This document shows positions 1 through 64,000 of a stretch of DNA of 64,000 nucleotides, in pieces. The position numbers and the translations under genes were made by a program. The stretch's first letter is position 1. Each line of letters starts with the position of its first letter. The stretch is taken from the IMG/VR virus record IMGVR_UViG_3300016478_000063, positions 24,800 to 88,799 of that record, one strand, 5' to 3'. The stretch is from a virus (taxonomy: Duplodnaviria; Caudoviricetes). A model generated the notes under the pieces. It saw nothing but the letters and a program-made list of their open reading frames with translations. It ran no database searches and had not been told where the DNA came from.

Positions 1-9
1 GGATTGATT

Positions 10-258
10 ATGAATTGGGTATCTGTCAAAGAAAGGTTGCCGTTTAAAGCAAGTCCTGATGTAACATTTGAGTCTGTAGAAGTTTTGGTTACAGATGGAA
101 AACACGTGCAAGTCGCGGATTTTGCAAGAGGTGGAGGTCACATTGGAAATCCTTGGGCATCGTGGAGCCAATACTCAAGCATTCCCGCACAGTGGATTAC
201 TCACTGGATGCCTCTACCGGAACCACCAATTATGGAAAATGATCCAGGAAGGGCGTAA
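10..258 (+). CDS. DUF551-like phage protein
   Basis: N-terminal WVSVKERLP and C-terminal ITHWMPLPEPP motifs typical of DUF551. Confidence 0.7.
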   Translation: MNWVSVKERLPFKASPDVTFESVEVLVTDGKHVQVADFARGGGHIGNPWASWSQYSSIPAQWITHWMPLPEPPIMENDPGRA

Positions 259-330
259 CATTCATGCGTCTGTGTATTGTAAGAATGGTGCAGTATTTGA
301 TTATAACCCCGCTAAATTAATGGAGAAGAA

Positions 331-654
331 ATGAAAGAAATCTCTGTATATCTTGACGACTATGAATTTAACTGTACAATTACCTATTATTCAGCAGGCT
401 GCCCAGCTAAGACGTGGGCACTACCAGAACACTGCTGTCCAGAAGAACCAGAGGAAGTGGAGTTTGACGTAGACTCTGTATTTGTCTATAATGAGAATGG
501 TGATCTTGTAGAAGTTGTTGACAAAGGAGAGAAAGACTCTATTATCAGTGAGTATGTAGATAGAATTGAAGATAAGATTTTGGAAGAGATTCGTGAAGAG
601 GTGGAAGAGGATATTGATTATCCCGAGCCTCTAGATTATTATGATGGTTATTGA
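331..654 (+). CDS. hypothetical acidic protein
   Basis: 107 aa ORF, SD GGAG upstream, co-directional with the operon. Confidence 0.6.
   Translation: MKEISVYLDDYEFNCTITYYSAGCPAKTWALPEHCCPEEPEEVEFDVDSVFVYNENGDLVEVVDKGEKDSIISEYVDRIEDKILEEIREEVEEDIDYPEPLDYYDGY
614..642 (+). promoter_or_regulatory. sigma70-like promoter for the downstream HNH gene
   Basis: TTGATT-17 bp-TATTAT within the last codons of the upstream gene. Confidence 0.45.
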
Positions 655-666
655 CGAGAGGTGCGT

Positions 667-1254
667 ATGACCAGGCTTTATAAAAGAAAGCTAGTCTATA
701 GCGTTGGTATTAATGACGCCAATTATGATTTCTACATTAGAAACGGGAGTAAGATAGTTTGGTATTGTCCCTATTATGAAAAGTGGAGAGGGATGTTACG
801 CAGATGTTACTCAGAAAAATACATAACTAAGAATCCTTCATATAAAGGTTGCTCTGTTTGCGAAGAATGGTTAACTTTTTCAAACTTCAAAGCTTGGATG
901 GAGAATCAAGATTGGCAAGAGAAAGAACTAGATAAGGATATTCTTGGAAATGGAAAGCTATATTCGGTTGAAACTTGCTGTTTTGTATCTAAAAAGTTGA
1001 ACAGTTTTGTAGCATTTAATAGATTGAGCAACTGTGAATTGCCAGTTGGAGTATCTTTTCATAAAATATATAAGAAGTTTTCCTCGTCTGTGGATGGGAA
1101 ACTGATAGGCTTCTTTGAGACAAAGGAAGAAGCACATGACGCTTGGATTGCGACTAAGATAAATTTAGCAAAAGATTTGTTGCTACAAGAGAAAGTGAGT
1201 CTTAATATTTATGAAAAAGTTTTGTATAAAATAAGGAATGCTAATAATGTATAG
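667..1254 (+). CDS. free-standing HNH homing endonuclease (paralog family A)
   Basis: VGINDANY...CPYYEKWRGMLRRCY...VCEEWLTFSNFKAWM...ELDKDILGNGKLYSVETCCF; same family as five other ORFs in the window. Confidence 0.8.
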   Translation: MTRLYKRKLVYSVGINDANYDFYIRNGSKIVWYCPYYEKWRGMLRRCYSEKYITKNPSYKGCSVCEEWLTFSNFKAWMENQDWQEKELDKDILGNGKLYSVETCCFVSKKLNSFVAFNRLSNCELPVGVSFHKIYKKFSSSVDGKLIGFFETKEEAHDAWIATKINLAKDLLLQEKVSLNIYEKVLYKIRNANNV

Positions 1255-2989
1255 TGTTGGTAAAAACCCTTGTCCGAGGTGTAGAGAAGATGGCGGGGAC
1301 AAATCTGGGGATAATTTTTATTACTATGGTGAGGATAAAGGAGGTTATTGTTTTTCTTGCTCCTTTACTATCCCATCTAAAGAATATTCAGAGAATGAAA
1401 ATGATAATTTTAAATGGGAGGATATTGTGGGAAAACATTTTGATAAAGAAGTGAATGAGAAGATCAAAGAACAAACAGGAGTTGATAGCAAGGGTTATCG
1501 TGGGATTCGTACTGATGTGAGTAAACCGTTCGGTGTGCGTTATGAATATGATGATAACGGTGAAGTGAAAGCTACCTACTACCCTTGCACTCAAGATGGG
1601 CAACTGACAGGTTATAAAATTCGTCGTCATCCGAAAGATTTCACCAATCCTTATGGTGAGACTGGGAAAGATTGTGACTTGTTCATGCAATTTAAGTTTA
1701 TGAACACTCAGTCTGATACAGTTGTTATTTGCTCAGGAGAACATGACGCTTTGGCAACTTACCAAATGTTGAATGACTACATGACTTCAAAAGGTTACAA
1801 AGAAGTTCCTGTGGTTTCTTCCACTATTGGTGAAGGTGGTCTACATAAACAACTTCAGCTACAATATGAGTGGCTGAATAGATTCAACAAGATTATTTTT
1901 CTGCCAGATCAAGACAAGGCAGGAATGAAAGCCCTTGAAGAAGTTTCAAAAGTTGTACCGAAGCGTAAACTATTTGTTATGAGCATTTCTGAAAAAGATG
2001 CGAATGACGCTCTGCTTGCTGGAAAAGAACGTGAGGTCGTGAATGCTTACTACAAGGCTCGTGAGTATTCTCCTGTCGGTATCGTTGGTAGCTCTGAACT
2101 ACCTGATAAGATTATGGAAAGTGCTCTTGTAGAGAAGATTCCACTTCCACCGTTTATGCACAAAGCACAGAAACTCATGGCCGGTGGCATCCCTCTTGGA
2201 CGAATTGTAAATCTTGGCTCAATGAGCGGTGCCGGTAAGAGTACAATTATCGATGAATGTATTTACTACTGGATTTTTAATAGTCCATACAAAATTGGCG
2301 TTGTAAGTCTTGAGTCAGATAGCGGAGAATATGGTATCAAACTGCTGTCCCGCCATGTGGGATACAAGATTGATCTAATTGAAACCGTAGAACAGAAACG
2401 GGATTTTCTACTTCAAGAACATATTCAGAAAAAAGAATTTGAGCTTTTCTGTAACGAAGACGGTTCTGATCGCTTTAAACTTGTAGATGAGCGTGACGGT
2501 AGCGTTGAAGACTTGCAAGAACAAGTAAATCGTCTTGTAATTGAGTGTGAGTGTAAAATTATTATTCTTGATCCACTACAAGACGTTCTAGATGGTCTTT
2601 CGACTGAAGGTCAAGCTGTTTTTATGAAGTGGATGAAAGGTTTTACTAAGAGTCATAAAGTAACTTTTGTGAACATTAACCATGTTCGTAAGAACAGCGG
2701 TGGCACACAAGCTAACTCTACGGGTGCGGAACTTTATGAAGAGGACTTTTTAGGCTCATCCTCGATCTTCAAGAGTGCGGCTTGTAATATGTTGTTCATG
2801 CGTAATAAAGAAGCAGAAGACCACGTAGAGCGCAATACAACGCGAATGAAGATCACTAAGTGTCGCTGGTCTGGTCGTACCGCGCCTGATGCTGGTCGCT
2901 ACTATTACTGTAACGAAACTCACCGTCTGCATGATCTTGAGGATTGGCTTGATAAGAACCCAAGAAGTGTGGATAATATAGATTTTTAA
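1247..2989 (+). CDS. primase-helicase (Zn finger + TOPRIM + SF4 helicase)
   Basis: CPRC...CFSC zinc ribbon; TOPRIM SGEHDA and PDQDKAG; Walker A GSMSGAGKS; IILDPLQ; start taken at ATG 1247 (SD AAGGA). Confidence 0.9.
   Translation: MYSVGKNPCPRCREDGGDKSGDNFYYYGEDKGGYCFSCSFTIPSKEYSENENDNFKWEDIVGKHFDKEVNEKIKEQTGVDSKGYRGIRTDVSKPFGVRYEYDDNGEVKATYYPCTQDGQLTGYKIRRHPKDFTNPYGETGKDCDLFMQFKFMNTQSDTVVICSGEHDALATYQMLNDYMTSKGYKEVPVVSSTIGEGGLHKQLQLQYEWLNRFNKIIFLPDQDKAGMKALEEVSKVVPKRKLFVMSISEKDANDALLAGKEREVVNAYYKAREYSPVGIVGSSELPDKIMESALVEKIPLPPFMHKAQKLMAGGIPLGRIVNLGSMSGAGKSTIIDECIYYWIFNSPYKIGVVSLESDSGEYGIKLLSRHVGYKIDLIETVEQKRDFLLQEHIQKKEFELFCNEDGSDRFKLVDERDGSVEDLQEQVNRLVIECECKIIILDPLQDVLDGLSTEGQAVFMKWMKGFTKSHKVTFVNINHVRKNSGGTQANSTGAELYEEDFLGSSSIFKSAACNMLFMRNKEAEDHVERNTTRMKITKCRWSGRTAPDAGRYYYCNETHRLHDLEDWLDKNPRSVDNIDF
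2949..2977 (+). promoter_or_regulatory. sigma70-like promoter for the downstream HNH gene
   Basis: TTGATA-17 bp-GATAAT encoded in the last helicase codons. Confidence 0.4.
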
Positions 2990-2998
2990 GGAGATGCT

Positions 2999-3649
2999 AT
3001 GATTTACGGTGTTGCTGTAAACGATTTACCTGATCACAAAACGCAAATAGTTGAAAAACATATCAATTCATTCGGGAAGGTTACTAGAAAGGTGGTGTGG
3101 CAATGTCCATTTTATACTAAATGGTTTAACATGTTATCTAGATGCTATAAAAAGAGCGAGTTGACAAGACATCCTACTTATGAAAATAAAACTGTTTGTG
3201 AGGAATGGCTTAAATTCTCCAACTTCAAGAAATGGATGGAGCAACAAGATTGGGAAAATAAAGAGTTAGATAAAGATATTCTTTTCTCTGGAAACAGTAT
3301 TTATTCTCCAAGCACTTGTGTTTTTGTGAGTAAAGAAATAAATAAATTCATACTTGAGAAGACGAAAATTAGGGATTTTCCAATTGGTGTGTCTTTCCAT
3401 AAAAAGAAGAGCAAGTTCATCGCATCGATCAGCTTAGGCAGAAACGGTAAAATTCAGCATTTGGGGACTTTCGACAACCAATATGAAGCTCACCTGTATT
3501 GGGCTGAAAGAAAGCTGAGTCTTGTGATTGAATTAGTAAAATCTGAAGACGAGAGGGTTGCAAATGCTCTTGTAGATAGATATACTTCGATGTATTATAA
3601 TGCTAAACGTAGATATGAGGAGTTTATCAATGGGGAAAAATTGGTCTGA
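2999..3649 (+). CDS. free-standing HNH homing endonuclease (family A)
   Basis: YGVAVND...CPFYTKWFNMLSRCY...ELDKDILFSGNSIYSPSTCVF, plus AP2-like C-terminus. Confidence 0.8.
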   Translation: MIYGVAVNDLPDHKTQIVEKHINSFGKVTRKVVWQCPFYTKWFNMLSRCYKKSELTRHPTYENKTVCEEWLKFSNFKKWMEQQDWENKELDKDILFSGNSIYSPSTCVFVSKEINKFILEKTKIRDFPIGVSFHKKKSKFIASISLGRNGKIQHLGTFDNQYEAHLYWAERKLSLVIELVKSEDERVANALVDRYTSMYYNAKRRYEEFINGEKLV

Positions 3650-5834
3650 CGGAGATTGGATTTGGGATGAAGAGGTGTATCCAAACGTCTATACTTGTGC
3701 AGTAGTTCATTCAAGTGGTCAGAACTTCCAAGTTTTTGAAATAAGTGACAGAAAGAATGATGTGCAAGAGCTTCTTGAATTTATGCGAGACATTAAGCGA
3801 AAAAATCATAGGCTTGTAGGTTTCAACTCGGTAAACTTTGACTATCCTGTACTTCATTATATTTTGAATAAATCAAAAGAATCGAAAAAGTCAAAAATCC
3901 ATTTAAAAATTTCAGCAAAGGAAATCTATGATGTTGGTATGAATCTTATTAAATCTCAGGATGACGAAGAGTCTAAGTCTAGGGCAATTAAGGAGTCAGA
4001 GGTTATAATTCCGCAACTTGATCTTTTTCTTGTACATCATTTTAACAATCGTGCAAGAGCAACATCTTTGAAGATGCTTGAGTTCAACATGAGGTCTGAT
4101 CAAATTGAAGACCTACCTTTCCCTGTTGGGAAACACCTGACCTCTGATGAAATTGATGTTTTGATTAAATACAACAAACATGATGTTCTGGAAACTTTAA
4201 AATTTTACAATGAATCAAGAGAAGCTATTGAGCTGCGTAACGAGCTTACTAAGCAGTTCGGTTTCGATTGCACAAACTATAATGATACCAAGATTGGCAA
4301 GCAACTTTTCATTGATCGTTTGGAGAAGGAGAACCCAGGATGCTGCTACAGTTACGGTAAATTTGGACGTAAAATCAATCAGACAAAGCGCGATAAAATC
4401 GTAATCAAGGACTGTTTGTTTGACTACATTGATTTCTCTAAGAATCGTCCAGAATTTCAAGCTGTACACCAATGGTTCAAACGTCAAATCATCACTGAAA
4501 CAAAAGGTGTGTTTACTGATCTTCTTGAACACAATCTTGGTGATGTTGCAAAATATGCTGAGATGAAAGTTAAGAAGATCAAGTTCAAAGCTGAACCGAG
4601 CCAACAGGAAATTGATGAAGTAAAGAAAGAGTTTCCTATGGGTTGGGTTGAGGTTACAGAACTAAAAGCAATGGAGGTTGTCAAAGACTCAGAAGGTAAA
4701 CCGATCAAAGAAGCCTATATTGACGAAAACGGTAAACAGAAACAGCGCAATGTGAAAGTTCCAAAGAAATCCTATCATTGGTGCTACAATATCGCTGAAA
4801 CTCTAAACGTAGTTATCAACGGTTTTCGATATGATTTTGGTGTTGGTGGTATTCATGGTGCTAAACAAGGGACTCACAAGTCTACAGAGAAACGTAAGCT
4901 ACGAACATTGGATGTTGCCAGCTACTATCCGAACATGGCAATCAGCAACAATGTTTATCCGAAGCACCTTGGGATGACATTTTGCAAAGTGTACAAGGAT
5001 TTGTACGTTGAACGTAAGAAACACGATAAAAAGTCAGCAGCAAACAAGGCTCTGAAGCTAGCTCTCAATGGGGTGTATGGCGATAGCAATAACGAGTTTA
5101 GTCCACTGTATGATCCAGCATATACCATGAGCATTACGATTGGTGGGCAGCTTTCACTTTGTATGCTGATGGGTGCTCTTGTGGATCACTGTGATGCTGA
5201 AATCATTATGTGTAACACTGATGGCTTTGAATATTTTGTTGATGTTGACAAGATTGAAAAAGCTGATAAGATTGTCAAACGATGGGAACAAGTGACTGGT
5301 CTTGAGATGGAAGGAGACACTTACTCTGTTATGTATGTTAGGGACGTAAATAATTACACTAGCATTACAGAATCAGGGAAGGTAAAGACCAAAGGTGCTT
5401 ATGAAGTGCTGCCTTACCGTGAGCTTGGATGGCATAAGAACCACTCAGCAATGGTTATTGCAATGGCTGTGCAAAAGGAGTTGCTTGGTGAATGTTCGGC
5501 AGAAGAGTTCATTCGTTCCCACAAAGATGCCTATGATTTTGTACTCAGAACAAAAGTACCTCGATCATCCAAGCTTTATCTGTGTTACGATGATGGACGT
5601 GAGGAACAGCAACAGAACATCTGTCGCTATTATCCAGCTTCAGAAGGTGGTAAGCTTGTTAAGCTAATGCCTCCACTTGAGGGTAGTGATGAATGGCGTA
5701 GACTTGGAATTGATACGGAGTGGGATGTTCTCACATGCAACAATATGAAGGATTTCAACTGGTCAAAGCTAAACTACGACTATTACATCACAGAAGCTCA
5801 GAAACTGATTGAAGGGGTGAAGAATGTATCATGA
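3630..5834 (+). CDS. DNA polymerase, family B, with 3'-5' exonuclease domain
   Basis: ExoI WDEEVY; motif A LDVASYYPN; motif B KLALNGVYG; motif C CNTDG; start ATG 3630 after GAGGAG. Confidence 0.88.
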   Translation: MGKNWSDGDWIWDEEVYPNVYTCAVVHSSGQNFQVFEISDRKNDVQELLEFMRDIKRKNHRLVGFNSVNFDYPVLHYILNKSKESKKSKIHLKISAKEIYDVGMNLIKSQDDEESKSRAIKESEVIIPQLDLFLVHHFNNRARATSLKMLEFNMRSDQIEDLPFPVGKHLTSDEIDVLIKYNKHDVLETLKFYNESREAIELRNELTKQFGFDCTNYNDTKIGKQLFIDRLEKENPGCCYSYGKFGRKINQTKRDKIVIKDCLFDYIDFSKNRPEFQAVHQWFKRQIITETKGVFTDLLEHNLGDVAKYAEMKVKKIKFKAEPSQQEIDEVKKEFPMGWVEVTELKAMEVVKDSEGKPIKEAYIDENGKQKQRNVKVPKKSYHWCYNIAETLNVVINGFRYDFGVGGIHGAKQGTHKSTEKRKLRTLDVASYYPNMAISNNVYPKHLGMTFCKVYKDLYVERKKHDKKSAANKALKLALNGVYGDSNNEFSPLYDPAYTMSITIGGQLSLCMLMGALVDHCDAEIIMCNTDGFEYFVDVDKIEKADKIVKRWEQVTGLEMEGDTYSVMYVRDVNNYTSITESGKVKTKGAYEVLPYRELGWHKNHSAMVIAMAVQKELLGECSAEEFIRSHKDAYDFVLRTKVPRSSKLYLCYDDGREEQQQNICRYYPASEGGKLVKLMPPLEGSDEWRRLGIDTEWDVLTCNNMKDFNWSKLNYDYYITEAQKLIEGVKNVS

Positions 5835-5852
5835 AAATATTTCAGAAAACAT

Positions 5853-5881
5853 TTGACAACCCCTGAAAATCGTGATTTAAT
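5853..5881 (+). promoter_or_regulatory. sigma70-like promoter
   Basis: TTGACA-17 bp-TTTAAT in the intergenic gap after the polymerase. Confidence 0.7.
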
Positions 5882-5929
5882 AGATGCCAAGCTTGATAGA
5901 CAAGCTTTAAATAAACAGAAGAGAGGAGA

Positions 5930-6142
5930 ATGATAATGAATATTGAAAATCTATCGGACATTGATGTTCTTGAGCTGTATAAGAAGAAGGCTTCTAGCCT
6001 ATCTTTTTACAATGCAGCAGAAGGGCAATCTTGGTACGAAGAACGACCTGCTCGTGAGCAATGTAAGAAGGAATTTACAGAGGTTGCGGCAGAGATTGAT
6101 AAGCGTGGTTTGGAAACCCCATCTGGTGATTATCTTATTTAA
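5930..6142 (+). CDS. hypothetical protein
   Basis: SD GAGGAG; 70 aa. Confidence 0.55.
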   Translation: MIMNIENLSDIDVLELYKKKASSLSFYNAAEGQSWYEERPAREQCKKEFTEVAAEIDKRGLETPSGDYLI

Positions 6143-6152
6143 GGAGAAATAA

Positions 6153-6506
6153 ATGGGAAGCGTAACTGCAACAGTAAGCAACGCTGTTAACGAGATATTC
6201 CAAACACAAAGTCTTCATTTTGAGTCTTATGAAGATTTTGTTAAATATGAAAATGCGGCAACTTCACCTGCACAGTCAGAGAACAACGTCCACCTGACAG
6301 ACCAACAAATCTACAAGCTTCGTATCCTACTTGGTCATGTTCTTGGCGATAAAGATTGTGATAATCTTAACGAACAGCTTGACTATCTCTATGACAATGA
6401 GCTAGAATGTGAGGACTACGACAAGATGTTCTTTACTTTTATCGTAAATGATCTTCCTGTGGTCTTGGAAGATGGTGACAAAGAAGCTACAATTCAATTT
6501 AAATAG
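6153..6506 (+). CDS. hypothetical protein
   Basis: SD AAGGAG; 117 aa. Confidence 0.6.
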   Translation: MGSVTATVSNAVNEIFQTQSLHFESYEDFVKYENAATSPAQSENNVHLTDQQIYKLRILLGHVLGDKDCDNLNEQLDYLYDNELECEDYDKMFFTFIVNDLPVVLEDGDKEATIQFK

Positions 6507-6516
6507 GAGAAATAAA

Positions 6517-6684
6517 ATGAGTAACAAATTTGTATATGTTCTACAACAAAAATCTACTGGCATTCCTGTACAAGATGTATTCCTATCTCGACAAGAAGCC
6601 CGTAGCGCAAAGAATGTCTATGAGCAACGTGATGGAACTAAATACTCTATCATGCGTTATGAACAAAATGGTGTGATTCGTTAA
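6517..6684 (+). CDS. hypothetical protein
   Basis: SD AGGAG with ATG at 6517. Confidence 0.55.
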   Translation: MSNKFVYVLQQKSTGIPVQDVFLSRQEARSAKNVYEQRDGTKYSIMRYEQNGVIR

Positions 6685-6696
6685 GGAGAAATAAAT

Positions 6697-6915
6697 ATGA
6701 ACGCTAAACAAAGTAAACGTCTACGCCGACAGGCTCTCATCCAAGCTGTAGAACAAGGTCTTCCATATGTTCAATATGGTTTCAAGCAATATCGCAAAGC
6801 TTTTACAAAACTAACAGGTGAGGTTGTTCCATATTCTGTATATACTGCTTATCTGGAAGATTCACAACGCAAGCTGTATAAGCGGCTTAAGAAAGAATTT
6901 AAGCAGAACGCTTAA
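6697..6915 (+). CDS. hypothetical basic protein
   Basis: SD AAGGAG; 72 aa. Confidence 0.55.
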   Translation: MNAKQSKRLRRQALIQAVEQGLPYVQYGFKQYRKAFTKLTGEVVPYSVYTAYLEDSQRKLYKRLKKEFKQNA

Positions 6916-6991
6916 ATAATGCCATTAAGGCATAAATTGCAACAAATGGCATATTGCCAAGTGCATTCAAATAACTAAGAGGAAATAAAAT

Positions 6992-7642
6992 ATGACTACC
7001 CTAAACGCTGTGTTCGGCTACACCAAAATTCAACAAGCTGACTTCAAATATGGCAGCACCACTGATAAAGAGTGGAGTGTTGATTGTATTGTTGATAAAG
7101 CTACTGCTAAGGCTTGGAATAAGCAGTTCCCTAAGCAGAAAGCCAAGGAGATTGATAATGATGATTTTGAAAAGATTTTCAAGGTTGCTCCTCCTTATCC
7201 AGAGCAAGATGAACAATATGTGGTGAAGCTGAAGAAGCCAGCTCAATATAAGAAAGATGGTGAGACTCATCCTGTACCAGATCAATACCGTCCACGAGTG
7301 TTTGAGAAAGGTGCTGACGGTAAGCTTGTAGATATTACCAAGGATAAGCTGGTTGCTAATGGTTCCAAAGGTGTTGCTAGTTACGAGGTTAATAGTAATG
7401 ACTACGGTACTTTTGCTCGCCTGAAAGCTATTCGTGTAGATGAACTCATTGAGTACAAGCAAGCGTCTAAGGGTAATAACTTTGACGAGCTTGGTGAGGT
7501 ATCTAGCCTTGCAGATGATTTCTCTGATCTCCCTGAACGGGAGATGAGTGAAGTTCAGAAAGAGCAACGTAAACCAGAGAAACCGAAAGCAAAACCTGCG
7601 CCAGAGCCTGAGTTTGATGACTCTGAAGAATTACCGTTCTGA
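6992..7642 (+). CDS. ssb: single-stranded DNA-binding protein (putative)
   Basis: Position in the replication module, OB-fold-like pattern, and acidic tail ending FDDSEELPF. Confidence 0.7.
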   Translation: MTTLNAVFGYTKIQQADFKYGSTTDKEWSVDCIVDKATAKAWNKQFPKQKAKEIDNDDFEKIFKVAPPYPEQDEQYVVKLKKPAQYKKDGETHPVPDQYRPRVFEKGADGKLVDITKDKLVANGSKGVASYEVNSNDYGTFARLKAIRVDELIEYKQASKGNNFDELGEVSSLADDFSDLPEREMSEVQKEQRKPEKPKAKPAPEPEFDDSEELPF

Positions 7643-7661
7643 TGTAGTTTAAGCAATATAC

Positions 7662-7700
7662 TGCCGGTTGTTGAGAATATTTCCCGATAACCGGCATTTT
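7662..7700 (+). terminator. intrinsic terminator
   Basis: TGCCGGTT/AACCGGCA stem followed by TTTT. Confidence 0.55.
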
Positions 7701-7730
7701 AATTCCTATTCATAAGCAAGGAGATAAATA

Positions 7731-7979
7731 ATGAAAGAACGTAGCGACCTATACAAACGAGCATATCAACTATCCCAAGAGATTATTATGCTCCAAGAAG
7801 ACCTAAAAGAGCTTGCTGGTGAGTTTACTTACCACAAGGAGTACAACACTGAGGGCTTTGAGAAAAGCGAAGTGAAGAAGCTAATTAAGGCCGCTCAGGC
7901 GATGGCTAAACAAGATGATCTAAAATCTAAGGCTGAAGAGCTAGAAGAGCTTCAAGAAATTCAAGAGACTTACTCGTAA
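7731..7979 (+). CDS. small helical DNA-binding protein (T4 DsbA/GapR-like, putative)
   Basis: 82 aa coiled-coil pattern LQEDLKEL...G...VKKLIKAA. Confidence 0.4.
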   Translation: MKERSDLYKRAYQLSQEIIMLQEDLKELAGEFTYHKEYNTEGFEKSEVKKLIKAAQAMAKQDDLKSKAEELEELQEIQETYS

Positions 7980-7988
7980 GGAGATATA

Positions 7989-8249
7989 ATGAAAACTCTA
8001 TATGTTCTTGTTACAGATTGTGGGGATGGTTCTAGCAGCGCAAACTACACGTTTGATGGTGAGCTAATCAAGAAACTTGAAGATTTGGCAGAAAAAGATT
8101 TACTGGACTATGATTCTGGTTTGATTGACGGTGATGGGTTTCACTATGACGAGCTTTATGTTCCTGATGAATGCACTTATGAAAGTCTTGGTATCAGCTA
8201 TCCGTTTGAGATTGACTTGGAAGATATAGTTCAGGACGAAGAAGAGTAA
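7989..8249 (+). CDS. hypothetical protein
   Basis: SD AAGGAG; 86 aa. Confidence 0.55.
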   Translation: MKTLYVLVTDCGDGSSSANYTFDGELIKKLEDLAEKDLLDYDSGLIDGDGFHYDELYVPDECTYESLGISYPFEIDLEDIVQDEEE

Positions 8250-8307
8250 TCAACAAACAAGCCCTGCCGTAACAAGTGGGGCTTACTTACTTATTTATGA
8301 GGATGTT

Positions 8308-8508
8308 ATGACTAAGAAATTAGTATGGATTGTTGAGGATATTGAAACTGGTCAAGTGCGTTCTAATTGGTCAACAGGGACACGAATCTATTCACGAAAG
8401 AAGAATGCAGAAGCTGCTTTGAAGAAAGCTTGGTGGCGTACTGATATTCCTTCACCATATCGTATTGTAGAATATGAGCTTGTTCCTACGGAAAAGGAGA
8501 AGGAATGA
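8308..8508 (+). CDS. hypothetical protein
   Basis: SD GAGGA; 66 aa. Confidence 0.55.
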   Translation: MTKKLVWIVEDIETGQVRSNWSTGTRIYSRKKNAEAALKKAWWRTDIPSPYRIVEYELVPTEKEKE

Positions 8509-8561
8509 CTAAGCAATACACAGCACTGATTGATATTAGGTTTAGGGGTACATATGGGTAG
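8505..8561 (+). pseudogene. orphaned 5' end of the exonuclease gene (MTKQYTALID...)
   Basis: SD AAGGAG and ATGA overlap; 18-codon ORF whose first 10 residues resemble the first beta strand and catalytic Asp of 5'-3' exonucleases (compare MKKLLVVD at 9246). Confidence 0.5.
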
Positions 8562-9249
8562 GAAACTAGATTTAGCAGGTAAAAAATTTGGTAGACTTCT
8601 AGTTATTTCAGAAGCGCCTAAGCACATAATGCCTTCAGGCTACAAAGCTAGGAAGTGGAATTGTATTTGTGACTGTGGTGCAGAAAGAGAAGTTTTTCAG
8701 AATTCACTAACGACAGGTGTCACTCAGTCTTGTGGCTGTTTCCGTATTGAGCAACTTCCAAGCAATCGTGATTCTGCAAAAGGTTTGAGAACAGGTTGTG
8801 ACCGAAGCGACCCTCGGTATAATGTTTGGAGCATGATGATTCAGAGGTGTTATGAAAAGAATCATGACTCATATGAAATATATGGAGGTGTTGGTAAACT
8901 GGTCTGCGAACGCTGGTTGGAGAAGTATGCTGTTGGTTTTAAGAATTTTTGTGAAGATATGGGTGAACGTCCAGAAGGGTTCAAATTGGATCGTATAAAC
9001 AATGATCTTGGATATTCCCCTGAAAACTGTCGCTGGGTCGCAGACAAAACTTCTGTAATAAACAGGGGATTGAGTCGCAATAACACGTCTGGAGTTAAAG
9101 GTGTGACATGGCACGAGCATTGCGGTCGTTGGTGTGCTCAGATTGGTGTTGACTATTCAAACGTAGTTTTAGGATACTACGAAGATTGGTTTGAAGCCGT
9201 GTGTGCCAGAAAATCTGGAGAATTGGTTTATTTCAAGGGGTTGCTATGA
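8554..9249 (+). CDS. HNH homing endonuclease with AP2 domain
   Basis: DLAGKKFGRL...CICDCG...TQSCGC...KLDRINNDLGYSPENCRW...NNTSGVKGVTW. Confidence 0.85.
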   Translation: MGRKLDLAGKKFGRLLVISEAPKHIMPSGYKARKWNCICDCGAEREVFQNSLTTGVTQSCGCFRIEQLPSNRDSAKGLRTGCDRSDPRYNVWSMMIQRCYEKNHDSYEIYGGVGKLVCERWLEKYAVGFKNFCEDMGERPEGFKLDRINNDLGYSPENCRWVADKTSVINRGLSRNNTSGVKGVTWHEHCGRWCAQIGVDYSNVVLGYYEDWFEAVCARKSGELVYFKGLL

Positions 9250-10202
9250 AAAAACTATTAGTTGTTGATGCGGATACGATATTACATGCTTCATCAGCCC
9301 AACAGCAGCTCAATAAATGTCTAGCTACAAACATTGAATACGGCTCACAACGTCTATTTGAATCTAAGACAGCCTTTAATGATTGGGCTAAGGAGAATAA
9401 CAGAGACAAAGCAAACTACTCATTTGAAACAGTATCAGAAATCAAACCAGATGCAGAACCACGATTTGCTTTTCAAGCGATCAAGCAGAAGGTGGACAAG
9501 ATTGTTGAAGCTGCTAAGTGTGATGATTATGTTCTCTGCATCGAAGGTGAAGGGAACTTTCGTAAAGACTTCAAGTCTAGGTTCGTAGACTACAAAGGAC
9601 AACGTAGTGAAAAACCAATTCTGTTTGAAGAATGCAGAGAGTTCTTTCTGAAGAAATACAAAAAGAAAGTGATCCTTTCTGAAGGGCGAGAAACTGACGA
9701 CACTTGTAACATCATGGCTTGGGAAAGCTACAACAAAGGTGTTAGTTCTAAGGATAAGAGTAAGTGTAATGTTGTTCTGGCATACTGTGATAAAGACCTA
9801 AAAGCCAACAGTCGTGGCTGGATGCTCAACTACAACAAGCTGGAAGAGGGAATCTTCTGGAATGATGCTTTCACACAGTCCTATAACTTTGCTACACAGC
9901 TTCTGATTGGAGACAGTGCAGATAACATTCCGGGCATTGAAAAGCTTTCCAAGATTACGAAAGAGCGATTCAATATCAAAGTGGAAGGTGTTGGCCCTGC
10001 TACGGCTAAGAAGATTCTTGCTGATTGCAAGACAGAAGTTGATTTAGCCAGTAGGGTGTATGAGTGCTATTCTGCAATGTATGGTGATGAAGAAGGTTGG
10101 GAAGAACGTCTGTATGAAAATGGATTCTTCTTGTATTTGCTTAGATATGAAAATGATAAGTGGGATTTGGATAGGTATCTGAGAGGGACAATTTATGAAT
10201 AA
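9246..10202 (+). CDS. 5'-3' exonuclease (FEN/T5 D15-like)
   Basis: LVVDADT, ETDD, DKDL and GDSADNIPG...VGPATA motifs. Confidence 0.85.
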   Translation: MKKLLVVDADTILHASSAQQQLNKCLATNIEYGSQRLFESKTAFNDWAKENNRDKANYSFETVSEIKPDAEPRFAFQAIKQKVDKIVEAAKCDDYVLCIEGEGNFRKDFKSRFVDYKGQRSEKPILFEECREFFLKKYKKKVILSEGRETDDTCNIMAWESYNKGVSSKDKSKCNVVLAYCDKDLKANSRGWMLNYNKLEEGIFWNDAFTQSYNFATQLLIGDSADNIPGIEKLSKITKERFNIKVEGVGPATAKKILADCKTEVDLASRVYECYSAMYGDEEGWEERLYENGFFLYLLRYENDKWDLDRYLRGTIYE

Positions 10203-10404
10203 GGTTGCAGGTTATTGCATTATTGACACAGAAACTGGTGAACGCTGGGGTGATCTTTATGAATCTCAAGCAGGTGCTAAGTCTAGTTTTAATAGTTGGG
10301 TAAAACAGCGAAACTATTACAGAGATAACGTGCAACCCAAGTTCAATGAGCAAACTCAGTATGTAATCAAACCAGTATGGTTGCTAGATGACAGTCCCAA
10401 CTAA
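10195..10404 (+). CDS. hypothetical protein
   Basis: 69 aa, overlapping starts and stops with neighbours. Confidence 0.5.
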   Translation: MNKVAGYCIIDTETGERWGDLYESQAGAKSSFNSWVKQRNYYRDNVQPKFNEQTQYVIKPVWLLDDSPN

Positions 10405-10969
10405 AGCAGACTTAGACAAACGAGAGAAGAAACTAAAAGAGTTCTTGAAAAATCTAGATCAATCTGGTAAAGGCAAGGAAGCCAAGATCATTGGAGTTGT
10501 TCGTAGTGCTATTCGCAGTGCTTGGCTAAAATCCGACACTAAGTTGGCCTATCTCTATATGAACACAATCCCAGATATGGATGATTCAACAAGAACTAAA
10601 TGGCTTTGGAAGTGTGAGATTTGTGGAGAACTATTTCAACTAAAAGACATTAACGTAGACCACAAGTGGGGCAACCATGCTTTCACAAAGCTTGAAGACT
10701 TCCCTAATTATTTCAAAAATATTCTTATGGTTGGGTTTGACGATCTTCAGATTCTGTGTAAGAATGACCATGATATCAAAACGCTGGGGGAGTCTATGGG
10801 AGTTTCTTTTGAGATTGCTTCTTATCACAAAATAGCGATTGATTTACAACGTAAAAAGCTTGATAAAGAATGGTTAGCATCTAAAGGTGTTGTTGCAGCT
10901 AAAACTAAAGATGCTCGACGTGAACAGATTGTTGAAATATTGAAAGAGGAGAAAGAGAATGTGGAGTAG
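10388..10969 (+). CDS. HNH/endonuclease VII-like nuclease (probable resident resolvase)
   Basis: KCEICG...VDHKWGNH...LQILCKNDHDIKT; located beside the exonuclease. Confidence 0.65.
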   Translation: MTVPTKADLDKREKKLKEFLKNLDQSGKGKEAKIIGVVRSAIRSAWLKSDTKLAYLYMNTIPDMDDSTRTKWLWKCEICGELFQLKDINVDHKWGNHAFTKLEDFPNYFKNILMVGFDDLQILCKNDHDIKTLGESMGVSFEIASYHKIAIDLQRKKLDKEWLASKGVVAAKTKDARREQIVEILKEEKENVE

Positions 10970-11038
10970 GTTTGAAAAATATATGATGTTTAGCATCGGG
11001 TATGGCGATTGGACTTCTGTAGGAATTGAGGTGATTCA

Positions 11039-11251
11039 ATGAGTTTAACAGACATTGACTTTTTAATCTTGAAAAAGAAACTTGATCTTCTGGAAGATAG
11101 ATTATTTTCTTTAGAGCAAGAGTATAATCGACTCAATTATTATACAGAGCAAGACATTAAGAAAAGCTCAAACTATGTACTTGAACAAGGGACGTTAGAT
11201 GATGCGGGAAGTGATCAAGTGTGGAAACGAAGTGAAGGAGGAGAGAAATGA
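11039..11251 (+). CDS. hypothetical protein
   Basis: 70 aa ORF with SD GAGG. Confidence 0.45.
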   Translation: MSLTDIDFLILKKKLDLLEDRLFSLEQEYNRLNYYTEQDIKKSSNYVLEQGTLDDAGSDQVWKRSEGGEK

Positions 11252-11312
11252 ACCACTATTTTGATTGGATGCTTTATGGGAAACTTGTAGAATCTGCTGT
11301 GTTTTCTGAGAT

Positions 11313-11549
11313 TTGGTTACGACAAGTGGGTTATTTCCTTTGAGTATTCTATCATTCAACAAGCCTAAGAAAACACGGCTACAAGAAATCTTGGAAGATG
11401 TTAATAAATATGAAGAAGTTGTGTTGAAAAGTGTTATGGATTTTCATACATACTCTCCATATCAGAAGCAAGAGCTATACAATTCTCTTGCACAGTTTAA
11501 CATCAGCATTCTGAAGCAGTTGGTTGCTTATAAACAAGAGGAGAATTGA
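11313..11549 (+). CDS. hypothetical protein
   Basis: 78 aa ORF, start uncertain. Confidence 0.35.
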   Translation: MVTTSGLFPLSILSFNKPKKTRLQEILEDVNKYEEVVLKSVMDFHTYSPYQKQELYNSLAQFNISILKQLVAYKQEEN

Positions 11550-12472
11550 TTTTGAATGATTGGCAACTAGAAGCACTAAAACTACGGGCGCTAGGTTGGA
11601 GTAGTCGTAAGATTGGGGACACCCTGAAGAAAGGTAAATCTACAGTCAATGATCTGTTTAAGCGTCTGGATTCAAAACCAGAAGTAACTCATTTTAATTT
11701 TCTTGGTAATCAAGAACAAAACAAAGCAAAGATTCTTGTTCTAGATATTGAAACTAAATACATGCTTATGGAAGGTTGGGGGCTGTTCAATCAGAACTTC
11801 TCTGTAGATCAGATTGCAGAAGATTGGAGTATTTTGTCTTATTCAGCTAAGTGGTATGATTCTGACGAAGTGATGTACTCTGACGTTACAGAGAAAACTG
11901 AGGATGGTTTGCTTCAAGAGCTACACGATCTTTTAGACAAAGCTGACTTTGCGATTGCCCACAACGGCAGACGCTTCGACTTGAAAAAGATTCGAGCGAG
12001 AATGGTTACTCGTGGATTCAAGCCTTACAGTCCCGTGCGTGTGATTGATACCCTTGAGATTGCTAAGACAGAGTTTGCCTTTACAAGTAACAAGCTTCTA
12101 TACCTAACTCGTTTGCTATGTCGTAAGCATCAGAAGTCAAGCCATGCTAAGTTTGCAGGCCATTCCTTGTGGAAAGAGTTTGTCAAGGGGAATCCTGAAG
12201 CGATTCAAGAGATGCGTGAATACAACATTATTGACGTTGTGTCTCTGCAAGAGCTTTACGATATTATCGCTCCGTGGAGTAGTAAACTGCCTGTGTTTGA
12301 GATGTACAATGATGAAATTAACCTTGACAACTGGGAACAAGATGGGTATCATTATTCTAATCTAGGCAAGTATGTTCGTTACCGTCATAAAGTCACTGGA
12401 CAATATCGACGTGGACGTACTAATCTTCTAGATAAAGATCAGAAGGTTAACCTGTTGGCTAATATTGTGTAA
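11546..12472 (+). CDS. DnaQ/RNase H-like exonuclease with N-terminal HTH
   Basis: ILVLDIET, AHNGRRFD and YNIIDV DEDD-type motifs; N-terminal LGWSSRKIGDTL HTH. Confidence 0.7.
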   Translation: MILNDWQLEALKLRALGWSSRKIGDTLKKGKSTVNDLFKRLDSKPEVTHFNFLGNQEQNKAKILVLDIETKYMLMEGWGLFNQNFSVDQIAEDWSILSYSAKWYDSDEVMYSDVTEKTEDGLLQELHDLLDKADFAIAHNGRRFDLKKIRARMVTRGFKPYSPVRVIDTLEIAKTEFAFTSNKLLYLTRLLCRKHQKSSHAKFAGHSLWKEFVKGNPEAIQEMREYNIIDVVSLQELYDIIAPWSSKLPVFEMYNDEINLDNWEQDGYHYSNLGKYVRYRHKVTGQYRRGRTNLLDKDQKVNLLANIV

Positions 12473-13061
12473 GGAGGAAGATATGGAAGAAGAACTAGAT
12501 GCTAATTTTGAATGCGACTATTCCCTTGAAATTGGCGATGTAGTGCTCATTCAAAATTCAGGGCACGGTTTTATCAAACGAGATGTTGGTAAATATGTTG
12601 AGGTGATTGGGGAAGGTAGCTACTTTGGTGAAGATGGTGTGATGGTGACAGCATACGATAAGCCGCTTGAAACTGTTGAATACGGAGATGTCGATGGTGT
12701 TGTAGGTTATGGCACCTTCGGTACTAAGCCAATGATTCTTCTGAATACCAATGAGGAGCATGTAGTAGACCCAGAGCATGTAGCTGTAGCTAAGGGAAGT
12801 AAGGAAGAAGTAGACAAGGCTCTGGGGATTGATAGACTAGTACATAAACCAAAACACTACTCCCTTTTTGAAGATGTAGAAGCGATTGAAGTGATTGCTC
12901 GTAGCCTCACTAAAGAACAGTTCCGTGGGTATTGCTTTGGCAATCTGCTCAAATATCGGCTTCGTTGCGGTAAAAAGGATAGTGTAGAGCAGGAGTTGGC
13001 TAAGGCTGATAAGTATAAGGAGTTATACGAAAAGTATAAAGGTCTTTGTCACAATGAATAA
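12465..13061 (+). CDS. DUF3310 (SaV-like) domain protein
   Basis: C-terminal VHKPKHY...GYCFGNLLKYRLRCGKK...ELAKADKY. Confidence 0.7.
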   Translation: MCKEEDMEEELDANFECDYSLEIGDVVLIQNSGHGFIKRDVGKYVEVIGEGSYFGEDGVMVTAYDKPLETVEYGDVDGVVGYGTFGTKPMILLNTNEEHVVDPEHVAVAKGSKEEVDKALGIDRLVHKPKHYSLFEDVEAIEVIARSLTKEQFRGYCFGNLLKYRLRCGKKDSVEQELAKADKYKELYEKYKGLCHNE

Positions 13062-13578
13062 GATTGTTGCAATAGATGTTGATGAAACAGTGGTGGATGT
13101 ACTTCCGGTCTGGAATAGGTGGTGTTCAGCATTCTTTGGTAAGATTTACATCGGAGATGAATATGACCTCTGTAAGATTTATGGGGAGGAGGCTATGACA
13201 TTCTGGTCTACTCCTTTCCTATACCAGAAGTTGACACCAAAGCCTGATGCTGTAGAATACATAACTAAACTTCACAACGAAGGATTTGAAATTGGGTTTG
13301 TCACTTACTGCAAGAAGGCCCACTTGTCTTCCAAATGTAAGATGATTAAGAAGTATTTTCCCTTCTACAAATTCATCCAAGCAACAAAAGAGAAGCATTA
13401 TACAAGGTGCGATTATTTTATTGATGATCGTATCAAGTACCTGTTTAAACAACCAGAAAATGTTAAGTGTATTAGGATTGACACACCGTATACACAAGAC
13501 TATTATGAAACCGAAAGGGAGATTCTGGTAGCAAAAGATTGGAAAGAAATTTACAATATTATTAAGGAGACAAAGTGA
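13054..13578 (+). CDS. HAD-family 5'(3')-deoxyribonucleotidase
   Basis: AIDVDETVVD motif I and FIDD motif IV. Confidence 0.75.
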   Translation: MNKIVAIDVDETVVDVLPVWNRWCSAFFGKIYIGDEYDLCKIYGEEAMTFWSTPFLYQKLTPKPDAVEYITKLHNEGFEIGFVTYCKKAHLSSKCKMIKKYFPFYKFIQATKEKHYTRCDYFIDDRIKYLFKQPENVKCIRIDTPYTQDYYETEREILVAKDWKEIYNIIKETK

Positions 13579-14051
13579 GTAAAGAAAGTGTAAAGCGTTT
13601 TAATTGTGTAGCCGGTAATCCACCCTCTCAAGGCGATCTTTGGGAAGTATGGAAACAACTGAAAATGCAAGCAAAACTTATTCGTGAAGAGGGACTTGAG
13701 ATTTTTGAAGCTACAGAAAATGAAGACTTTGAAAATCTAATCAAGGAAACAATGGATGTTAAATATGTCCTCACTTACATGGAACAACTGCTTGAAGCAT
13801 TTGGTGTAAATGTTGTTGAAGCATTCAATCAAGTGTGTAACAATAATGACCAGAAACTGACACAAAGTTATCTGTACGCTTCTGATAGCAAAGAAGCTCT
13901 TGAAGATAAAGGAATCACTTGCTATGTAGAAGAAACCAATTATAATGGTGAAACGTGGTACACAGTGCGAGACGACAGCGGTAAAGTTCGTAAACTAAAG
14001 CATTACCAGTCTTGTGATCTGTCCCATCTTGTACCGCAAGAATTCCGTTAG
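13575..14051 (+). CDS. MazG-like NTP pyrophosphohydrolase
   Basis: LIREEGLE...KETMDVKYV...NNNDQK helical pattern. Confidence 0.55.
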   Translation: MSKESVKRFNCVAGNPPSQGDLWEVWKQLKMQAKLIREEGLEIFEATENEDFENLIKETMDVKYVLTYMEQLLEAFGVNVVEAFNQVCNNNDQKLTQSYLYASDSKEALEDKGITCYVEETNYNGETWYTVRDDSGKVRKLKHYQSCDLSHLVPQEFR

Positions 14052-14068
14052 TTTGTAAGGAGGAAAGA

Positions 14069-14251
14069 ATGCTAACAGGTATCGTGCCTACAGGACGCAC
14101 CAAAGAAGATTGGCGTCCTTACATTAAAACAGAGCGTGACTTCAAGTTGGCAGTAGACAGTGGGTTGGCTTGGGTGGTGTTCAAAGACTTCCCTTTTAGC
14201 TGGGCAGATTGTAAGAAAATCATTGAAGAGGAGAAAGAGAAAAGTGAGTAA
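14069..14251 (+). CDS. hypothetical protein
   Basis: SD AGGAGG; 60 aa. Confidence 0.5.
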   Translation: MLTGIVPTGRTKEDWRPYIKTERDFKLAVDSGLAWVVFKDFPFSWADCKKIIEEEKEKSE

Positions 14252-14341
14252 AGAGTTTGGTGTACGTTCTCTACCAACAAGCCTTATCGTTAGTATGGTT
14301 GTTGGGGATAAATATAAAGAAATTAAGGAGGCTTTGGAATA

Positions 14342-15214
14342 ATGGGTATTAGTGCAAAAGTTATCGCTGACAGTAAATATCGTGATACACGACTGATTAC
14401 TCTGGAGATTGAGCTACACCGCTTCATTCTTCCTGAAGCAAACACTCACAAAGCTCTTAGCCGTAATTATCAAAGCAGCCGAGCGATTCCGATTCTTCGT
14501 CAGCTAGAGCAGATTGCAAATGATCCAGCTATGCCCGTATATTATGGGAAAGATCAAGCAGGAATGATTGCAGGTGAAGAACTGGAAGGTCGTGATCTTG
14601 AGCTTGCGAAGATGATTATTCTTGGTATGCGTGACGCCTGCTTGAACGGGGTTAAGCAGCTTCATAAGCTTGGTCTGCACAAGCAAGTGAGTAATCGCTA
14701 TGTTGAACCTTGGATGTGGACGAAAGGTGTTATTACAGCTACACACGAACACTTTAAAGCTATGTTCAGGCTCCGCAGACACTTTGCAGCACAACCAGAG
14801 ATTAAAGCTATTTTTGATGCAATTTACGAAGCTGTTAAAGCAAGTAAGCCTGTAGAACTTAAAGCTGGTGAATGGCATACCCCTTATTATGATCTAGGGT
14901 TTTGGCTTAAGGATTCTATTTACACAAAGAATGCACTAAAAGAGGCAATTCAAATCAGTGCGAGCTGTGTAGCACAAGTGAGCTACCGCAAGCTAGACGA
15001 TTCTCTTGAGAAAGCTACAAAGGTTTATGATATGCTAAATCTTCCTGTAGATGGTGTATATCCCGATGATCCTCCACATTTTAGCCCAACAGAGCATATT
15101 GCTAAAGCTGGTGATTGTGACATTGAAATGAGTGGTAACTTCCACAGTAATGACTTTATTCAGTACCGTAAGGTGCTTGAGAAAGGTCTTGAGAAAAAGT
15201 ATATTGGAGGGTAG
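14342..15214 (+). CDS. thyX: flavin-dependent thymidylate synthase
   Basis: ELHRFI..EANTHKALSRNYQSSRAIP ThyX motif; FRLRRHFAAQPEI. Confidence 0.85.
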   Translation: MGISAKVIADSKYRDTRLITLEIELHRFILPEANTHKALSRNYQSSRAIPILRQLEQIANDPAMPVYYGKDQAGMIAGEELEGRDLELAKMIILGMRDACLNGVKQLHKLGLHKQVSNRYVEPWMWTKGVITATHEHFKAMFRLRRHFAAQPEIKAIFDAIYEAVKASKPVELKAGEWHTPYYDLGFWLKDSIYTKNALKEAIQISASCVAQVSYRKLDDSLEKATKVYDMLNLPVDGVYPDDPPHFSPTEHIAKAGDCDIEMSGNFHSNDFIQYRKVLEKGLEKKYIGG

Positions 15215-15215
15215 T

Positions 15216-15398
15216 ATGATTACAAATGAACGGAAAGGTGAGCTGATGGCTGAGTTTGAGTACAGTGTTAATCGCTACCTAGACAAACAGTGGGTTATTT
15301 CCGACATAATTTCTAATATTGCCGAGGACGAAGAGGAAACTCGTTTCATGAACAATCTGAATTATTATTTCGCTGTACTTTTGCCGGAGGAGAACTAA
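15216..15398 (+). CDS. hypothetical protein
   Basis: ATG 15216 after GGAGG. Confidence 0.45.
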   Translation: MITNERKGELMAEFEYSVNRYLDKQWVISDIISNIAEDEEETRFMNNLNYYFAVLLPEEN

Positions 15399-15399
15399 A

Positions 15400-15570
15400 A
15401 TGTACGACAAATCGGCATGGTTGTTTGATCTTCACAACATGTTTAAAGTTAGAGATAAACTCACTAGTGAGCAATCTTATCGTCGTATTATTGATGGCAT
15501 CCTAGAGTTTGAAGAGATTTTTGATGAAGGGCTTTCGGCACAAGAGGCTTATGATGAGTTTTGGAATTAA
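15400..15570 (+). CDS. small hypothetical protein (not in ORF track)
   Basis: MYDKSAWLFDLHNMF...YDEFWN, 56 aa, SD GGAGGAG. Confidence 0.5.
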   Translation: MYDKSAWLFDLHNMFKVRDKLTSEQSYRRIIDGILEFEEIFDEGLSAQEAYDEFWN

Positions 15571-15580
15571 GGAGTAAAAT

Positions 15581-15982
15581 ATGACACCAAGGAATCTAAG
15601 TTTCCGGGATTTGGCGAAAGTGCCAAACGCTGTAAAAATTATGCAAAATGGTAACAAAGATGAGCTTGATAATCTTCTGTATCAGTATGGTTATGATGTT
15701 CGTGTTGGATACGAGATTGAAAATAAATACCATCGCCCTCTGACAAGCAACGAAGTTGTATTTGGGCCTTATATTATGGGGTTTGAGCGTCAAGATAAAG
15801 AGTGGATTGAAAGTGGATTTGCCAGCCTTGAAGCTAAGATTGAAGCTATTAAAGACCCCCATCTTCGGGAGGATTTGGTTCAGATGAATCGTACAGGCAG
15901 CAGTGATAAGACATTCCAAAATGAAGACACAGCAAAGGCTGTTCTTCGTAACGAAACAAGTAAGCACCAGAAAACGCAATAA
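15581..15982 (+). CDS. hypothetical protein
   Basis: SD AAGGAG; 133 aa. Confidence 0.6.
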   Translation: MTPRNLSFRDLAKVPNAVKIMQNGNKDELDNLLYQYGYDVRVGYEIENKYHRPLTSNEVVFGPYIMGFERQDKEWIESGFASLEAKIEAIKDPHLREDLVQMNRTGSSDKTFQNEDTAKAVLRNETSKHQKTQ

Positions 15983-15999
15983 GAAAGAGGAGACAGAAA

Positions 16000-18180
16000 T
16001 TGCTATCAAGTGTAGTTAAAAATGATGGAACGGTTGAAGATTTTAGTGCAGAAAAACTAAATAAGTGGGCGCAGTATGCAACTAAGACTGGAGGCAACTG
16101 GTCTGAAATTGCGATGGAGACTTACAAACGTCTTCCACAAATAGCTAAAGCGTCTGATATTCATCAAATGATGATTAACGTCTGTCTGGATAAAGAAGAT
16201 ATTAACTATTCTCGTATTGCAGCCCGCTTGGAACAAGCCAGTCTGCGTAAAAATATGGAGAGGCTTCTCGGTGTAAGTGATCGTGGAAGTTTTAAGGATA
16301 TTTTTAACGCGATGATTGAATCTGGGATTTGGTGTAAAAACACCCTTCCAGAGTATAACCCAGAGTGGGAAAAGTGGTATGAGGTTATCTACCCAACTAA
16401 GCTTGAGTATTGGCAGATCGTTCAGTGGGGTGATAAGTATTCTCTGCGGTATAAAGGGCTACCGATTGAAACCCCTCACGTTGGGGTGATGGGGATTGGT
16501 CTTGGTTTGCACGGAGACACCAAAGATGCTCGTGATCTGATTGAAGCTGTAATTACAGGGAAGGTAAATCTACCCACGCCAGCCCTTAATGGGATACGTA
16601 ACGGAGATTTTGATACCATTAGTTGTTGTATTATCACAGGAGGGGATTCTGTAGACAGCATTGGTGTGGCAGAACACATTGCTTATAAGATGACTGCAAA
16701 GAAAGCCGGTATTGGAATTGAGTTTGATACTCGGTCTAAGGGTTCTCCCGTTAAAGGTGGTGCCGTGGATCATCTTGGTAAGCACAGCATCTACAGCACC
16801 CTAGACAAAGCAGTAAAGATGTTCACGCAAGTAACGAGGGGTGGGAGTGCTACTGTTACTTTCAAGTGTATTGATCCTGAAGTTGAAAGTATTGTTATGT
16901 GGAAAACCCAACGTGTAGATATTGAAACTCGTTTGGATAAGATGGACTACAGCTTTGCTTACAACAACGCTTTCCTCCAAGCTGTTATCAAGGACGAAGA
17001 TTGGTATTTGTTTGATTTAATTGAAAGTCCAAAAATTCATGAGGCTTTCTACACAGCCAAGGCAGAAGAATATAATGCTTTGGTGAAACATGAACTACAA
17101 TCAGGTAAAAAGAGCAAGAAGGTAAAGGCTCGTGATGTTCTGCGTAGTGTGTTGATTGCCCGAAACGAAACAGGCCGTGTTTACTCCATTAACGTAACTC
17201 GTGTGAATGAACATACTCCATTTATTGACATTGTGCGTCTGTCAAATTTATGTCAGGAAGTGACGCTGCCAACAAAACCTTACGTCAATATGCCGGATTT
17301 GTATTCTGAGCAAAGCGAGGGAGAGACAGCTTTTTGTAGTTTAGCTGCCTGTAACGTAGGGAAGCTGGAGCTAACTGAATATCCACATTATACTGAAGTG
17401 GCTCTTAGGGCTGTGGATAAGATGATTGATCTTGCTCCTGCGATGACACCTTCAATGAAGAAGTCAATCACATCCCGGCGATCTGCTGGTATTGGTATTA
17501 TGGGTTTGGCCGGGGCTTTGTACAATAATGGGATGGATTATGATGGGTCAGAGGAGAGCTTGGCGTTTGTAAGTAAAATTGCAGAACACCACTACTTCTA
17601 CTTGCTCAAGGCTTCACAAAAGCTTGCTGATGAAAGTGGGTACTGTCCTGAAGGTATTGATTTAAACTGGCTTCCTATTGACACACGGATCAATAAATAT
17701 AGCCTGACTCTGGACTGGGAATCCCTACGGGGTAAGAAACGCAAGAACTCTGTGCTTGTTGCTCACATGCCAACAGAATCCAGTGCTCTGTTTTCTGACG
17801 GTGCTAACTCTTTGTACCCACCACGTCAAGCGGTGATTAACAAGAAGTCCCGTAAAGGTGTTGTGCAATATATTTGTAAGGAGTGGGATAGCAGCAAGAA
17901 GTTTGCTTGGGATGTTGACAACGTAACACTAAGTCGTTATTATTCTGCCGTACAGGATATGACAGATCAAGCAATCAGTGCTGACTACTACTTTGATCCT
18001 AGCAAGTATGCAGATGAAAAGAAGCCTCTGAGTGAACTCATGAAGGAGTGGGTGGCTCAGGCCAAGTTAGGTAACAAAACGATGTACTACATGAACACAC
18101 GTGACTACAATGGTGGTGGTGTTCAAGATGCAATGAAGGCCGAACAATCTGTTGATGATTGCGAAGCTTGTAAGCTTTAA
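16000..18180 (+). CDS. nrdA: ribonucleotide reductase class Ia alpha subunit
   Basis: ATP-cone-like N-terminus; NLPTP, ISCC and SNLCQE; PTESS; C-terminal CEACKL; uninterrupted. Confidence 0.92.
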   Translation: MLSSVVKNDGTVEDFSAEKLNKWAQYATKTGGNWSEIAMETYKRLPQIAKASDIHQMMINVCLDKEDINYSRIAARLEQASLRKNMERLLGVSDRGSFKDIFNAMIESGIWCKNTLPEYNPEWEKWYEVIYPTKLEYWQIVQWGDKYSLRYKGLPIETPHVGVMGIGLGLHGDTKDARDLIEAVITGKVNLPTPALNGIRNGDFDTISCCIITGGDSVDSIGVAEHIAYKMTAKKAGIGIEFDTRSKGSPVKGGAVDHLGKHSIYSTLDKAVKMFTQVTRGGSATVTFKCIDPEVESIVMWKTQRVDIETRLDKMDYSFAYNNAFLQAVIKDEDWYLFDLIESPKIHEAFYTAKAEEYNALVKHELQSGKKSKKVKARDVLRSVLIARNETGRVYSINVTRVNEHTPFIDIVRLSNLCQEVTLPTKPYVNMPDLYSEQSEGETAFCSLAACNVGKLELTEYPHYTEVALRAVDKMIDLAPAMTPSMKKSITSRRSAGIGIMGLAGALYNNGMDYDGSEESLAFVSKIAEHHYFYLLKASQKLADESGYCPEGIDLNWLPIDTRINKYSLTLDWESLRGKKRKNSVLVAHMPTESSALFSDGANSLYPPRQAVINKKSRKGVVQYICKEWDSSKKFAWDVDNVTLSRYYSAVQDMTDQAISADYYFDPSKYADEKKPLSELMKEWVAQAKLGNKTMYYMNTRDYNGGGVQDAMKAEQSVDDCEACKL

Positions 18181-18187
18181 TCTTAAC

Positions 18188-18212
18188 GGGGGCTGAAATA
18201 TGCCCCTTTCTT
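18188..18212 (+). terminator. hairpin/terminator between nrdA and nrdB
   Basis: GGGGC/GCCCC stem followed by TTTCTT. Confidence 0.5.
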
Positions 18213-18222
18213 AATAAAGGAG

Positions 18223-19302
18223 ATGTTTATGGCAGTATTTAATCCGAACAACAAAGGTTATGAAACAAGCAAGTATCCCCTATTTCTTGGGGAAGATTTG
18301 GGACTGTTTGATACAGTTAATTGCGTATACCCAGTGCTTGAAGATTTGTATCAAAAACAAATAAGTCAGATTTGGAACGAGAATGAAATCTCGCTTGTAC
18401 AAGATAAGCAAGACATGCTAACTTTGCCGAAAGATACTGTTGATCTGATGGTGAAGACAATCTCATGGCAACACCTTGCTGATTCAGTAGCATCTAAATC
18501 TATCTCAGGACTTTTGATGCGCTATGTAAGCAACTCAGAGCTTGAGGGGCTGTTGAACTCTTGGTCGTTTTTTGAAACTATCCACGCTCGTGCTTACAGT
18601 CACATTGTAAAGCAAACCTTTGTAAATCCCAATCAAATGCTGCGAGACACTTATAACAGTGTAGAAACTATTATTCGTAGCGAAGCTATTGTTGCGGCAT
18701 TTAATAACCTTGAACAGCTGCCCGTTAATGCAAGCAAAGAGGATAAGCGGGAAGCTATTGCGTTGGCCTTTACAGCCTTGTTTGCACTTGAAGCTATTGC
18801 ATTCATGAGTAGTTTTGCTGTTACGTTCGCAATCACTGAGACTGGCGCATTTCAGGGGATTGGTCAGGAAGTCACTCTTATCGCAAGGGATGAGCTTTTA
18901 CATACTCGCATGGACTACGCTATTCTTAACATTTTAAAGCAAGACCTAGAGTGGGTAGATTCTTTTACTAAACTTGCACCTAATATCAAGACGGTATTGG
19001 ACAGCGTAGTAAATCAGGAACTTAAATGGGCAGAATACCTTTTTAGCGAGGGTCGTCAAGTAATCGGACTAACTTCTACTCTTCTTAAAGAGTATACACT
19101 GTACATGGCCAAGCCTCTTTATGATGCCCTTGGTATTCAATTTGATTTTGAATCCGTAACAAAGAATCCTTGTCCTTACATGGATAAGTATATTGACAGC
19201 ACTAAAATCCAAGTAGCACCACAAGAACTGCAAATTACATCTTATAAGATTGGTTCTGTTAAAGATGATACAGAAAACCTCGATCTTGATTTTGATCTAT
19301 AG
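18223..19302 (+). CDS. nrdB: ribonucleotide reductase class Ia beta subunit
   Basis: DSVAS, ETIHARAYS, EAIAFMSSF, RDELLH and QVAPQE motifs. Confidence 0.92.
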   Translation: MFMAVFNPNNKGYETSKYPLFLGEDLGLFDTVNCVYPVLEDLYQKQISQIWNENEISLVQDKQDMLTLPKDTVDLMVKTISWQHLADSVASKSISGLLMRYVSNSELEGLLNSWSFFETIHARAYSHIVKQTFVNPNQMLRDTYNSVETIIRSEAIVAAFNNLEQLPVNASKEDKREAIALAFTALFALEAIAFMSSFAVTFAITETGAFQGIGQEVTLIARDELLHTRMDYAILNILKQDLEWVDSFTKLAPNIKTVLDSVVNQELKWAEYLFSEGRQVIGLTSTLLKEYTLYMAKPLYDALGIQFDFESVTKNPCPYMDKYIDSTKIQVAPQELQITSYKIGSVKDDTENLDLDFDL

Positions 19303-19307
19303 GGGCA

Positions 19308-19571
19308 ATGATGAGTTTTATTATCTACAGTAAAGACAACTGCACATACTGCGTGCAAGCAAAGAACCTCCTTTCACAAAAAGGGTTGATGTTTGAAGAG
19401 ATGAAAATAGGGCAAGATATTTCACGGGACGACTTCTTCTTGCTATACCAAGAACGTGACTTGCCGGTTCCTCGTACAGTACCTCAAATCTTTTTTGAAG
19501 ATGAGAACGGTGTAACGTATGTTGGTGGGTTTGATCAACTGAAGAAATATTTGCTTGACAAGACAACCTGA
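19308..19571 (+). CDS. glutaredoxin
   Basis: CTYC active site; RTVPQIF; YVGGF. Confidence 0.88.
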   Translation: MMSFIIYSKDNCTYCVQAKNLLSQKGLMFEEMKIGQDISRDDFFLLYQERDLPVPRTVPQIFFEDENGVTYVGGFDQLKKYLLDKTT

Positions 19572-19637
19572 CTAACCTATTCTGACCCCACTAGCGCAGG
19601 AATGTGTTGGTGGGGCTTTTCTTTATCTGGAGGGTTC

Positions 19638-19790
19638 ATGTACAATCTAAGCGACTACATTCCCTACACCGGACAAACCATCTCAGGTACTCACAAAGTG
19701 CTTGCATGGAATAAACAAACGGGGTACTATTTCACAGAAGCCGGATTTTGTATTCTGGACACTAAATTGATTGCTATGGAGGATAAATAA
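19638..19790 (+). CDS. small hypothetical protein
   Basis: ATG 19638 after GGAGG. Confidence 0.4.
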   Translation: MYNLSDYIPYTGQTISGTHKVLAWNKQTGYYFTEAGFCILDTKLIAMEDK

Positions 19791-20078
19791 ATGAAACCAC
19801 TAATCGCTGCCCTTGCTCTTGTATCTTTCTCTGTAATGGCTGAAGAAGATATTTGCCTTGAGCGGGCTTATAAACCTGCTTATCGTATTATGCAAGCCCG
19901 TCAAGTTGGAATCCCTATGCCAGAAGTAATGGCTACTGCCCCTACTGATCTGTGGAAGCAAATCATTATCCGTGCTTATCAGCAAGCACAGTATATGGGA
20001 GATGAATACCGTGAACGTGTAAGTAAAGAGTTTGCTAATGAAATCTACATGCTTTGTCTTACTTATAAAGAAGCATAA
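19791..20078 (+). CDS. exported protein with signal peptide
   Basis: MKPLIAALALVSFSVMA signal peptide; two Cys. Confidence 0.6.
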   Translation: MKPLIAALALVSFSVMAEEDICLERAYKPAYRIMQARQVGIPMPEVMATAPTDLWKQIIIRAYQQAQYMGDEYRERVSKEFANEIYMLCLTYKEA

Positions 20079-20090
20079 ATCTTAGACAAC

Positions 20091-20133
20091 AAAAAGCCCC
20101 AAGGACTACCTATTAAGGCTTTCCAAGGGGCTT
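20091..20133. terminator. bidirectional terminator at the convergence of the two arms
   Basis: AAAAAGCCCC...GGGGCTT; the T-tract is strongest on the minus strand. Confidence 0.6.
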
Positions 20134-20203
20134 AGTCTCTGAGGAATGTTGGAGCACTTAGTTGTGCCCTCTTATTGTTGTTCTTTATTTAATAGGATAA
20201 ATT

Positions 20204-20797
20204 ATGATTCGTGGTAAAAAGTTAGTTTATGGGGTTGGGATAAACGATGCGGATTATCCCGTAACCAAGTATAGCTTACATGAAGGAAAGAAAGTACAAA
20301 CATGGGTGTGTCCATTCTATAAAAAGTGGAGAAGTATGTTACAGCGTTGTTATGACCCAAAGAATATCAACAGGCAGCCAGCGTACATCAGTTGCTTTGT
20401 ATGGGAAGGGTGGCACACTTTCTCTAGCTTCAAATCTTGGATGGAACAGCAGGATTGGGAAGGGAAAGAGCTAGACAAAGATTTGCTAGGAGATGGAAAG
20501 CTATACTCCCCTATCAACTGTTGCTTTCTTTCCCCGGATTTGAACAAGTTCTTATTAGATAGATTCGCTGCTAGAGGAGAATATCCGATAGGCGTTTCGT
20601 GGCATAAAAGGAGAAACAAGTTTCAAGCCAGTTGTAAAAATCCTCTTACAAAGTCTCAAGATTATCTCGGACTGTTTTCTTGCCCTAATGAGGCTCACCT
20701 TGCATGGAAGAAGAGAAAAAGAGAGTTAGCTCTTATACTTGCAGACCAACAAAATGATATTAAAATAGCCAATGCACTCCGCTCTTTATTCCTTTAA
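20204..20797 (+). CDS. free-standing HNH homing endonuclease (family A)
   Basis: YGVGINDADY...CPFYKKWRSMLQRCY...ELDKDLLGDGKLYSPINCCF. Confidence 0.82.
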   Translation: MIRGKKLVYGVGINDADYPVTKYSLHEGKKVQTWVCPFYKKWRSMLQRCYDPKNINRQPAYISCFVWEGWHTFSSFKSWMEQQDWEGKELDKDLLGDGKLYSPINCCFLSPDLNKFLLDRFAARGEYPIGVSWHKRRNKFQASCKNPLTKSQDYLGLFSCPNEAHLAWKKRKRELALILADQQNDIKIANALRSLFL

Positions 20798-21151
20798 TTT
20801 ACTTTCTTGACTACTCCCGTTTACTACAGCAGAATTGTTATTTATAATTCTGCTGTTTTCCCTTTTCCTATTTTCTAGGTTTTGTTGTCTAACTTCTAAT
20901 ACTTCAATACGTCTAGTTGTGTTCACTTGGTATGAGTCTTGATTACTGGCTACGCGGTTAATCTTATCTTCCAAGTACATAAAATTTGACTGATTAGCTT
21001 TGTTTACTTCCTGCCTTAAATCTTGCAGAGCTATTTCATAGTTTGAAAAATCTGTTCTATAATTGTCATTCTTCAAAAGAATTGTCATTATAGTGACGGC
21101 AAGGAGAAGGAAGGTGCAGTTTACAACTAGGTTTAATGTCTTCCAAAACAA
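20786..21151 (-). CDS. membrane-anchored coiled-coil protein (lysis-associated, putative)
   Basis: N-terminal TM helix followed by coiled coil. Confidence 0.5.
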   Translation of the reverse strand: MFWKTLNLVVNCTFLLLAVTIMTILLKNDNYRTDFSNYEIALQDLRQEVNKANQSNFMYLEDKINRVASNQDSYQVNTTRRIEVLEVRQQNLENRKRENSRIINNNSAVVNGSSQESKLKE

Positions 21152-21178
21152 TTCGCCTTTCCTTCTTTCAATGATTGT

Positions 21179-21493
21179 TTACTTCTTCTCTAGGTAGAAT
21201 GTAAGAATCTGTCTAACGTCTGCTCTAACAGCCTCTGTCTGATTTTTTACATCGGCACGGAGGGCTTCATTACCAGCGGTAAGTCTAGTCTCTAGTTCTT
21301 TAAGCTCTTGTTTAGTTACAGAAGTGCGATAAAGCTCTAAAACTTTAGTATTCAGGTCTTTAATTTCTGTTTTATATTCTGCCTTGTCTGCCCAATATTG
21401 TGTTTGGGCAAGAGCCAGCAAGAGCATTAGAAGACCAATAGCAGCCCTCTCAAATAAATTGTTAATGCGGTGATTCGCGTTTTCAATCGCCAT
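21179..21493 (-). CDS. membrane protein (holin/antiholin-like, putative)
   Basis: One TM helix AAIGLLMLLLALA plus coiled coil; follows the spanins. Confidence 0.45.
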   Translation of the reverse strand: MAIENANHRINNLFERAAIGLLMLLLALAQTQYWADKAEYKTEIKDLNTKVLELYRTSVTKQELKELETRLTAGNEALRADVKNQTEAVRADVRQILTFYLEKK

Positions 21494-21596
21494 CTTTAAA
21501 CAGAGCCTCTATCTTTTGGTTATAATCTTTTTGTTTTTCCAATAGAAGCCTATACTCCCCAACACAGGATGTGTTCTTTACATATCCCCGAGCTAA
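21483..21596 (-). pseudogene. orphaned 3' end of the o-spanin gene
   Basis: LARGYVKNTSCVGEYRLLLEKQKDYNQKIEALF matches the intact o-spanin C-terminus at 20/35 aa; its stop overlaps the ATG of the next gene. Confidence 0.85.
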
Positions 21597-21602
21597 CAAG
21601 TC

Positions 21603-21632
21603 TTGACAACCATGTATGTTTTCGAATAATAT
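21603..21632 (+). promoter_or_regulatory. sigma70-like promoter of the antisense HNH cassette
   Basis: TTGACA, then AATAAT/TAATAT 16-18 bp downstream; SD AGAGGA before ATG 21665. Confidence 0.55.
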
Positions 21633-21664
21633 AGTTTTTTTTTCATAACACAGAGGATTCCTAA

Positions 21665-22330
21665 ATGAAAATTGTTCAAACTGTCGGCATAAACGATGCT
21701 GATTACCCAGTAAGCCAATCAGTGAACGGAAAGAGGCAGATTTGCCCATTTTATAAGGTATGGACGGGTATGCTTACTAGGTGCTATAATCTAAAATTTA
21801 AAGAAAGGCGGCCGACCTATAAAGATTGTACCGTGTGTGAGGAGTGGTTGACATTCTCCACATTCCGTTCATGGATGGAGTCTCAGCCTTGGCAAGGTAT
21901 GCGACTTGACAAGGATTTGACGTTTATGGGCAACACCCACTACAGTCCACACACCTGTGCATTTATCCCAAACTGCATAAATTGTATTTTGGGAACCTGT
22001 AAAGCATCTCGCGGGGAACACCCTGTGGGTGTTTCTAAGGAAAAAATTGCCAAAGATATGGTGAACTACCTCAAAAATCCTTTCAGAGCGGAAGTACAAA
22101 CCTTGAATGGAAAACGAAAGCACTTGGGTATGTACTCCACAGCAGCAGAGGCACACGCTGCATGGCAAAAGGGAAAAATAGATGTTATCCGAGAGTATAT
22201 TTTGTGGTGGGAGTTTGATCCATCTGTTAATCAAACTTTTAATACAACAATCGCTGATAATCTATTAGCTATCGCAGAGAAAATAGAACAAGATTTACGA
22301 AAAGGCGTGGAGACATTATCCTACTTTTGA
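21665..22330 (+). CDS. HNH homing endonuclease (family A), antisense insertion in the lysis cassette
   Basis: TVGINDADY...CPFYKVWTGMLTRCY...RLDKDLTFMGNTHYSPHTCAF. Confidence 0.85.
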   Translation: MKIVQTVGINDADYPVSQSVNGKRQICPFYKVWTGMLTRCYNLKFKERRPTYKDCTVCEEWLTFSTFRSWMESQPWQGMRLDKDLTFMGNTHYSPHTCAFIPNCINCILGTCKASRGEHPVGVSKEKIAKDMVNYLKNPFRAEVQTLNGKRKHLGMYSTAAEAHAAWQKGKIDVIREYILWWEFDPSVNQTFNTTIADNLLAIAEKIEQDLRKGVETLSYF

Positions 22331-22593
22331 TACAAGTTTAAAACTTTTTCGTTGTACTGTCTCTGCTTTTCTAACAAAAGCCTATATTGTAATATACAAG
22401 ATGTGTTTATAACATAGGCTTTCGCTAACCTACGCACAGTATCCCCTGCACCTATTGCTTCACAAGGGATAACTAAAAGACTATTAGGGATTTGTACAGG
22501 CACGTCCTTTTGAATGTAAACAACTTTCGGAGAGCATCCTAACAAGATCATCAGGCAACTTACGATCAAGGATGCTTTGAGAATGCAATTCAT
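22321..22593 (-). CDS. o-spanin (Rz1-like lipoprotein)
   Basis: Lipobox LLGC, Pro-rich linker, overlaps the i-spanin 3' end. Confidence 0.8.
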   Translation of the reverse strand: MNCILKASLIVSCLMILLGCSPKVVYIQKDVPVQIPNSLLVIPCEAIGAGDTVRRLAKAYVINTSCILQYRLLLEKQRQYNEKVLNLYQK

Positions 22594-22882
22594 GTTGTTC
22601 CTCTTTATGAGACATTCTGTCCAACTTATCTAAGTAGTCTTGTGTCTTGTCTCTATGCTCTTTTTGTTCTTCTTTGTAATCAGACACTACAGCATCTTGA
22701 ATTTTACAAAGAGATTGTTGTCTTTTCACGCTATTCTCTAAGGTTTTATTCGCTTCTTGACAGAGGGATAAGGATTGCTCTGCCTTAACTTTTTGCCCAT
22801 AAAAAGCATAAGAAACATAACCAAATAAGCCATTTAGAGATAGACTGACAATGAGGAATGTAATTAGTGTACGATTAACCAT
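22484..22882 (-). CDS. i-spanin (Rz-like)
   Basis: N-terminal TM, coiled coil, C-terminal LPDDLVRML..C...C. Confidence 0.75.
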   Translation of the reverse strand: MVNRTLITFLIVSLSLNGLFGYVSYAFYGQKVKAEQSLSLCQEANKTLENSVKRQQSLCKIQDAVVSDYKEEQKEHRDKTQDYLDKLDRMSHKEEQHELHSQSILDRKLPDDLVRMLSESCLHSKGRACTNP

Positions 22883-23135
22883 CTTTATGTTCTTCCCTTT
22901 TACAACTACCTTCTCTTACATCATCTAATCCTTGGTCAATAACCCTCCCGATTAAACCTAATACCCCAAGAGGAATGCCAATAATCAGAATGGTGGTAAG
23001 GGCAAACTCAGAAGTGAGAATGCCCAATACCGATAGACCAGAAATAGAGAGAGCAATGAGAATGTTGGAAAGAATAGAAAGACTTGAATAAGATTTAATT
23101 AAACGAGATTTCCAGTTCTTTGCAAGTCTTTTCAT
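22875..23135 (-). CDS. holin-like two-TM protein
   Basis: True start probably MKRLAKNWK at 23135 (SD GGAG inside the repeat); two hydrophobic segments and a charged tail. Confidence 0.5.
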   Translation of the reverse strand: MKRLAKNWKSRLIKSYSSLSILSNILIALSISGLSVLGILTSEFALTTILIIGIPLGVLGLIGRVIDQGLDDVREGSCKREEHKDG

Positions 23136-23138
23136 AGG

Positions 23139-23197
23139 TGCTCCGTTAATTGGTATCTGCGCTGCGTCGCGGCCACCCGCGTTTTGGGAGAGGGTGG
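23139..23197 (-). repeat. tailspike 3' repeat, copy 1
   Basis: Near-identical to 27490-27544; CCACCC/GGGTGG hairpin, then GC-rich tract, then ACCAATTAACGGAGCA. Confidence 0.85.
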
Positions 23198-23214
23198 CGT
23201 CAGGACGCATGCCT

Positions 23215-25728
23215 CTAGTATGACACGTTGTTTGCAACAACTTTATTTGCACTTGGCGTAGGGTAGGTAGCAGTACCATCAATCACATTCCCTGTAACAG
23301 TAGCGTTTGTGATTTCGGCGTCAGTAAGGGTTACTACGCCCTTGATAAAATTATTTGCAAATACGCACGCTTTGATCAGATTGCTCGATGCAATTACGAA
23401 GCTACTTGTGGCGTCGGTTGCTTGCTGGATCAAATTTCCGACCGCAACCAACGTGCCGGTAAAACCGACTGCATTAAATACCCTAACAGCACCCCCTGTA
23501 ACACCAGCCAGATTATTCCAACTGAATTGGCAGTCATTCACTGTCGATAAAAGCTGGAAGCGCACCTCTCCTGTGTTCCCGTTAAAAACAACTTTTGCAG
23601 CCTGTGGGCGGAATAATTGATTATTTGGGTCAACTCTGAAGTTGCATCCAACAAAGCTGTTTACTGCGCCGTAAAAATCACGTGTCCCGGATGCAGCCGC
23701 GCCCGGATCAAAACTACAGTCGTTGAAGTAGAACGATCCGGTATTTGATGTCGTTCCCGTAAAAGCGAAATACTGCGTATTCCCTGGCTTAATCACAAAA
23801 CGAGAACCGACAGCGTACAGCGAGCCGTTTGCGAATTGCGCTAACCCGACAACTGTGCAGTTGTGCAGATGCACACGGTAGCCGTCCAAAATGTTTAATG
23901 AGCGCTGACTGTCCTGAGCAACAAGAATACAGTTGCTAACACGAATATCACCAGAGTCAAAAGCACCGTTTGTAACGTCAGATTCTGTCAGGATACCGCC
24001 GAACAACTGGCAGTTTTCAACCAGCACGTCTGCGTTGCCGACCGCTATTGCATATGCGACAACCGATGGCCGCATCTGGACAAGCGTGTTGCTGACGCGC
24101 AGCCCGCTCCCCTTGTTTCTAAAGGCGATCCCCCGGGGTGCAGCGCAATCGACCACAGAGCAGTTGGAGATTGTGATCTGGTCGGTGGTATCACCAAAAC
24201 CTGTATTAACCCGACCTAGCACAAACGCGCCGTCAAAGGCCGCACTTTGCGATACGCATCGGTCATAAACAATGTCGTATTCAAAGGCGGTGTGTAGTGT
24301 GTAAGACGCGCTCAACGTATTGCTATCGACGCAATCCGAGGCCGTGATATGCCATGCGACAGTGAAGTCCAAAGTGTGTCGGCATCGCGCACCAATGACA
24401 CGCTTTGCAGTCGAGTTGTAAACGTACTCAAACTGTAAAGCATATCCTTCACCACCGCCTGTTGCAGCAGGGTTTCTGCAATAAATGTCAGATACATGTG
24501 CGTTAAGAGCAAATTGAAATTTCACACCCTTAAACCAAAACCCGACAAAGGTGCAGTTTCTGGCGAAGCAGTTTGCTGTGTATTGGAAAAACACACCACC
24601 CATGCCGTTTGCGCGTGAAGTCTGCCCCGTAGCTACAAACTTGCAGTTTTCAATGCCCGACCCTTCAACTGCGTTGAGTTTAGTAACACTGACCGTTTCA
24701 GAGGCCGTAAGCGCCAAGCGGCGCGTCACATCAGTGGTAATCGTTGCGCCAGAGATCGCAGTAATACGTGCAGTGACGTTTACATAGAGTCCGGGCAGCG
24801 CGGCAGAAGCCGAATCAATCTGCACCACGTCACCAACAGCAAAACCGGCTGCGCTGGCAACAACCATGGCACTTGTGTACTCGGCAGCGTCGGCAGCAAC
24901 TGTCGTAGCGGTCGCTGACAAAGTACCCTTGAACTCAAAAACTCCAGTGTTCAGGCTGTCAAGCCCCGCCCCAGCCCAAATAATCGTGGCACCCTCGCCG
25001 TCGATTGTGAATCCTGAAATGTCTACATTGACCCGAGAAGTTAGCTTATAGGTTCGCCCAGCAAGTTTCAGGCCACGTTTACCACTCGCCTTGCAGTCGG
25101 CAATGGCAGCCACAAATTCCGCTGTGTCATCAGCAACGCCGTCACCAACGGCACCGTAATCCATAACGGAGGCCCAATCGTCGAGTTTTTCCGCGACAGT
25201 GCGCCCCATGTACCCCACCAACCCAGCCCCCTTCGATGGGTCGGTGGCGTTGGCAAGGTCATTCCTTAAAACATCTGTATAACCTTGAGCTTGACCTTCT
25301 ACAATGTCCAACTCCGCTTGTGTAGCAAAATCTTCTACATTCTGGAAGGCAGCAGTACCAAGAGAGGATAGAGTAAGTTCTACGGCATCTAAGCGAGAAT
25401 CAATCTCTGATGGGTTGTCAATTTTTACGGCAGATACGCCATTAAACTGATAGAAATCCCCGTTGCTTTTAATCTTAAAGATAAAAGACTTAGGACAAGG
25501 AGAGCTATACCAAACACTGTCAACACCGAAATAAAATCTATTATCTGCACTATTGAAGTGGGCAGCACCGTTAGACACTGGGGGTAAAGAAGCTACAATG
25601 CTGTCTACATTACCATCAAACATGAAAGAGAACTTTAGTAAGTTCTCATCCATGCCGGTATTCCAATTGTTCTCTCCGTAATTCCACCCGTATTTCCCTT
25701 CAAGAAAAGGGCTTTGTTGTTGAGGCAT
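23215..25728 (-). CDS. tailspike A (beta-helix depolymerase-like receptor-binding protein)
   Basis: VMDYGAVGDGVADDT pectate-lyase-like start and parallel beta-helix repeats; GC-rich after the DLANATDPSKG linker. Confidence 0.8.
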   Translation of the reverse strand: MPQQQSPFLEGKYGWNYGENNWNTGMDENLLKFSFMFDGNVDSIVASLPPVSNGAAHFNSADNRFYFGVDSVWYSSPCPKSFIFKIKSNGDFYQFNGVSAVKIDNPSEIDSRLDAVELTLSSLGTAAFQNVEDFATQAELDIVEGQAQGYTDVLRNDLANATDPSKGAGLVGYMGRTVAEKLDDWASVMDYGAVGDGVADDTAEFVAAIADCKASGKRGLKLAGRTYKLTSRVNVDISGFTIDGEGATIIWAGAGLDSLNTGVFEFKGTLSATATTVAADAAEYTSAMVVASAAGFAVGDVVQIDSASAALPGLYVNVTARITAISGATITTDVTRRLALTASETVSVTKLNAVEGSGIENCKFVATGQTSRANGMGGVFFQYTANCFARNCTFVGFWFKGVKFQFALNAHVSDIYCRNPAATGGGEGYALQFEYVYNSTAKRVIGARCRHTLDFTVAWHITASDCVDSNTLSASYTLHTAFEYDIVYDRCVSQSAAFDGAFVLGRVNTGFGDTTDQITISNCSVVDCAAPRGIAFRNKGSGLRVSNTLVQMRPSVVAYAIAVGNADVLVENCQLFGGILTESDVTNGAFDSGDIRVSNCILVAQDSQRSLNILDGYRVHLHNCTVVGLAQFANGSLYAVGSRFVIKPGNTQYFAFTGTTSNTGSFYFNDCSFDPGAAASGTRDFYGAVNSFVGCNFRVDPNNQLFRPQAAKVVFNGNTGEVRFQLLSTVNDCQFSWNNLAGVTGGAVRVFNAVGFTGTLVAVGNLIQQATDATSSFVIASSNLIKACVFANNFIKGVVTLTDAEITNATVTGNVIDGTATYPTPSANKVVANNVSY
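25226..25260 (-). repeat. tailspike 5' module-junction repeat, copy 1
   Basis: 30/35 nt identical to 29312-29346; encodes DLANATDPSKG; marks the AT-to-GC transition. Confidence 0.8.
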
Positions 25729-25738
25729 ATACCACTCC

Positions 25739-26092
25739 TTATGCGTCTGGTGCTACTGGACGCTTATCTTTATTCGGGAAACCCTCAGACTCAGGATAAC
25801 TTCTCAGAGCCTTTCTATATTCACGCCATTGTGCTACAGAACCAACAGCTTTGGGGTCACTGTCCTGAACTTTATAAAGTTCAATATCAGCACGAAGAAG
25901 CTCTTTATCCCTCCACATCCGCTCTTGAACTTCTAAGTTTGTACTTACCATGTTGAGATGCTTAGTGACAGCATCTGCATCCATCGCTACAAGGTCATGC
26001 TTGCCGTACTTATTACGGTCTTTTTCTGTTTCATAGGCGAAAACTTCGCCTTTTGCGTTCTTGAAGTAGATCATTAGCGTAGCTCCAACCAT
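25739..26092 (-). CDS. tail fibre assembly chaperone
   Basis: YFKNAKGEVFAY...ERMWRDKEL...WREYRKALRSYPESEGFP...RPVAP. Confidence 0.7.
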   Translation of the reverse strand: MVGATLMIYFKNAKGEVFAYETEKDRNKYGKHDLVAMDADAVTKHLNMVSTNLEVQERMWRDKELLRADIELYKVQDSDPKAVGSVAQWREYRKALRSYPESEGFPNKDKRPVAPDA

Positions 26093-26943
26093 TTACGAAG
26101 ATTGACACCACCGCTTGAGGCGAGTCTATAAGTATTGTTAGCAGGGATAATCGGGGAAAATAGTATAGGTGTCCCGTCCCCACCAACAAGGTCAGTGACT
26201 GTCCAAGTTATCCCATTGATGTCGAACGTAAGGCTCCCAACACTCCCGGAGTCCCGCACATCAACCATTAACTGAATGGGGCGGTCAGTTGTATTTGTAT
26301 AAGTTGTGTTAAGAGCACGACTTGCTGTTAAGTCTTGCCATGTTTGATTGATCCCTAATACTTTAGAATCCGCCCACTCCTTTGTACGTAATGGCGTCAT
26401 CAGTGTATTATTAACTACACCCGCTTGGGCTTGAGCTGTGGACGCTACTGTAGTACGGGCGTCCACTTCTGCTTTAGTGTAAGTCTGTGCTTGAGAATAT
26501 ACACTGATGTTATTACGGAATGTAGCAGCATTAGCAATATCACTACCATTAGCTGCTTTACTTAGGAAAGCCCCATTCACTTCTGCTTTAGTGTAGAAGT
26601 CTCCAGCAGAAGCAAATGCAATAATCCAATAAGTATTGCTTAGGTCTGTTTCTGGGTTCTGGTTGGTATGTGTTTGTACACAGCGGTACACAGTGCCGTT
26701 GGTTGGGCCTTGTACATAAGATTTATTAGCTTGGTATTCTGTTGTAGCATCCCACACAGCAACACCGTGTTGGTTGATGTGAGCGATTGCGGTATCCTGA
26801 CGATTATCAAGATAGTTGAACCATTGACGAGGTGGAATTTCAACAGTCCAGCCTGTAGCATATTTCGTATTACCTGGGTCAAGTACATCCCCACCAGAAG
26901 CCCAAGTCAGGCTAAGGTTGGAGGGTTTTAGAATTTGTGGCAT
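26074..26943 (-). CDS. tail fibre protein
   Basis: WASGGD...KYATGW..EIPPRQWFN anchor; C-terminal QTWQDLTASRALNTTYTNTTDRPI knob. Confidence 0.75.
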   Translation of the reverse strand: MPQILKPSNLSLTWASGGDVLDPGNTKYATGWTVEIPPRQWFNYLDNRQDTAIAHINQHGVAVWDATTEYQANKSYVQGPTNGTVYRCVQTHTNQNPETDLSNTYWIIAFASAGDFYTKAEVNGAFLSKAANGSDIANAATFRNNISVYSQAQTYTKAEVDARTTVASTAQAQAGVVNNTLMTPLRTKEWADSKVLGINQTWQDLTASRALNTTYTNTTDRPIQLMVDVRDSGSVGSLTFDINGITWTVTDLVGGDGTPILFSPIIPANNTYRLASSGGVNLRKWLELR

Positions 26944-26964
26944 ATTTATTTCCTCAGAATTTAA

Positions 26965-27441
26965 TTATTTAAGACCAGAAAGGCAAAGTTCTTTTTCTTG
27001 TTCACGTCTTTTGGCAAGGCCACGGAGTTCTTTACCTTTTGCAAATCTCCACCTTGGAAGTTCATTACAAGCCCCAACCCTGTCCCCGGTGTTTAGTTTA
27101 CGGAGTAGGGTGGAACTTCTTAGATTTCCGCTCCCTACGTTGTATACAAAAGAAAGGTAAGCTGCGTGTTCTTGTTCAGATAAAGGTACTTTAACAAGAC
27201 GCATTAGTTCTTTATTGTGTTTACTAAGGTCTTCAGCTAATTGCTCTAAGCACTCATCTTCTGTGAACTTCTGACCTATGCGTAAAGACTTATCTACATG
27301 TCCATAACAGGATGTAATGATTCCTACAGGATCAACATAAGTACCCAAGACAAGTCCTTCGTGTGTTGCAATCCCTACACCCGCTGTTGCAAGAGATGCG
27401 GATAAACCAAGAGCTAAAAGTTTTTGTTTAATCTTGTTCAT
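26965..27441 (-). CDS. endolysin, GH24 lysozyme, probable SAR type
   Basis: HEG-x8-D-x5-T catalytic triad (EGLVLGTYVDPVGIIT); weakly hydrophobic Gly/Ala-rich N-terminus. Confidence 0.88.
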   Translation of the reverse strand: MNKIKQKLLALGLSASLATAGVGIATHEGLVLGTYVDPVGIITSCYGHVDKSLRIGQKFTEDECLEQLAEDLSKHNKELMRLVKVPLSEQEHAAYLSFVYNVGSGNLRSSTLLRKLNTGDRVGACNELPRWRFAKGKELRGLAKRREQEKELCLSGLK

Positions 27442-27489
27442 GTAAGACCTTTAGAAAAGCGTAGGAGATGAACACGGTGGTCAATGCTT

Positions 27490-27544
27490 TGCTCCGTTAA
27501 TTGGTGCTGCGCTACGTCGAGGCCACCCTCGTTTGGGAGGGCGG
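27490..27544 (-). repeat. tailspike 3' repeat, copy 2
   Basis: Near-identical to 23139-23197; 8-bp hairpin CCGCCCTC/GAGGGTGG. Confidence 0.85.
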
Positions 27545-27561
27545 TGTTCTGGGATTTATTG

Positions 27562-29559
27562 CTAAATCCAGCTAACAGATGCGGTTAGTGCCGCAAAGGC
27601 CCCTGTATAGCCCGAGCCTGTTACAGACAGCCCCGCCCCGCCTGGGGCAGCTGCGACAGTCAGTGTAAGGGGAAGCCCGCCTGTTGTGTCTGTACCTATT
27701 TGCGTTGCTCTAGTGAGAGTAAACGCGCCAGTGCTACTTAACGTACCCAGCACGATGTATTCGCGCATAGTGTATTGAGCACTGCTGTCTACAGCATTGC
27801 GCGCAGTTACGCGCAAATGCAGAGATACTTCTGCGTTTTTCTTTTGAGCAGCGAGATATTTGCCGGGGATAACGCACACCGCCCCAGACGCTGCAAGGCT
27901 CCCATAAATCGAACGGAAGTACCTCCCGTTTGCAAAAGCCACCGGCCCCATGTAAACGCCTGCCGCGTTTTTCGGGAACAACGGCGACCTGTTGTAGCCA
28001 GATGACGGGTCTAGTCGCAGCAGCTCGTGATTGGGGGATGGTGTGTAGACCTGTATAGGGACATCCAAGAGCGCGACATTCGGGCCTGGCAGCACTGCGA
28101 TGCCAATGTTGGATGTAAGCATGGTTTTCTCGACAGTATAAAGGCGGCCTTCGTTGTCGTAAGCGCCAACTCTGGCGATTGGTTGGCTCGCCGGCAGGTT
28201 GCTGCCAAGTGCGTCGAATGAACAGGTTATATCGATATTGATGTACTTTCCAGTGCCATCAGCTACCGGCTGGTCGGCGATTACAACAGGGCCATTTAAC
28301 TCACCAAACGACGCTGTGCATTTTATGTTTTGCGTTGCAGGAAACCCAGTCCCGCTATTGGAAAGCAAAAGCGCTGCGGAAGCGGGGTCTGAAATGTCAG
28401 AGTGACATCGCACGTCCACGCCATCCACGCCGTAGACAAATAATGCGCGGAGACTGCGAGTCAGTGAGTATGTTCCCGACACATTGTCGCCGTTATTAGC
28501 GAGGTTCAGCCCGTAGTAAACATTGCCACCGGTACAGTCCCCAATAAGTGCAATCCCGCTGCTGCGGTAGCTCATTGGCGAACTTGATGCACAAGTCAAA
28601 AGAGACTGTCCACGGGCAACGTGCATTGGGCCTATACCGTGGCCGGATGTATTTTTAGCAACGGCCAGGATTACAACCGGAGCTACCCCCCTGCTTGGCC
28701 CTGCCATTGTGAAATTGATGTCGTCAAATATATAGTTGGACATTCGTGCGCGGCAGTCGGTAAAACGGAAAAGCGCTGCGTCTGTCCCCGACTGACTATT
28801 GTCACAGGCACATACCAAGGTAGAGCCATTCCAATCAATAACAACGTCCCTGCTCACGTCATAGACTGTCGAGTTTACAGCGACATCTCCGAACCAGTAC
28901 GCACCACCTGCGCCTAAAATTTTGCTCACGGTCACATCAGCCAGCAGCGCTGCCACACTGGCGCGACAGGATGTGCCTGTTGCCCCGTTCCAGTCTGCAA
29001 CAGCGCCAGCCATTTCTGGAGTGGCTGCCCCGTCAAAAACCCTTACCCAGCACCCGTTACCTGGGCCACCTGCCGCTGACAAATAGGCGGAAATCCCCAC
29101 AGGGTCGCCTGACCAAGGGATGCCTGGGTCAATTACACGCCAGCCGTTGTGTTCGGTCTTTGGGCGAGAAGGCTCCCAGCGAAACACACCGCCACCGATC
29201 CCCCGCCCTGAATAAAAAGATGCAACCACGATCATCTGACTAGCGTCTTGACGCGCCAGCCGCATGTCAGCGATTGATGCAACAGAGACGCAACCACGGC
29301 CTAAAATGGCCGCCCCCTTCGCCGGGTCTGTAGAGTTGGCAAGGTCTTGTTCCAGCGTTGTAATATCATCGAATGCTGCATCTACTTGCGTTTTAAGGTA
29401 GGCTGTTCTGTCAGCAAGCTGTTTGATAGGAGCATTGGAATAACCAGTGGTGGGATTACCGGCCATATCAAATTCTGGTGTCCCTCCCAACACAGGATCG
29501 TTCAAATCTAACTGGTAGATATTTGGACTGTATGTTGCTGTTTCATTAATGTTTGCCAT
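27562..29559 (-). CDS. tailspike B (receptor-binding protein)
   Basis: N-terminal IYQLDLNDPVLGG...SNAPIKQLADRTAYLK baseplate anchor; GC-rich body after DLANSTDPAKG. Confidence 0.78.
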   Translation of the reverse strand: MANINETATYSPNIYQLDLNDPVLGGTPEFDMAGNPTTGYSNAPIKQLADRTAYLKTQVDAAFDDITTLEQDLANSTDPAKGAAILGRGCVSVASIADMRLARQDASQMIVVASFYSGRGIGGGVFRWEPSRPKTEHNGWRVIDPGIPWSGDPVGISAYLSAAGGPGNGCWVRVFDGAATPEMAGAVADWNGATGTSCRASVAALLADVTVSKILGAGGAYWFGDVAVNSTVYDVSRDVVIDWNGSTLVCACDNSQSGTDAALFRFTDCRARMSNYIFDDINFTMAGPSRGVAPVVILAVAKNTSGHGIGPMHVARGQSLLTCASSSPMSYRSSGIALIGDCTGGNVYYGLNLANNGDNVSGTYSLTRSLRALFVYGVDGVDVRCHSDISDPASAALLLSNSGTGFPATQNIKCTASFGELNGPVVIADQPVADGTGKYINIDITCSFDALGSNLPASQPIARVGAYDNEGRLYTVEKTMLTSNIGIAVLPGPNVALLDVPIQVYTPSPNHELLRLDPSSGYNRSPLFPKNAAGVYMGPVAFANGRYFRSIYGSLAASGAVCVIPGKYLAAQKKNAEVSLHLRVTARNAVDSSAQYTMREYIVLGTLSSTGAFTLTRATQIGTDTTGGLPLTLTVAAAPGGAGLSVTGSGYTGAFAALTASVSWI
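29312..29346 (-). repeat. tailspike 5' module-junction repeat, copy 2
   Basis: 30/35 nt identical to 25226-25260. Confidence 0.8.
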
Positions 29560-29567
29560 GTAATCTC

Positions 29568-30437
29568 CTACAGAAGCGTAGCAAAGTAGCCGCCCTGTGT
29601 TGTAGTTGTTCCGCCTGAAACTGGTGAATAGAATACATCACCATCATAATCTACGCTTCCATCGTGTTCCGCTTGGGGGATTGTGTCTGCACCACCCCAT
29701 TTAAGACCATAAACCCTACCATAACCAACTGTCTTACTGATGTCACCAAAACCCTTAGCGTTCGGTACGCCTTGAAAGCCAAAATAACTGTCAGCATCAA
29801 AGTAACCAAAATTGATTCTTACACCAACAGTTTTAGGAATTAAGCGAGAGGGATAACCAGACGATGTACTAACATAATTAAGAAGGGTTTGTTCTAATGT
29901 GGATAGCTCTCTTCCAAACATCACAGTGTACTGAGCATTGCCTTCGGCAAGAATTGCTGTAACATTTGTACCAAACAAGAAGTTAATAAACGATAAGAAC
30001 TCTTCTGGTGTAGATGCTGTCCTATTCTTTAGAATTTTTGCTTTAATGAATAGGCGGTAGGTGTTATCATCAAGCAGGACATTACCACCAAGAGGTTGTC
30101 CGAAGTCATACCATCTGCTACCTACTGTTGGTCTGCCAAAGTCCCCAAAGGTGTCTGCTTTTAGAGCACCTTGAAAACCAAAGAAGTTAAATAGGTCTGC
30201 GCTAATGAGTTCTCTTGGTTGACCAACAATCTCTCCAATAACATCCAGCGCAGCACCTTCAGCCTCATCAATACTTCTTTTCTGAATCAAGTCAGCAAAC
30301 ATTTGCTGAGTTTCTGCTTGTCCGTCAATAAGCAGTTGCAAGTATTTATCAACAACTACTTTATCTTCAAACTGAGAAGTAATTCTTTCCCTTGCTTCTT
30401 TTAGGTAGTCTACAGAATTAACAGGAACTAAAGCCAT
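29568..30437 (-). CDS. baseplate wedge protein (DUF2612-like)
   Basis: LDVIGEIVGQPR, FFGFQG and LDDNTYRLFIKAKI motifs. Confidence 0.75.
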   Translation of the reverse strand: MALVPVNSVDYLKEARERITSQFEDKVVVDKYLQLLIDGQAETQQMFADLIQKRSIDEAEGAALDVIGEIVGQPRELISADLFNFFGFQGALKADTFGDFGRPTVGSRWYDFGQPLGGNVLLDDNTYRLFIKAKILKNRTASTPEEFLSFINFLFGTNVTAILAEGNAQYTVMFGRELSTLEQTLLNYVSTSSGYPSRLIPKTVGVRINFGYFDADSYFGFQGVPNAKGFGDISKTVGYGRVYGLKWGGADTIPQAEHDGSVDYDGDVFYSPVSGGTTTTQGGYFATLL

Positions 30438-30447
30438 TCTGTTCTCC

Positions 30448-31917
30448 TTATACTACCGTTACATTGATGTTTACTGACTCGAAAGAACCAATCTCATTGA
30501 AAGCTACAGGAATGTTGCTTGTACCCAAAGGTGCTGGGGAAGTACCAATAAACAAACTATCTACTTGATGCCCAGCCACTTTGTTGATTGGAGTGAATAG
30601 GCGAGAATAGATAATGTCCCTGCCTACACCAAAATTAGCCTTAGCGTAGCTAATAATCTCTGCTTTAATTTGATCTGCACCATCGCCGGGGAATGGTGTC
30701 AAAGATTCTGCATCAAGGCTTAGTGTAATATCAATATACACAGTGACTGGGTTTGGCCTTTCAAATCCAATGTCATGTGTGAAGCCTTGACTATCTGTGA
30801 TAGTTACAACAGTATTCCCTTCACTGGAAATACCCATTGGCTTATTACGCCAGATTGTTTCAGCAATTACTTGACTTGACCCGCCAAGAACTACAGGGAA
30901 GAAGCTGTGAGGAGATACACCATTAGCATCTACAACATCTGTATCGTTCTCATAGATTGCTACTTCTTCTACATTTGGTATATTAAGAAGAGCTGAGTAC
31001 AAGGAATCCAAGATGTTAGAAGATCGCTCTAACTTCGTGTTACGGAAGCGGATACGAAGTTCTTCATCTGTTTCTGTCAATCTTCCAGGGGAGGCTGCTA
31101 CAGGGTTTGTAACAAAATCCCAACCCAATACAGGAGTAAGGATAGTATTGAGCGTGTTCGCTTCTTGTTCTACAGCACCATTGACACTGCATGTTAGTTG
31201 TCCAAGTTTACCAACTTTGTTAATTAACAATCCTGCACCAACCGCAAAATTACTAACTTGAAAAACATCTACACGCCAGATAGCAAGCTCATCTCCAAAA
31301 GGAATAGTTGCTGTAAGCAGTGGGTGACTCAAATCAATAACAGCCTTTAATCCGTTCAAGATTTCTGAAGCTGTTGCACTTACAGAGGATGTGTAGCTTA
31401 CTGTGTTTGTAAGTCCATTAGCTGTTGTATAAGTGATTGTATACTGTGTGCTGTTTAGAACATTAACAACAGTTACGTTGATACCACTTGCTTGAGAAGG
31501 TGAAAGTGCTACACTACCTTGAACAGAGAATTGATTATTAGTGTTTACATCTGAAACAGCACTTCCCGAAGGGATGAGTACGCCGTTGTTGCCTACAAAA
31601 AGCCCCGTTGCTGTGGAAGGAGCAGCATTAAATCGTGAAATACCCGAATACTGTACCAAATTATCTAAAGAGATTCCTGTAGCAGAATTGGGGTCAAATG
31701 AACTCCAACAATCCTGCCCAAGTTCCCAAAGATCAGCATCCCCAACAACATCCAAAGCAATTAGCCGACCAAGGAGAGAGGATTCGCTTGTGTCTACAAC
31801 GTCTCCCTCTTGTACTAAATCTTGGAACAGTTGAACAGCACGTTGTCGCTTTTCTCGTAACAGATCATCCAAACGCTTTAATACAAAGCCTGCATCTGTT
31901 ACACCATAGTTAGCCAT
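30448..31917 (-). CDS. baseplate J-like wedge protein
   Basis: YGVTDAGFVLK...DPNSATGISLD...ETDEELRIR. Confidence 0.85.
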   Translation of the reverse strand: MANYGVTDAGFVLKRLDDLLREKRQRAVQLFQDLVQEGDVVDTSESSLLGRLIALDVVGDADLWELGQDCWSSFDPNSATGISLDNLVQYSGISRFNAAPSTATGLFVGNNGVLIPSGSAVSDVNTNNQFSVQGSVALSPSQASGINVTVVNVLNSTQYTITYTTANGLTNTVSYTSSVSATASEILNGLKAVIDLSHPLLTATIPFGDELAIWRVDVFQVSNFAVGAGLLINKVGKLGQLTCSVNGAVEQEANTLNTILTPVLGWDFVTNPVAASPGRLTETDEELRIRFRNTKLERSSNILDSLYSALLNIPNVEEVAIYENDTDVVDANGVSPHSFFPVVLGGSSQVIAETIWRNKPMGISSEGNTVVTITDSQGFTHDIGFERPNPVTVYIDITLSLDAESLTPFPGDGADQIKAEIISYAKANFGVGRDIIYSRLFTPINKVAGHQVDSLFIGTSPAPLGTSNIPVAFNEIGSFESVNINVTVV

Positions 31918-31927
31918 CAGCTACTCC

Positions 31928-32314
31928 TTATAAATTGGTATTTATTGAAATAGTTTCTGTAAGGCTTCCGTCTAATACACGAACAACGAAACTCATTTCA
32001 TATTGTCTGTTTTGAAACGTAGAAGAAAAAGAAACCAGCTCTCTAACTCCACGCTCTGAAAGAATCTGTTGTTGAAAGATTCGATCTACTGCAACTTTTG
32101 TTGTTTTCTTAGCAAGGATTTGTTGGTAGTAAGGGACACCATATCCAACATCTAAAAACCACTCTCCGAGGTATGTCTTGAGTCGGATTGATAACCTTTG
32201 TGCAACAACCTCTGCGGACTCTTGTGTAATACCAGAAGAACTCAAAGGGCCATTAACAAAAATTGCATCCCCAAAGTCTAAGGATGTTCTGTCATTGTTT
32301 AGTAGAATATCCAT
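31928..32314 (-). CDS. baseplate wedge/sheath initiator (gp25-like)
   Basis: VAQRLSIRLKTYLGEWFLDVGYGVPY. Confidence 0.75.
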   Translation of the reverse strand: MDILLNNDRTSLDFGDAIFVNGPLSSSGITQESAEVVAQRLSIRLKTYLGEWFLDVGYGVPYYQQILAKKTTKVAVDRIFQQQILSERGVRELVSFSSTFQNRQYEMSFVVRVLDGSLTETISINTNL

Positions 32315-32327
32315 TCATTTACCTTTA

Positions 32328-33047
32328 TTAACTTGGAGGAGGGGATGCACCATGGACGTGAGAATTAAATACAATGCCGTTGAATGTCTGAACACCTGTA
32401 CCTGTATAATTACCAAAGTGCGTAATGTTACCTGCCCATACTGTTTCATCAATGTTGAAAGACGCTGAAGCAGCATTTAGTTCTATTTCATTCTGTGCAT
32501 TTACTGTGGCGTTATTACAGTTGACTTCTACATTCTGGTTCGTGTTGATTACAACATCGCCATTCTTTTTAAGTCTTACTTCGTTCTCAACAGAGCCAAT
32601 GTTATTTGCTACAACAACATCCCCTGTATCATGTTGCCAAACTCTAATCTGAGGGTTGTTGATTGACTCAGAGAACGGCCAAATGCCGGGAATGGCAATG
32701 CAATCCCGCTTATCAAACTTACGGAAGTCTGAAGGCGTGGTGTTAGCACCCTTACCACGCTTCCACGTATCCAAACCCCTCATTGTGTAGATAAGTAGGA
32801 CAGGATCACCAACATTTACAGGGTATGTAATTGCTGCCGTGCGTGAGGAAGGCATCTGTACAGGGACGTTCAATACAACGGGGCGTTCTTTAGTTGTATC
32901 ATCTTTATTACGAATATTGATAGTAGGCTGAACGTCTACAGATAATGCGTTTAAATTATCTCTTACAGATACTACAATGCCGGGGAGGGCTGTGTACATG
33001 TTATTAGTTTGATAATCAAAAGATGCGTTCATTAGTTCTTCAAACAT
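32328..33047 (-). CDS. baseplate spike (Gp138-like)
   Basis: YTALPGIVV...VDVQP...GDPVLLIY; terminal HVH iron-binding motif. Confidence 0.8.
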   Translation of the reverse strand: MFEELMNASFDYQTNNMYTALPGIVVSVRDNLNALSVDVQPTINIRNKDDTTKERPVVLNVPVQMPSSRTAAITYPVNVGDPVLLIYTMRGLDTWKRGKGANTTPSDFRKFDKRDCIAIPGIWPFSESINNPQIRVWQHDTGDVVVANNIGSVENEVRLKKNGDVVINTNQNVEVNCNNATVNAQNEIELNAASASFNIDETVWAGNITHFGNYTGTGVQTFNGIVFNSHVHGASPPPS

Positions 33048-33050
33048 TTA

Positions 33051-33932
33051 TTACACCTTTATCTTATCTTCAAGTCTTAGTTCTGTGTACCAGTTACTTC
33101 CCCTGTACTCCCCATAAGAGCGTAGGGAAGCAACTTTATAGTAACCATCGTAATCTTCGTCTTCAATCTTGACGATTGAACCACAGACAATATCGGGGTT
33201 TAGTAGCAGCTTTACTTGTACACCGCCTTTCTTTGCCTTATCCTTTGCTGTACGCCTTAGATCACCAGACACAGCGTAAGGGCGCTCAATCATGCCAGTG
33301 GTTCTACTAATTACATAGGCTGTATTTAGATCGTCTGTGTGTGTGCCACCCGCATCTGCCACATACATTACATCGTCATCAATGCTTATTTCAACATCAA
33401 TAGCTCTTGCAATCTCATCAAGCATTTCTCGGGGAGTACCAGATAGCGGATACCCATCAATCACCTGAGACTGAATGTTAGTGCCATTAAAAGCTACACG
33501 ACTAATACCTGGGATATCTTTAGCCAACTGCCCAATAACATATTTGTAGTCTTTTCCCGGAGGGATAAGTTTACTGAGTGTTTCGTGGTTAAGCTCTTTA
33601 TAAGCCGTACCCATTTGAATTTGTGTTATTGTATCAGTACCGCTCTTTCTTGTTGTTGCAGATGTTACTTGCCCTGCAAACAACCTTTTAACTTGAGTAT
33701 CTACATATCCGGCAGAAAGAACACAAGCTATGTAATCTTGTTCAAGAAGTCTTTGTTTCTCTTTAGACAAATTGTATATCTCAATTACACAACTGTTTTG
33801 TCCTTTCTTACTATCGCTGGATTTGTTTACATCGAAGTTGATATTCAAATCCCTTACTTCAAACCCATCTCCTGTATTGGCATCACCAAACACAACGGAA
33901 TAGGCTCTGTTCTTTTGGTAGATAATTGCCAT
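33051..33932 (-). CDS. baseplate hub protein
   Basis: IEIYNLS...LSAGY...LFAGQV; LLLNPDI..GSIVKI. Confidence 0.75.
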   Translation of the reverse strand: MAIIYQKNRAYSVVFGDANTGDGFEVRDLNINFDVNKSSDSKKGQNSCVIEIYNLSKEKQRLLEQDYIACVLSAGYVDTQVKRLFAGQVTSATTRKSGTDTITQIQMGTAYKELNHETLSKLIPPGKDYKYVIGQLAKDIPGISRVAFNGTNIQSQVIDGYPLSGTPREMLDEIARAIDVEISIDDDVMYVADAGGTHTDDLNTAYVISRTTGMIERPYAVSGDLRRTAKDKAKKGGVQVKLLLNPDIVCGSIVKIEDEDYDGYYKVASLRSYGEYRGSNWYTELRLEDKIKV

Positions 33933-33937
33933 ACTTA

Positions 33938-34690
33938 TTACTCTTGATCGTAGTGTGGTTTAACTTCATAATTAAGGATGGAGTTATATGTAGTTTCTTT
34001 TAAATATGGCTTGTATTCGAAAGCAATGAGTTTGATCTTGTCCTCAACAAACATTTTAACTGCCATCCACGCATCATCGGGGTTACTATAGACCCCGAGA
34101 TAGGTATTCTTACCCCTAATAGAAGAAACAGCTTGAAACGATCCACCGGGAAGTAATGACACACCTCTTGGGTATTTTGAGTTTGATACTCTCTTCTTCC
34201 TTAGAATAACATTTAACTCTTTTGGGAGGTAGCAGCAAGTTTGCGGGGAATATAGTTTACCGTTCCCTAATAAATCCTTGTCAAGCTCCCAACCCTCTAT
34301 AAAATTTTCGGAGTGCCATTTAGCAAAATTCTGAAAGTTATGCCACTCTTGACAAACAATTACATTTTCATAAGACTTCTGTTTATTTTTACCATAACAC
34401 CTGTTCATCATTGCAGACCAAGCGTTATAACACTGTGTGATTTTACCACCTGAAACAGAAGAACTGTGCGGCCCCTGTCCAATAAAGCCTACGCCGAAAA
34501 CCGAGGGGAAGTTAGGATTCTTAACAGACCCTAATTTAAAATCAGATGCCCGTGTCCTAACTTTCGTACCATCTTCAAACGTAACCTCAACGTCTAAAGC
34601 CCCTGTATAGAGAGATACGGTACATGTTCCTGTACTGGTAGTAACAGTATCCCCAACAAAAACAGACTGTTTCGGGCCTTTCTTATTCAA
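33938..34690 (-). CDS. free-standing HNH homing endonuclease (family A core)
   Basis: WSAMMNRCY...VCQEWHNFQNFAKW...WELDKDLLGNGKLYSPQTCCY; start TTG 34690 after AAGGAG. Confidence 0.8.
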   Translation of the reverse strand: MNKKGPKQSVFVGDTVTTSTGTCTVSLYTGALDVEVTFEDGTKVRTRASDFKLGSVKNPNFPSVFGVGFIGQGPHSSSVSGGKITQCYNAWSAMMNRCYGKNKQKSYENVIVCQEWHNFQNFAKWHSENFIEGWELDKDLLGNGKLYSPQTCCYLPKELNVILRKKRVSNSKYPRGVSLLPGGSFQAVSSIRGKNTYLGVYSNPDDAWMAVKMFVEDKIKLIAFEYKPYLKETTYNSILNYEVKPHYDQE

Positions 34691-34721
34691 AAGATTTCTC
34701 CTTCTGCAAATGTGAGGACTA

Positions 34722-34750
34722 ATTATACAGGTTTTAATATAAGAAGTCAA
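34722..34750 (-). promoter_or_regulatory. sigma70 promoter of the HNH gene
   Basis: TTGACT-17 bp-TATAAT; the -35 overlaps the upstream gene's stop codon. Confidence 0.75.
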
Positions 34751-35079
34751 TCTTCTGATTCAAAAATATAGAACAGCCTGAAATACTTAGCAAGTAGTGT
34801 AGGGTCAGTTCTATATCGTTCAATACTTTTACCGATAGGTTCTAAGAATAGATAACCAGTTAGGTTAGGTAGAGCGTAGTCAATAAGGATTGGGTAATTA
34901 GCCACCAACCTTTCACCAACTACAACATCAACACCATCCTCAGTCTTTAAGCCAAAAAACCACCCTTCTGCACGTTCATTATAGTACGCACTGAAGATAT
35001 AAGACCTTCCCTCCAATGAAACACGATAAAAGTAACTTGCATCTTCATAAAGAGGCAAAGAAACATATTGTAAAGCCAT
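34747..35079 (-). CDS. virion/baseplate protein
   Basis: Conserved position between the tube initiator and the hub; YRVSLEG..Y...YNERAEGW. Confidence 0.55.
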   Translation of the reverse strand: MALQYVSLPLYEDASYFYRVSLEGRSYIFSAYYNERAEGWFFGLKTEDGVDVVVGERLVANYPILIDYALPNLTGYLFLEPIGKSIERYRTDPTLLAKYFRLFYIFESED

Positions 35080-35089
35080 TCTTCACCTC

Positions 35090-35917
35090 TTAATTCGTTC
35101 CGAACTTATCAGCGTCTGTTGGTAGCTGATCTGCCGGGGTACTTGGAGCAGTGGAATCCCCTGCGGCTTGAGCAGCTTCGCAATTCTTTGGGGTGCTATT
35201 AGCGTTAGTCTTTTTCTTTGTTGGTTCTACTTTCTTTTTAACAGCATCCGCCACATCTTTAGGAATTTCTGTTTTCTCTAAAAGAGCAAATGTAACTTGT
35301 TCTAAAGTAAGATTAAGAAAAAGAGCATCCCCTGTGTCGGGATTCTCATCTATTCTAAAACTTGTAATAACAAGGTCAGAAATAATATCCCTGATGTTTG
35401 TTCCGTCAAACTCATAAAGCTCTACAAGCTGAATATGACTCTCTGATCTATCTGTTTTGGGGTTGTACTTTAACCCCTTAAGGACGCCTTTCAGAATATC
35501 CTTAACAACTACCTCATTAGATAAGTCTGTACGCTGATTACCAAAAAACTCAACCTTTGGTTTTGACGTACCTAAAAACTGTCCAATGGTGGCAGGGAGA
35601 TACTGTAACAACTTACTTCCTTGTAAGTTGATTGAGATTGGCTCTGGTTGTTCCTGCGCATTCAATGGACGTTGCTGATTTTCATCTAAAAGCTGCCAAG
35701 GGATGTGAGACAAATCTGTTCCGCTTACTACACCAGATATAGTGAATATAGGATTCTCTTTGATAAAGTGGTCTGTAATAGAAGCCCCTGCGTCTACAGG
35801 GTGCTTCGTAACTTGTCCACGATAATCTTGAGAATAGCTTGTAACAGCATCAAGATATATGTATCCACTTGGTTCTTCTGGGTTGTCCAAACTCCCCCAC
35901 TTAATCGCTAATGACAT
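35090..35917 (-). CDS. baseplate/tail-tube initiator (Dit-like)
   Basis: YLDAVTSY...VTKHPVDAGASITDH; L.FNLTLEQV. Confidence 0.65.
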   Translation of the reverse strand: MSLAIKWGSLDNPEEPSGYIYLDAVTSYSQDYRGQVTKHPVDAGASITDHFIKENPIFTISGVVSGTDLSHIPWQLLDENQQRPLNAQEQPEPISINLQGSKLLQYLPATIGQFLGTSKPKVEFFGNQRTDLSNEVVVKDILKGVLKGLKYNPKTDRSESHIQLVELYEFDGTNIRDIISDLVITSFRIDENPDTGDALFLNLTLEQVTFALLEKTEIPKDVADAVKKKVEPTKKKTNANSTPKNCEAAQAAGDSTAPSTPADQLPTDADKFGTN

Positions 35918-38900
35918 TATTGTCCTCCAGAATATCCGTAAGATGTGAGGGTTTGCTGTAGTTTGTCATCCAGCATTTTTACAAAGCTGTTAGCAACATC
36001 CTCTGTCTTCTCTGCTGTAATGTTAGCGTCAAGTTTAACTTCAACCTTCATAACACCAGGAAGTTTTGTACCATAAGCATCCATGTTCCGCTGCATCATA
36101 GACTCCTGAGCCATGTTTTTAGCATTCTCATCGTACATCTCAGGTGTCCAGCCATACATCCCGCTGGAAGGATTATTAAGAGCATTACGCTTCTTTTGTT
36201 CTTGATCAAAAGGTTTTAACCCGGTACTAGCTGTATTCGCTAAAGGATCATAACCCAAGCCTCTGCCGATCATTCCAGCAGGACCGTTACGAATACCAAT
36301 AGAAAGGGCTTGCTTTAACCCTTCGCCCGCACCAGAAAAATCCCCACTGGCCAGTTTGTTTATAGACTGTAAGGTGATCAGAAGGGAGGTTTGTATCTCT
36401 TTGAGTGTATTCAGTACAGTCTGGAGTGCTCCTGATTCTTTGAAAAGATCGAAAAGCATCTTCCATCCTTCATAGGATTTGACCCTAAGCTCTCCAACTT
36501 CTTTAAGAATATCTCTGATGTTAAACATCATTTGCATGATTGTTTCACCAGTCTCTCCTTGACCAAACAACCACTTCTGAAAGTTGCTATCCCTCCCATC
36601 AAACATACGTCCAATAGATTGAGGTAAAAGAACCATCTGCCTAAAGAAGTAAGTTCCTTTATCAAACATCTCTCCGAGATTAGGCATTATTCTATCCATT
36701 TCTCGCATAGCGTCAGTTGCTGTACGCCACAAACGAGCAAAGCCTGTTTCACCACCAGCTTTAGAAAAGCTCTCTAACATCTGAGTTTGCATATTCTGTG
36801 AACGGGCTTGTTCCGCGATAGATGATTTCTTCATAACATCAATCTTGGGCGCTGCGCGTTCACTTAGGATTCTTGCAACAATAGGGAGAATTTTAGCTGA
36901 TTCAATGTTCCCTTTTTCAATATCCTCATAGAATTTGGCATGAGCTTCTTGTCCAACCAACCCGCTACCTGTCATTTCTGCATAGGACTCTGCGAATACG
37001 TCCATCGTCGTTTATGTTCAGGGAGGGGCGTTAATCCCTCCCCCGCTTTATTCAAGCTGCTTATGCTTTCACATAAGACCAGATCATATCACAATCCTAA
37101 AATATAGGATTCCTACCGTTTCGCTTCACTTGAAGCTACGTCCGAAGACTGATCGTTGAACGTTACCCTTAAATGTTTAAAAGTCTTCCCAGCTTTGATA
37201 TTACTTACAGTGTGTCTATTAACACGTGGATGATTCATGCAGTCAACAATATCTGTTATCGAAAGGTTGTTCTCGATAAGTTCTAATATTTTAAGAACAA
37301 GATCATCAGTAATTTTAGGCTTAGTTTTACTAAAATTAAAATCTTTTGAAACCTCTTGCCACGTTCTGCGAGATTTAACAGAATAAACTACAGAAAGATT
37401 TACACCAGTTTTTCTGGATATTTCTCTGCAATTAAAACCATCAACAAGCATTTGGCAGACAGTCATTATCTCACCATTGGTATAGGTTGAAACAAAAGCA
37501 TCTTCTGCTTTTGGGAAATTTCCTGCCTCTACCCCATGAGTTGAGTTTTCTTGTGCTGTAACCCATTCTAAGTTACCAATAGAATTGTTAGTTCTATTAG
37601 AATCTATGTGATTCACGAAAGGTTTGTTTGAGGGGTTTGGTACAAAGACCAGTGCTACAGCCCTGTGGACATATATTCCACGAAGCTTAGAACCATCCCA
37701 AACTTTACAACGAAAATAACCGTCTTTATCTTTAAAAGGTTTATAAATACTTTTAGTAAAGCTACTACGAATCTGCCCAAGCTCATTCACTTCTGCAAAT
37801 TCATAATTTGGAACAACATAAAACATTTCGACCTCCTTGGTTAAAGAAGATCGGGTCTTCGCTGCGGATTACCCAATCTTGATTTCTTAAATCGCAAGTG
37901 TACCACACTTTTAAGAAAATGCAAGCTCTAAGGGCTTTCCCGCAATTAGATAGGTTTGCTATCACCATTACTGGCGAAAGGGGCTACAAATTAACCCGGC
38001 ATTGATTCGGCCATCTGCCGCCGCACTTCCTCCATACTAAGGACACCTTTCGTTTATGTTCAAGGGTGGTCGTTAATCACCCCCCGCTTTATTCAAGCTG
38101 CTACATGTTTCCATGCAGACCAGACCATATCTTCACTTAAAATCAGTGCCTACCGTTTCGCTTCACTTGAAGCTACTCTACTCCATTCAGATAAATCTGT
38201 GTTTCGATGGTCGTTGGGGGCGAGGCGTTTTATGCCTATCCCTGCTGATTGCCCAATTCTTCCGATTGTTACTGCCTTTAGGCTAGTACGAAAGACTCTA
38301 AGGGGTTTCCAGCATATTGTAGGTTTTAGTTGAGCTGTTATGTTAACCCAACATCTGCGAGAGGGCGTTTTGTACTAACTTACGTCTTGCTGGAGTTACA
38401 CCCATTGCAGTTTGGTACTCAGAGAAGCCTTTAAAAATATCTTGACTCTGCTCTACACCAAGACCCGCACCCAGTGAGTTTGAAAGGAATTGGTTGTAAT
38501 CTGGCAAGGCTTCCATGTAGTTGAAACCAACGTCATTAGCCAAACCAAACAACCACTTATTAGCATCAACACCTTGCTGCGTACTGTACCCCTTAGCTGC
38601 TAACACAGCTTGAGTTGTAAGTTGTCCAGAGATTAGTTCTTGGTTTGCTGTGTTCAATGAACCAAGACCATAAACACCACCAACAAAAGGAAGGCTTGCT
38701 ACACCATAACGAGCAAGAGCACCGCCAGCACCGCCAGCATGTAGGAAATTAGCTCTTGAAAAAGAAGAATCACTTCTTGTTTGTTTTGTTGTAGCCGAGC
38801 CTACTGCTTGCTTCACTGGTGCCATTCGGGGTGTCAAGCTGACTTGCTTATTAGCTTGGTTAATTGCTTGCCTGATTGCGGAAGAGACTTGACCGGCGAG

Positions 38901-39158
38901 ATTCTGCTTATTTACAACAAAATTATCAACAGGGAACCTAACTCTACGACTTACTTCATTAAACGCTCTCTGAACATCGAATTGAAGTCTGTTAGTGTTG
39001 AATGTGAAGTTTATGTTTAACTTCCCACTCTTTGCCATCCTTTTCTGGAAGTCCATTAGGCGTTTTTCAATAGACTTCAGATAGGTATCAACTTGTTTAA
39101 TCTGACCTTTATCTACTCGCAGGGCAACGCGTGCGAAATAGCTGGAAATAGCTACCAT
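35917..39158 (-). CDS. tape measure protein, three exons: 39158-38346, 38050-37994, 37008-35917 (653 aa spliced)
   Basis: Joining restores ALSQMLG|KGVLSMEEVRRQMAESMPG|TMDVFA, the conserved tape-measure motif; exon lengths 813, 57 and 1092 nt are all in frame. Confidence 0.9.
37113..37826 (-). CDS. intron-encoded HNH homing endonuclease
   Basis: YVHRAVALVF...VNHIDSNRTNNSIGNLEWVT; C-terminal HTH-like repeats; last codons run into the intron core. Confidence 0.88.
   Translation of the reverse strand: MFYVVPNYEFAEVNELGQIRSSFTKSIYKPFKDKDGYFRCKVWDGSKLRGIYVHRAVALVFVPNPSNKPFVNHIDSNRTNNSIGNLEWVTAQENSTHGVEAGNFPKAEDAFVSTYTNGEIMTVCQMLVDGFNCREISRKTGVNLSVVYSVKSRRTWQEVSKDFNFSKTKPKITDDLVLKILELIENNLSITDIVDCMNHPRVNRHTVSNIKAGKTFKHLRVTFNDQSSDVASSEAKR
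37897..37924 (-). promoter_or_regulatory. promoter inside the P5 extension of TMP-I2
   Basis: TTGCAT-16 bp-TACACT with extended -10 TG. Confidence 0.5.
38051..38345 (-). mobile_element. group I intron TMP-I1 (295 nt, ORF-less)
   Basis: P1 TTGGGT|...GCTCAA; P4 TGCTG/CAGCA; P3 CCTAC/GTAGG; P7 GACCA/TGGTC; ends GAACATAAACG. Confidence 0.92.
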
Positions 39159-39162
39159 TCAA

Positions 39163-39456
39163 CTATCCTTTATTGTTTGCACTCTTTTGTGCTTGTTTGG
39201 ATTGTTGAGCCTTTTGTGCTTCTTCTTTCATCGTTTCTTGAGCATCCATAATCTCAATGAAATCATAAAAATCATCTATAGAATACAAGTGCTCAAGTTC
39301 ATGTTTGGTGCAAAGTCTAGGCTCATATGTCAAAAGACGCATCACTTGGAAGTCTTGACTAAACTCATCAGTGAGCCTTTGCATTTCCTCTGTTCTCACT
39401 ACCGCTGAAGCAGATTTACTCTTGCTTACTCTTCGGTAGCGTTTTCTTCCAAAGGG
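39163..39456 (-). CDS. tail assembly chaperone frameshift extension (gpT-like)
   Basis: The -1 frame is open from the slippery site through the 78 aa ORF; fusion about 199 aa. Confidence 0.75.
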   Translation of the reverse strand, partial: PFGRKRYRRVSKSKSASAVVRTEEMQRLTDEFSQDFQVMRLLTYEPRLCTKHELEHLYSIDDFYDFIEIMDAQETMKEEAQKAQQSKQAQKSANNKG

Positions 39457-39761
39457 TCGGCAAAATTGTACTCCAAGATCATAGCAAGTAGTTGGAAAAT
39501 TTCAGTATACTTACCTGCAAAGTGGTTATCAAAAGTCTTTTGATCAAATGCCATACTCCCTTTTGAGCAACCAAGAGAAATAATCTTGAATACTTGATCT
39601 GGATTCAGTGCCATCACGTTAATACCATCTTCCGTAAACAGACCGGCATCATGAATGTCTTTTTGAACACTTAAACCAGCAAGAGCACGAAACTTCTTCA
39701 GATTGTAAATCTCACCACCAACTTCTACTTCCTTGGTTTGGAAGGAATTTAGATTACCCAT
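39426..39761 (-). CDS. tail assembly chaperone (gpG-like)
   Basis: Lies between tube genes and tape measure; 111 aa. Confidence 0.75.
   Translation of the reverse strand: MGNLNSFQTKEVEVGGEIYNLKKFRALAGLSVQKDIHDAGLFTEDGINVMALNPDQVFKIISLGCSKGSMAFDQKTFDNHFAGKYTEIFQLLAMILEYNFADPLEENATEE
39450..39456 (-). other. -1 ribosomal frameshift slippery site C CCT TTG
   Basis: X XXY YYZ heptamer in the correct phase (GAC CCT TTG). Confidence 0.75.
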
Positions 39762-39765
39762 TTAT

Positions 39766-40780
39766 TTATTCCTCAGAATTGAAAATAACCCCTCCAAACG
39801 AGGAGTAAATTTGTTTTATTTTGTCTATATTAAAACTAAAAAGTCGTCTCTGTGTAGCCGTCTGGCATTTCACTTCTAAGAAGAACGCCACACTCCAACT
39901 TTTTCTTACATGCTCTTTCGGCATTTTTACAAGATTCAACGTCAGGAAACTTATATGTTAAATAATTTTTTATTTTGTATATTGACCTAGAGTTTTGTCC
40001 TTTAATTCTCTGCCTACTATCCCTTGCAATACCAAACTTTATGGCTACAATACTTTCCGTAGAATCCATAACGAGATTAATATAAGCCTCTTGTTGTCTC
40101 ATCGGAGAGCATGCACAAGGTCTGTGACCTTTTCTTAAATCACCACTTATGGACTCTCCTACTTCACCGCATACTGGGCACAATGTATTCCAGTAGGCAC
40201 GCCAACCCAGATTATTTAGTCTGTCACTTCTCCAGAACTTGGTGTCGGGGTGGAAAGCTCCTGTATCTAAAAAGGCTGTAATCATTACATTATCAGGCGT
40301 CTTCTTTACTTCCTTCATATATTCGCGACGACATTCAGGGCAGCCTGTATCGTTATTAAGTAAATTACCAATTACCCCACTACTCCACTCTCCGTGTTCA
40401 TCACAAACCATCTTGAGTTTGGTTTTCCTACCACACCACTCCCCCATAAAACCTAGAAACTTGTAACCAAGTTCTTCAGCTTTACGTGAACACAACACAG
40501 CATATTGTTCCACAGACCGCCTAGGTGCTTTACTGCAACCGCAAGGAAGTTGTTTTGCTTTGAGAAGTTTTCTTTTTGAACTCTTAAAGTACCCTTCACC
40601 AAACAACTCAGTGTCTTTACAACAAAGTTCACACTTTACTATATAGTATTTATTATTTCCTGTTCTACCACTCCAACCTATAACAGTTAGCTGATTATCC
40701 TTCCCAAACCTAGGCTTACTCAAAGACCATTCGTCTTGTTGTAGTCCGTATTCGGGGTCAATTACATCTTCTAAATTCAT
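39766..40780 (-). pseudogene. Zn-ribbon + T5orf172/GIY-YIG-like homing endonuclease with a +1 frameshift near its 3' end
   Basis: CxxC repeats; IKFGIA...R...GYTET; ORF stops at TTT TAG (39836) while the +1 frame continues SFNIDKIKQIYSSFGGV. Confidence 0.6.
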
Positions 40781-40808
40781 AATATCTCCTATATAAAATT
40801 AAAAGAAT

Positions 40809-40837
40809 ATTATACAGGAAGATTAAACATCTGTAAA
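40809..40837 (-). promoter_or_regulatory. sigma70 promoter plus SD-sequestering hairpin
   Basis: TTTACA-17 bp-TATAAT; TCCTGTATAA (40819-40810) pairs with TTATATAGGA (40796-40787). Confidence 0.7.
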
Positions 40838-40840
40838 GAC

Positions 40841-41353
40841 TTAAAAAATACCACTAACCGCATCACTCACTGTAGAAAGACCATCACCAACAAAAGCTGT
40901 GACTTTATTAAACAGTGAATTTTGTACTTCACTATTACCACCGATGTTCCAATCTGCTTGACTGGATAGGCAATAAATAGTCCAAACACGGTATTCAAAT
41001 TGACCACTAAAGGTGGTCTGTGGAAAGTCAACAATAAACGCTTCATCACTATGAAACAAAGTTGATCCGCTTCCGTCTTTTAGTGTAAGACTAATACGTC
41101 CCGTACCAAGTCTTAAATCTTCTCTGTGAATCTCTGACATTAAGTCGTTGGCATCACCAGTCTGTAGGCAGGAAAATGATATAGTGGCAGATGTATCACT
41201 GTTTTTATAACGAGTGTTCTTGCCCCTAATCCCTCTTACAGCGGTGTAGCCGGGTTGATTCTTTTGTAAAGAGATTGTGTCCCATCCTGACAATGGGTAT
41301 CCACCAAATGTGAGCGTAACTTGTGTGGGACTGTATGTTGCTACATTAAACAT
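40841..41353 (-). CDS. tail tube-like protein (paralog 3)
   Basis: VATYSPTQVTLTFGG; DUF3277-like pattern shared with the two upstream genes. Confidence 0.7.
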   Translation of the reverse strand: MFNVATYSPTQVTLTFGGYPLSGWDTISLQKNQPGYTAVRGIRGKNTRYKNSDTSATISFSCLQTGDANDLMSEIHREDLRLGTGRISLTLKDGSGSTLFHSDEAFIVDFPQTTFSGQFEYRVWTIYCLSSQADWNIGGNSEVQNSLFNKVTAFVGDGLSTVSDAVSGIF

Positions 41354-41852
41354 TTAGGATTCCTCCGATAATGGGGGCGGCTGCCGTCACTGTATTTACG
41401 AGGTCATCCAATAAACCAGCAGGTTCTACGTTACTGCCAATGTTGCTAATGGCTTGAGAGCTTCGTAGTGTCCATGTTCTTGTGCTGATTTGATCTGAAA
41501 ATTCTTGGTCTGGTTCTGCTTCAATCCATGTGGACGTTGAGAAGAAGAACGAAGTACCTTTAACATCTTTAATCAATAAAGGGAAAATCCCTTTCAATAA
41601 CGTCTGATCTAACAACGACAATTTAGTTAGCACATCGTTACTCTCTGCCGCACTATGTAGTGTAAGAGTGATTGTATAAGTCTGATCGTTGTTGTATAAT
41701 CTAGCAACCTGACCATCACTGGTTCTCTGTGCCGAGAAAGGCTGCATATTTTTTGAGATAGTGACAAAACTGCCCGCCGCTAACCCCGTAATAGGGACAA
41801 TCCCTGCTACAAGGATATTTACATCTTCAGGACTGTATGTACTTAATTTCAT
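41346..41852 (-). CDS. tail tube-like protein (paralog 2)
   Basis: LSTYSPEDVNILVAG...ITLTLHSAAESNDVL. Confidence 0.72.
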   Translation of the reverse strand: MKLSTYSPEDVNILVAGIVPITGLAAGSFVTISKNMQPFSAQRTSDGQVARLYNNDQTYTITLTLHSAAESNDVLTKLSLLDQTLLKGIFPLLIKDVKGTSFFFSTSTWIEAEPDQEFSDQISTRTWTLRSSQAISNIGSNVEPAGLLDDLVNTVTAAAPIIGGILNV

Positions 41853-41872
41853 TAAGAGCTATCCTTGTAAGG

Positions 41873-41897
41873 AAAGGGCGCTCAAAAGAACGCCCTA
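41873..41897 (-). terminator. terminator after the major tube gene
   Basis: AGGGCG/CGCCCT stem followed by TTCCTT. Confidence 0.5.
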
Positions 41898-41905
41898 TTT
41901 GTCAC

Positions 41906-42430
41906 TTATTTCCAGCGATCTGCTACAGTACCACCAAGCTGACCAAGAGCAGCAGCACCATCAGTGCTGAACTTACCATTGCCGCCAGTAACACCTTGCA
42001 GGGAAACACACTGAAGACCCCAGTCACGATTCTCAATACCAGTGCTGAAAGAGCGGTCTGGTTCAATTGAGATAAACGCTTGAGGGCTGAAGTACAGACT
42101 ACGGCCAGTGTTGTCTTTGATAGTTAGGCTGAACAACCAAGTGTTGTCACGAGCTTGCTCATCATTAGCCAGAAGCTGAGAAAGAACATCGTTACTTTCA
42201 GAGGCTTGATGCAGGCTCACTGTAACAGTGGAAGCCTTGTTAGCACGAATAACACGGGCGTTGCTCAGATCACTACCTACATACAAAGTAGAAGCTGGAA
42301 CTTCGCGTGTGATGTTAATAAAAGACCCATCAGCGTAGCCACTAATTACATGGCTAAAGCTATCATTTGCGAGGACAATAACAACATCCTCGGGGCTATA
42401 AGTTGAAAGAATCTCTGTCATGGAAGCCAT
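41906..42430 (-). CDS. major tail tube protein
   Basis: LSTYSPEDVVIVL...VTVSLHQASESNDVL; directly follows the sheath gene. Confidence 0.78.
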   Translation of the reverse strand: MASMTEILSTYSPEDVVIVLANDSFSHVISGYADGSFINITREVPASTLYVGSDLSNARVIRANKASTVTVSLHQASESNDVLSQLLANDEQARDNTWLFSLTIKDNTGRSLYFSPQAFISIEPDRSFSTGIENRDWGLQCVSLQGVTGGNGKFSTDGAAALGQLGGTVADRWK

Positions 42431-42446
42431 TTATATCTCTCCTTGA

Positions 42447-44818
42447 TCACACACGGGCTACGCCACGGATGATGACTTTACGAACCGAGCCTGCAAGCCG
42501 GAACGCGATAAGGAAGTCACCCATCAGCCGTTGAGCACGTTGAACTTCTGGAATTGCCAGAGGATCAGGAGCTACTACCGTATATGGAGTGTCGTCAGCA
42601 ATACCACCATTAGCCACGCCTTGACTCATGACAGTGCGAATGTCATTTTCAATAATTGTGGCCCCGGTGCGCGTGAATGGGATTTTTTTCACATTAACCA
42701 TGCGGAAAAACACAGATTCTTCCAAACGAGTGATCAGCCACAGGATGAATACTGATTCCGTTTATGTTCACACAAGATCGTTACTCTTGTACTGCTTTAG
42801 GTTTCGTTGTCCACCCATTTTTATTTCCTTTGCACCAGCTCTCAACAATGTAAGGCTCTACATTACCGTAATACTTTGCTGCAAAGATAGGGCTTTCAAA
42901 CTCTAAACCTTCTGGAGATATGAATATACTTTTACTTCTTGAAGAGGTCATGTGCAGGAACTCTTCATTTCTTTCTGCATTTATAATCAAAGAGTCACTA
43001 AACTCTCTTGAAACCTGTTTCTTCTTTTCTGCGCTCGCTTGCACTGCTTTAAGCATCTGAGCATACCCTTTCTCAGTGGCTCTGTATTCAATCATTTGAG
43101 CGCGTTTAATTTCCTTCCATTCCTCAGAACGTTTTTGACCTGTCCACGCTTCTCTTGCAAGTTTTGCATACTCTTTGATAAGACCAGAGGAAACTTTATA
43201 ATCGTTTAGCTCTTTAAGTTTCCTTTGCCGCTCTGGTGTGTTAGCAAGCAACCTTATCCTTTCTAATAAACCAGACTCAACATTAGCTAAACCTCTAGCT
43301 ACCTTCTGATCCACTGTTTGTCCACGCATCATTACCCAAGCCATATAGTCAGACGCCCTTTTATACGCCTTCCACAACAACCTGTGTGCAAAAACATGCT
43401 GTCTGTAATCTAACCTTATAAGGTTTTCTTTTGAATCATCGCCTCCTGCATGGCGAGGAATGATGTGGTGGACTTCTGTATAAGTTCCTTCATCAAACAC
43501 TTGATTCTTGTATTTTTCTATAAATGCAAAATAAAGTTTTTCGTAATTCATTGTATCTCCAAGCTACTTACGCTTTCACGTAAGACCAGACTATATCTTC
43601 ACCTTTCTTTTCAAGTTAAGGTGCTCCCCATTTCGCCTCACTTGAGGCTACGGCATCACTGCCTAGTCGTTGAACCTTCCCCTCATCAGGGCTTGGCTGC
43701 TGATTGCCACATAATATGTTGTTTTCAAACATTCACGCTTAACTATATCTCAAGTTTACGTTGTAGTCAACATATCTTCGCGGGTTTCCAGCAATTAAAG
43801 GAGTTATTCAAAAGTCATTTCTGACTTAGGCGACTTGTTTCAAATCGATAGGAGCACCACTAACCATGTTACCATCTTGGAAAACTTCAACACCAGCTTT
43901 ACGGGTATAGAAGTTGCAGTTTTTACTACGCAGGTTAGTTTTCTGAGTCTCGGTTAGACGATCAACAGTAATACCAGTTGCAGTTTTTAGGTTCCAATCA
44001 TTAGAACCCGGAACTTCTGGGAGTTGGCTACCAATCCACGCACATTCAGGGTACTGAGTGGCTGCATTCTTACTGTAGATAAGGAATGTCTGGTCATAGT
44101 TAAGATCACTAAGAGCCGTGGCTACGTCAGTGATTTGAGTGGTAGGAACATCTGCATCAGCAGTTGCGGCACCATAAATCTTACGGCGAGCTTGAATGGC
44201 AGCAGCAATCTCAAGAATGTCAGCTTTAACGCGAGTCTCGGTAGTCAAAGCAAACCACTGATCATTTACATCTTCAACAGCATCAATCGTGTCTGTCCAA
44301 GTCTCTGTAGGTGCCGCATCTTGCTTAACAAGGTTAGAAGATACTCGTACTGACCAATCGCTACCCGGAGTAGCAGGAGCAATAGTAAGACTGCCGGTGT
44401 TGTCTGTTACGTTAATACCTGCAACAGTACCAATAGTCAGATCAAGACCAGTTGCAATTTCATCTGCTGTAGCATTGGCATCTGAAGTGTAGCTATAGTC
44501 CACTTCATTGATGGTTACAACATAGGTTGCATTATTAGCCACTGTTGGTGTGATAGTGACGCTATCAACTTGGCGACGGCCTACTACAACAGAAGCAGGT
44601 TTTAGTTCTTGACCAAATAAGGTCTGAACCATTTTATATACAACATCTGAACTATCGAAATCTTCTGCAATACCTGTAATACTTGTGTATACACGAGCAC
44701 GCTCAGGGAAGTTTGTAAACGCAGCCATTACACATGGAATGTCAAAGCTGGCTGTATCAATAGCAGACGTTTGTTTGTCGATAAATACCTCGACAACATC
44801 TGACAAGTTATTTGCCAT
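42447..44818 (-). CDS. tail sheath protein, two exons: 44818-43844 and 42758-42447 (428 aa spliced)
   Basis: Joining gives GAPID|ESVFILWLITRLEESVF, the conserved sheath ID..W motif, then KIPFTRTG; exons of 975 and 312 nt are in frame. Confidence 0.9.
42781..43551 (-). CDS. intron-encoded HNH homing endonuclease (MobE-like N-terminus)
   Basis: EVHHIIPRHAGGDDSKENLIRL..RQHVFAHRLLWKAY. Confidence 0.85.
   Translation of the reverse strand: MNYEKLYFAFIEKYKNQVFDEGTYTEVHHIIPRHAGGDDSKENLIRLDYRQHVFAHRLLWKAYKRASDYMAWVMMRGQTVDQKVARGLANVESGLLERIRLLANTPERQRKLKELNDYKVSSGLIKEYAKLAREAWTGQKRSEEWKEIKRAQMIEYRATEKGYAQMLKAVQASAEKKKQVSREFSDSLIINAERNEEFLHMTSSRSKSIFISPEGLEFESPIFAAKYYGNVEPYIVESWCKGNKNGWTTKPKAVQE
43742..43770 (-). 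promoter_or_regulatory. promoter inside the P5 extension of the sheath intron
   Basis: TTGACT-17 bp-TATAGT. Confidence 0.65.
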
Positions 44819-44830
44819 TAGGCTTCCTCT

Positions 44831-45382
44831 TTATGGAGTTGGTTGTGGGAGTGGAGGGACTGTAATAATCTCACCAGAGTTAACATCGACAATAGATACA
44901 TGTTCCACCCAATCAATCTCTTGTTTGGTGTAAACCATGTATGAAAATGTAACGTCAACATTGAAAAACTCTACCCATTGCGTATCTCGTTTTTGGGGAG
45001 AGCGTCTTAGCCCACTCTTTCGGATTGGAGCCAAGTGATTCTTTTGATACGCTTCTCTTACTACAACACTACCTAAGATAGAGTTGTGAAATTCTGTACC
45101 CATATCTGGAGCATCAGTACCCGCAAAGGTGAACTGAATAACTGCTTCATAATGGTTTTTGTAAATCAGATTCTTCTTTGGAACTGAATCATCTGTGAAT
45201 GTTGCTTCTTCTTTTCTACCAACTTGGTTGATATTTACGATTTGAACTACAACATAGCTTGAAGATGGTTCGGGTGCATTTTGGTGAGAATAGATAACAG
45301 GTGTAGTGCTATATCCTGCTTGCTTTAGAGCTTCAACTGTTCCAAGTCTTACAGCATTTCTCATACTTGAATAAATAGACAT
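44831..45382 (-). CDS. tail terminator/neck protein
   Basis: Position directly upstream of the sheath; IYSHQNAPEP..SYVVVQI. Confidence 0.6.
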   Translation of the reverse strand: MSIYSSMRNAVRLGTVEALKQAGYSTTPVIYSHQNAPEPSSSYVVVQIVNINQVGRKEEATFTDDSVPKKNLIYKNHYEAVIQFTFAGTDAPDMGTEFHNSILGSVVVREAYQKNHLAPIRKSGLRRSPQKRDTQWVEFFNVDVTFSYMVYTKQEIDWVEHVSIVDVNSGEIITVPPLPQPTP

Positions 45383-45392
45383 TTAGGATTCC

Positions 45393-45878
45393 TTATAAGT
45401 CACGGCCATCAGCCACTCGATATTCAACAGAATCCAGCATCTTGCCTGTATCAATCAGAGGATTGTTCACGCCACCTTTCAATTCGATAGTTCTTTCTGC
45501 GTTCATTGGGATAGACCACATTTCAATTTCTTTCTGCATGATCTGAACAAAAACAGGGCCGAGTTTGTGATACAACTGGTTCCAAGACATTTGACCAAGA
45601 GCAACAGCACTAACCATCCCTTTTACTTGAGGGGTGATCCATTCAAGTTTTTCAATGTTTTTAATCATGAAGCCAGCACGCATGAATGGACGCATTGGAG
45701 GACCAAGCCCTTCTTCTTGAATCTTAGCAACGTAGGCTACAGGAAGGTTGTCATTTTCAGGGCCATAGTATTCATCAAAGAACCCAACATCCAAGGACTT
45801 GTAATTCCCTTTAAGTAGATTCTTTTTCATGGAATCCCAAACACGAGTATCTTTGATAAAGCCTGAGTTTCTTGCCAT
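45393..45878 (-). CDS. neck/tail completion protein
   Basis: VGFFDEYY...VAYVAKIQEEG...PPMRPFMR...NPLIDTGKMLDSVEYRV. Confidence 0.7.
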   Translation of the reverse strand: MARNSGFIKDTRVWDSMKKNLLKGNYKSLDVGFFDEYYGPENDNLPVAYVAKIQEEGLGPPMRPFMRAGFMIKNIEKLEWITPQVKGMVSAVALGQMSWNQLYHKLGPVFVQIMQKEIEMWSIPMNAERTIELKGGVNNPLIDTGKMLDSVEYRVADGRDL

Positions 45879-45889
45879 ATCAAATCCTC

Positions 45890-46261
45890 TTAGTTAGGTG
45901 TGCGTGGCTCTCTGGCAGCCATTGCACGATAATGGTCAAGAGTTCCCATCTGGTAACGCCTAACCTTCATCACTCGATACCAATCACCATTCCATTGAAA
46001 GCGATCTGCATCCCAACCCCCTGTACCTTCCTTAGTAGCTTTAATCTCAGAAACAGAGTAGATTTTGTACCACTCCTTGCTACGCTCAGATTCAGGGAAC
46101 AGCATGAGTTCTTCGTCTTTTACAGGTTGGATGTTTGCTTGGATAACTACATCTGATGTAGTAGCGTCTTGCCATACACCATCAACATAGCCACCTACTG
46201 TGGATGGTCTTTTAAGTGTGAGAGGGATTGTTTTGGTTAAGAGAAACTGTGGTTGTAGCAT
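45890..46261 (-). CDS. head closure/stopper protein
   Basis: G.YVDGVW...IQANIQP...L..PESER...D.FQWNG.WYRV. Confidence 0.65.
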   Translation of the reverse strand: MLQPQFLLTKTIPLTLKRPSTVGGYVDGVWQDATTSDVVIQANIQPVKDEELMLFPESERSKEWYKIYSVSEIKATKEGTGGWDADRFQWNGDWYRVMKVRRYQMGTLDHYRAMAAREPRTPN

Positions 46262-46274
46262 CTACCAAATCTCC

Positions 46275-46385
46275 TTAACACCCACAGGTATTTGAATTGA
46301 ATGGATCAGAATAAAATAAACCACTCCCATCACAAACTCTTACTCTTGTTAGAGAAGGACGAACATTATCTGGATTATTGTTATT
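46275..46385 (-). pseudogene. orphaned 3' end of the head-tail adaptor gene (not in ORF track)
   Basis: NNNNPDNVRPSLTRVRVCDGSGLFYSDPFNSNTCGC* versus the adaptor's NNANPDNIRPELTKIRVCSIDKTFFGC*; followed directly by the RBS of the next gene. Confidence 0.85.
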
Positions 46386-47397
46386 AGAACAAACACTTCT
46401 CTTCATGTTCTTTATACCTCTCATATTTTCTTTTTAGTTTAAAGTCAGAGTCTTCGTAAAGAATAGAAAGAATAGTCAATGCTTTTGAACCATAAACACC
46501 AATACGGTACAGGTCATTCCCTTTACTTTTAATTATTTTTGGAAGTTTTTCAAAAGTTACAAGGTTTTTACAAAAGTCTAAAAACTGCTCACAAATTATA
46601 GAACTTCCGCACAGAGTGACACAGGTAGTATTCTTAGGGTGACCAACATGGCCATCACCATCAATCACACCGCGCCAAAAGTGACGGTCGCTTAAAAATT
46701 CTTCGGGACAGACTTCCTTCATGGATTTTCTTGGAGTAAGACCTAAACTTCGTAAATCTGAAGATATATCATCGGATTTAAAATGCAATCTTGAGGATAG
46801 ATAAGTCTTTCCTGTCCTGCTGTCGAACCTAGAGTAATCTTTCACTTCATTCTTGAGGCACAGGAAATTCCTCAGTTCTTCAAGAATGTGTCGGTCGGTT
46901 TGCTTGAGTCTTATCTCAACAGTACCGTCATCCCATAGACAACCATCGGTTAGTAGTAATCCGTAGAAGTAAGACCTTTGCTCGGACGGTACACTAAAAG
47001 CTGCGTTATTCAGTCCGAATACAGCCTTCATTTTAATACCGAGGTTTGTATCCTTCCCAAACTTATTATGCAGTAAAGCAAGTACAGATTTGTAGTCTAT
47101 TTCTAACTTACTAGCTATCTCTGTAGAATTATACCCACTCTCCCACAAAGAGAGTATTTCTGGGAACAAAGACTCATGAATATTTCTAGAAAGTCTTTTA
47201 GTGTCAAGACGAAAATCTAAGAACCTTTCAAATATGTATGTATGAGGAACAGCAAAGTCTTTAGCTATACTTTGGAGTGTCTCGCCATCTCTGTACCTTA
47301 AATAACAACTCATCAACCAAGTTTCGCCGCCTAGCGCCTCAAATCTTGGTTTTGCCTTCTTACTGATTCCGACGTAACTTTTAACTTTGTATCCCAT
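46384..47397 (-). CDS. free-standing double-motif LAGLIDADG endonuclease
   Basis: YFYGLLLTDGCL and HFWRGVIDGDGHV motifs; N-terminal HTH repeats. Confidence 0.85.
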   Translation of the reverse strand: MGYKVKSYVGISKKAKPRFEALGGETWLMSCYLRYRDGETLQSIAKDFAVPHTYIFERFLDFRLDTKRLSRNIHESLFPEILSLWESGYNSTEIASKLEIDYKSVLALLHNKFGKDTNLGIKMKAVFGLNNAAFSVPSEQRSYFYGLLLTDGCLWDDGTVEIRLKQTDRHILEELRNFLCLKNEVKDYSRFDSRTGKTYLSSRLHFKSDDISSDLRSLGLTPRKSMKEVCPEEFLSDRHFWRGVIDGDGHVGHPKNTTCVTLCGSSIICEQFLDFCKNLVTFEKLPKIIKSKGNDLYRIGVYGSKALTILSILYEDSDFKLKRKYERYKEHEEKCLF

Positions 47398-47422
47398 TCA
47401 CAACCCCTTCTTTAAATATTAG

Positions 47423-47451
47423 ACATTAACAGCCAAAGAAGGTTTTGTCAA
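47423..47451 (-). promoter_or_regulatory. sigma70 promoter encoded in the adaptor's replacement 3' end
   Basis: TTGACA-17 bp-TAATGT; spacer CCTTCTTT pairs with the SD region AAAGAAGG. Confidence 0.6.
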
Positions 47452-47845
47452 TAGAGCATACTCTAATTTTAGTAAGTTCTGGACGGATGTTATCAGGATT
47501 AGCGTTGTTGGCTTCCCAATCAATTTTACTAATCCCAGCAGCATATGGCATAAGACCATTTGGCAGTGTTGCAGAACTTGTATCTTTAATTAGATTCTCA
47601 AGAGCTTTTAGGTATTGCGTAGAGAGATTTGACCATATTTCGATGTCACCTACCCTCTCGCGCGATGTCCAACCAGCTAACTGCATAGAAGCAGCAATAG
47701 CAGCAAGCCTTGCAGCTTGCATAACATTCCCACCAGTCATATCTAGGAATGCTTGAATTTCATTGTCTGTGAACAGTTGATAAAAAGGGCTACCTTCTGT
47801 ATCACCAATGAGCACCCTCACCTTTTCCACATCAGTCAATGCCAT
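47426..47845 (-). CDS. head-tail adaptor (head completion) protein
   Basis: VRVLIGDT...LFTDNEIQAFL...; position after the major capsid gene. Confidence 0.7.
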   Translation of the reverse strand: MALTDVEKVRVLIGDTEGSPFYQLFTDNEIQAFLDMTGGNVMQAARLAAIAASMQLAGWTSRERVGDIEIWSNLSTQYLKALENLIKDTSSATLPNGLMPYAAGISKIDWEANNANPDNIRPELTKIRVCSIDKTFFGC

Positions 47846-48794
47846 GATATTTCTCCAAATATACTTGATATTTTCTGGACAGTTTGTAATTACACTCTTT
47901 GTAAATTTCGTCCAGAATTTTCTTTATTTGGTATTTGGAGGAAACATAACCCACATGCATTTTTCCATTCAGTGTAACCTTTGGTGTGTACTCCGGGCAA
48001 ATTGTTGCACAGTAACAAGCAAATGACTCTGCTAATTCTTTTCCGCCGCATACCTCAAGTCTGAATGAATTTTTAGCAATGTGGCCGTCGCCTTCAATAA
48101 CTCCTCGCCAAAAATGTCTGTTGAATGCTAGTTGTTCAGGACATTTTTCGTTTAAGGATTTTTTAGCATCAAACCCAAAAGCTTTAAGTCTTTCGAGAAT
48201 GGTTGCATGGGAGAATGCAAAAGAACTTTGGTGGTAAGTATTCCCTGTCCTGCTATCTACTCTAGACCTTCTACGAATTGTATTAGAACTTTGTAAGTAG
48301 TTCTTAAGATTTAGTAAAATCTCTTCATCTTGCGATGATAATTCAAGAGAAACCGATTTTTTAGAAAGACAACCATCGGTCAGCAGCCATCCATAAAAAT
48401 AAGCGCACGCTTCCTCATTTACATCAGAAAAAGCTTCTTCGTTGATAGTATATCCTTTATAGAATTTAATATCTTCCTTGCTGCGTATTTCAACACCTCT
48501 TTTACGAAGTATCGTAAACGCAGTATCTTTGGAACAAGGTAAATCTTTACATATAGCAGGAACAGATTCACCGGACAGATACCTTAACTCAAGGCTATCA
48601 ATTTCAGATTGTGATAGAATACAAAAATCTTTCTGGAAAGAGAACCCAACTTTTTTCATTTGCCAAGACAAGGCTGCTGGTTTTACTCCAAGAATTTCTG
48701 CAATTTCATTTCTGCGTTTACCTTCACTGGAAAGCTTCTTAACTAACTCAGTGTCAATGAGGATACGAATTTTTTCAATATCTGTTAAAGCCAT
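47832..48794 (-). CDS. free-standing LAGLIDADG endonuclease fused to the old adaptor N-terminus
   Basis: YFYGWLLTDGCL and HFWRGVIEGDGHI motifs; begins MALTDIEKIRILIDTE versus the adaptor's MALTDVEKVRVLIGDTE. Confidence 0.87.
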   Translation of the reverse strand: MALTDIEKIRILIDTELVKKLSSEGKRRNEIAEILGVKPAALSWQMKKVGFSFQKDFCILSQSEIDSLELRYLSGESVPAICKDLPCSKDTAFTILRKRGVEIRSKEDIKFYKGYTINEEAFSDVNEEACAYFYGWLLTDGCLSKKSVSLELSSQDEEILLNLKNYLQSSNTIRRRSRVDSRTGNTYHQSSFAFSHATILERLKAFGFDAKKSLNEKCPEQLAFNRHFWRGVIEGDGHIAKNSFRLEVCGGKELAESFACYCATICPEYTPKVTLNGKMHVGYVSSKYQIKKILDEIYKECNYKLSRKYQVYLEKYHGID

Positions 48795-48814
48795 TAGGGA
48801 CTCCTTTATTACTT

Positions 48815-48840
48815 AAAGGATGGGGGAAACAAGTTCCCCC
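48815..48840 (-). terminator. hairpin after the major capsid gene
   Basis: GGGGGAAC/TTTCCCCC stem with weak U tract. Confidence 0.45.
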
Positions 48841-48857
48841 TCTCCCATTTAGCTCAA

Positions 48858-49895
48858 TTAGCCAGTGTAGCCACGTACCACGAGCTGAGGACGACGAATC
48901 ACGTTAATGAAGTTCGACTCAGATTGTAGCAGGATTTCGGTATCAGTTTGGTTGCGATATTCGAAAGCGTATGCTTCCATACCGATGGTATTGGTGAATT
49001 CAAAACGGTTGGCTGGGCCAAAGTAGGTTTTGAAGACTTCATCAGTACCAACTGGAACAAAGTAAGCATCGTTTGCAGGAATGAAACGCTGACCCAGTGG
49101 ATCGAAACCACGATATTCCATGAAGCGGATAGCACCATGAACGAACTCACGGTCAAGACCCTGAGCATTACCCATACCACGACCACCACGACGCAGAGGC
49201 TCTTGAGTGCTTACGTAGTATTGATACGCAGTAGCAACAGAAGGATGGGAGATCAGCTTGGTGAAGAACTCAGGGGAGCACAGGGCAACCACTTCGTTGA
49301 TAACGTCACCAGTAAAAGCGTTGTCTTGGATATGGGCAACTACTTCTTCAATCTTAGACAGCACGTTAGTGGTGTTGGTATCAAGATCAAAGTCCACTTC
49401 TTTACGGACAACAGAGAAGTCAGTGTAGAAGTTACCGGCGATGGTGCCGTTAGGGGCATAAATATCACCAGTAGTCAGAGTACGGACACGGGCAGTTTCC
49501 AGAGTTTGTGCATGGGAACGACGAATACGCTCCAGCTTACGGGCACGAACTTGATCTAGAACTTCTGGTACGCCTGCACCGGCACCACCGTAGGCGCTCT
49601 TACCTTGAATATCTTCAGGCTTGATAGCGTCATCGTATGGAAAGTGAGGAACAGGATAAGAACGGATTAGGCGGGTGTAATCCTTGCCTACGTTGTTACG
49701 CTCGCCACGAGGACGATCACCAATCAGACCAATAGACTGGTTGATTTGTTCGAAGGTTACAGTATTGGTGGCAACGCCTTCAGCTTGGAACAGGCCCATA
49801 GCCTGAATCTTACCGTACTGGTTAGGAACAATTAGAAGTTCCTGAGTCCAGTCCGCAATGTTAAAGGGATTGGTAAAGTCTCTTACGATTGGCAT
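48858..49895 (-). CDS. major capsid protein (lambda gpE-like, HK97 fold)
   Basis: PHFPYDDAIKPEDIQG...LERIRRSHAQTLE...QSESNFINVIRRPQLVV; high CGT/GGT codon bias. Confidence 0.9.
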   Translation of the reverse strand: MPIVRDFTNPFNIADWTQELLIVPNQYGKIQAMGLFQAEGVATNTVTFEQINQSIGLIGDRPRGERNNVGKDYTRLIRSYPVPHFPYDDAIKPEDIQGKSAYGGAGAGVPEVLDQVRARKLERIRRSHAQTLETARVRTLTTGDIYAPNGTIAGNFYTDFSVVRKEVDFDLDTNTTNVLSKIEEVVAHIQDNAFTGDVINEVVALCSPEFFTKLISHPSVATAYQYYVSTQEPLRRGGRGMGNAQGLDREFVHGAIRFMEYRGFDPLGQRFIPANDAYFVPVGTDEVFKTYFGPANRFEFTNTIGMEAYAFEYRNQTDTEILLQSESNFINVIRRPQLVVRGYTG

Positions 49896-49914
49896 TCTAA
49901 TATTTCCTTATTTC

Positions 49915-50313
49915 TTATACAGTGGTGAGGACGTTGATGTTCAGAGCTTCAAGAGAGTCATAAACAGCTTGTTTCTTGGTGTTGTCGTTGTAAGTGGCAT
50001 CCAGAACCAGAGCGTCTTTGCTCACTTCTGCTGGGCCTTTAACCAGAACAACTACTTTAGTGTCAGTGGTGGCAGCAATGCTTTGTGCGGAAATGACAAG
50101 AGCAGCAGCTACTTTGGAACCATCAACAGCAGTCTCAACTGCAATTTTGTATTTACCAGAAGCAGTAACTTTACCGAGAACAGTACCAACTACATAGGAT
50201 TTGGCAGTAGCTTCGTTTACGATTACTTCTTTGCGGCAGAAGCCGGTTTCTGGCCACAGCTCATGCTTAACCAGATTAGAAAGGCGGGCAACATCAGTGC
50301 TTACGATAGGCAT
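49915..50313 (-). CDS. head decoration/cement protein
   Basis: VGTVLGKVTASGKY...DGSKVAAAL...LVKGPAEV. Confidence 0.8.
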   Translation of the reverse strand: MPIVSTDVARLSNLVKHELWPETGFCRKEVIVNEATAKSYVVGTVLGKVTASGKYKIAVETAVDGSKVAAALVISAQSIAATTDTKVVVLVKGPAEVSKDALVLDATYNDNTKKQAVYDSLEALNINVLTTV

Positions 50314-50333
50314 AATTATTTATCTCCGAGATA

Positions 50334-51674
50334 TTATTGTTTTGCGTATTTTTGCTTCAGAAGTACGGCAGTAGCGTTTTCTTCTTTTGGCTCTTCAACT
50401 TCCATCTGCTTGCTCTTCTGAACAAAAAGATCGGATTCTTCTAGTTTTTCTTCTTTTGCTTTCATGCTAGAAACTACCGTCTCAAAAGCAGCATCGGAAA
50501 GAGTGGAGGTTGCTTCAAAAAGAGCAGCCTGTTTTTCAACATCAGCCTCTACAGCCTTAATAGCCTCTTTACGGGCATTAATTTTTTGCTGTTCAGCAGC
50601 AGCTTCTAGAGCTTGTTTTTCTTCTACAACAGCTTTCAGTTGTTCTTGAACTTGACTTAGTTCAGCAGACAGGGAGGCTACTTTTTCTACCTGAGCTTGC
50701 AGCTCAACGCCCTGTTCATTGAATTTTGCTTCAAGTTCGGAGTGCTGCGCTTGCAGTTCCTCAAGTTGTTTCATTTCTACCTCACTATTATCTTTGGTGA
50801 ACCCAAAGAGATTTGTTTTTGACAACATATTGTTTTCCTTCTTGGAAAATTCTGCTTGATAATCCATGAACTCTTCATGAGTCATGACTTTATCAACTAA
50901 GCCAAGAGAGATAGAATCTTTAGCCATAAAGACTTTAGCTTCTGTACTCTTAACCTGATCTACAGGAATATCACGCATCTCGGAGACATACACTGTAAAT
51001 TCTTCATATAGGGAGTCCACCTTACCTTGAATATCAGCAAGAAACTCTTCCCTAAACTCACCTTCCGCATTGAAAGGAACCTTATTCCCACCAGCATAAA
51101 CGAAGGTACGTTCATAGCCTTTTTGTTCTAGTGCCTTACTATCATTAATAAGACGAACAACGACACCAATGCTTCCAACCTCTGCATTAGGGTTTGCAAT
51201 TACTTCATCGGCAATACAAGACAAACCGTAGCAAGCTGAAGCAGAAAGACCATCTACATAAGTAAGAATCTTGATACCAGCTTCGTCTGCGCGTTTACGC
51301 AGATAGCGACCAGTTTCCATCATTCCATATGCTTCTCCACCGCCTGAATCGGCCCAGAGAATCACAGTTTCAGCTCCCATATCAACCATGCTGTTGAATT
51401 GTTCAACAACAGATTCATAAGAGCAACCACCGCAAAGGGCTTCCCATCCAGTAGACTTGTAAGTAATTGGCCCTTCTACAGAGATTGTTCCAACCTTTGT
51501 ATCAGGGTTGTAATTGAGATGCCGTTCTTCTTTTTGTTTTGACTTGGAATCAATAGCCATCTCCCCAACATTACGTTCTGTCAGATATTCAAGAATCCCT
51601 TGAAAACTTACAGGATCAATAAGGTGAGGAGTGTTATTTAATTTCCGAGTCAGCAATTTTAATTCATGTGCCAA
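50334..51674 (-). CDS. S49 prohead protease with C-terminal scaffold domain
   Basis: ADSGGGE, SASACYGL and GSIGVV motifs; coiled-coil C-terminus. Confidence 0.88.
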   Translation of the reverse strand: MAHELKLLTRKLNNTPHLIDPVSFQGILEYLTERNVGEMAIDSKSKQKEERHLNYNPDTKVGTISVEGPITYKSTGWEALCGGCSYESVVEQFNSMVDMGAETVILWADSGGGEAYGMMETGRYLRKRADEAGIKILTYVDGLSASACYGLSCIADEVIANPNAEVGSIGVVVRLINDSKALEQKGYERTFVYAGGNKVPFNAEGEFREEFLADIQGKVDSLYEEFTVYVSEMRDIPVDQVKSTEAKVFMAKDSISLGLVDKVMTHEEFMDYQAEFSKKENNMLSKTNLFGFTKDNSEVEMKQLEELQAQHSELEAKFNEQGVELQAQVEKVASLSAELSQVQEQLKAVVEEKQALEAAAEQQKINARKEAIKAVEADVEKQAALFEATSTLSDAAFETVVSSMKAKEEKLEESDLFVQKSKQMEVEEPKEENATAVLLKQKYAKQ

Positions 51675-52461
51675 AGGATTCCTCCTTAAAAGTTTTTAGC
51701 CAAAGGTCATCTTCCAAAGGAATCCAGCCGTTTTTAAAATGTTTGAACAGTGATTGAAGTTGATCGCGCCTGAGTCCTAATTTTTTGCTTACAAGATAAG
51801 CAGACAACCCTTCAGTAAAATGAGCATAATATGTATCGGCATTAGCCCATATTTGCAAATTTGCTCTGGGCGTGTTCCAGTAACCTTTGGCTTTCAGGGT
51901 CTCAGACTGCTTGTTTCTAGCTTCTTCTGATCTTTTCTCACCAATTCTGGCCTTATTCCTTTCGACAAGCAGAGTGATCATCTTTTCCGTCACCGGCCTA
52001 TTTCTGAGATTCTCTGAAATCTTCGCTTTATGTTCTTCGGACAGACTTCTCCCTCTATTAGCCAACAACAGGGCTTCTTTAGCCTTTTCTGGCATTGGTC
52101 TCCCTTTGAGTGCCTTTGAGAGCTTATCTCTGACCTCTTGGGAGACTGGCAAACCCTTCACACCGGGCGGTTTTTCTCCACCGACAGCTACATTCCAACC
52201 GATAGACTTTTCCGGTCTTAGTTTATTTTCAACATCATAACAGTAGGCTTCTTCTGCTATAATTACGGTTTCGCAAATTAGATTCTCAGCTCCTATGGCC
52301 TTAATAGCCTTGTGTACCACGGACTTTTTACTCTTCTTTGCATTTGCAGTGTCAATATGAACTTTGAATCTATCTTGTGCTGTTTTGGACGTTACACCAA
52401 CATACCCTTGTGAGAATATGTCAGTGTGTTCCTTCTTTCTAATCCAGTACACTTCCGCCAT
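51664..52461 (-). CDS. free-standing GIY-YIG homing endonuclease with NUMOD3 repeats
   Basis: VYWI...GYVGVT...RFKVH; E..LRP...GWN; repeated SEEHKAKIS-like motifs. Confidence 0.85.
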   Translation of the reverse strand: MAEVYWIRKKEHTDIFSQGYVGVTSKTAQDRFKVHIDTANAKKSKKSVVHKAIKAIGAENLICETVIIAEEAYCYDVENKLRPEKSIGWNVAVGGEKPPGVKGLPVSQEVRDKLSKALKGRPMPEKAKEALLLANRGRSLSEEHKAKISENLRNRPVTEKMITLLVERNKARIGEKRSEEARNKQSETLKAKGYWNTPRANLQIWANADTYYAHFTEGLSAYLVSKKLGLRRDQLQSLFKHFKNGWIPLEDDLWLKTFKEESFGT

Positions 52462-53945
52462 TATGTATTCTCGCTGTTTCCGGCAGAGCTGTCCCCACCT
52501 GATCCATCTGCTTTACCTGTTCCAGACGGAAGTCCTGAGTCCATTCCTTCTGCTGCGTTACTGGTATAGCCTGTCATTTCCTTTTTAGCATCCTCTGTAG
52601 AGATGTTCGTATCAGGGAAGACCACAGGCATATTAGCTTGTTCGGCAATCCAGTTCGCAGTCTTAGCATTGGCACTAATCAGTCCTTGGCTACCTACACG
52701 TTGGATAAACTTAGACAGAACATCAAGGTCAGGGGATTTAAGATCACCAAAGGCAAAATAAGGAGTTACTTCTGTACTCCAACCATTTAGTGAAAATAGC
52801 TGTGGAATGAGGTCATGATTAAGCTGTTCTTGAATCTCAATTAGCTTAGATTCAATAGCCATATCACTAATCCCTTGTAGAGATTCAGCAAGAGAGAAAC
52901 TACCACCACCATCTTGACCAAGGATTAGCTGAGAAGCCATCAGAGACGTAATAATTTCTTTTTGGTATCTGGAAATAATCTGAGAAACATCGAAGCTCTT
53001 AGTACCTTGGATACCGAGCAACTGGAAATCAGCAATCATTTCTTCACCATTCTCATCTTTCAGGGATGGAATGATTACACCGCTTTGTTCCCCTAAGTGC
53101 AGATTACGCATCATGTTCTGCCAATAGGCATAAACGGCTTTATCTTCAGCGGAAGCATTTGGGTCCATGTAACGGGGGTTCAGTTTAAGAACTTTCAACC
53201 CACGAACATCAGAAGCAACGCCCGAGCCTTCAAACTTTTCAAGTTCTGTCTTATACTTCCAAGCTACATAGCATGATGCCAGCGGGCTGATACCAACGGG
53301 ATCATCCTTTAGAGCATTGTTGCGGAAGTGTAGAAACTTCTTACGAGGAATCCACTCATCTTGATTCACCTCAAGATATTGAGCTTTGTCTTTACCAGTA
53401 GGCTTATTCTTGTATTGATATAGCCCAGTTAGTTTACGTCCTGTCTCATCCCAATCCCAAGATTCAACAGAGTCTTGAGTAATCAAAGGTAGAGATTGAA
53501 TACCAACTAAACCATCGTCGTATTTACTGCCATTCTTCTTATAGCGTTTACGATACACTTTCTCATGTACAGAAAAACCATAACGATTGAATGTAACGCA
53601 TTGACGAATAAAGTGACCCCAGCTATGCTCCATATCGTTCATACACTGATGCAGGAACTCAGCTTTATCTTTTAGTTGGTCTTCATAGCCTTCTGGAATC
53701 TTAATGCTCCAAGGGACACGAGCAATAGCCATCTCAACAAGGGATAGTGCTGGAGCAATAGTGGCATCTTTAGCCATCTTTTTATAAGTGAAAATTGCCG
53801 TTGGCCACCTAAGTTCTGCCGAGCAATCTTCATAAACATTACCACCGAACACGTTCAAGCCGTTGTAAGACATTTGACTTAAACGGATGCGGGGAATTGT
53901 GCTATCCTCCCCTTGTGTGAGAGGAACAGTTTGTTCTTCAGCCAT
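52461..53945 (-). CDS. portal protein (DUF935-like)
   Basis: YGFSVHEKVY, PVGISPL and GGSFSLAE motifs. Confidence 0.88.
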   Translation of the reverse strand: MAEEQTVPLTQGEDSTIPRIRLSQMSYNGLNVFGGNVYEDCSAELRWPTAIFTYKKMAKDATIAPALSLVEMAIARVPWSIKIPEGYEDQLKDKAEFLHQCMNDMEHSWGHFIRQCVTFNRYGFSVHEKVYRKRYKKNGSKYDDGLVGIQSLPLITQDSVESWDWDETGRKLTGLYQYKNKPTGKDKAQYLEVNQDEWIPRKKFLHFRNNALKDDPVGISPLASCYVAWKYKTELEKFEGSGVASDVRGLKVLKLNPRYMDPNASAEDKAVYAYWQNMMRNLHLGEQSGVIIPSLKDENGEEMIADFQLLGIQGTKSFDVSQIISRYQKEIITSLMASQLILGQDGGGSFSLAESLQGISDMAIESKLIEIQEQLNHDLIPQLFSLNGWSTEVTPYFAFGDLKSPDLDVLSKFIQRVGSQGLISANAKTANWIAEQANMPVVFPDTNISTEDAKKEMTGYTSNAAEGMDSGLPSGTGKADGSGGDSSAGNSENT

Positions 53946-53953
53946 ATTTGTTC

Positions 53954-55429
53954 CTATGCAAAGGGGTTATTTGTTTTTAGAATTGAATCTGATTGCTGGA
54001 GGCCAGTCATGAAGTTGGGGATTTGAACTCTACTTGCCAATGCCATGAAGGCGTCCGAGCAAACATCGACAAGATCGTCGTGACCATTTACACCAGACTT
54101 CCGCTCTCCGGTAAAACCTTCTAACTCGTTGTAGAAGAATTTAAGATCGTTATAAACCTTATTTTCGTAATCTGTACCACAGTTCTTTAAGGTGTTCATC
54201 CCACCATTCATGGTGAATGACGCGAACGGACGAAAACGGTCGATCTTTTTACCTGAAGCCTTCATTGTTCTAACAAAGAAACCTTCTTCTGAGATTTGAC
54301 GAGCCATCATCTGTGTTGCAGCTTTAGCGGCTGGGTTTGGGTCAATAGGTAAAATAATGTCTACCTTGTTACCGTCCCTTCTCGCATTCTCAAGAACAAA
54401 ATCTGCCCATTGACCAAATCTAATTCGGATTCGCTGAACATCATGAATAAAATATTCCCCATTCTTTAGCTTTGATAGCTTGACACAAGTTGTATAATCG
54501 GGGTCATACGTCATATCTTGAGTTTTAATTGTTCCAGCAAAGTCATAAGCCCTAACTGTTTTTACAATATCTGTCCAAGCAGGCTCTTCATCACACTCTC
54601 TAAACCACTCACGCTTAATTAGCCCCTCACCCTCTGGGCGAGCGTCCCAGTTGCCCCATAAAAGTAACTCTTTTTGAATGCGAGGCAAACCTTCAAGAAA
54701 CGCAATATAGCTTGGTTCAATATATGGATTGTCGTAGACGGATGCCGAGATGAACCTGAAAGACAGTGGAGTAGATTTAGGAAACTGTTCAAGAATTTCT
54801 TCTTTACTATTTGCCCAATGTAACTCGTTATCTATACGAACAAACCAACGAATTGCTCCTTGTTTAGAAGGATCAGGTCTGCCATGTAATTCATGGTCAG
54901 GCGGATAAAGATACCAGTCTACATATTTCCTAACCCAACTATTGGCATCAGGGTTCATTGTGGCACGCATGTTCGGCTTCATCTTCGCTTTTGTACGAAG
55001 ACGCGAAAGAATATAGTCAAATTGAGGTTCTTCAAATTGACACAACTCCTCCATTACACAACTGGAAATTTGTGCGCCTTGAAAGTTGTCCGTATCGTCA
55101 ACTCTTTCAAAGTGGGAGAACTGTACTTCACCCCCACTGCTTGCCACGATTTTTAAATCTTTAATTTTAATCCTGCAATTTGGATCAAATTCTTTATAGA
55201 GTTGCTTTGCTTCGTCCCAAACTGCACCGGGCTTTAGTAGCATCGGGGTAGTTCTACGAAGTGTCAACCCCCGGTAAAGGGGGTCGTTGATATATTTAAG
55301 ATGGTGGGCAAGGCCCGCCCAAGTTTTTCCGCCGCCCGCCTGACCCCCGTAGAAACAAATATCTACCCAGTCAGGGGTAGTCAAAAACATTTCTTGGGGC
55401 TTACTGGCAGGTTGGATTACAGCTACCAT
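53954..55429 (-). CDS. terL: terminase large subunit
   Basis: YGGQAGGGKT Walker A; MEELCQF Walker B; RAYDFAG and HDDLVD nuclease motifs; start ATG 55429 coupled to the upstream stop (TAATG). Confidence 0.92.
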   Translation of the reverse strand: MVAVIQPASKPQEMFLTTPDWVDICFYGGQAGGGKTWAGLAHHLKYINDPLYRGLTLRRTTPMLLKPGAVWDEAKQLYKEFDPNCRIKIKDLKIVASSGGEVQFSHFERVDDTDNFQGAQISSCVMEELCQFEEPQFDYILSRLRTKAKMKPNMRATMNPDANSWVRKYVDWYLYPPDHELHGRPDPSKQGAIRWFVRIDNELHWANSKEEILEQFPKSTPLSFRFISASVYDNPYIEPSYIAFLEGLPRIQKELLLWGNWDARPEGEGLIKREWFRECDEEPAWTDIVKTVRAYDFAGTIKTQDMTYDPDYTTCVKLSKLKNGEYFIHDVQRIRIRFGQWADFVLENARRDGNKVDIILPIDPNPAAKAATQMMARQISEEGFFVRTMKASGKKIDRFRPFASFTMNGGMNTLKNCGTDYENKVYNDLKFFYNELEGFTGERKSGVNGHDDLVDVCSDAFMALASRVQIPNFMTGLQQSDSILKTNNPFA

Positions 55430-56451
55430 TAAACCTCCTTCGTGATTTTGTACTCTTCTTCCCAAGAATCGCGTTGAGCTGCTGCTTGTTCAAAAGTTTT
55501 AAACTGCTTAGTAAGATATTTACCGTTCACGTCCATCCGAGCAACATATATCTGCCTACGTTTATCGTATTTCACTCCCACCTTCCCACAAATCCCTTTA
55601 GGTTCTCTTGGAAATTTATACATTGTTTTAGAGGCTTCTACTTTAGTAACCCACATACAATTATCTTTACTGAAATCCCCAAGAGGGTTTAGTCTAATTA
55701 GTTGTAAGTTATCAGGCTTCTCACCCATATCTTCAACAAAATTATCAACTCCATCCTCTCCTAACCACCTTTCGCAAACCTCAATACCGTATTTAACGAA
55801 GTTGTGATTAGATTTGTGGGACTCACTATAACAGCGGTAAAGCATGTTACGGTAGGCTTCGTAAGTTTTTCGGGAGTAGCTCCATTTTCTGTTGGCTTTT
55901 GAAGTCTGATCTTTGTGAAAACAACCACAAGACTTGGTGTCACCTGATTGCAATGCGCCTACCATCACTGATGTTTCGTTACCACAATCACAAACACAGT
56001 CCCATCTGGCTTTTCTTTGACCATTAGGGAAGTGATGCCATGAGTACGTGTCTTTGACTACAAGTCTACCAAATCTCTTACCAGATAGATCAATATGTCT
56101 TGTTTCACCATAACCGGCACCCTCTGTACGAAGTGAGCGTTGGAAAGAATACTCTTCTTTAATCTTTGCAAGAACTTTTGTCGGTAAGAATTTACCATAC
56201 TCTCTTGTATTGGCCATCATGTGAGCGGCGTTTGTTAAACCAAGATGCTTTGGATACGCTTTCCAAAGCAATATATGTGCAATGATATGCTCTCGTGCGG
56301 TAAACATCACAAGATTATCATCTTCATCACTGCCGCCTAAACAGCGTGGAACAATATGATGCTTCTCAAAGTAACCTTCAAGAATAGATTTATCCAAGCC
56401 TCTAACTTTACACTTTTCTACTAATCGGTCATAAACCTTTTTATAATCCAT
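55429..56451 (-). CDS. composite HNH homing endonuclease (intact N-terminal HNH, degenerate second HNH, AP2)
   Basis: EKHHIVPRCLGGSDEDDNLV; DLSGKRFGRL..CDCG..KSCGC..LIRLNPLGDFSKDNCMW; GKVGVKYDKRR. Confidence 0.8.
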   Translation of the reverse strand: MDYKKVYDRLVEKCKVRGLDKSILEGYFEKHHIVPRCLGGSDEDDNLVMFTAREHIIAHILLWKAYPKHLGLTNAAHMMANTREYGKFLPTKVLAKIKEEYSFQRSLRTEGAGYGETRHIDLSGKRFGRLVVKDTYSWHHFPNGQRKARWDCVCDCGNETSVMVGALQSGDTKSCGCFHKDQTSKANRKWSYSRKTYEAYRNMLYRCYSESHKSNHNFVKYGIEVCERWLGEDGVDNFVEDMGEKPDNLQLIRLNPLGDFSKDNCMWVTKVEASKTMYKFPREPKGICGKVGVKYDKRRQIYVARMDVNGKYLTKQFKTFEQAAAQRDSWEEEYKITKEV

Positions 56452-56454
56452 TTT

Positions 56455-56475
56455 CACTCCTAAATAAAAGGAGTG
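56455..56475 (-). promoter_or_regulatory. SD-sequestering hairpin of the HNH gene
   Basis: CACTCCT-TTTATTT-AGGAGTG perfect 7-bp stem burying AGGAG, 3 nt before ATG. Confidence 0.75.
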
Positions 56476-56756
56476 CCCCAACCTGCGTAGCCGTCAAGAC
56501 AACTCTATAGCAGGAATTACGGGTTCACAAAACTAAATTAAACAGAGCGTCATCACGACGAGTCTAATTCTTTTCAGACTTAACGTCTATTCTTCCCAAA
56601 AGAAAGCTCCACGCTTTCTCTCATTCAATAAAAACAGTATATCAAAAATTCATTAGCTGAAGCAAGCTTTTTGAAAATAAATATGAAATAATCTTAAGCG
56701 ATGATCCTCACAAAGAAGATCATCTATAAAACTACTTACTATATTTACGAAGGATT

Positions 56757-57217
56757 GTCTGTAGCAAGAATAGTAAAGCCATATTGAATTTTACCGTGTT
56801 AATTCTAATCCGGCTGAAATAGTGCTGAAGGCCACAGCTACCTGCCAATCAGCGTGAGAAACCAAAAATGTTTCCCCTCTCCCCAAACACGCAATCTTCG
56901 TTGCGTTTAAAACGATCCAGACACCATTTACAAGCAGACTTGCTTTGCTACCGACATTTCAGCTCTAATAGCTTGGTGTGGGCTGGGCTACGCTCCATCT
57001 CATCTGGTTAGTCGTAGCGATCATATCAAGCACTAACGTAGCTTTCACGAAATGATGCTTCAAGGTAGCGATCACACCTTCTTCATTCACTAGGCAAAAT
57101 GTTTGAAGATACGGGCTTTCGCCCGAGCTGGGTTTTATCCCAGCCCCAAGCCGTAGGCTTGATTTGGGATAGTGCATTGCACTATATTCTTTTGTCCACA
57201 ATCCACAGACCGTGGAC
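56757..57217 (-). ncRNA. candidate large structured non-coding RNA
   Basis: No credible ORF; many perfect hairpins including a GAAA tetraloop, plus two long-range helices. Confidence 0.55.
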
Positions 57218-57246
57218 AGTTATTCTTTATTTATCAGTGAACATTA

Positions 57247-57882
57247 TCAGCTAATATCTTTGAAAGGGTTGATTTCAAGTGTCCATCCCTTCCAATAATC
57301 ATACTCATCAGATTCAACAACATTGTTGTGTTCAAGGCGAATCTTGTTACCAATCTGAACCACCAAACCTCTGTCAGAATCTTTATATCGTTTAACAATG
57401 TACAATTGGTAACGTGGGAGCCAACCATCTTTAGGAGTGGCTTTCAGTAGTTGCCAACCAGCATTATCAAAATCATCTCGTACATAATCTTGTCCAGCCA
57501 GCTTTGTGATCGTGTATTTACGTACATCACAACCAAGGACAAATCTCTTAAAGTTGTTGAATGGATTGCGAACCGCCATCCACCAAAACCTATTTAAAGG
57601 CTTTCTGCTATCTGCACCAAAACTGTTTGCATCCCACCAACCACGATGATCGCCAGTAGATGAATCTTCAAGGTTATCCCAAGGCCAGAATACTTTAGGA
57701 AACACCTCTCTAATCCATTTACGATTGGTATTGTACATTGTGAAGTGTTTGGCGGATTCAGGATCATATTTTCCAAGTAGGAGCATGATAGGGACTACCA
57801 AGAATCCTAACAAAATACCGCATACTTGAAGGACAAAGAACAAGATAGTAGTTACTGCGAATACAACAACTTCTTTAAACAC
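57247..57882 (-). CDS. membrane-anchored Trp-rich phage protein
   Basis: N-terminal TM; FWPWDN...WMAVRNP.NN pattern. Confidence 0.6.
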   Translation of the reverse strand: MFKEVVVFAVTTILFFVLQVCGILLGFLVVPIMLLLGKYDPESAKHFTMYNTNRKWIREVFPKVFWPWDNLEDSSTGDHRGWWDANSFGADSRKPLNRFWWMAVRNPFNNFKRFVLGCDVRKYTITKLAGQDYVRDDFDNAGWQLLKATPKDGWLPRYQLYIVKRYKDSDRGLVVQIGNKIRLEHNNVVESDEYDYWKGWTLEINPFKDIS

Positions 57883-58292
57883 TATTCTTTATCCTTCTTA
57901 ACAGCATCGTTGACGAACAGAGAGAACACAGCACCATTCGGTTGTTTTTCCTGCTCTTCTTTCTCAGCTTCTTCTGCTTCAATAGCGTCACCCTTCCAAC
58001 GAAGACCGTTCATCTCTGCTTCGTCAACAGCGGCAGCCTTGGTAAAGCTGATAAGGTTGTTCAGCACCCATTTTGCAGTCTGGAGTGATTCCCGGTCTAC
58101 GGCTTCCTCTTTTACTGACTTCTCAACCAGAGCCAGTGAATGAGGCTCAAGTTCTTGCAACTTAACCAAAGTCTTACGCAGGGCTGATTTTTTAATACGC
58201 TTTTTACGCTGATTTTGATTATCGGCTGCCAAAGTATTACCTTTCTCAAACCTGTGCGTCGGATTCGGATTACCCTTGGGCATAATTTTCAT
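57882..58292 (-). CDS. terS: terminase small subunit (putative)
   Basis: RFEKGN N-terminal motif, helical body, upstream of terL. Confidence 0.55.
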   Translation of the reverse strand: MKIMPKGNPNPTHRFEKGNTLAADNQNQRKKRIKKSALRKTLVKLQELEPHSLALVEKSVKEEAVDRESLQTAKWVLNNLISFTKAAAVDEAEMNGLRWKGDAIEAEEAEKEEQEKQPNGAVFSLFVNDAVKKDKE

Positions 58293-58896
58293 ACCTCTTA
58301 ATTATAGCTTCTGAAATACATCTATCAGATTCTAGGCGTGCAAACTCATAAGCCAGTTCCAATTTTCTTGAAAGCCAAGCTTCATGTGCTGATAGTGGAT
58401 CACGAAAATTCCCCAAGAACTCCCTCTTTCCACTAAAAGGGTTGGAAATCTTAGCATCAAACATGTTCTTTTTATTATGGAAGCTAACACCTATTGGCCA
58501 CTCTCCCCTTAGCGCAGACCTCTCTGTCATAAAAGAGTTTAACTTTTTACTGATAAACACGCATGTTTCTGGGGAGTAATGTTTGTTGCCTCTGAGTAAC
58601 AAATCTTTATCTAAGTACTTACCTTGCCAATCTTGTTGTTCCATCCAAGCTTTGAAGTTACTAAAAGTTAGCCACTCTTCGCAGACAGTGCAATCTTTAT
58701 AGGATGGTTTAGTTTTATGGTACTTGTCAGAATAGCATCTTTCAAGCATGCTTGCCCACTTATTATAGAATGGACATACAGCATTTTTCTTATTTGTTAC
58801 AACCTCAGATAAATGTGATTCACCATGAACATGGTAGTCTGCATCATTTATACCAACACCATAAACTAATTTAGTTTTCTTATAGACCTTCTTCAT
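58270..58896 (-). CDS. free-standing HNH homing endonuclease (family A)
   Basis: YGVGINDADY...CPFYNKWASMLERCY...YLDKDLLLRGNKHYSPETCVF. Confidence 0.83.
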   Translation of the reverse strand: MKKVYKKTKLVYGVGINDADYHVHGESHLSEVVTNKKNAVCPFYNKWASMLERCYSDKYHKTKPSYKDCTVCEEWLTFSNFKAWMEQQDWQGKYLDKDLLLRGNKHYSPETCVFISKKLNSFMTERSALRGEWPIGVSFHNKKNMFDAKISNPFSGKREFLGNFRDPLSAHEAWLSRKLELAYEFARLESDRCISEAIIKRYENYAQG

Positions 58897-59050
58897 TTTA
58901 AAACCTCTATAGTCAAATTACTCAATGTCGCAACAGGGACATGCAACAAACCCTACAAAGAGTAATTTGCTATAAAAGTCTTACTGTCGCTTGTTTCTAA
59001 AGGCTGTTGCGCAGCCTGTGTAAAGCATTTCTGCTTTCTATAATCAACTC

Positions 59051-59225
59051 AAAAGAATTAACTATAGAAAGCATCCTATCAGATCAATAGGTGAACAAGG
59101 ATGCTTAATGATAGCCCAACAGACAGGAGGAATCCGTAGGACTACCGAGGATGCAGATGAAGGAGAGAACATCTGCGAGGAGAAACTTAATTCTAAAAAT
59201 TCACAAGCTCTGTATATAGCTTGCA
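59051..59225. ncRNA. candidate small RNA with seven AGGA motifs (strand unresolved)
   Basis: AGGA with GGA at 59099, 59126, 59129, 59139, 59149, 59162 and 59179; closed by an AGAATTAA/TTAATTCT helix. Confidence 0.45.
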
Positions 59226-59229
59226 ATAT

Positions 59230-59257
59230 ATTATACGCGATTTATTTTTATTTGCAA
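59230..59257 (-). promoter_or_regulatory. sigma70-like promoter heading the packaging/morphogenesis operon
   Basis: TTGCAA-16 bp-TATAAT. Confidence 0.6.
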
Positions 59258-59264
59258 CAATTAT

Positions 59265-59471
59265 TTAGTCATTTAGTGGTTTTGCTGGTGTAACTTCTCT
59301 CGAAAAGGGCACTTCAGTAATATCTTCAAGCTGATAAGACCTATAATCGCAAAATTCAGGTTCATCAATAAAAGGCTGACAAGACCAACAAATATCATTC
59401 ATTGATCCGTCAGGAAGATCAAAACTCATCTCACCACGAGTAAGCACAACACCACAACAGGAACATCTCAT
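59265..59471 (-). CDS. small Zn-finger protein
   Basis: CSCC...CWSC. Confidence 0.55.
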   Translation of the reverse strand: MRCSCCGVVLTRGEMSFDLPDGSMNDICWSCQPFIDEPEFCDYRSYQLEDITEVPFSREVTPAKPLND

Positions 59472-59553
59472 AAAACACCTTTCTTGTTTTTGTTATTAAG
59501 TAAGACACAGTGTACCACAACAATAGGTACCTATGTCAACCCCTAAGCAAAAT

Positions 59554-59805
59554 TTATTTTAGATATTCTTCTCTATAGCTCAAATAGTCCATAATCCCAA
59601 CATACTTAGGATCAGACACCTTATATGCAACATAGCTATGAATCAGACCAGATTCCTCGCTCCAATCATTTAAACTGTTACTCTTAAACCAAATATGGAC
59701 ACCATCATTCTTGTGGTAGTGATAGCCTTCTGAGTAAAGTTTCTCAGCATGAAGTAAGCCTTCGTACCAATCACTACGTTTGTATTTCTTTTTAAACAGA
59801 TTCAT
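59554..59805 (-). CDS. hypothetical protein
   Basis: Likely start MNLFKKKY at 59805. Confidence 0.45.
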   Translation of the reverse strand: MNLFKKKYKRSDWYEGLLHAEKLYSEGYHYHKNDGVHIWFKSNSLNDWSEESGLIHSYVAYKVSDPKYVGIMDYLSYREEYLK

Positions 59806-59974
59806 TGATTTTAGACTCCAGATATAAAATATATTCACAAAGCTCTTCCACAGATTCTGACACTCTCCAACCCTCACTATAACGATATTCTCTATAATCT
59901 TCTAATACGCCACGAGGTTTATACCCTTGACTGAAGGCTTCGAGCATTTCATCTCTGGTCTTTACTAAATTCAT
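59792..59974 (-). CDS. hypothetical protein
   Basis: SD AAGGAGG; 60 aa. Confidence 0.5.
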   Translation of the reverse strand: MNLVKTRDEMLEAFSQGYKPRGVLEDYREYRYSEGWRVSESVEELCEYILYLESKINESV

Positions 59975-59991
59975 TTCTCAATCCTCCTTAC

Positions 59992-60168
59992 TTAGCATTT
60001 TACTTCCCACTGACGCAAAGTGTAAACATAATCTTCTTCATAATCCTCCGACTCTAACTCTCGGATGTGGATTAGCGCCCTCTCTTCGTTATCAAATACT
60101 GAACAAATCCAACTGCCATTCTCATAAGGTGCTGAACTCATACCTTCAATAATCCATACAGTTCTCAT
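59992..60168 (-). CDS. small hypothetical protein (not in ORF track)
   Basis: MRTVWIIEGMSSAPYENGSW...EVKC, 58 aa; ATGA overlap with the upstream stop. Confidence 0.55.
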   Translation of the reverse strand: MRTVWIIEGMSSAPYENGSWICSVFDNEERALIHIRELESEDYEEDYVYTLRQWEVKC

Positions 60169-61400
60169 ACTAATACTTTCTCCTCTGAAAATTCACCATT
60201 ATCTTTCCACGTAATCCCGACTGGCACCAAGAAACCTACACCAAACCTTTTACGGAAGCAATTACCCATTGTGTCAGCCAACAGACCACAGTGTTCTCGC
60301 TCTACTATAAAGCTGTCATGCACAGGGAGGCAAGGAATATTTTTCTCAATCATCACACTAAGAACATCTGCGGCGAGTTCACTGTCAAAATACTGTAGAA
60401 CGCTACCGTACCCATCGCCCATGCAGAACAAATCCTTGAACTCTGGATATGCACATTCCACAAGAGCCATGACACTCGACGCTTTACCAAGCGTGTACTT
60501 CTCATCCTTGTATTTTCTAATCTCCTGTTCAATCGCCCCACGAGCTTTGTCTTTAGTGAGACTGTTAAACATGATATTTACGGCAAGCTTCACAATCTTA
60601 CGGTTTGAGGCTGATCGTTCATCTTCTTCCAAAATTCCCGAGTAAACGTCTGATGGAACCTTGGATAAATCAATCCCTTCACGAGCAGCAGCAATGCGGA
60701 AATGAAGATTACCAAAATCTACCTCAACAATCGGATTACCATTGATAGTTATATCCAGACGACCTTTGCTATTTTTATTCTCAATACGCAGTACATCAGC
60801 ACGATAGAATCTGCCACCATGACTGAAATCGGTGTTGAATACACGACAGTAAAAATTAGAGAGTACAGCACCACTACCATCTCGGATTGTACAAATGTCA
60901 ATCAATGTATTCAGTTTACGAACAACCTCTTCAAGCTTCTTGGTTCTCTCTGTTGTTCTGAAGATTACAGGATTTTTATCCTCATCACGAAGCTCAATGT
61001 ATGCGTAGGAATCCTGATACGCAAGCTCTGCCACACGGACAGCTTCCACGTCCGTGCAGAAATCTTCAATAAATTTATCTGTTGGAAGAATATAACTCAC
61101 TTCCCTCTTCTCCTCTATCTTATGCGCCTTACCAATGAAGTTGATGACATACCCATGATTTGACAGGTAGTCAACAGCTTTGATTATCCTTCGTGCAGTC
61201 ATACCCTTCTTACTCAGTGCTACTTTACCTGTCATACGTGAGTAGACAAGCTTACGATTCTTACGAACACAAGCAATGAGGTTAGTTATAACAACACCAA
61301 CAGCAGAGGTATCAGTGTTCCACCCTCTAACCACTGCACTAACTGAAGGTCTTACCTTAATGTCATAGGTAAGTAATCTGGTATTTAACACTACGTCCAC
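60165..61400 (-). CDS. minimal T7-RNAP/PolA-superfamily nucleotide polymerase
   Basis: GGRFY; motif A EVDFGNLH; motif B RKIVK; motif C PVHDSF. Confidence 0.7.
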   Translation of the reverse strand: MDVVLNTRLLTYDIKVRPSVSAVVRGWNTDTSAVGVVITNLIACVRKNRKLVYSRMTGKVALSKKGMTARRIIKAVDYLSNHGYVINFIGKAHKIEEKREVSYILPTDKFIEDFCTDVEAVRVAELAYQDSYAYIELRDEDKNPVIFRTTERTKKLEEVVRKLNTLIDICTIRDGSGAVLSNFYCRVFNTDFSHGGRFYRADVLRIENKNSKGRLDITINGNPIVEVDFGNLHFRIAAAREGIDLSKVPSDVYSGILEEDERSASNRKIVKLAVNIMFNSLTKDKARGAIEQEIRKYKDEKYTLGKASSVMALVECAYPEFKDLFCMGDGYGSVLQYFDSELAADVLSVMIEKNIPCLPVHDSFIVEREHCGLLADTMGNCFRKRFGVGFLVPVGITWKDNGEFSEEKVLV

Positions 61401-61615
61401 ACATACCTCCTATCTCTCCTCCTCTACCATATAGCGCAATAATTGATGTTAAAATCCTCTGTAGGCCACGGGGCACTAAGGCTGTAGCCATTTTTCAGTC
61501 AATTCAAATAGCCTTTTAGCCCACTCAACAGCACGAACAATACGTCCTTCGGACTGTCTGCATTCAGTCCTGCACACAGGAAAGATACATAGGTAATTTC
61601 TCCCCGTGTTCTGCA

Positions 61616-61643
61616 ATTCTACACCAATCCTCACACCTGTCAA
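61616..61643 (-). promoter_or_regulatory. leftward sigma70-like promoter
   Basis: TTGACA-16 bp-TAGAAT. Confidence 0.55.
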
Positions 61644-61658
61644 CAATCAAATTTCTGC

Positions 61659-61687
61659 TTGCATTCCCAAGCAACATGGGATAAAGT
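61659..61687 (+). promoter_or_regulatory. rightward sigma70-like promoter
   Basis: TTGCAT-17 bp-TAAAGT, divergent from the leftward promoter. Confidence 0.55.
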
Positions 61688-61804
61688 GTACCACAACCTG
61701 AGCTAAGAAAACAAGCCTTTATGAGCAAATTTATTTTCAAAAGACTTGTTTACAGGGCATGTGTCTGTGTTAGAATAGGTACATCAACAACGAAAGGAGG
61801 ACAA

Positions 61805-61993
61805 ATGAAAATCATCATGCATAAACGTCCACATATCATCCGAGGACACCTTCTACAAAACGTAGAGAAAGGAAAGCCTTATGAAGTTCTTGACACATAC
61901 CAGAAATCTTATAAGATTGTAGATGGAACAGGTAAAGAGATTTGGGTATCTGGAGCTGCATTTAGAAAGTATTTTTATGAGGAGAAACGATAA
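61805..61993 (+). CDS. hypothetical protein
   Basis: ATG 61805 after AAGGAGG. Confidence 0.55.
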   Translation: MKIIMHKRPHIIRGHLLQNVEKGKPYEVLDTYQKSYKIVDGTGKEIWVSGAAFRKYFYEEKR

Positions 61994-62739
61994 TGAAGTA
62001 CATGGGGTCAAAAGCACGACACGCTAAGGAGCTTCTACCGATCATCCTGAAAGACCATAAACCTGATATGTGGTATGTAGAGCCTTTTGTTGGCGGTGCT
62101 AACATGATTGACAAAGTTCCTGCTAACATTGCACCAAAACGCCTTGGTTGTGATGTGCATGAATATCTCATTGCAATGTGGCAAGCTGTTAGTGAAGGCT
62201 GGTTGCCCAATAAGCTGATTACCGAAGAAGACTATTTAGAAATTCGTAACAATAAAGATGTGGATAAAGCTTTAACTGGCTACGTTGGATTTGCAATGTC
62301 TTTTGGTGGTAAATGGTTTGGCGGCTATCGTAGGGATATTGCAGGGACTAAAGAAAATCCAAAGCTAAAGCAGCTTAATGAAAACGATCAAAGTCGTAAA
62401 TCTTACCAAAGTCTTTTAAAGCAACAGAAAAATCTACTAGGTGTTCACTTTCAAAACAAATCCGTGTTTGACATTGATTTTAGTCGTTGTGGTAAGGCGA
62501 CTATTTACTGTGATCCGCCATATCTCGGCACTACAAAATACAAAGATGATTTCGATCACGAACGCTTTTATGATTGGTGTGTAGAACGTCACAAAGAAGG
62601 TCATAATGTGTTTATCTCGGAATACTGGATGCCAGAAGATCGCTTTGAATGTGTTTGGTATAAAGAAGTTAACAACTCCTTGACAAAAGATACAGGTTCA
62701 AAGAAAGGTGTTGAGAAACTGTTTATTGTCAAGGGGTAA
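61993..62739 (+). CDS. DNA N6-adenine methyltransferase (D12/Dam class)
   Basis: KYMGSK, VEPFVGGANM and YCDPPY motifs. Confidence 0.88.
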   Translation: MKYMGSKARHAKELLPIILKDHKPDMWYVEPFVGGANMIDKVPANIAPKRLGCDVHEYLIAMWQAVSEGWLPNKLITEEDYLEIRNNKDVDKALTGYVGFAMSFGGKWFGGYRRDIAGTKENPKLKQLNENDQSRKSYQSLLKQQKNLLGVHFQNKSVFDIDFSRCGKATIYCDPPYLGTTKYKDDFDHERFYDWCVERHKEGHNVFISEYWMPEDRFECVWYKEVNNSLTKDTGSKKGVEKLFIVKG

Positions 62740-62743
62740 GCAA

Positions 62744-62974
62744 ATGAAGCCAAGTGCTATGAGGCGTAAACAGGCTGTAGATGCAGCAAGAGAATTTGTA
62801 TACGGGAAGCGATGTGAAATGCCGCAAGGGTTTGATGAAAGACAGCAGAGAATCTTTCTTAAATATGTGAGCATCACACAGAATCAAAAGCAATTCTATG
62901 ACAACCTTGATAATGATTGTTGGATTGCATATACTGGAATGACCAGACAAGGGTATGAGGAGGAAAACAAATGA
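62744..62974 (+). CDS. hypothetical protein
   Basis: ATG 62744; 76 aa. Confidence 0.45.
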   Translation: MKPSAMRRKQAVDAAREFVYGKRCEMPQGFDERQQRIFLKYVSITQNQKQFYDNLDNDCWIAYTGMTRQGYEEENK

Positions 62975-63327
62975 AGATCACAGACGAAGATCGCCAGAAA
63001 GCAAAAGAGAGTCGTCTTGCTAAGAAGCAATGGGCTGAAGAGAATTTAAAACTTGTCTATGAAGATGAAAATGTGTGGGAAGAACTTGCTAAGAAACATC
63101 GTGTGCGCCTCCCGCAGAAACACCTTCCAAATACAGAGCTGAAATACATGAAACGTATGTTCAAGCATTTAGGGCTTGACACGAAGCTGTATTTGGAGAA
63201 TTGTGGAGTAGCGTCCCTGAAGCAACTGGTAAACCTCAACCCAACATGGACAGCTCGTGCAGAATGTGGGATGTTGTTGGAGTATTTTGATAAATTCTTT
63301 AGCGAAGAGTTCTGCACAGAGCCTTAA
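62971..63327 (+). CDS. hypothetical protein
   Basis: SD GAGGAGG; 118 aa. Confidence 0.6.
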   Translation: MKITDEDRQKAKESRLAKKQWAEENLKLVYEDENVWEELAKKHRVRLPQKHLPNTELKYMKRMFKHLGLDTKLYLENCGVASLKQLVNLNPTWTARAECGMLLEYFDKFFSEEFCTEP

Positions 63328-63444
63328 ACAAAGGTAAAAATGCTCCGTTAGTGGGGAAAATGAGGGTGTAAATCAACGATCTACTCATAAGGTAGGCTAC
63401 CCTACTGGGGTAGGCTTACAAAGCAAATAAAGAGGAGAAATCCA

Positions 63445-63627
63445 TTGACAGAACAAGATAAGAAACCAGACATTAGCTCCTATGATGCTTATGTAAGAGC
63501 AGTTAAAGAAGAAATTGGTGTAAAGGTTCTTACAGAAGAGCTTGCACAATACTTGATGAGGATGTATATTAGCAAAACACCAGTAAGCGTTGTGGTGGAT
63601 AACCTTGAAAAGATGAAGGAGAAATAA
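63445..63627 (+). CDS. hypothetical protein
   Basis: TTG start after GAGGAG. Confidence 0.5.
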   Translation: MTEQDKKPDISSYDAYVRAVKEEIGVKVLTEELAQYLMRMYISKTPVSVVVDNLEKMKEK

Positions 63628-63825
63628 ATGTCATTGATTCTTTGGATAACCTTACTCTCTTACTTAGCTGTGGCTATGGTCTTTAACCTAGCTATGTTAA
63701 GTTTTTACAGAGAAGATAAGAATAATCCTAACTCCTCTTGGAGTGGGAGTGAAGTTTGTGATAAAAATTGGTATGGTAATCGCCAGTATGATTTGGCCCG
63801 TTTGTATTGGCTATGGGTTCTTTAA
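63628..63825 (+). CDS. small membrane protein
   Basis: N-terminal hydrophobic helix. Confidence 0.5.
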   Translation: MSLILWITLLSYLAVAMVFNLAMLSFYREDKNNPNSSWSGSEVCDKNWYGNRQYDLARLYWLWVL

Positions 63826-63853
63826 GATGTATACTAAGAAGGAGAAGTAAATA

Positions 63854-64000
63854 ATGACCAGTAAATTGATTCTAAGCACCAACTATGTAGTCGTCCTACA
63901 AGAATTTGAGAAAGCTGTCCTGCAAGGCTACCTATTTGTACCGGGACGTTCTGATCTTGCAATTCATCCTACGGGACTCATGGAGTTGGAACTTTTTAAA
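63854..64000 (+). CDS. hypothetical protein, truncated by the window edge
   Basis: SD AAGGAG, ATG 63854, open to the end of the window. Confidence 0.5.
   Translation, partial: MTSKLILSTNYVVVLQEFEKAVLQGYLFVPGRSDLAIHPTGLMELELFK

What the first reader, a model, noticed from the sequence alone, without database searches (positions are those of the whole stretch)
56757..57217. Candidate ~460-nt multi-domain structured RNA inside the packaging operon
Seen on the minus strand, in a 790-bp gap with no credible ORF: GTCCAC/GTGGAC, ATAGTGCA-A-TGCACTAT (57185-57169), AAGCC/GGCTT, GCTGGG/CCCAGC and CGGGC-GAAA-GCCCG (57125-57112). TGATCGCTAC occurs twice (57074, 57023). A 13-bp long-range helix (57151-57139 with 56987-56971) competes with local hairpins. 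A second domain is closed by GTCGGTAGCAA/TTGCTACAGAC (56955-56945 with 56767-56757) and contains further hairpins. It lacks the group I core, group II domain V and tRNA/tmRNA ends. Known: large phage ncRNAs (GOLLD, ROOL) and phi29 pRNA exist. Inference: a possibly new large ncRNA or ribozyme positioned between terS and terL.
Basis: partly seen in the sequence, partly recalled or inferred. Interest (0 to 1): 0.78.

Follow-up and report, generated by a model that had tools for sequence, protein, structure and literature searches.

The report
New modular structured RNA in phage
The ORF-free gap holds a real folded non-coding RNA of about 377 bases, from an undescribed family that FelixO1-like water phages keep at their tRNA locus; this copy carries an extra, highly conserved hairpin that elsewhere sits beside a toxin-like RNA-cutting enzyme, so it may be an RNA decoy.

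Summary

It is a structured RNA, not decayed coding sequence. I found about 30 homologues in 84-93 kb FelixO1-like phage contigs and in the cultured Pseudomonas phage vB_PsaM_M1. They share six helices (P1-P6) joined by invariant linkers. 32 of 39 base pairs show compensatory changes. G-U outnumbers A-C 91 to 29, which points to RNA of the gene-sense strand. Rfam 15 has no match.

The window copy (about 57193-56817, minus strand) is an expanded member with grafted modules. One module, 'X' (56999-56936), is a near-invariant hairpin of about 50 nt. X also occurs as stand-alone sRNA genes and inside phage tRNA arrays. In 17 of 39 loci X lies 23-122 nt from a ~150-aa MuF-C/PBECR protein with a RelE/colicin-D-like fold.

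Function is inferred: a trans-acting, tRNA-locus stable RNA scaffold whose X module may act as a decoy for BECR RNases. I found no expression data.

The parts
56817..57193 (-). Whole structured RNA: an expanded member of the new family modelled by R1 (canonical members are about 167 nt)
   Evidence: The 5' leader AAAAGAAU and the 3' tail CACUAUUU are both family-conserved. The 3' half is matched by model R1 at 22.9 bits, E 8e-5, the only hit in the window. The modules are shared with L044, L105 and L075.
57194..57217 (-). Ten-pair hairpin (two G-U pairs) between the DUF7338 stop codon and the RNA leader; not assigned to the RNA
   Evidence: No counterpart was seen in homologues, so it is not known whether it belongs to the RNA.
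57169..57185 (-). Insert hairpin i1 inside the conserved 5' leader (between AAAGAAU and AUCAAG)
   Evidence: Canonical members read AAAGAAUCAG without a break. L105 also has an insert at this point.
57147..57161 (-). P1, the family's first hairpin (CAAGCC-UAC-GGCUUG)
   Evidence: Aligns with P1 of L010, L044 and L018. P1 is 98.8% paired across 24 homologues.
57112..57144 (-). Two insert hairpins (GCUGGG/CCCAGC and CGGGC-GAAA-GCCCG) that split the invariant linker UGG|UAUC
   Evidence: They are absent from canonical members, where UGGUAUC is unbroken.
57080..57109 (-). P2, an extended hairpin whose loop carries the family-invariant GCCUAG (57095-57090)
57052..57075 (-). 'Y' hairpin (GUGAUCGCU...AGCAUCAU) in the place of P3; it contains the first TGATCGCTAC. 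The second copy lies at 57023-57014.
   Evidence: Nearly the same hairpin is inserted in L075. The family's P3 loop UCUGGCGG is missing from this copy.
56914..57018 (-). Extended X module: stem GCUACG/CGUAGC (57018-57013 with 56992-56987), the X core, an inner hairpin, and ...GUAAAUGGUGUCUGGAUC
   Evidence: About 90% identical to L044 and L105. The flanking stems differ but keep pairing (GCUACG/CGUAGC against GGAGUG/CACUCC).
56936..56999 (-). X core, with invariant ...CACACCAAGC-loop-GCUGAAAUGUC...
   Evidence: Model R2 gives 45.3 bits, E 1e-11. R2 was built from 15 stand-alone X hairpins. In those, the outer stem covaries in 8 of 8 pairs, and pair 19-48 is UA 9, CG 5, GC 1.
56889..56906 (-). 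Hairpin after X (ACGCAA...UUGCGU)
   Evidence: L044 and L105 have hairpins of different sequence at the same position.
56856..56884 (-). Invariant GGGGAGAG motif followed by P5 (GGGAAAC-AUUUUUG-GUUUCUC)
   Evidence: High-confidence part of the R1 alignment. P5 covaries: L010 has GGGAGUA/UACUCUC, L023 has GAUACUC/GAGUAUC, L026 has GAAUAGA/UCUAUUC.
56817..56852 (-). P6 (CUGAUUGGC-AGGUAGCUGUG-GCCUUCAG) and the 3' tail CACUAUUU
   Evidence: In P6, 8 of 9 pairs show changes on both sides.
56738..56767 (-). Promoter-like site TTGCTA-18-TATAGT downstream of the RNA; not part of it
   Evidence: The 47-nt block 56784-56738 is 87% identical to L007:1183-1229 of phage M1.
55429..56531 (-). Free-standing HNH homing-endonuclease gene (coding 56451-55429) with its 77-nt 5' UTR; a mobile unit inserted just upstream of terL
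   Evidence: phrog_374 and phrog_655 hits. The UTR is 94.8% identical to the one at the same position in phage vB_PsaM_M1.
57247..57882 (-).
   Evidence: PF24027 at 1.3e-15 and phrog_2143. Its homologue in phage M1 lies in the lysis region and is annotated 'lysozyme'.
57882..58292 (-). 136-aa gene; its homologues end 2-10 nt before the RNA in canonical loci
   Evidence: 36% identity, E 3e-13, to L026:9529-9939. Stop codons directly precede AAAGAAUCAG in L029, L053, L050, L056, L062 and L075.

Best explanation
SHOWN. The gap encodes, on the minus strand, a structured non-coding RNA of about 377 nt (57193-56817). It belongs to a family absent from Rfam 15. Canonical members are about 167 nt and have six hairpins (P1-P6). 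The hairpins are joined by invariant single-stranded or loop motifs: UGGUAUC, GCCUAG, UCUGGCGG, UAAAUG, GUGGAGAR, AGGYAG...GUGG and CUAUUU. There is one copy per genome in the four relatives' records searched whole (three complete 88-91 kb IMG/VR genomes and the 89 kb genome of the cultured Pseudomonas phage vB_PsaM_M1); the other members lie on 84-93 kb FelixO1-like contigs. The family occupies the 'stable RNA' locus. It lies directly after the stop codon of a conserved 136-aa gene or abutting a tRNA, and upstream of the promoter of the structural genes. The window copy keeps P1, P2, P5, P6 and both ends. It carries grafts at five points, and the region around P3 and P4 is a graft hot spot across the family. 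One graft is the X hairpin.

INFERRED.
(1) The RNA is made by read-through from the upstream operon, since no promoter precedes it. It is then trimmed by the nucleases that process tRNAs and mRNA, and it accumulates as a compact, stable, trans-acting RNA.
(2) The conserved core is a scaffold, and the grafted hairpins are the working parts.
(3) X is the cognate RNA ligand of solo MuF-C/PBECR proteins, which are RelE/colicin-D-fold RNases. In prophages and satellites X would keep that RNase in check, as an RNA antitoxin or substrate mimic. Phages that carry X without the enzyme, like this one, would use it as a decoy against such RNases met in the host. This parallels phage-borne pseudo-ToxI.

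My odds: a real, conserved, strand-specific structured RNA family member, about 0.9. Trans-acting stable RNA rather than a cis element, about 0.6. X as decoy or antitoxin for a BECR RNase, about 0.25.
For: Structure and family:
- Fold z is -4.35.
- Homologues were found through shared motifs.
- Model R1 finds 32 loci and none of the chance pattern matches.
- On 24 sequences, 87.7% of cells pair against 61% in shuffles. 245 cells have changes on both sides against 78 in shuffles. 32 of 39 pairs show compensatory change. The covariation score is 0.63 against at most 0.19 when the partners are slid.
- G-U 91 against A-C 29 favours RNA of this strand.
- There is no Rfam hit for the window copy at E<=10. 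Fourteen relatives scanned whole at gathering thresholds gave only tRNA and group I intron hits, none on the element.

Window copy:
- R1 hits the 3' half.
- The modules are shared with L044, L105 and L075, and the flanking stems covary.

Niche:
- tRNA-Thr abuts the 5' end in L023, L058 and L063.
- tRNA-Trp abuts the 3' end in L044 and L105.
- tRNA-Met replaces the 3' half in L011, L028, L033 and L035.
- tRNA-Pro abuts the 3' end in phage M1.
- Neighbouring genes vary on both sides, which argues against control of one particular gene.

X:
- R2 gives 45.3 bits in the window, with covariation in the seed.
- X occurs as promoter-plus-terminator sRNA genes and inside tRNA arrays.
- A MuF_C gene lies 23-122 nt from X in 17 of 39 distinct loci, in three orientations.
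- Iyer et al. 2017 (PMC5512222) class MuF-C as a PBECR predicted RNase or RNA-binding domain.
- The model of the protein (pLDDT 88.6) best matches BrnT (Z 6.7), CdiA-CT tRNase (6.2), colicin D tRNase (5.5) and RelE (5.5).
- The window's own genome has no MuF_C match.
Against: - There is no expression data of any kind.
- The window copy lacks the family's invariant UCUGGCGG loop, and its only tRNA gene is about 60 kb away. It could therefore be a decaying or repurposed copy.
- In L029 and L053 the RNA sits about 40 nt before the next gene, with no promoter between. That would also fit a cis role.
- The link between X and the enzyme rests on gene neighbourhood only. 22 of 39 X loci have no MuF_C gene nearby.
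- The structural matches are moderate (Z 5-7), in the range the tool warns may mean only a common fold.
- PADLOC has no model for the protein.
- Covariation was counted on an alignment fitted to the model, which leans towards the structure.
Confidence: 0.5

Rival explanations
1. Self-assembling 'ornate' RNA. Like GOLLD and ROOL, the RNA forms a homo-oligomeric particle. In this reading the invariant loops (for example the palindromic CUAG in the P2 loop) make contacts between molecules, and the grafts or tRNAs are cargo on display.
For: It shares the genomic niche of GOLLD and ROOL: phage-borne, often near tRNA islands, with tRNAs sometimes inside the RNA (PMC12286853). It has many invariant loop nucleotides with no partner in the secondary structure. 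The graft sites are variable.
Against: At about 167 nt the canonical form is much smaller than ROOL (about 580 nt) or GOLLD (about 800 nt). No covariation or other test of intermolecular pairs was possible. A 4-nt palindrome is weak evidence.
Confidence: 0.15
2. Cis-acting element of the polycistronic transcript. This would be a 3'-end protector for the upstream 136-aa/DUF7338 message, a processing site, or an attenuator or antiterminator that gates read-through into the structural operon.
For: The RNA starts 2-10 nt after an upstream stop codon in many loci and has no promoter of its own. In L029 and L053 the next gene starts about 40 nt after it.
Against: The flanking genes differ widely. 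Upstream are a 136-aa gene, DUF7338, a 430-aa tail-fibre-like gene or a tRNA. Downstream are a HEG, a phrog_4770 gene, a 125-aa gene, a tRNA or a promoter. No terminator or anti-terminator alternative is conserved. A promoter-like site follows the RNA in the window and in many relatives.
Confidence: 0.15
3. Packaging RNA or ribozyme. This would be a phi29-pRNA-like component of the packaging motor, or a self-cleaving or self-splicing RNA placed beside terL.
For: In this window the RNA is near terL. X-type hairpins with invariant cores and variable stems resemble the build of small self-cleaving ribozymes, and they occur next to tRNAs as some ribozymes do.
Against: There is no Rfam ribozyme, intron or pRNA hit at E<=10. 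In relatives 2.5-4.5 kb of genes separate the RNA from terL. The closeness here results from gene loss and a HEG insertion. terL is intact and is not split.
Confidence: 0.05
4. Not a functional RNA: chance hairpins, a decayed gene, or a DNA-level site such as pac or an origin.
For: The plus strand also folds better than shuffles (z -3.42). The gap lies in a recombination hot spot with HEGs.
Against: Compensatory changes occur in 32 of 39 pairs across 24 homologues. G-U exceeds A-C threefold on this strand. tblastx and tblastn found no coding remnant. The motifs are conserved across phages whose TerL is only 38-88% identical.
Confidence: 0.03

Closest known systems
GOLLD (RF01998) and ROOL (RF03087) large phage RNAs
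   Same: They are phage or prophage-borne and highly structured, with many tetraloops. They are often at tRNA islands, sometimes with tRNAs embedded. They have a conserved part and a variable part, and their function is unknown (PMC12286853).
   Different: There is no covariance-model match even at E<=10. The canonical size here is about 167 nt against 580-800 nt. The helices and invariant motifs differ. Oligomerisation was not tested.
Phage T4 rnaC and rnaD (species 1 and 2 small stable RNAs)
   Same: These are small stable RNAs of unknown function encoded at the end of a phage tRNA cluster, next to a homing-endonuclease gene (T4 annotation). That they are co-processed with tRNAs is from my own knowledge.
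   Different: Model R1 finds nothing in the T4 tRNA-rnaC-rnaD region at E<=10. The two are not homologous by this test.
ToxI and phage pseudo-ToxI (type III toxin-antitoxin RNA; Blower et al. 2012, from my own knowledge)
   Same: This is the proposed logic for the X module: a small structured RNA encoded beside an endoribonuclease toxin gene, with orphan copies carried by phages as decoys.
   Different: ToxI is a tandem array of 36-nt repeats that the toxin itself processes, and ToxN is not BECR-fold. X is a single hairpin with its own promoter and terminator, often convergent with the gene. Neither binding nor neutralisation has been shown.
phi29 pRNA (RF00044)
   Same: It is a phage-encoded structured RNA, and it was invoked because the window RNA lies near terL.
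   Different: There is no Rfam match. The closeness to terL is specific to this genome. No portal-binding feature was identified.

Membership tests
New family modelled by R1 (FelixO1-like phage tRNA-locus RNA) | P1 hairpin followed by the invariant linker UGGUAUC | tested here: met
   P1 lies at 57161-57147. UGG (57148-57146) and UAUC (57111-57108) are present but split by two inserted hairpins.
New family modelled by R1 (FelixO1-like phage tRNA-locus RNA) | P2 hairpin with a GCCUAG loop | tested here: met
   GCCUAG lies at 57095-57090 in the loop of an extended hairpin.
New family modelled by R1 (FelixO1-like phage tRNA-locus RNA) | P3 hairpin with a UCUGGCGG loop | tested here: not met
   The gap has no CUGGCGG. 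A different hairpin ('Y', loop ACCUUGA) stands in its place. The other expanded members, L044 and L105, keep P3.
New family modelled by R1 (FelixO1-like phage tRNA-locus RNA) | GUGGAGAR, then P5, P6 (loop AGGYAG...GUGG) and the CUAUUU tail, scored by the covariance model | tested here: met
   R1 gives 22.9 bits, E 8e-5, the only hit in 64 kb. The 3' half aligns with high posterior probability, while the 5' half is mis-aligned because of the inserts.
X hairpin (model R2) | Invariant core CACACCAAGC-loop-GCUGAAAUGUC with the covarying pair 19-48 inside an enclosing stem | tested here: met
   R2 gives 45.3 bits, E 1e-11, at 56999-56936. The enclosing stem is replaced by the extended arrangement shared with L044 and L105.
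GOLLD / ROOL | Match to the Rfam covariance models | tested here: not met
   cmscan of 56300-57400 at E<=10 lists only two chance snoRNA hits. At gathering thresholds, 14 relatives gave only tRNA and group I intron hits.
Group I intron | Match to RF00028 and interruption of a host gene | tested here: not met
   There is no hit in the gap, although the same scan finds a group I intron at 43567-43853. terL is complete when compared with L001 TerL.
Y RNA / YrlA (RF02553) | Match to the Rfam model | tested here: not met
   There is no hit at E<=10 in the window region, nor at E<=0.1 in six X loci. No search for a Ro60 gene was made.
Type III toxin-antitoxin RNA (ToxI-like) | Tandem repeats upstream of the toxin gene, cut by the toxin | tested here: not met
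   X is a single copy, lies downstream of or convergent with the MuF_C gene, and has its own promoter and terminator. Cutting by the protein cannot be tested with these tools.
BECR-fold RNase (for the X-linked ~150-aa protein) | Pfam MuF_C above its threshold and a RelE/colicin-D-like fold | tested here: met
   PF18819 scores 32-50 bits against a cut-off of 27.6 in all eight full-length members tested; the truncated L089 ORF sits at the cut-off (27.6). The top structural matches are BrnT, CdiA-CT, colicin D, RelE, YafQ and YoeB at Z 5.0-6.7. Catalysis was not tested.

The most novel reading that the evidence does not exclude
The X hairpin and the solo MuF-C/PBECR protein form an undescribed two-part system. 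A RelE/colicin-D-fold RNase would be controlled by, or aimed at, a dedicated near-invariant small RNA. That would be the first RNA partner known for a BECR-fold toxin. Phages would graft orphan X copies into tRNA arrays, and into a scaffold RNA such as this one, as decoys. The scaffold family itself would then be a new class of 'display' RNA for counter-defence modules at phage tRNA loci.
Probability: 0.2. Interest if true: 0.85.

Novelty: new variant of a known kind. Interest (0 to 1): 0.7.

Why it matters
Phage tRNA islands hold several large structured RNAs (GOLLD, ROOL, T4 rnaC and rnaD) whose functions are still unknown decades after discovery. This family adds three things.

- It has a compact six-helix core whose secondary structure is well supported by covariation.
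- It shows visible modularity. Hairpins, whole tRNAs and the X motif are grafted at fixed points, which suggests a scaffold that displays working parts.
- One of those parts gives a concrete, testable lead. X is tightly linked to a predicted tRNase/RelE-like toxin gene in prophages and satellites.

A cultured host-phage pair carries an unannotated member (Pseudomonas sp. ZM01 and vB_PsaM_M1). Cultured Aeromonas phages carry stand-alone X genes. The question can therefore be taken to the bench directly.

Tried and rejected
- Split terL or intron idea. The TerL profile match starts at position 148 of phrog_979, which suggested a missing exon in the gap. This was rejected: the window TerL aligns from its first residues with the 468-aa TerL of L001.
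- Decayed-gene idea. tblastx of the gap against relatives, and tblastn of 18 neighbouring ORFs of relatives against the window, found nothing in the gap.
- blastn against 50,697 phage records. This found only the HEG 5' UTR and, later, the 31-nt X core in Aeromonas phages. A canonical member found nothing.
- First pattern scans. A stem-based pattern from the window-specific hairpins found nothing. The first metagenome pattern for the extended X found nothing.
- The genome search with R1 on the window's own genome reported nothing, although cmsearch on the window finds the 3' half. I take this to be a filter effect.
- FelixO1 itself, T4 rnaC/rnaD and Aeromonas phage 62AhydR11PP have no R1 match.
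- X is absent from four complete relatives.
- PADLOC has no hit for the MuF-C protein. Foldseek alone gave only weak rows.
- I considered that X mimics the 16S rRNA decoding site, because it shares UCACACCA and GUCGU with helix 44 as I recall it. I dropped this: the covarying pair 19-48 and the ACA/UGU helix put the strands in a different register from helix 44, and I did not check the rRNA sequence with a tool.
- Earlier notes of this scan gave no look-alike by sequence.

Full report
CONTEXT. The window is the last 64 kb of an 88,799-bp IMG/VR virus record that CheckV rates complete. Read on the minus strand, the gene order is as follows:
- an HNH fragment (58896-58270);
- a 136-aa gene (58292-57882);
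- a DUF7338 gene (57882-57247);
- a 795-nt gap;
- an HNH homing-endonuclease gene (56451-55429);
- terL (55429-53954);
- the portal gene (53945-52461).

The nearest named relative is Pseudomonas phage vB_PsaM_M1 (Ounavirinae, 89 kb). It has the same endonuclease, with a 95%-identical 5' UTR, at the same place in front of terL. TerL is complete. So the gap is neither an exon nor an intron, and the gene upstream of it is not a recognisable terS.

OBSERVATION. The 461-nt stretch folds 4.35 standard deviations better than dinucleotide shuffles on the minus strand, and 3.42 on the plus strand. Rfam 15 gives nothing here even at E<=10. The same library does find a group I intron at 43567-43853.

HOMOLOGUES AND FAMILY. 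Relatives found through DUF7338 lack the gap sequence. Relatives found through TerL gave short non-coding matches. These showed a shared two-hairpin block whose first stem differs in sequence but always pairs. A motif pattern then retrieved 52 loci. About 30 are true homologues, mostly from 84-93 kb contigs.

The canonical RNA is about 167 nt:
- leader AAAGAAU;
- P1, with a tetraloop;
- linker UGGUAUC;
- P2, loop GCCUAG;
- linker ACCC;
- P3, loop UUCUGGCGGA;
- linker UAAAUGAC;
- P4, loop GAAAGA;
- linker GUGGAGAR;
- P5;
- linker AGAG or CACG;
- P6, loop AGGYAG...GUGG;
- tail ACUAUUU.

A covariance model (R1) recovers 32 loci and none of the chance pattern matches. On 24 sequences aligned to it:
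- 87.7% of cells pair, against 61% in shuffles;
- 245 cells carry changes on both sides, against 78 in shuffles;
- 32 of 39 pairs show compensatory change;
- sliding the partners drops the covariation score from 0.63 to at most 0.19.

G-U pairs outnumber A-C 91 to 29, so the structure belongs to RNA of the gene-sense strand. The caveat is that this alignment was fitted to the model. Three complete relatives and the whole record of the cultured phage vB_PsaM_M1 each have one copy. The M1 copy is unannotated, lies at 39356-39646, and abuts tRNA-Pro. Salmonella phage FelixO1 and the T4 rnaC/rnaD region give no match.

THE WINDOW COPY. R1 has a single hit in the window (22.9 bits, E 8e-5). Its 3' half (GGGGAGAG, P5, P6, CUAUUU; 56884-56817) aligns with high posterior probability. 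The 5' half is mis-placed because of large inserts.

Reading the sequence against L010, L044, L105 and L075 places the parts as follows:
- leader at 57193-57186;
- an inserted hairpin at 57185-57169;
- P1 at 57161-57147;
- two inserted hairpins at 57144-57112 that split UGG|UAUC;
- P2, with the GCCUAG loop, at 57109-57080;
- a 'Y' hairpin at 57075-57052 where P3 should be, shared with L075;
- an extended 'X' module of about 105 nt at 57018-56914, shared at about 90% identity with L044 and L105;
- a further hairpin at 56906-56889.

The stems flanking X differ between the three RNAs but keep pairing (GCUACG/CGUAGC against GGAGUG/CACUCC). So do the hairpin after X, P5 and P6. The copy lacks the UCUGGCGG loop.

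That site is shared with an unrelated M1 intergenic region. It lies 50 nt beyond the conserved 3' end.

THE X MODULE. The X core matched intergenic DNA of Aeromonas phages at 93-97% over 31 nt. There it sits between a TTGACA-17-TAGGAT promoter-like site and an intrinsic terminator, which makes it an unannotated sRNA gene. Pattern scans found X in 9 viral contigs, 7 bacterial genomes or MAGs (Gallionella, Methylophaga, Thiodiazotropha, Idiomarina, Marinomonas) and 33 metagenome contigs.

The core, about 26 nt, is invariant. The enclosing stem covaries in 8 of 8 pairs. An inner pair is U-A in 9 sequences, C-G in 5 and G-C in 1. One C-C mismatch becomes A-U in phage 4_D05. Model R2 scores the window at 45.3 bits (E 1e-11). 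Among the FelixO1-like loci it otherwise hits only L044, and it is absent from four complete relatives. X is therefore a graft.

Rfam has no match. X occurs in three settings:
- inside tRNA arrays, four times directly after tRNA-Thr(UGU);
- as a stand-alone sRNA gene;
- grafted into the R1 RNA.

X AND A BECR RNase. Clustering the ORFs around X gave one recurrent neighbour, a protein of about 150 aa. It lies 23-122 nt from X in 17 of 39 distinct loci. It is found upstream, downstream or convergent. All eight full-length members tested pass Pfam MuF_C, and a truncated ninth sits at the cut-off.

Iyer et al. 2017 class MuF-C within the phage BECR (Barnase-EndoU-ColicinE5/D-RelE) predicted RNase or RNA-binding domains (PMC5512222). 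A model built from 13 homologues (pLDDT 88.6) best matches BrnT (Z 6.7), a CdiA-CT tRNase (6.2), the colicin D tRNase domain (5.5) and RelE (5.5). These are followed by YafQ and YoeB. The Z values are moderate, but the list is uniform. Invariant K, D-H, R, T-x-E, R, N, S and Y residues fit an active site.

The window's own genome has no MuF_C match, though the tool warns that this empty answer proves little.

NICHE. In canonical loci the RNA starts 2-10 nt after the stop codon of a conserved 136-aa gene. The window homologue of that gene is at 58292-57882 (36% identity). In the window the DUF7338 gene has come between that gene and the RNA.

About a dozen members touch a same-strand tRNA:
- tRNA-Thr(UGU) abuts the 5' end in three;
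- tRNA-Trp, tRNA-Asn or tRNA-Pro lies at the 3' end;
- tRNA-Met replaces the 3' half in four.

The window genome has a single tRNA, about 60 kb away. A D-arm-like remnant follows the RNA at 56816-56795. GOLLD and ROOL are described as phage RNAs 'often near tRNA islands', with tRNAs sometimes in the GOLLD linker (PMC12286853).

MECHANISM. Shown: this is a conserved, strand-specific, six-helix RNA with fixed graft points, and one graft is genetically linked elsewhere to a BECR-fold protein.

Inferred:
- It is made by read-through, since no promoter precedes it.
- It is processed together with tRNAs and acts in trans. The genes on both sides vary too much for a dedicated cis role.
- X may bind BECR RNases as an antitoxin-like decoy.

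The rivals are a self-assembling ornate RNA, a cis-acting processing or attenuation element, a pRNA or ribozyme, and no function. They are weighed in their own sections. No expression data could be obtained.

NOVELTY. This is not a member of any Rfam 15 family. In kind it resembles the enigmatic phage tRNA-island RNAs. Earlier notes of this scan list several other unclassified RNAs in phage tRNA arrays, and none matched by sequence. The X-MuF-C pairing is, to my knowledge, undescribed.

Noticed in passing
window 43567-43853 (-): A group I catalytic intron (RF00028, 99.3 bits, E 1.7e-24) lies elsewhere in the window. Its host gene was not examined.
   Followed up: no
L076:1436-1624 (MH179474.1 about 1739-1927); L077 likewise: Cultured Aeromonas phages 62AhydR11PP and 4_D05 carry an unannotated sRNA gene of about 155 nt: a TTGACA-17-TAGGAT promoter-like site, the X hairpin, then an intrinsic terminator.
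   Followed up: partly
L086:4884-5336 with X at 5409; L090:599-1048 with X at 510; L087, L092, L094, L096, L103, L104, L111, L113, L120 (convergent): A solo ~150-aa MuF-C/PBECR (RelE/colicin-D-fold) gene lies 23-122 nt from the X sRNA in 17 of 39 loci, in prophage or satellite-like contexts (portal, Ogr/Delta, next to glmS). This may be an RNA-protein toxin module.
   Followed up: partly
OP714164.2:39356-39646 (L131:1057-1347): Cultured Pseudomonas phage vB_PsaM_M1 has an unannotated 291-nt member of the new RNA family (R1 34 bits). It ends exactly at the start of a tRNA-Pro-Asn-Thr cluster.
   Followed up: partly
window 55429-56531 (-); L007:3001-3977: The HNH homing-endonuclease gene and its 77-nt 5' UTR are shared at 85-95% identity with phage M1 at the same site just upstream of terL. 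Relatives carry different endonuclease genes (225-392 aa) at this spot, so it is a homing hot spot.
   Followed up: partly
window 56738-56784 (-); L007:1183-1229: A 47-nt block holding a TTGCTA-18-TATAGT promoter-like site is 87% identical to an intergenic block of phage M1. It may be a shared phage promoter.
   Followed up: no
window 56795-56816 (-): Directly after the RNA's 3' tail comes CAGCCGGAUUAGAA, which resembles the D-arm of the tRNA-Met that follows the RNA in L011 and L028. It may be the remnant of a lost tRNA gene.
   Followed up: no
L085, L098, L101, L115 (X); L023, L058, L063 (R1 RNA): tRNA-Thr(UGU) is the tRNA directly upstream of stand-alone X hairpins in four arrays and of the R1 RNA in three phages. 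This recurrent pairing is unexplained.
   Followed up: no
L017:3888-6377; L003:8787-9223: In L017 the terL reading frame is 829 aa, with the TerL match starting late. This may be a fusion or an intein. In L003 the TerL match starts at profile position 179, after a 435-nt gap behind an HNH gene, so the gene may be split.
   Followed up: no
window 58270-58896 (-): A 208-aa ORF matches only the C-terminal half of HNH endonuclease phrog_953 (positions 194-388 of 420). It looks like a truncated homing-endonuclease gene.
   Followed up: no
L083:884-951 (-): In one phage contig the X hairpin is followed directly by a ROSE_3 RNA thermometer (RF02523, 43.4 bits) and a small heat-shock-protein-like ORF.
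   Followed up: no

Follow-up and report, generated by a model that had tools for sequence, protein, structure and literature searches.

What produces the dense run of AGGA words in the 368-nt gap at 58897-59264, and on which strand is it read? The window, meaning the whole 64-kb stretch of DNA analysed here, is the final part of an 88.8-kb IMG/VR phage record, whose large terminase shows 40-46% identity to those of the Pseudomonas phages vB_PsaM_M1 (Ounavirinae), phiPMW, and PAK_P5; the gap lies in a 39-kb block of minus-strand genes. A preliminary description of the sequence had proposed either a plus-strand RNA acting as an RsmA/CsrA sponge, or a minus-strand RNA whose loops occlude ribosome-binding sites.

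The AGGA cluster itself was confirmed, with seven words in 84 nt (59098-59181; starts at 59098, 59125, 59128, 59138, 59148, 59161, and 59178) against about 0.36 expected from the density of 4.27 per kb across the window. It is unique in the 64 kb, all other 84-nt stretches having at most four AGGA or at most four TCCT on both strands. Five of the seven words are the complements of unpaired CU-rich motifs in a minus-strand RNA, and the remaining two fall in the H4 stem (59098) and the H3 stem (59138) of the same RNA. The motif spacing in the window is 10-17 nt, and about 10 bp for three motifs. On comparative sequence grounds, the AGGA run is complementary to a conserved RNA fold encoded on the minus strand; a sequence that looks like a GGA-rich sponge can thus reflect an RNA of the opposite strand. 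The features of the locus are collected in Table 1.

The gene that ancestrally followed the leader probably encodes the small terminase (terS). Family searches with its protein gave no match, and the role was assigned because of its position upstream of the large terminase and its basic N-terminus; 29 relatives were found in a large protein collection, and translation probably begins at the ATG at 58283 (MPKGNPNP). The ORF adjoining the leader promoter is Cys-rich (CSCC...CWSC) and zinc-ribbon-like. Most homologous loci have an ORF of 67-68 aa at the same position, and in one of them (L002) the 67-aa ORF found there is unrelated.

Table 1. Features of the terS leader and of the neighbouring genes, in window coordinates
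Feature	Position	Strand	Remark
Large terminase	53954-55465	-	phrog_979, E = 4e-153
Probable small terminase (terS)	57882-58292	-	inferred assignment; ancestral first gene after the leader
HNH homing endonuclease	58270-58896	-	phrog_953, E = 4e-88; between leader and terS
5' untranslated region travelling with the HNH cassette	58897-59026	-	not the ancestral leader
H5, GCUUUCUAUAG...CUAUAGAAAGC	59033-59072	-	5' arm overlaps the H4 3' arm by 4 nt
H4, stem AAGCAUCCU/AGGAUGCUU	59069-59106	-	conserved UCAUUA before it
H3, long imperfect stem	59110-59146	-	loop UCCUCCU (59125-59131; AUUCCUCCUGU including flanks)
Linker AUCCUC	59147-59152	-	stand-in for M2
H2, stem GCAGAUG/CAUCUGC	59153-59176	-	10-nt loop UUCUCUCCUU (59160-59169)
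M1, single-stranded UUUCUCCUC	59177-59185	-	anti-SD-like motif 1; unpaired in the core minimum-energy fold
H0, 5'-terminal hairpin GCAAGCU...AGCUUGU, then AUUUUUAG	59201-59226	-	
Sigma70-type promoter TTGCAA-N16-TATAAT	59230-59257	-	transcription start inferred near 59223
68-aa ORF	59265-59471	-	adjoins the leader promoter on its upstream side

A conserved minus-strand fold before terS

In addition to the window, 14 loci, all from uncultured relatives, yielded 12 distinct homologous elements (loci are given below as L numbers). They come from one IMG/VR relative, from the contigs of terS protein relatives, and from a metagenome pattern scan, in which two of 11 matches were true (L070 and L074). 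Wherever a locus reaches far enough upstream, the element lies on the gene-sense strand before terS, either directly or with an HNH gene between. The comparison of these loci establishes an element with a defined strand, fold, and promoter, with invariant motifs and a fixed place before terS.

The element family appears, on present evidence, to be confined to this clade of uncultured phages, since no member was detected among the tested IMG/VR and prokaryote-genome matches or in phage vB_PsaM_M1. A covariance model built from the homologue sequences (R1) re-finds all members at 89-160 bits and detects a single copy in the phage's own genome; whole-record searches with it were negative for Pseudomonas phage vB_PsaM_M1 and for three IMG/VR phages. 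The first IMG/VR pattern scan gave 51 matches, all of them chance except the already known L002, the second gave zero matches, and the third gave at least 119, with R1 matching none of the 79 new loci listed. The scan of prokaryote genomes gave 67 matches and no member, two matches reaching only 18 bits against at least 89 for true members. The intergenic region had no blastn match in 50,697 phage records, and Rfam 15 (cmscan of 58700-59500, both strands, E up to 10) returned six chance matches to eukaryotic miRNA and snoRNA models.

Each folded alone, all homologues give the same minimum-energy architecture. The order from the 5' end is single-stranded UUUCUCCU (M1), the optional hairpin H1, the linker AUCCUCC (M2), H2 with the loop CUCUCCU, H3 with the loop CCUCCU, then H4, entered via the conserved UCAUUAAGC, and H5. 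M1 is kept as UUUCUCCU in 11 of the 12 distinct homologues and reads UUUCUCU in L062, and M2 (AUCCUCC or CUCCUCCC) is located upstream of H2 in the homologues having the extra hairpin H1. Several homologues have a hairpin at the position of H0, with variable sequence and with the U-run not kept.

The helices are rewritten between homologues with their pairing retained. H2 is the hairpin that the preliminary description had read on the opposite strand as GCAGATG-AAGGAGAGAA-CATCTGC; it exists, its stem varies to GCAAGUG, GUAGACG, GUAAGCG, and GCAAACG, and its loop always has CUCCU. The H3 stems are unrelated in sequence yet always paired, with both-side changes in 11 of 15 pairs, up to six G.U pairs in one homologue, and a loop that always has CCUCCU. 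In H4, 99% of the cells are paired, through the compensatory variants AAGCUCUCU/AGAGAGCUU, AAGCUCC/GGGAGCUU, AAACCCC/GGGGGUUU, and AAACUCUCU/AGAGAGUUU, and a 3-bp inner hairpin UCA/UGA, reversed to UGA/UCA in L065 and L081, lies inside the conserved 20-nt loop. The conservation of H4 and its loop exceeds what the pairing model would demand, which hints at contact with a protein or at a tertiary contact outside the current model.

H5 has a second sequence type, unrelated in sequence but of the same shape, in L060, L061, L074, and L080, and its base GCUUUCU/AGAAAGC is kept even with a tRNA gene or other inserts in the apex. The scan of 58700-59500 detected no terminator after H5. For the window, the folding also predicts a closing helix GUUUCU/AGAAAU, which was discarded, as it is not kept in all homologues. 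The closure of the domain by AGAATTAA/TTAATTCT, as first described, is not conserved either, and TTAATTCT belongs to H5.

Covariation was scored on a model-based alignment, in which 25 of 41 pairs have changes on both sides, and 86.8% of the cells are paired, compared with 36-45% when the partners are slid; none of 500 shuffles reached the observed covariation score. This alignment misregisters H2 in some rows, producing false 'other' and A.C cells, so the figures are conservative, and the strand test was redone on the per-sequence folds. RNAalifold on the raw MAFFT alignment recovered H4 only; the loops and H3 were misaligned there, and the structure was therefore taken from single-sequence folds.

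Folding of 59027-59224 (198 nt) gives -69.0 kcal/mol (z = -7.06) as minus-strand RNA and -46.3 kcal/mol (z = -2.2), 23 kcal/mol worse, as plus-strand RNA. Inside the helices of the per-sequence folds there are 46 G.U pairs and not one A.C mismatch; read on the plus strand, the G.U pairs would become A.C mismatches, which favours the minus strand. The minus-strand promoter suggested earlier holds, with 10 of 12 consensus matches, and in 10 of the 14 homologous loci (script criteria) a near-consensus promoter precedes the first CU motif by 30-76 nt, the other four having, by eye, TTGACA-N17-TATATA or TTGCAT-N17-TAGTAT. The plus-strand TATAAT at 59039-59044, previously taken as a promoter element, is present, but it is the sequence of the H5 3' arm and varies among homologues. 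No plus-strand promoter or terminator was detected in 58700-59500, and none is conserved among the homologues. Judged from these sequence comparisons, the functional strand is the minus, gene-sense strand.

A 61-aa ATG ORF (59108-59293, plus strand) runs antisense to the element, and its counterpart in L060 (2714-2899) was called by a gene caller. The other homologues do not keep this ORF, and it is thus probably spurious.

Exposed anti-Shine-Dalgarno words and their possible partners

The unpaired UCCU words of the window RNA are located in M1 (UUUCUCCUC), the H2 loop (UUCUCUCCUU), the linker AUCCUC, and the H3 loop (AUUCCUCCUGU), the last holding two overlapping copies. CUCCU or CCUCC is present in the H2 and H3 loops of all homologues, with the adjoining stems rewritten, and in the 5' linker of all except L062, which has CUCCUCCC in its M2 linker. 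The total UCCU count per homologue is 4-7, and the predicted unpaired probability of the loop motifs, including CUCC of the H2 loop, is about 1.0. CUCCUUA (in L059 and L065) and CCUCCU are the 3'-terminal words of 16S rRNA, and the ribosome-binding sites of the phage are strong AAGGAG, AGGAGG, or GAGG. The minus-strand alternative of the preliminary description gains support from the 12 distinct homologues in its strand, promoter, fold, and unpaired CUCCU invariance, and the earlier interpretation as a whole is partly supported.

The best explanation overall, to which we give about an even chance, is a structured minus-strand leader acting through anti-SD:SD pairing. A sigma70-type promoter would give rise to a structured RNA of about 190 nt (from about 59223 to 59033) as the 5' leader of the packaging operon, which would ancestrally have begun with terS, the HNH homing-endonuclease gene being inserted between them later. 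With its four or five hairpins, the RNA would leave the anti-Shine-Dalgarno core CUCCU/CCUCC unpaired three to four times, twice in a hairpin loop and once or twice in a linker, and these motifs most likely base-pair with AGGAG-type ribosome-binding sites. The pairing could take place in cis, with the ribosome-binding site following the leader, or in trans, if the leader domain is separated from the message and pairs with AAGGAG(A) sites of phage or host messages; by either route, translation would be damped. That the element is made as RNA, which partners its motifs pair with, and that its loops occlude ribosome-binding sites are inferences, and the RNA probably controls translation.

Regarding the cis route, leader folds that start shortly before the promoter -10 box predict pairing of the terS SD with CCUC of M1 or of the AUCCUC(C) linker in five of the six HNH-less homologues, not in L061, the predicted pairing being only 4-5 bp. 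With 300 nt of upstream context, the terS SD has an unpaired probability of 0.09-0.55, and the genome-wide median is 0.36. The cis sequestration of the terS SD, strong in the shorter fold, is therefore not exceptional relative to the genome-wide distribution.

An RBS module (G)GAGGAAUCCUAA-AUG, or a close variant (AAGGAAUCCUAA, AGAGGAUUCCUAA), is common to several genes, namely 40841-41353, 44831-45382, and 50334-51674 on the minus strand and 21665-22330 on the plus strand. Before the genes 40841-41353 and 50334-51674, GGAGGAAUCC is the 10-nt complement of GGAUUCCUCC, the H3 loop with its adjoining stem in the window; loop-flank variants elsewhere are UUGCCCUCCUC or UAAUUCCUCCUCC. This complementarity could be a specific target or a coincidence.

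The unpaired pyrimidine motifs could also be a platform for protein loading and not a pairing surface, either as a strong Rho utilisation site, causing attenuation in the untranslated leader that a phage factor, or translation itself, would lift, or as a site for ribosomal protein S1 that would serve terS as a standby site or an enhancer of translation. Rho recognises YC dinucleotides through its primary sites and binds poly(UC) well; the unpaired positions here are 76-91% C+U and 3-7% G, overall C (26-31%) exceeds G (14-18%), the leader is untranslated over about 190-270 nt, and its motifs follow each other at the 10-17-nt spacing given above. Generic pyrimidine tracts would, however, suffice for Rho or S1, whereas in this element a word of 5-6 nt, CUCCU/CCUCC, is invariant at three to four places and identical to the core of the 16S rRNA 3' tail. 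Known rut sites show little conservation and no structure; such a site would be expected to span about 80 nt that are C-rich, G-poor, and largely unstructured, and the element has more C than G but is tightly folded (z about -7). We regard a Rho or S1 platform as unlikely on balance.

Less probable still, and improbable in our view, is a leader that serves only in mRNA stabilisation or processing, with CU motifs lacking a specific partner. The 5' hairpin H0 at the predicted start is in keeping with it, as is the tRNA gene embedded in H5 in one lineage, which implies processing, but a protective structure alone would not keep one pentamer unpaired at three to four places while the stems change.

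The words CTCCT/AGGAG could instead act in DNA, for instance as an array of small-terminase (pac) or other protein sites. Pac sites are often found in or near terS, and the element is located immediately upstream of terS with a spacing of about 10 bp for three motifs in the window. The compensatory changes, together with G.U pairs on one strand only, show selection on an RNA fold, and the motif spacing varies among homologues, the presence or absence of H1 shifting it by 25 nt, which leaves a DNA-site array very improbable. The least credible reading, with hardly any probability left, is the plus-strand GGA-rich RNA sponging CsrA/RsmA, in which GGA would occupy hairpin loops and linkers as in RsmY, RsmZ, and CsrB, and for which the GGA positions are indeed kept in relatives, as the complement of the conserved UCC; the fold energies, the G.U pairs, and the promoter all favour the minus strand, and Rfam at E up to 10 gave no Csr/Rsm family.

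Relation to known regulatory RNAs

The preferred reading, a leader with several anti-SD words, has counterparts among known RNAs. The cuckoo/alpha-r14 sRNAs, comprising CcsR1-4 of Rhodobacter and NfeR1 and relatives of Sinorhizobium, form a modular row of hairpins with highly variable, covarying stems, in which a C/U-rich anti-SD loop motif, thought to occlude ribosome-binding sites, is alone in being strongly conserved (PMC4615179). H2 and H3 of the element similarly have variable covarying stems with a conserved C/U-rich loop motif. The loop sequences differ, being CCUCCUCCC in every cuckoo hairpin and CUCUCCU and CCUCCU in the element; in place of two to four adjacent hairpins each with CCUCCUCCC, the element has H1, H4, and H5 without the motif, two further conserved hairpins among them, and no Rfam match. 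Its CUCCUCCC is found in three homologues and only as a linker, whereas the cuckoo motif is a loop. In addition, the cuckoo RNAs are stand-alone alphaproteobacterial sRNAs, while the element forms the leader of a phage mRNA, is continuous with terS, and lacks a terminator.

In the C/U-rich multi-site sRNAs of Bacillota (RsaE/RoxS, RNAIII hairpins, LhrC), redundant unpaired sites located in loops and linkers pair with SD regions (PMC4615179). These RNAs are chromosomal, trans-acting, and terminator-ended, with the motif UCCC/CCCC, and have no homology to the element. The likeness to CsrB/RsmY/RsmZ is confined to the complement of the element, which would show GGA in loops and linkers; that GGA strand is not the one supported by the fold or the promoter, and there is no family match.

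In c4 of phages P1 and P7, which processing releases from its transcript, exposed segments pair with the ribosome-binding region of a downstream gene on that transcript. Anti-SD:SD pairing is thought to be the mode of action of the leader-derived c4 RNA of P1 (Citron and Schuster 1992, PMC312442, as cited in PMC8546580). Both c4 and the element are phage-encoded and come from the leader of their own operon. They differ in that c4 is a 77-nt RNA with two target-matched segments in a temperate-phage immunity operon, while the element has about 190 nt and three to four generic anti-SD words before the packaging genes of an Ounavirinae-like phage; the c4 covariance model RF01695 had no match in the cmscan of 58700-59500. 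As to pairing with a ribosome-binding site, the leader position is shared, and the predicted CCUC:GAGG pairing with the terS SD has 4-5 bp at ordinary SD accessibility. The only hint of a c4-like release by processing is the tRNA-Ile gene between the CU domain and terS in L065.

The best-supported reading, by analogy, is that the element works like the multi-anti-SD RNAs and yet lies outside the cuckoo, c4, and Csr/Rsm families, since no model matches and the motif, context, and strand differ. Multi-anti-SD RNAs are already known on bacterial chromosomes, c4 being the phage case; in Rfam 15 and the literature, we found no described family of structured leaders showing the ribosome docking sequence before phage packaging genes. 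The comparative support for the element is unusually clear, and its design is simple, with three to four identical exposed words on a rewritable scaffold. If the control of translation is true, it would give a lytic phage a compact, protein-free means of timing or limiting protein synthesis, and would be a ready-made part for synthetic RBS control.

Insertions around the leader

The HNH cassette of the window (58270-59026) includes a conserved 130-nt untranslated region and sits exactly between H5 and the terS RBS; in L058, L059, and L062, different HNH ORFs follow this untranslated region. The stretch 58897-59026 is missing from L060, L061, L063, L070, L074, and L080, in which H5 is followed by AAUUGAGGUAA-ATG of terS. 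L070 is 97% identical to the window from 59600 to 59032 and then continues without the HNH gene (L070:2434-2600, minus strand, was compared with the cassette site of the window), and its terS is about 72% identical to that of the window, as expected for a co-conversion tract. HNH genes are located upstream of the element's promoter in L002, L062, and L081 and just after the last hairpin in the window, L058, L059, and L062; because they sit at differing sides of it, the element does not belong to the mobile cassette.

The SD of the HNH gene (UAGAGGUU, 58897-58925) has a predicted unpaired probability of 0.002, the second lowest of 77 genes. Such near-full predicted pairing fits a tight translational limitation of the homing endonuclease.

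The apex of H5 holds a tRNA-Ile(GAU) gene in L065 (349-421) and also in L066, between the CU-motif domain and terS, and other inserts of 75-100 nt in L002, L081, and L078. The inserts are thus found after H5 (the HNH cassette) and in the H5 apex, never inside M1-H4, suggesting that the CU-motif domain works as an autonomous module. The tolerance of insertions also suggests an action of the leader domain in trans, and processing of the tRNA-Ile in L065 would sever the CU domain from terS. Against the trans route, the RNA has no evident target specificity, because most ribosome-binding sites of the phage, and presumably of the host, are complementary to it. A more speculative extension, which we consider doubtful, is that the leader cut from its message is a multivalent mimic of the 16S rRNA 3' tail, which after the onset of late transcription would compete with ribosomes for the AAGGAG-type sites of early phage and host messages, and that it belongs to a broader class, so far undescribed, of leader RNAs with anti-ribosome-site motifs in front of phage packaging genes.

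Another HNH/homing endonuclease gene (55429-56481, minus strand) immediately precedes the large terminase gene, with which it overlaps. The same HNH/large-terminase arrangement is present in Pseudomonas phage vB_PsaM_M1 (L085:4100-4996).
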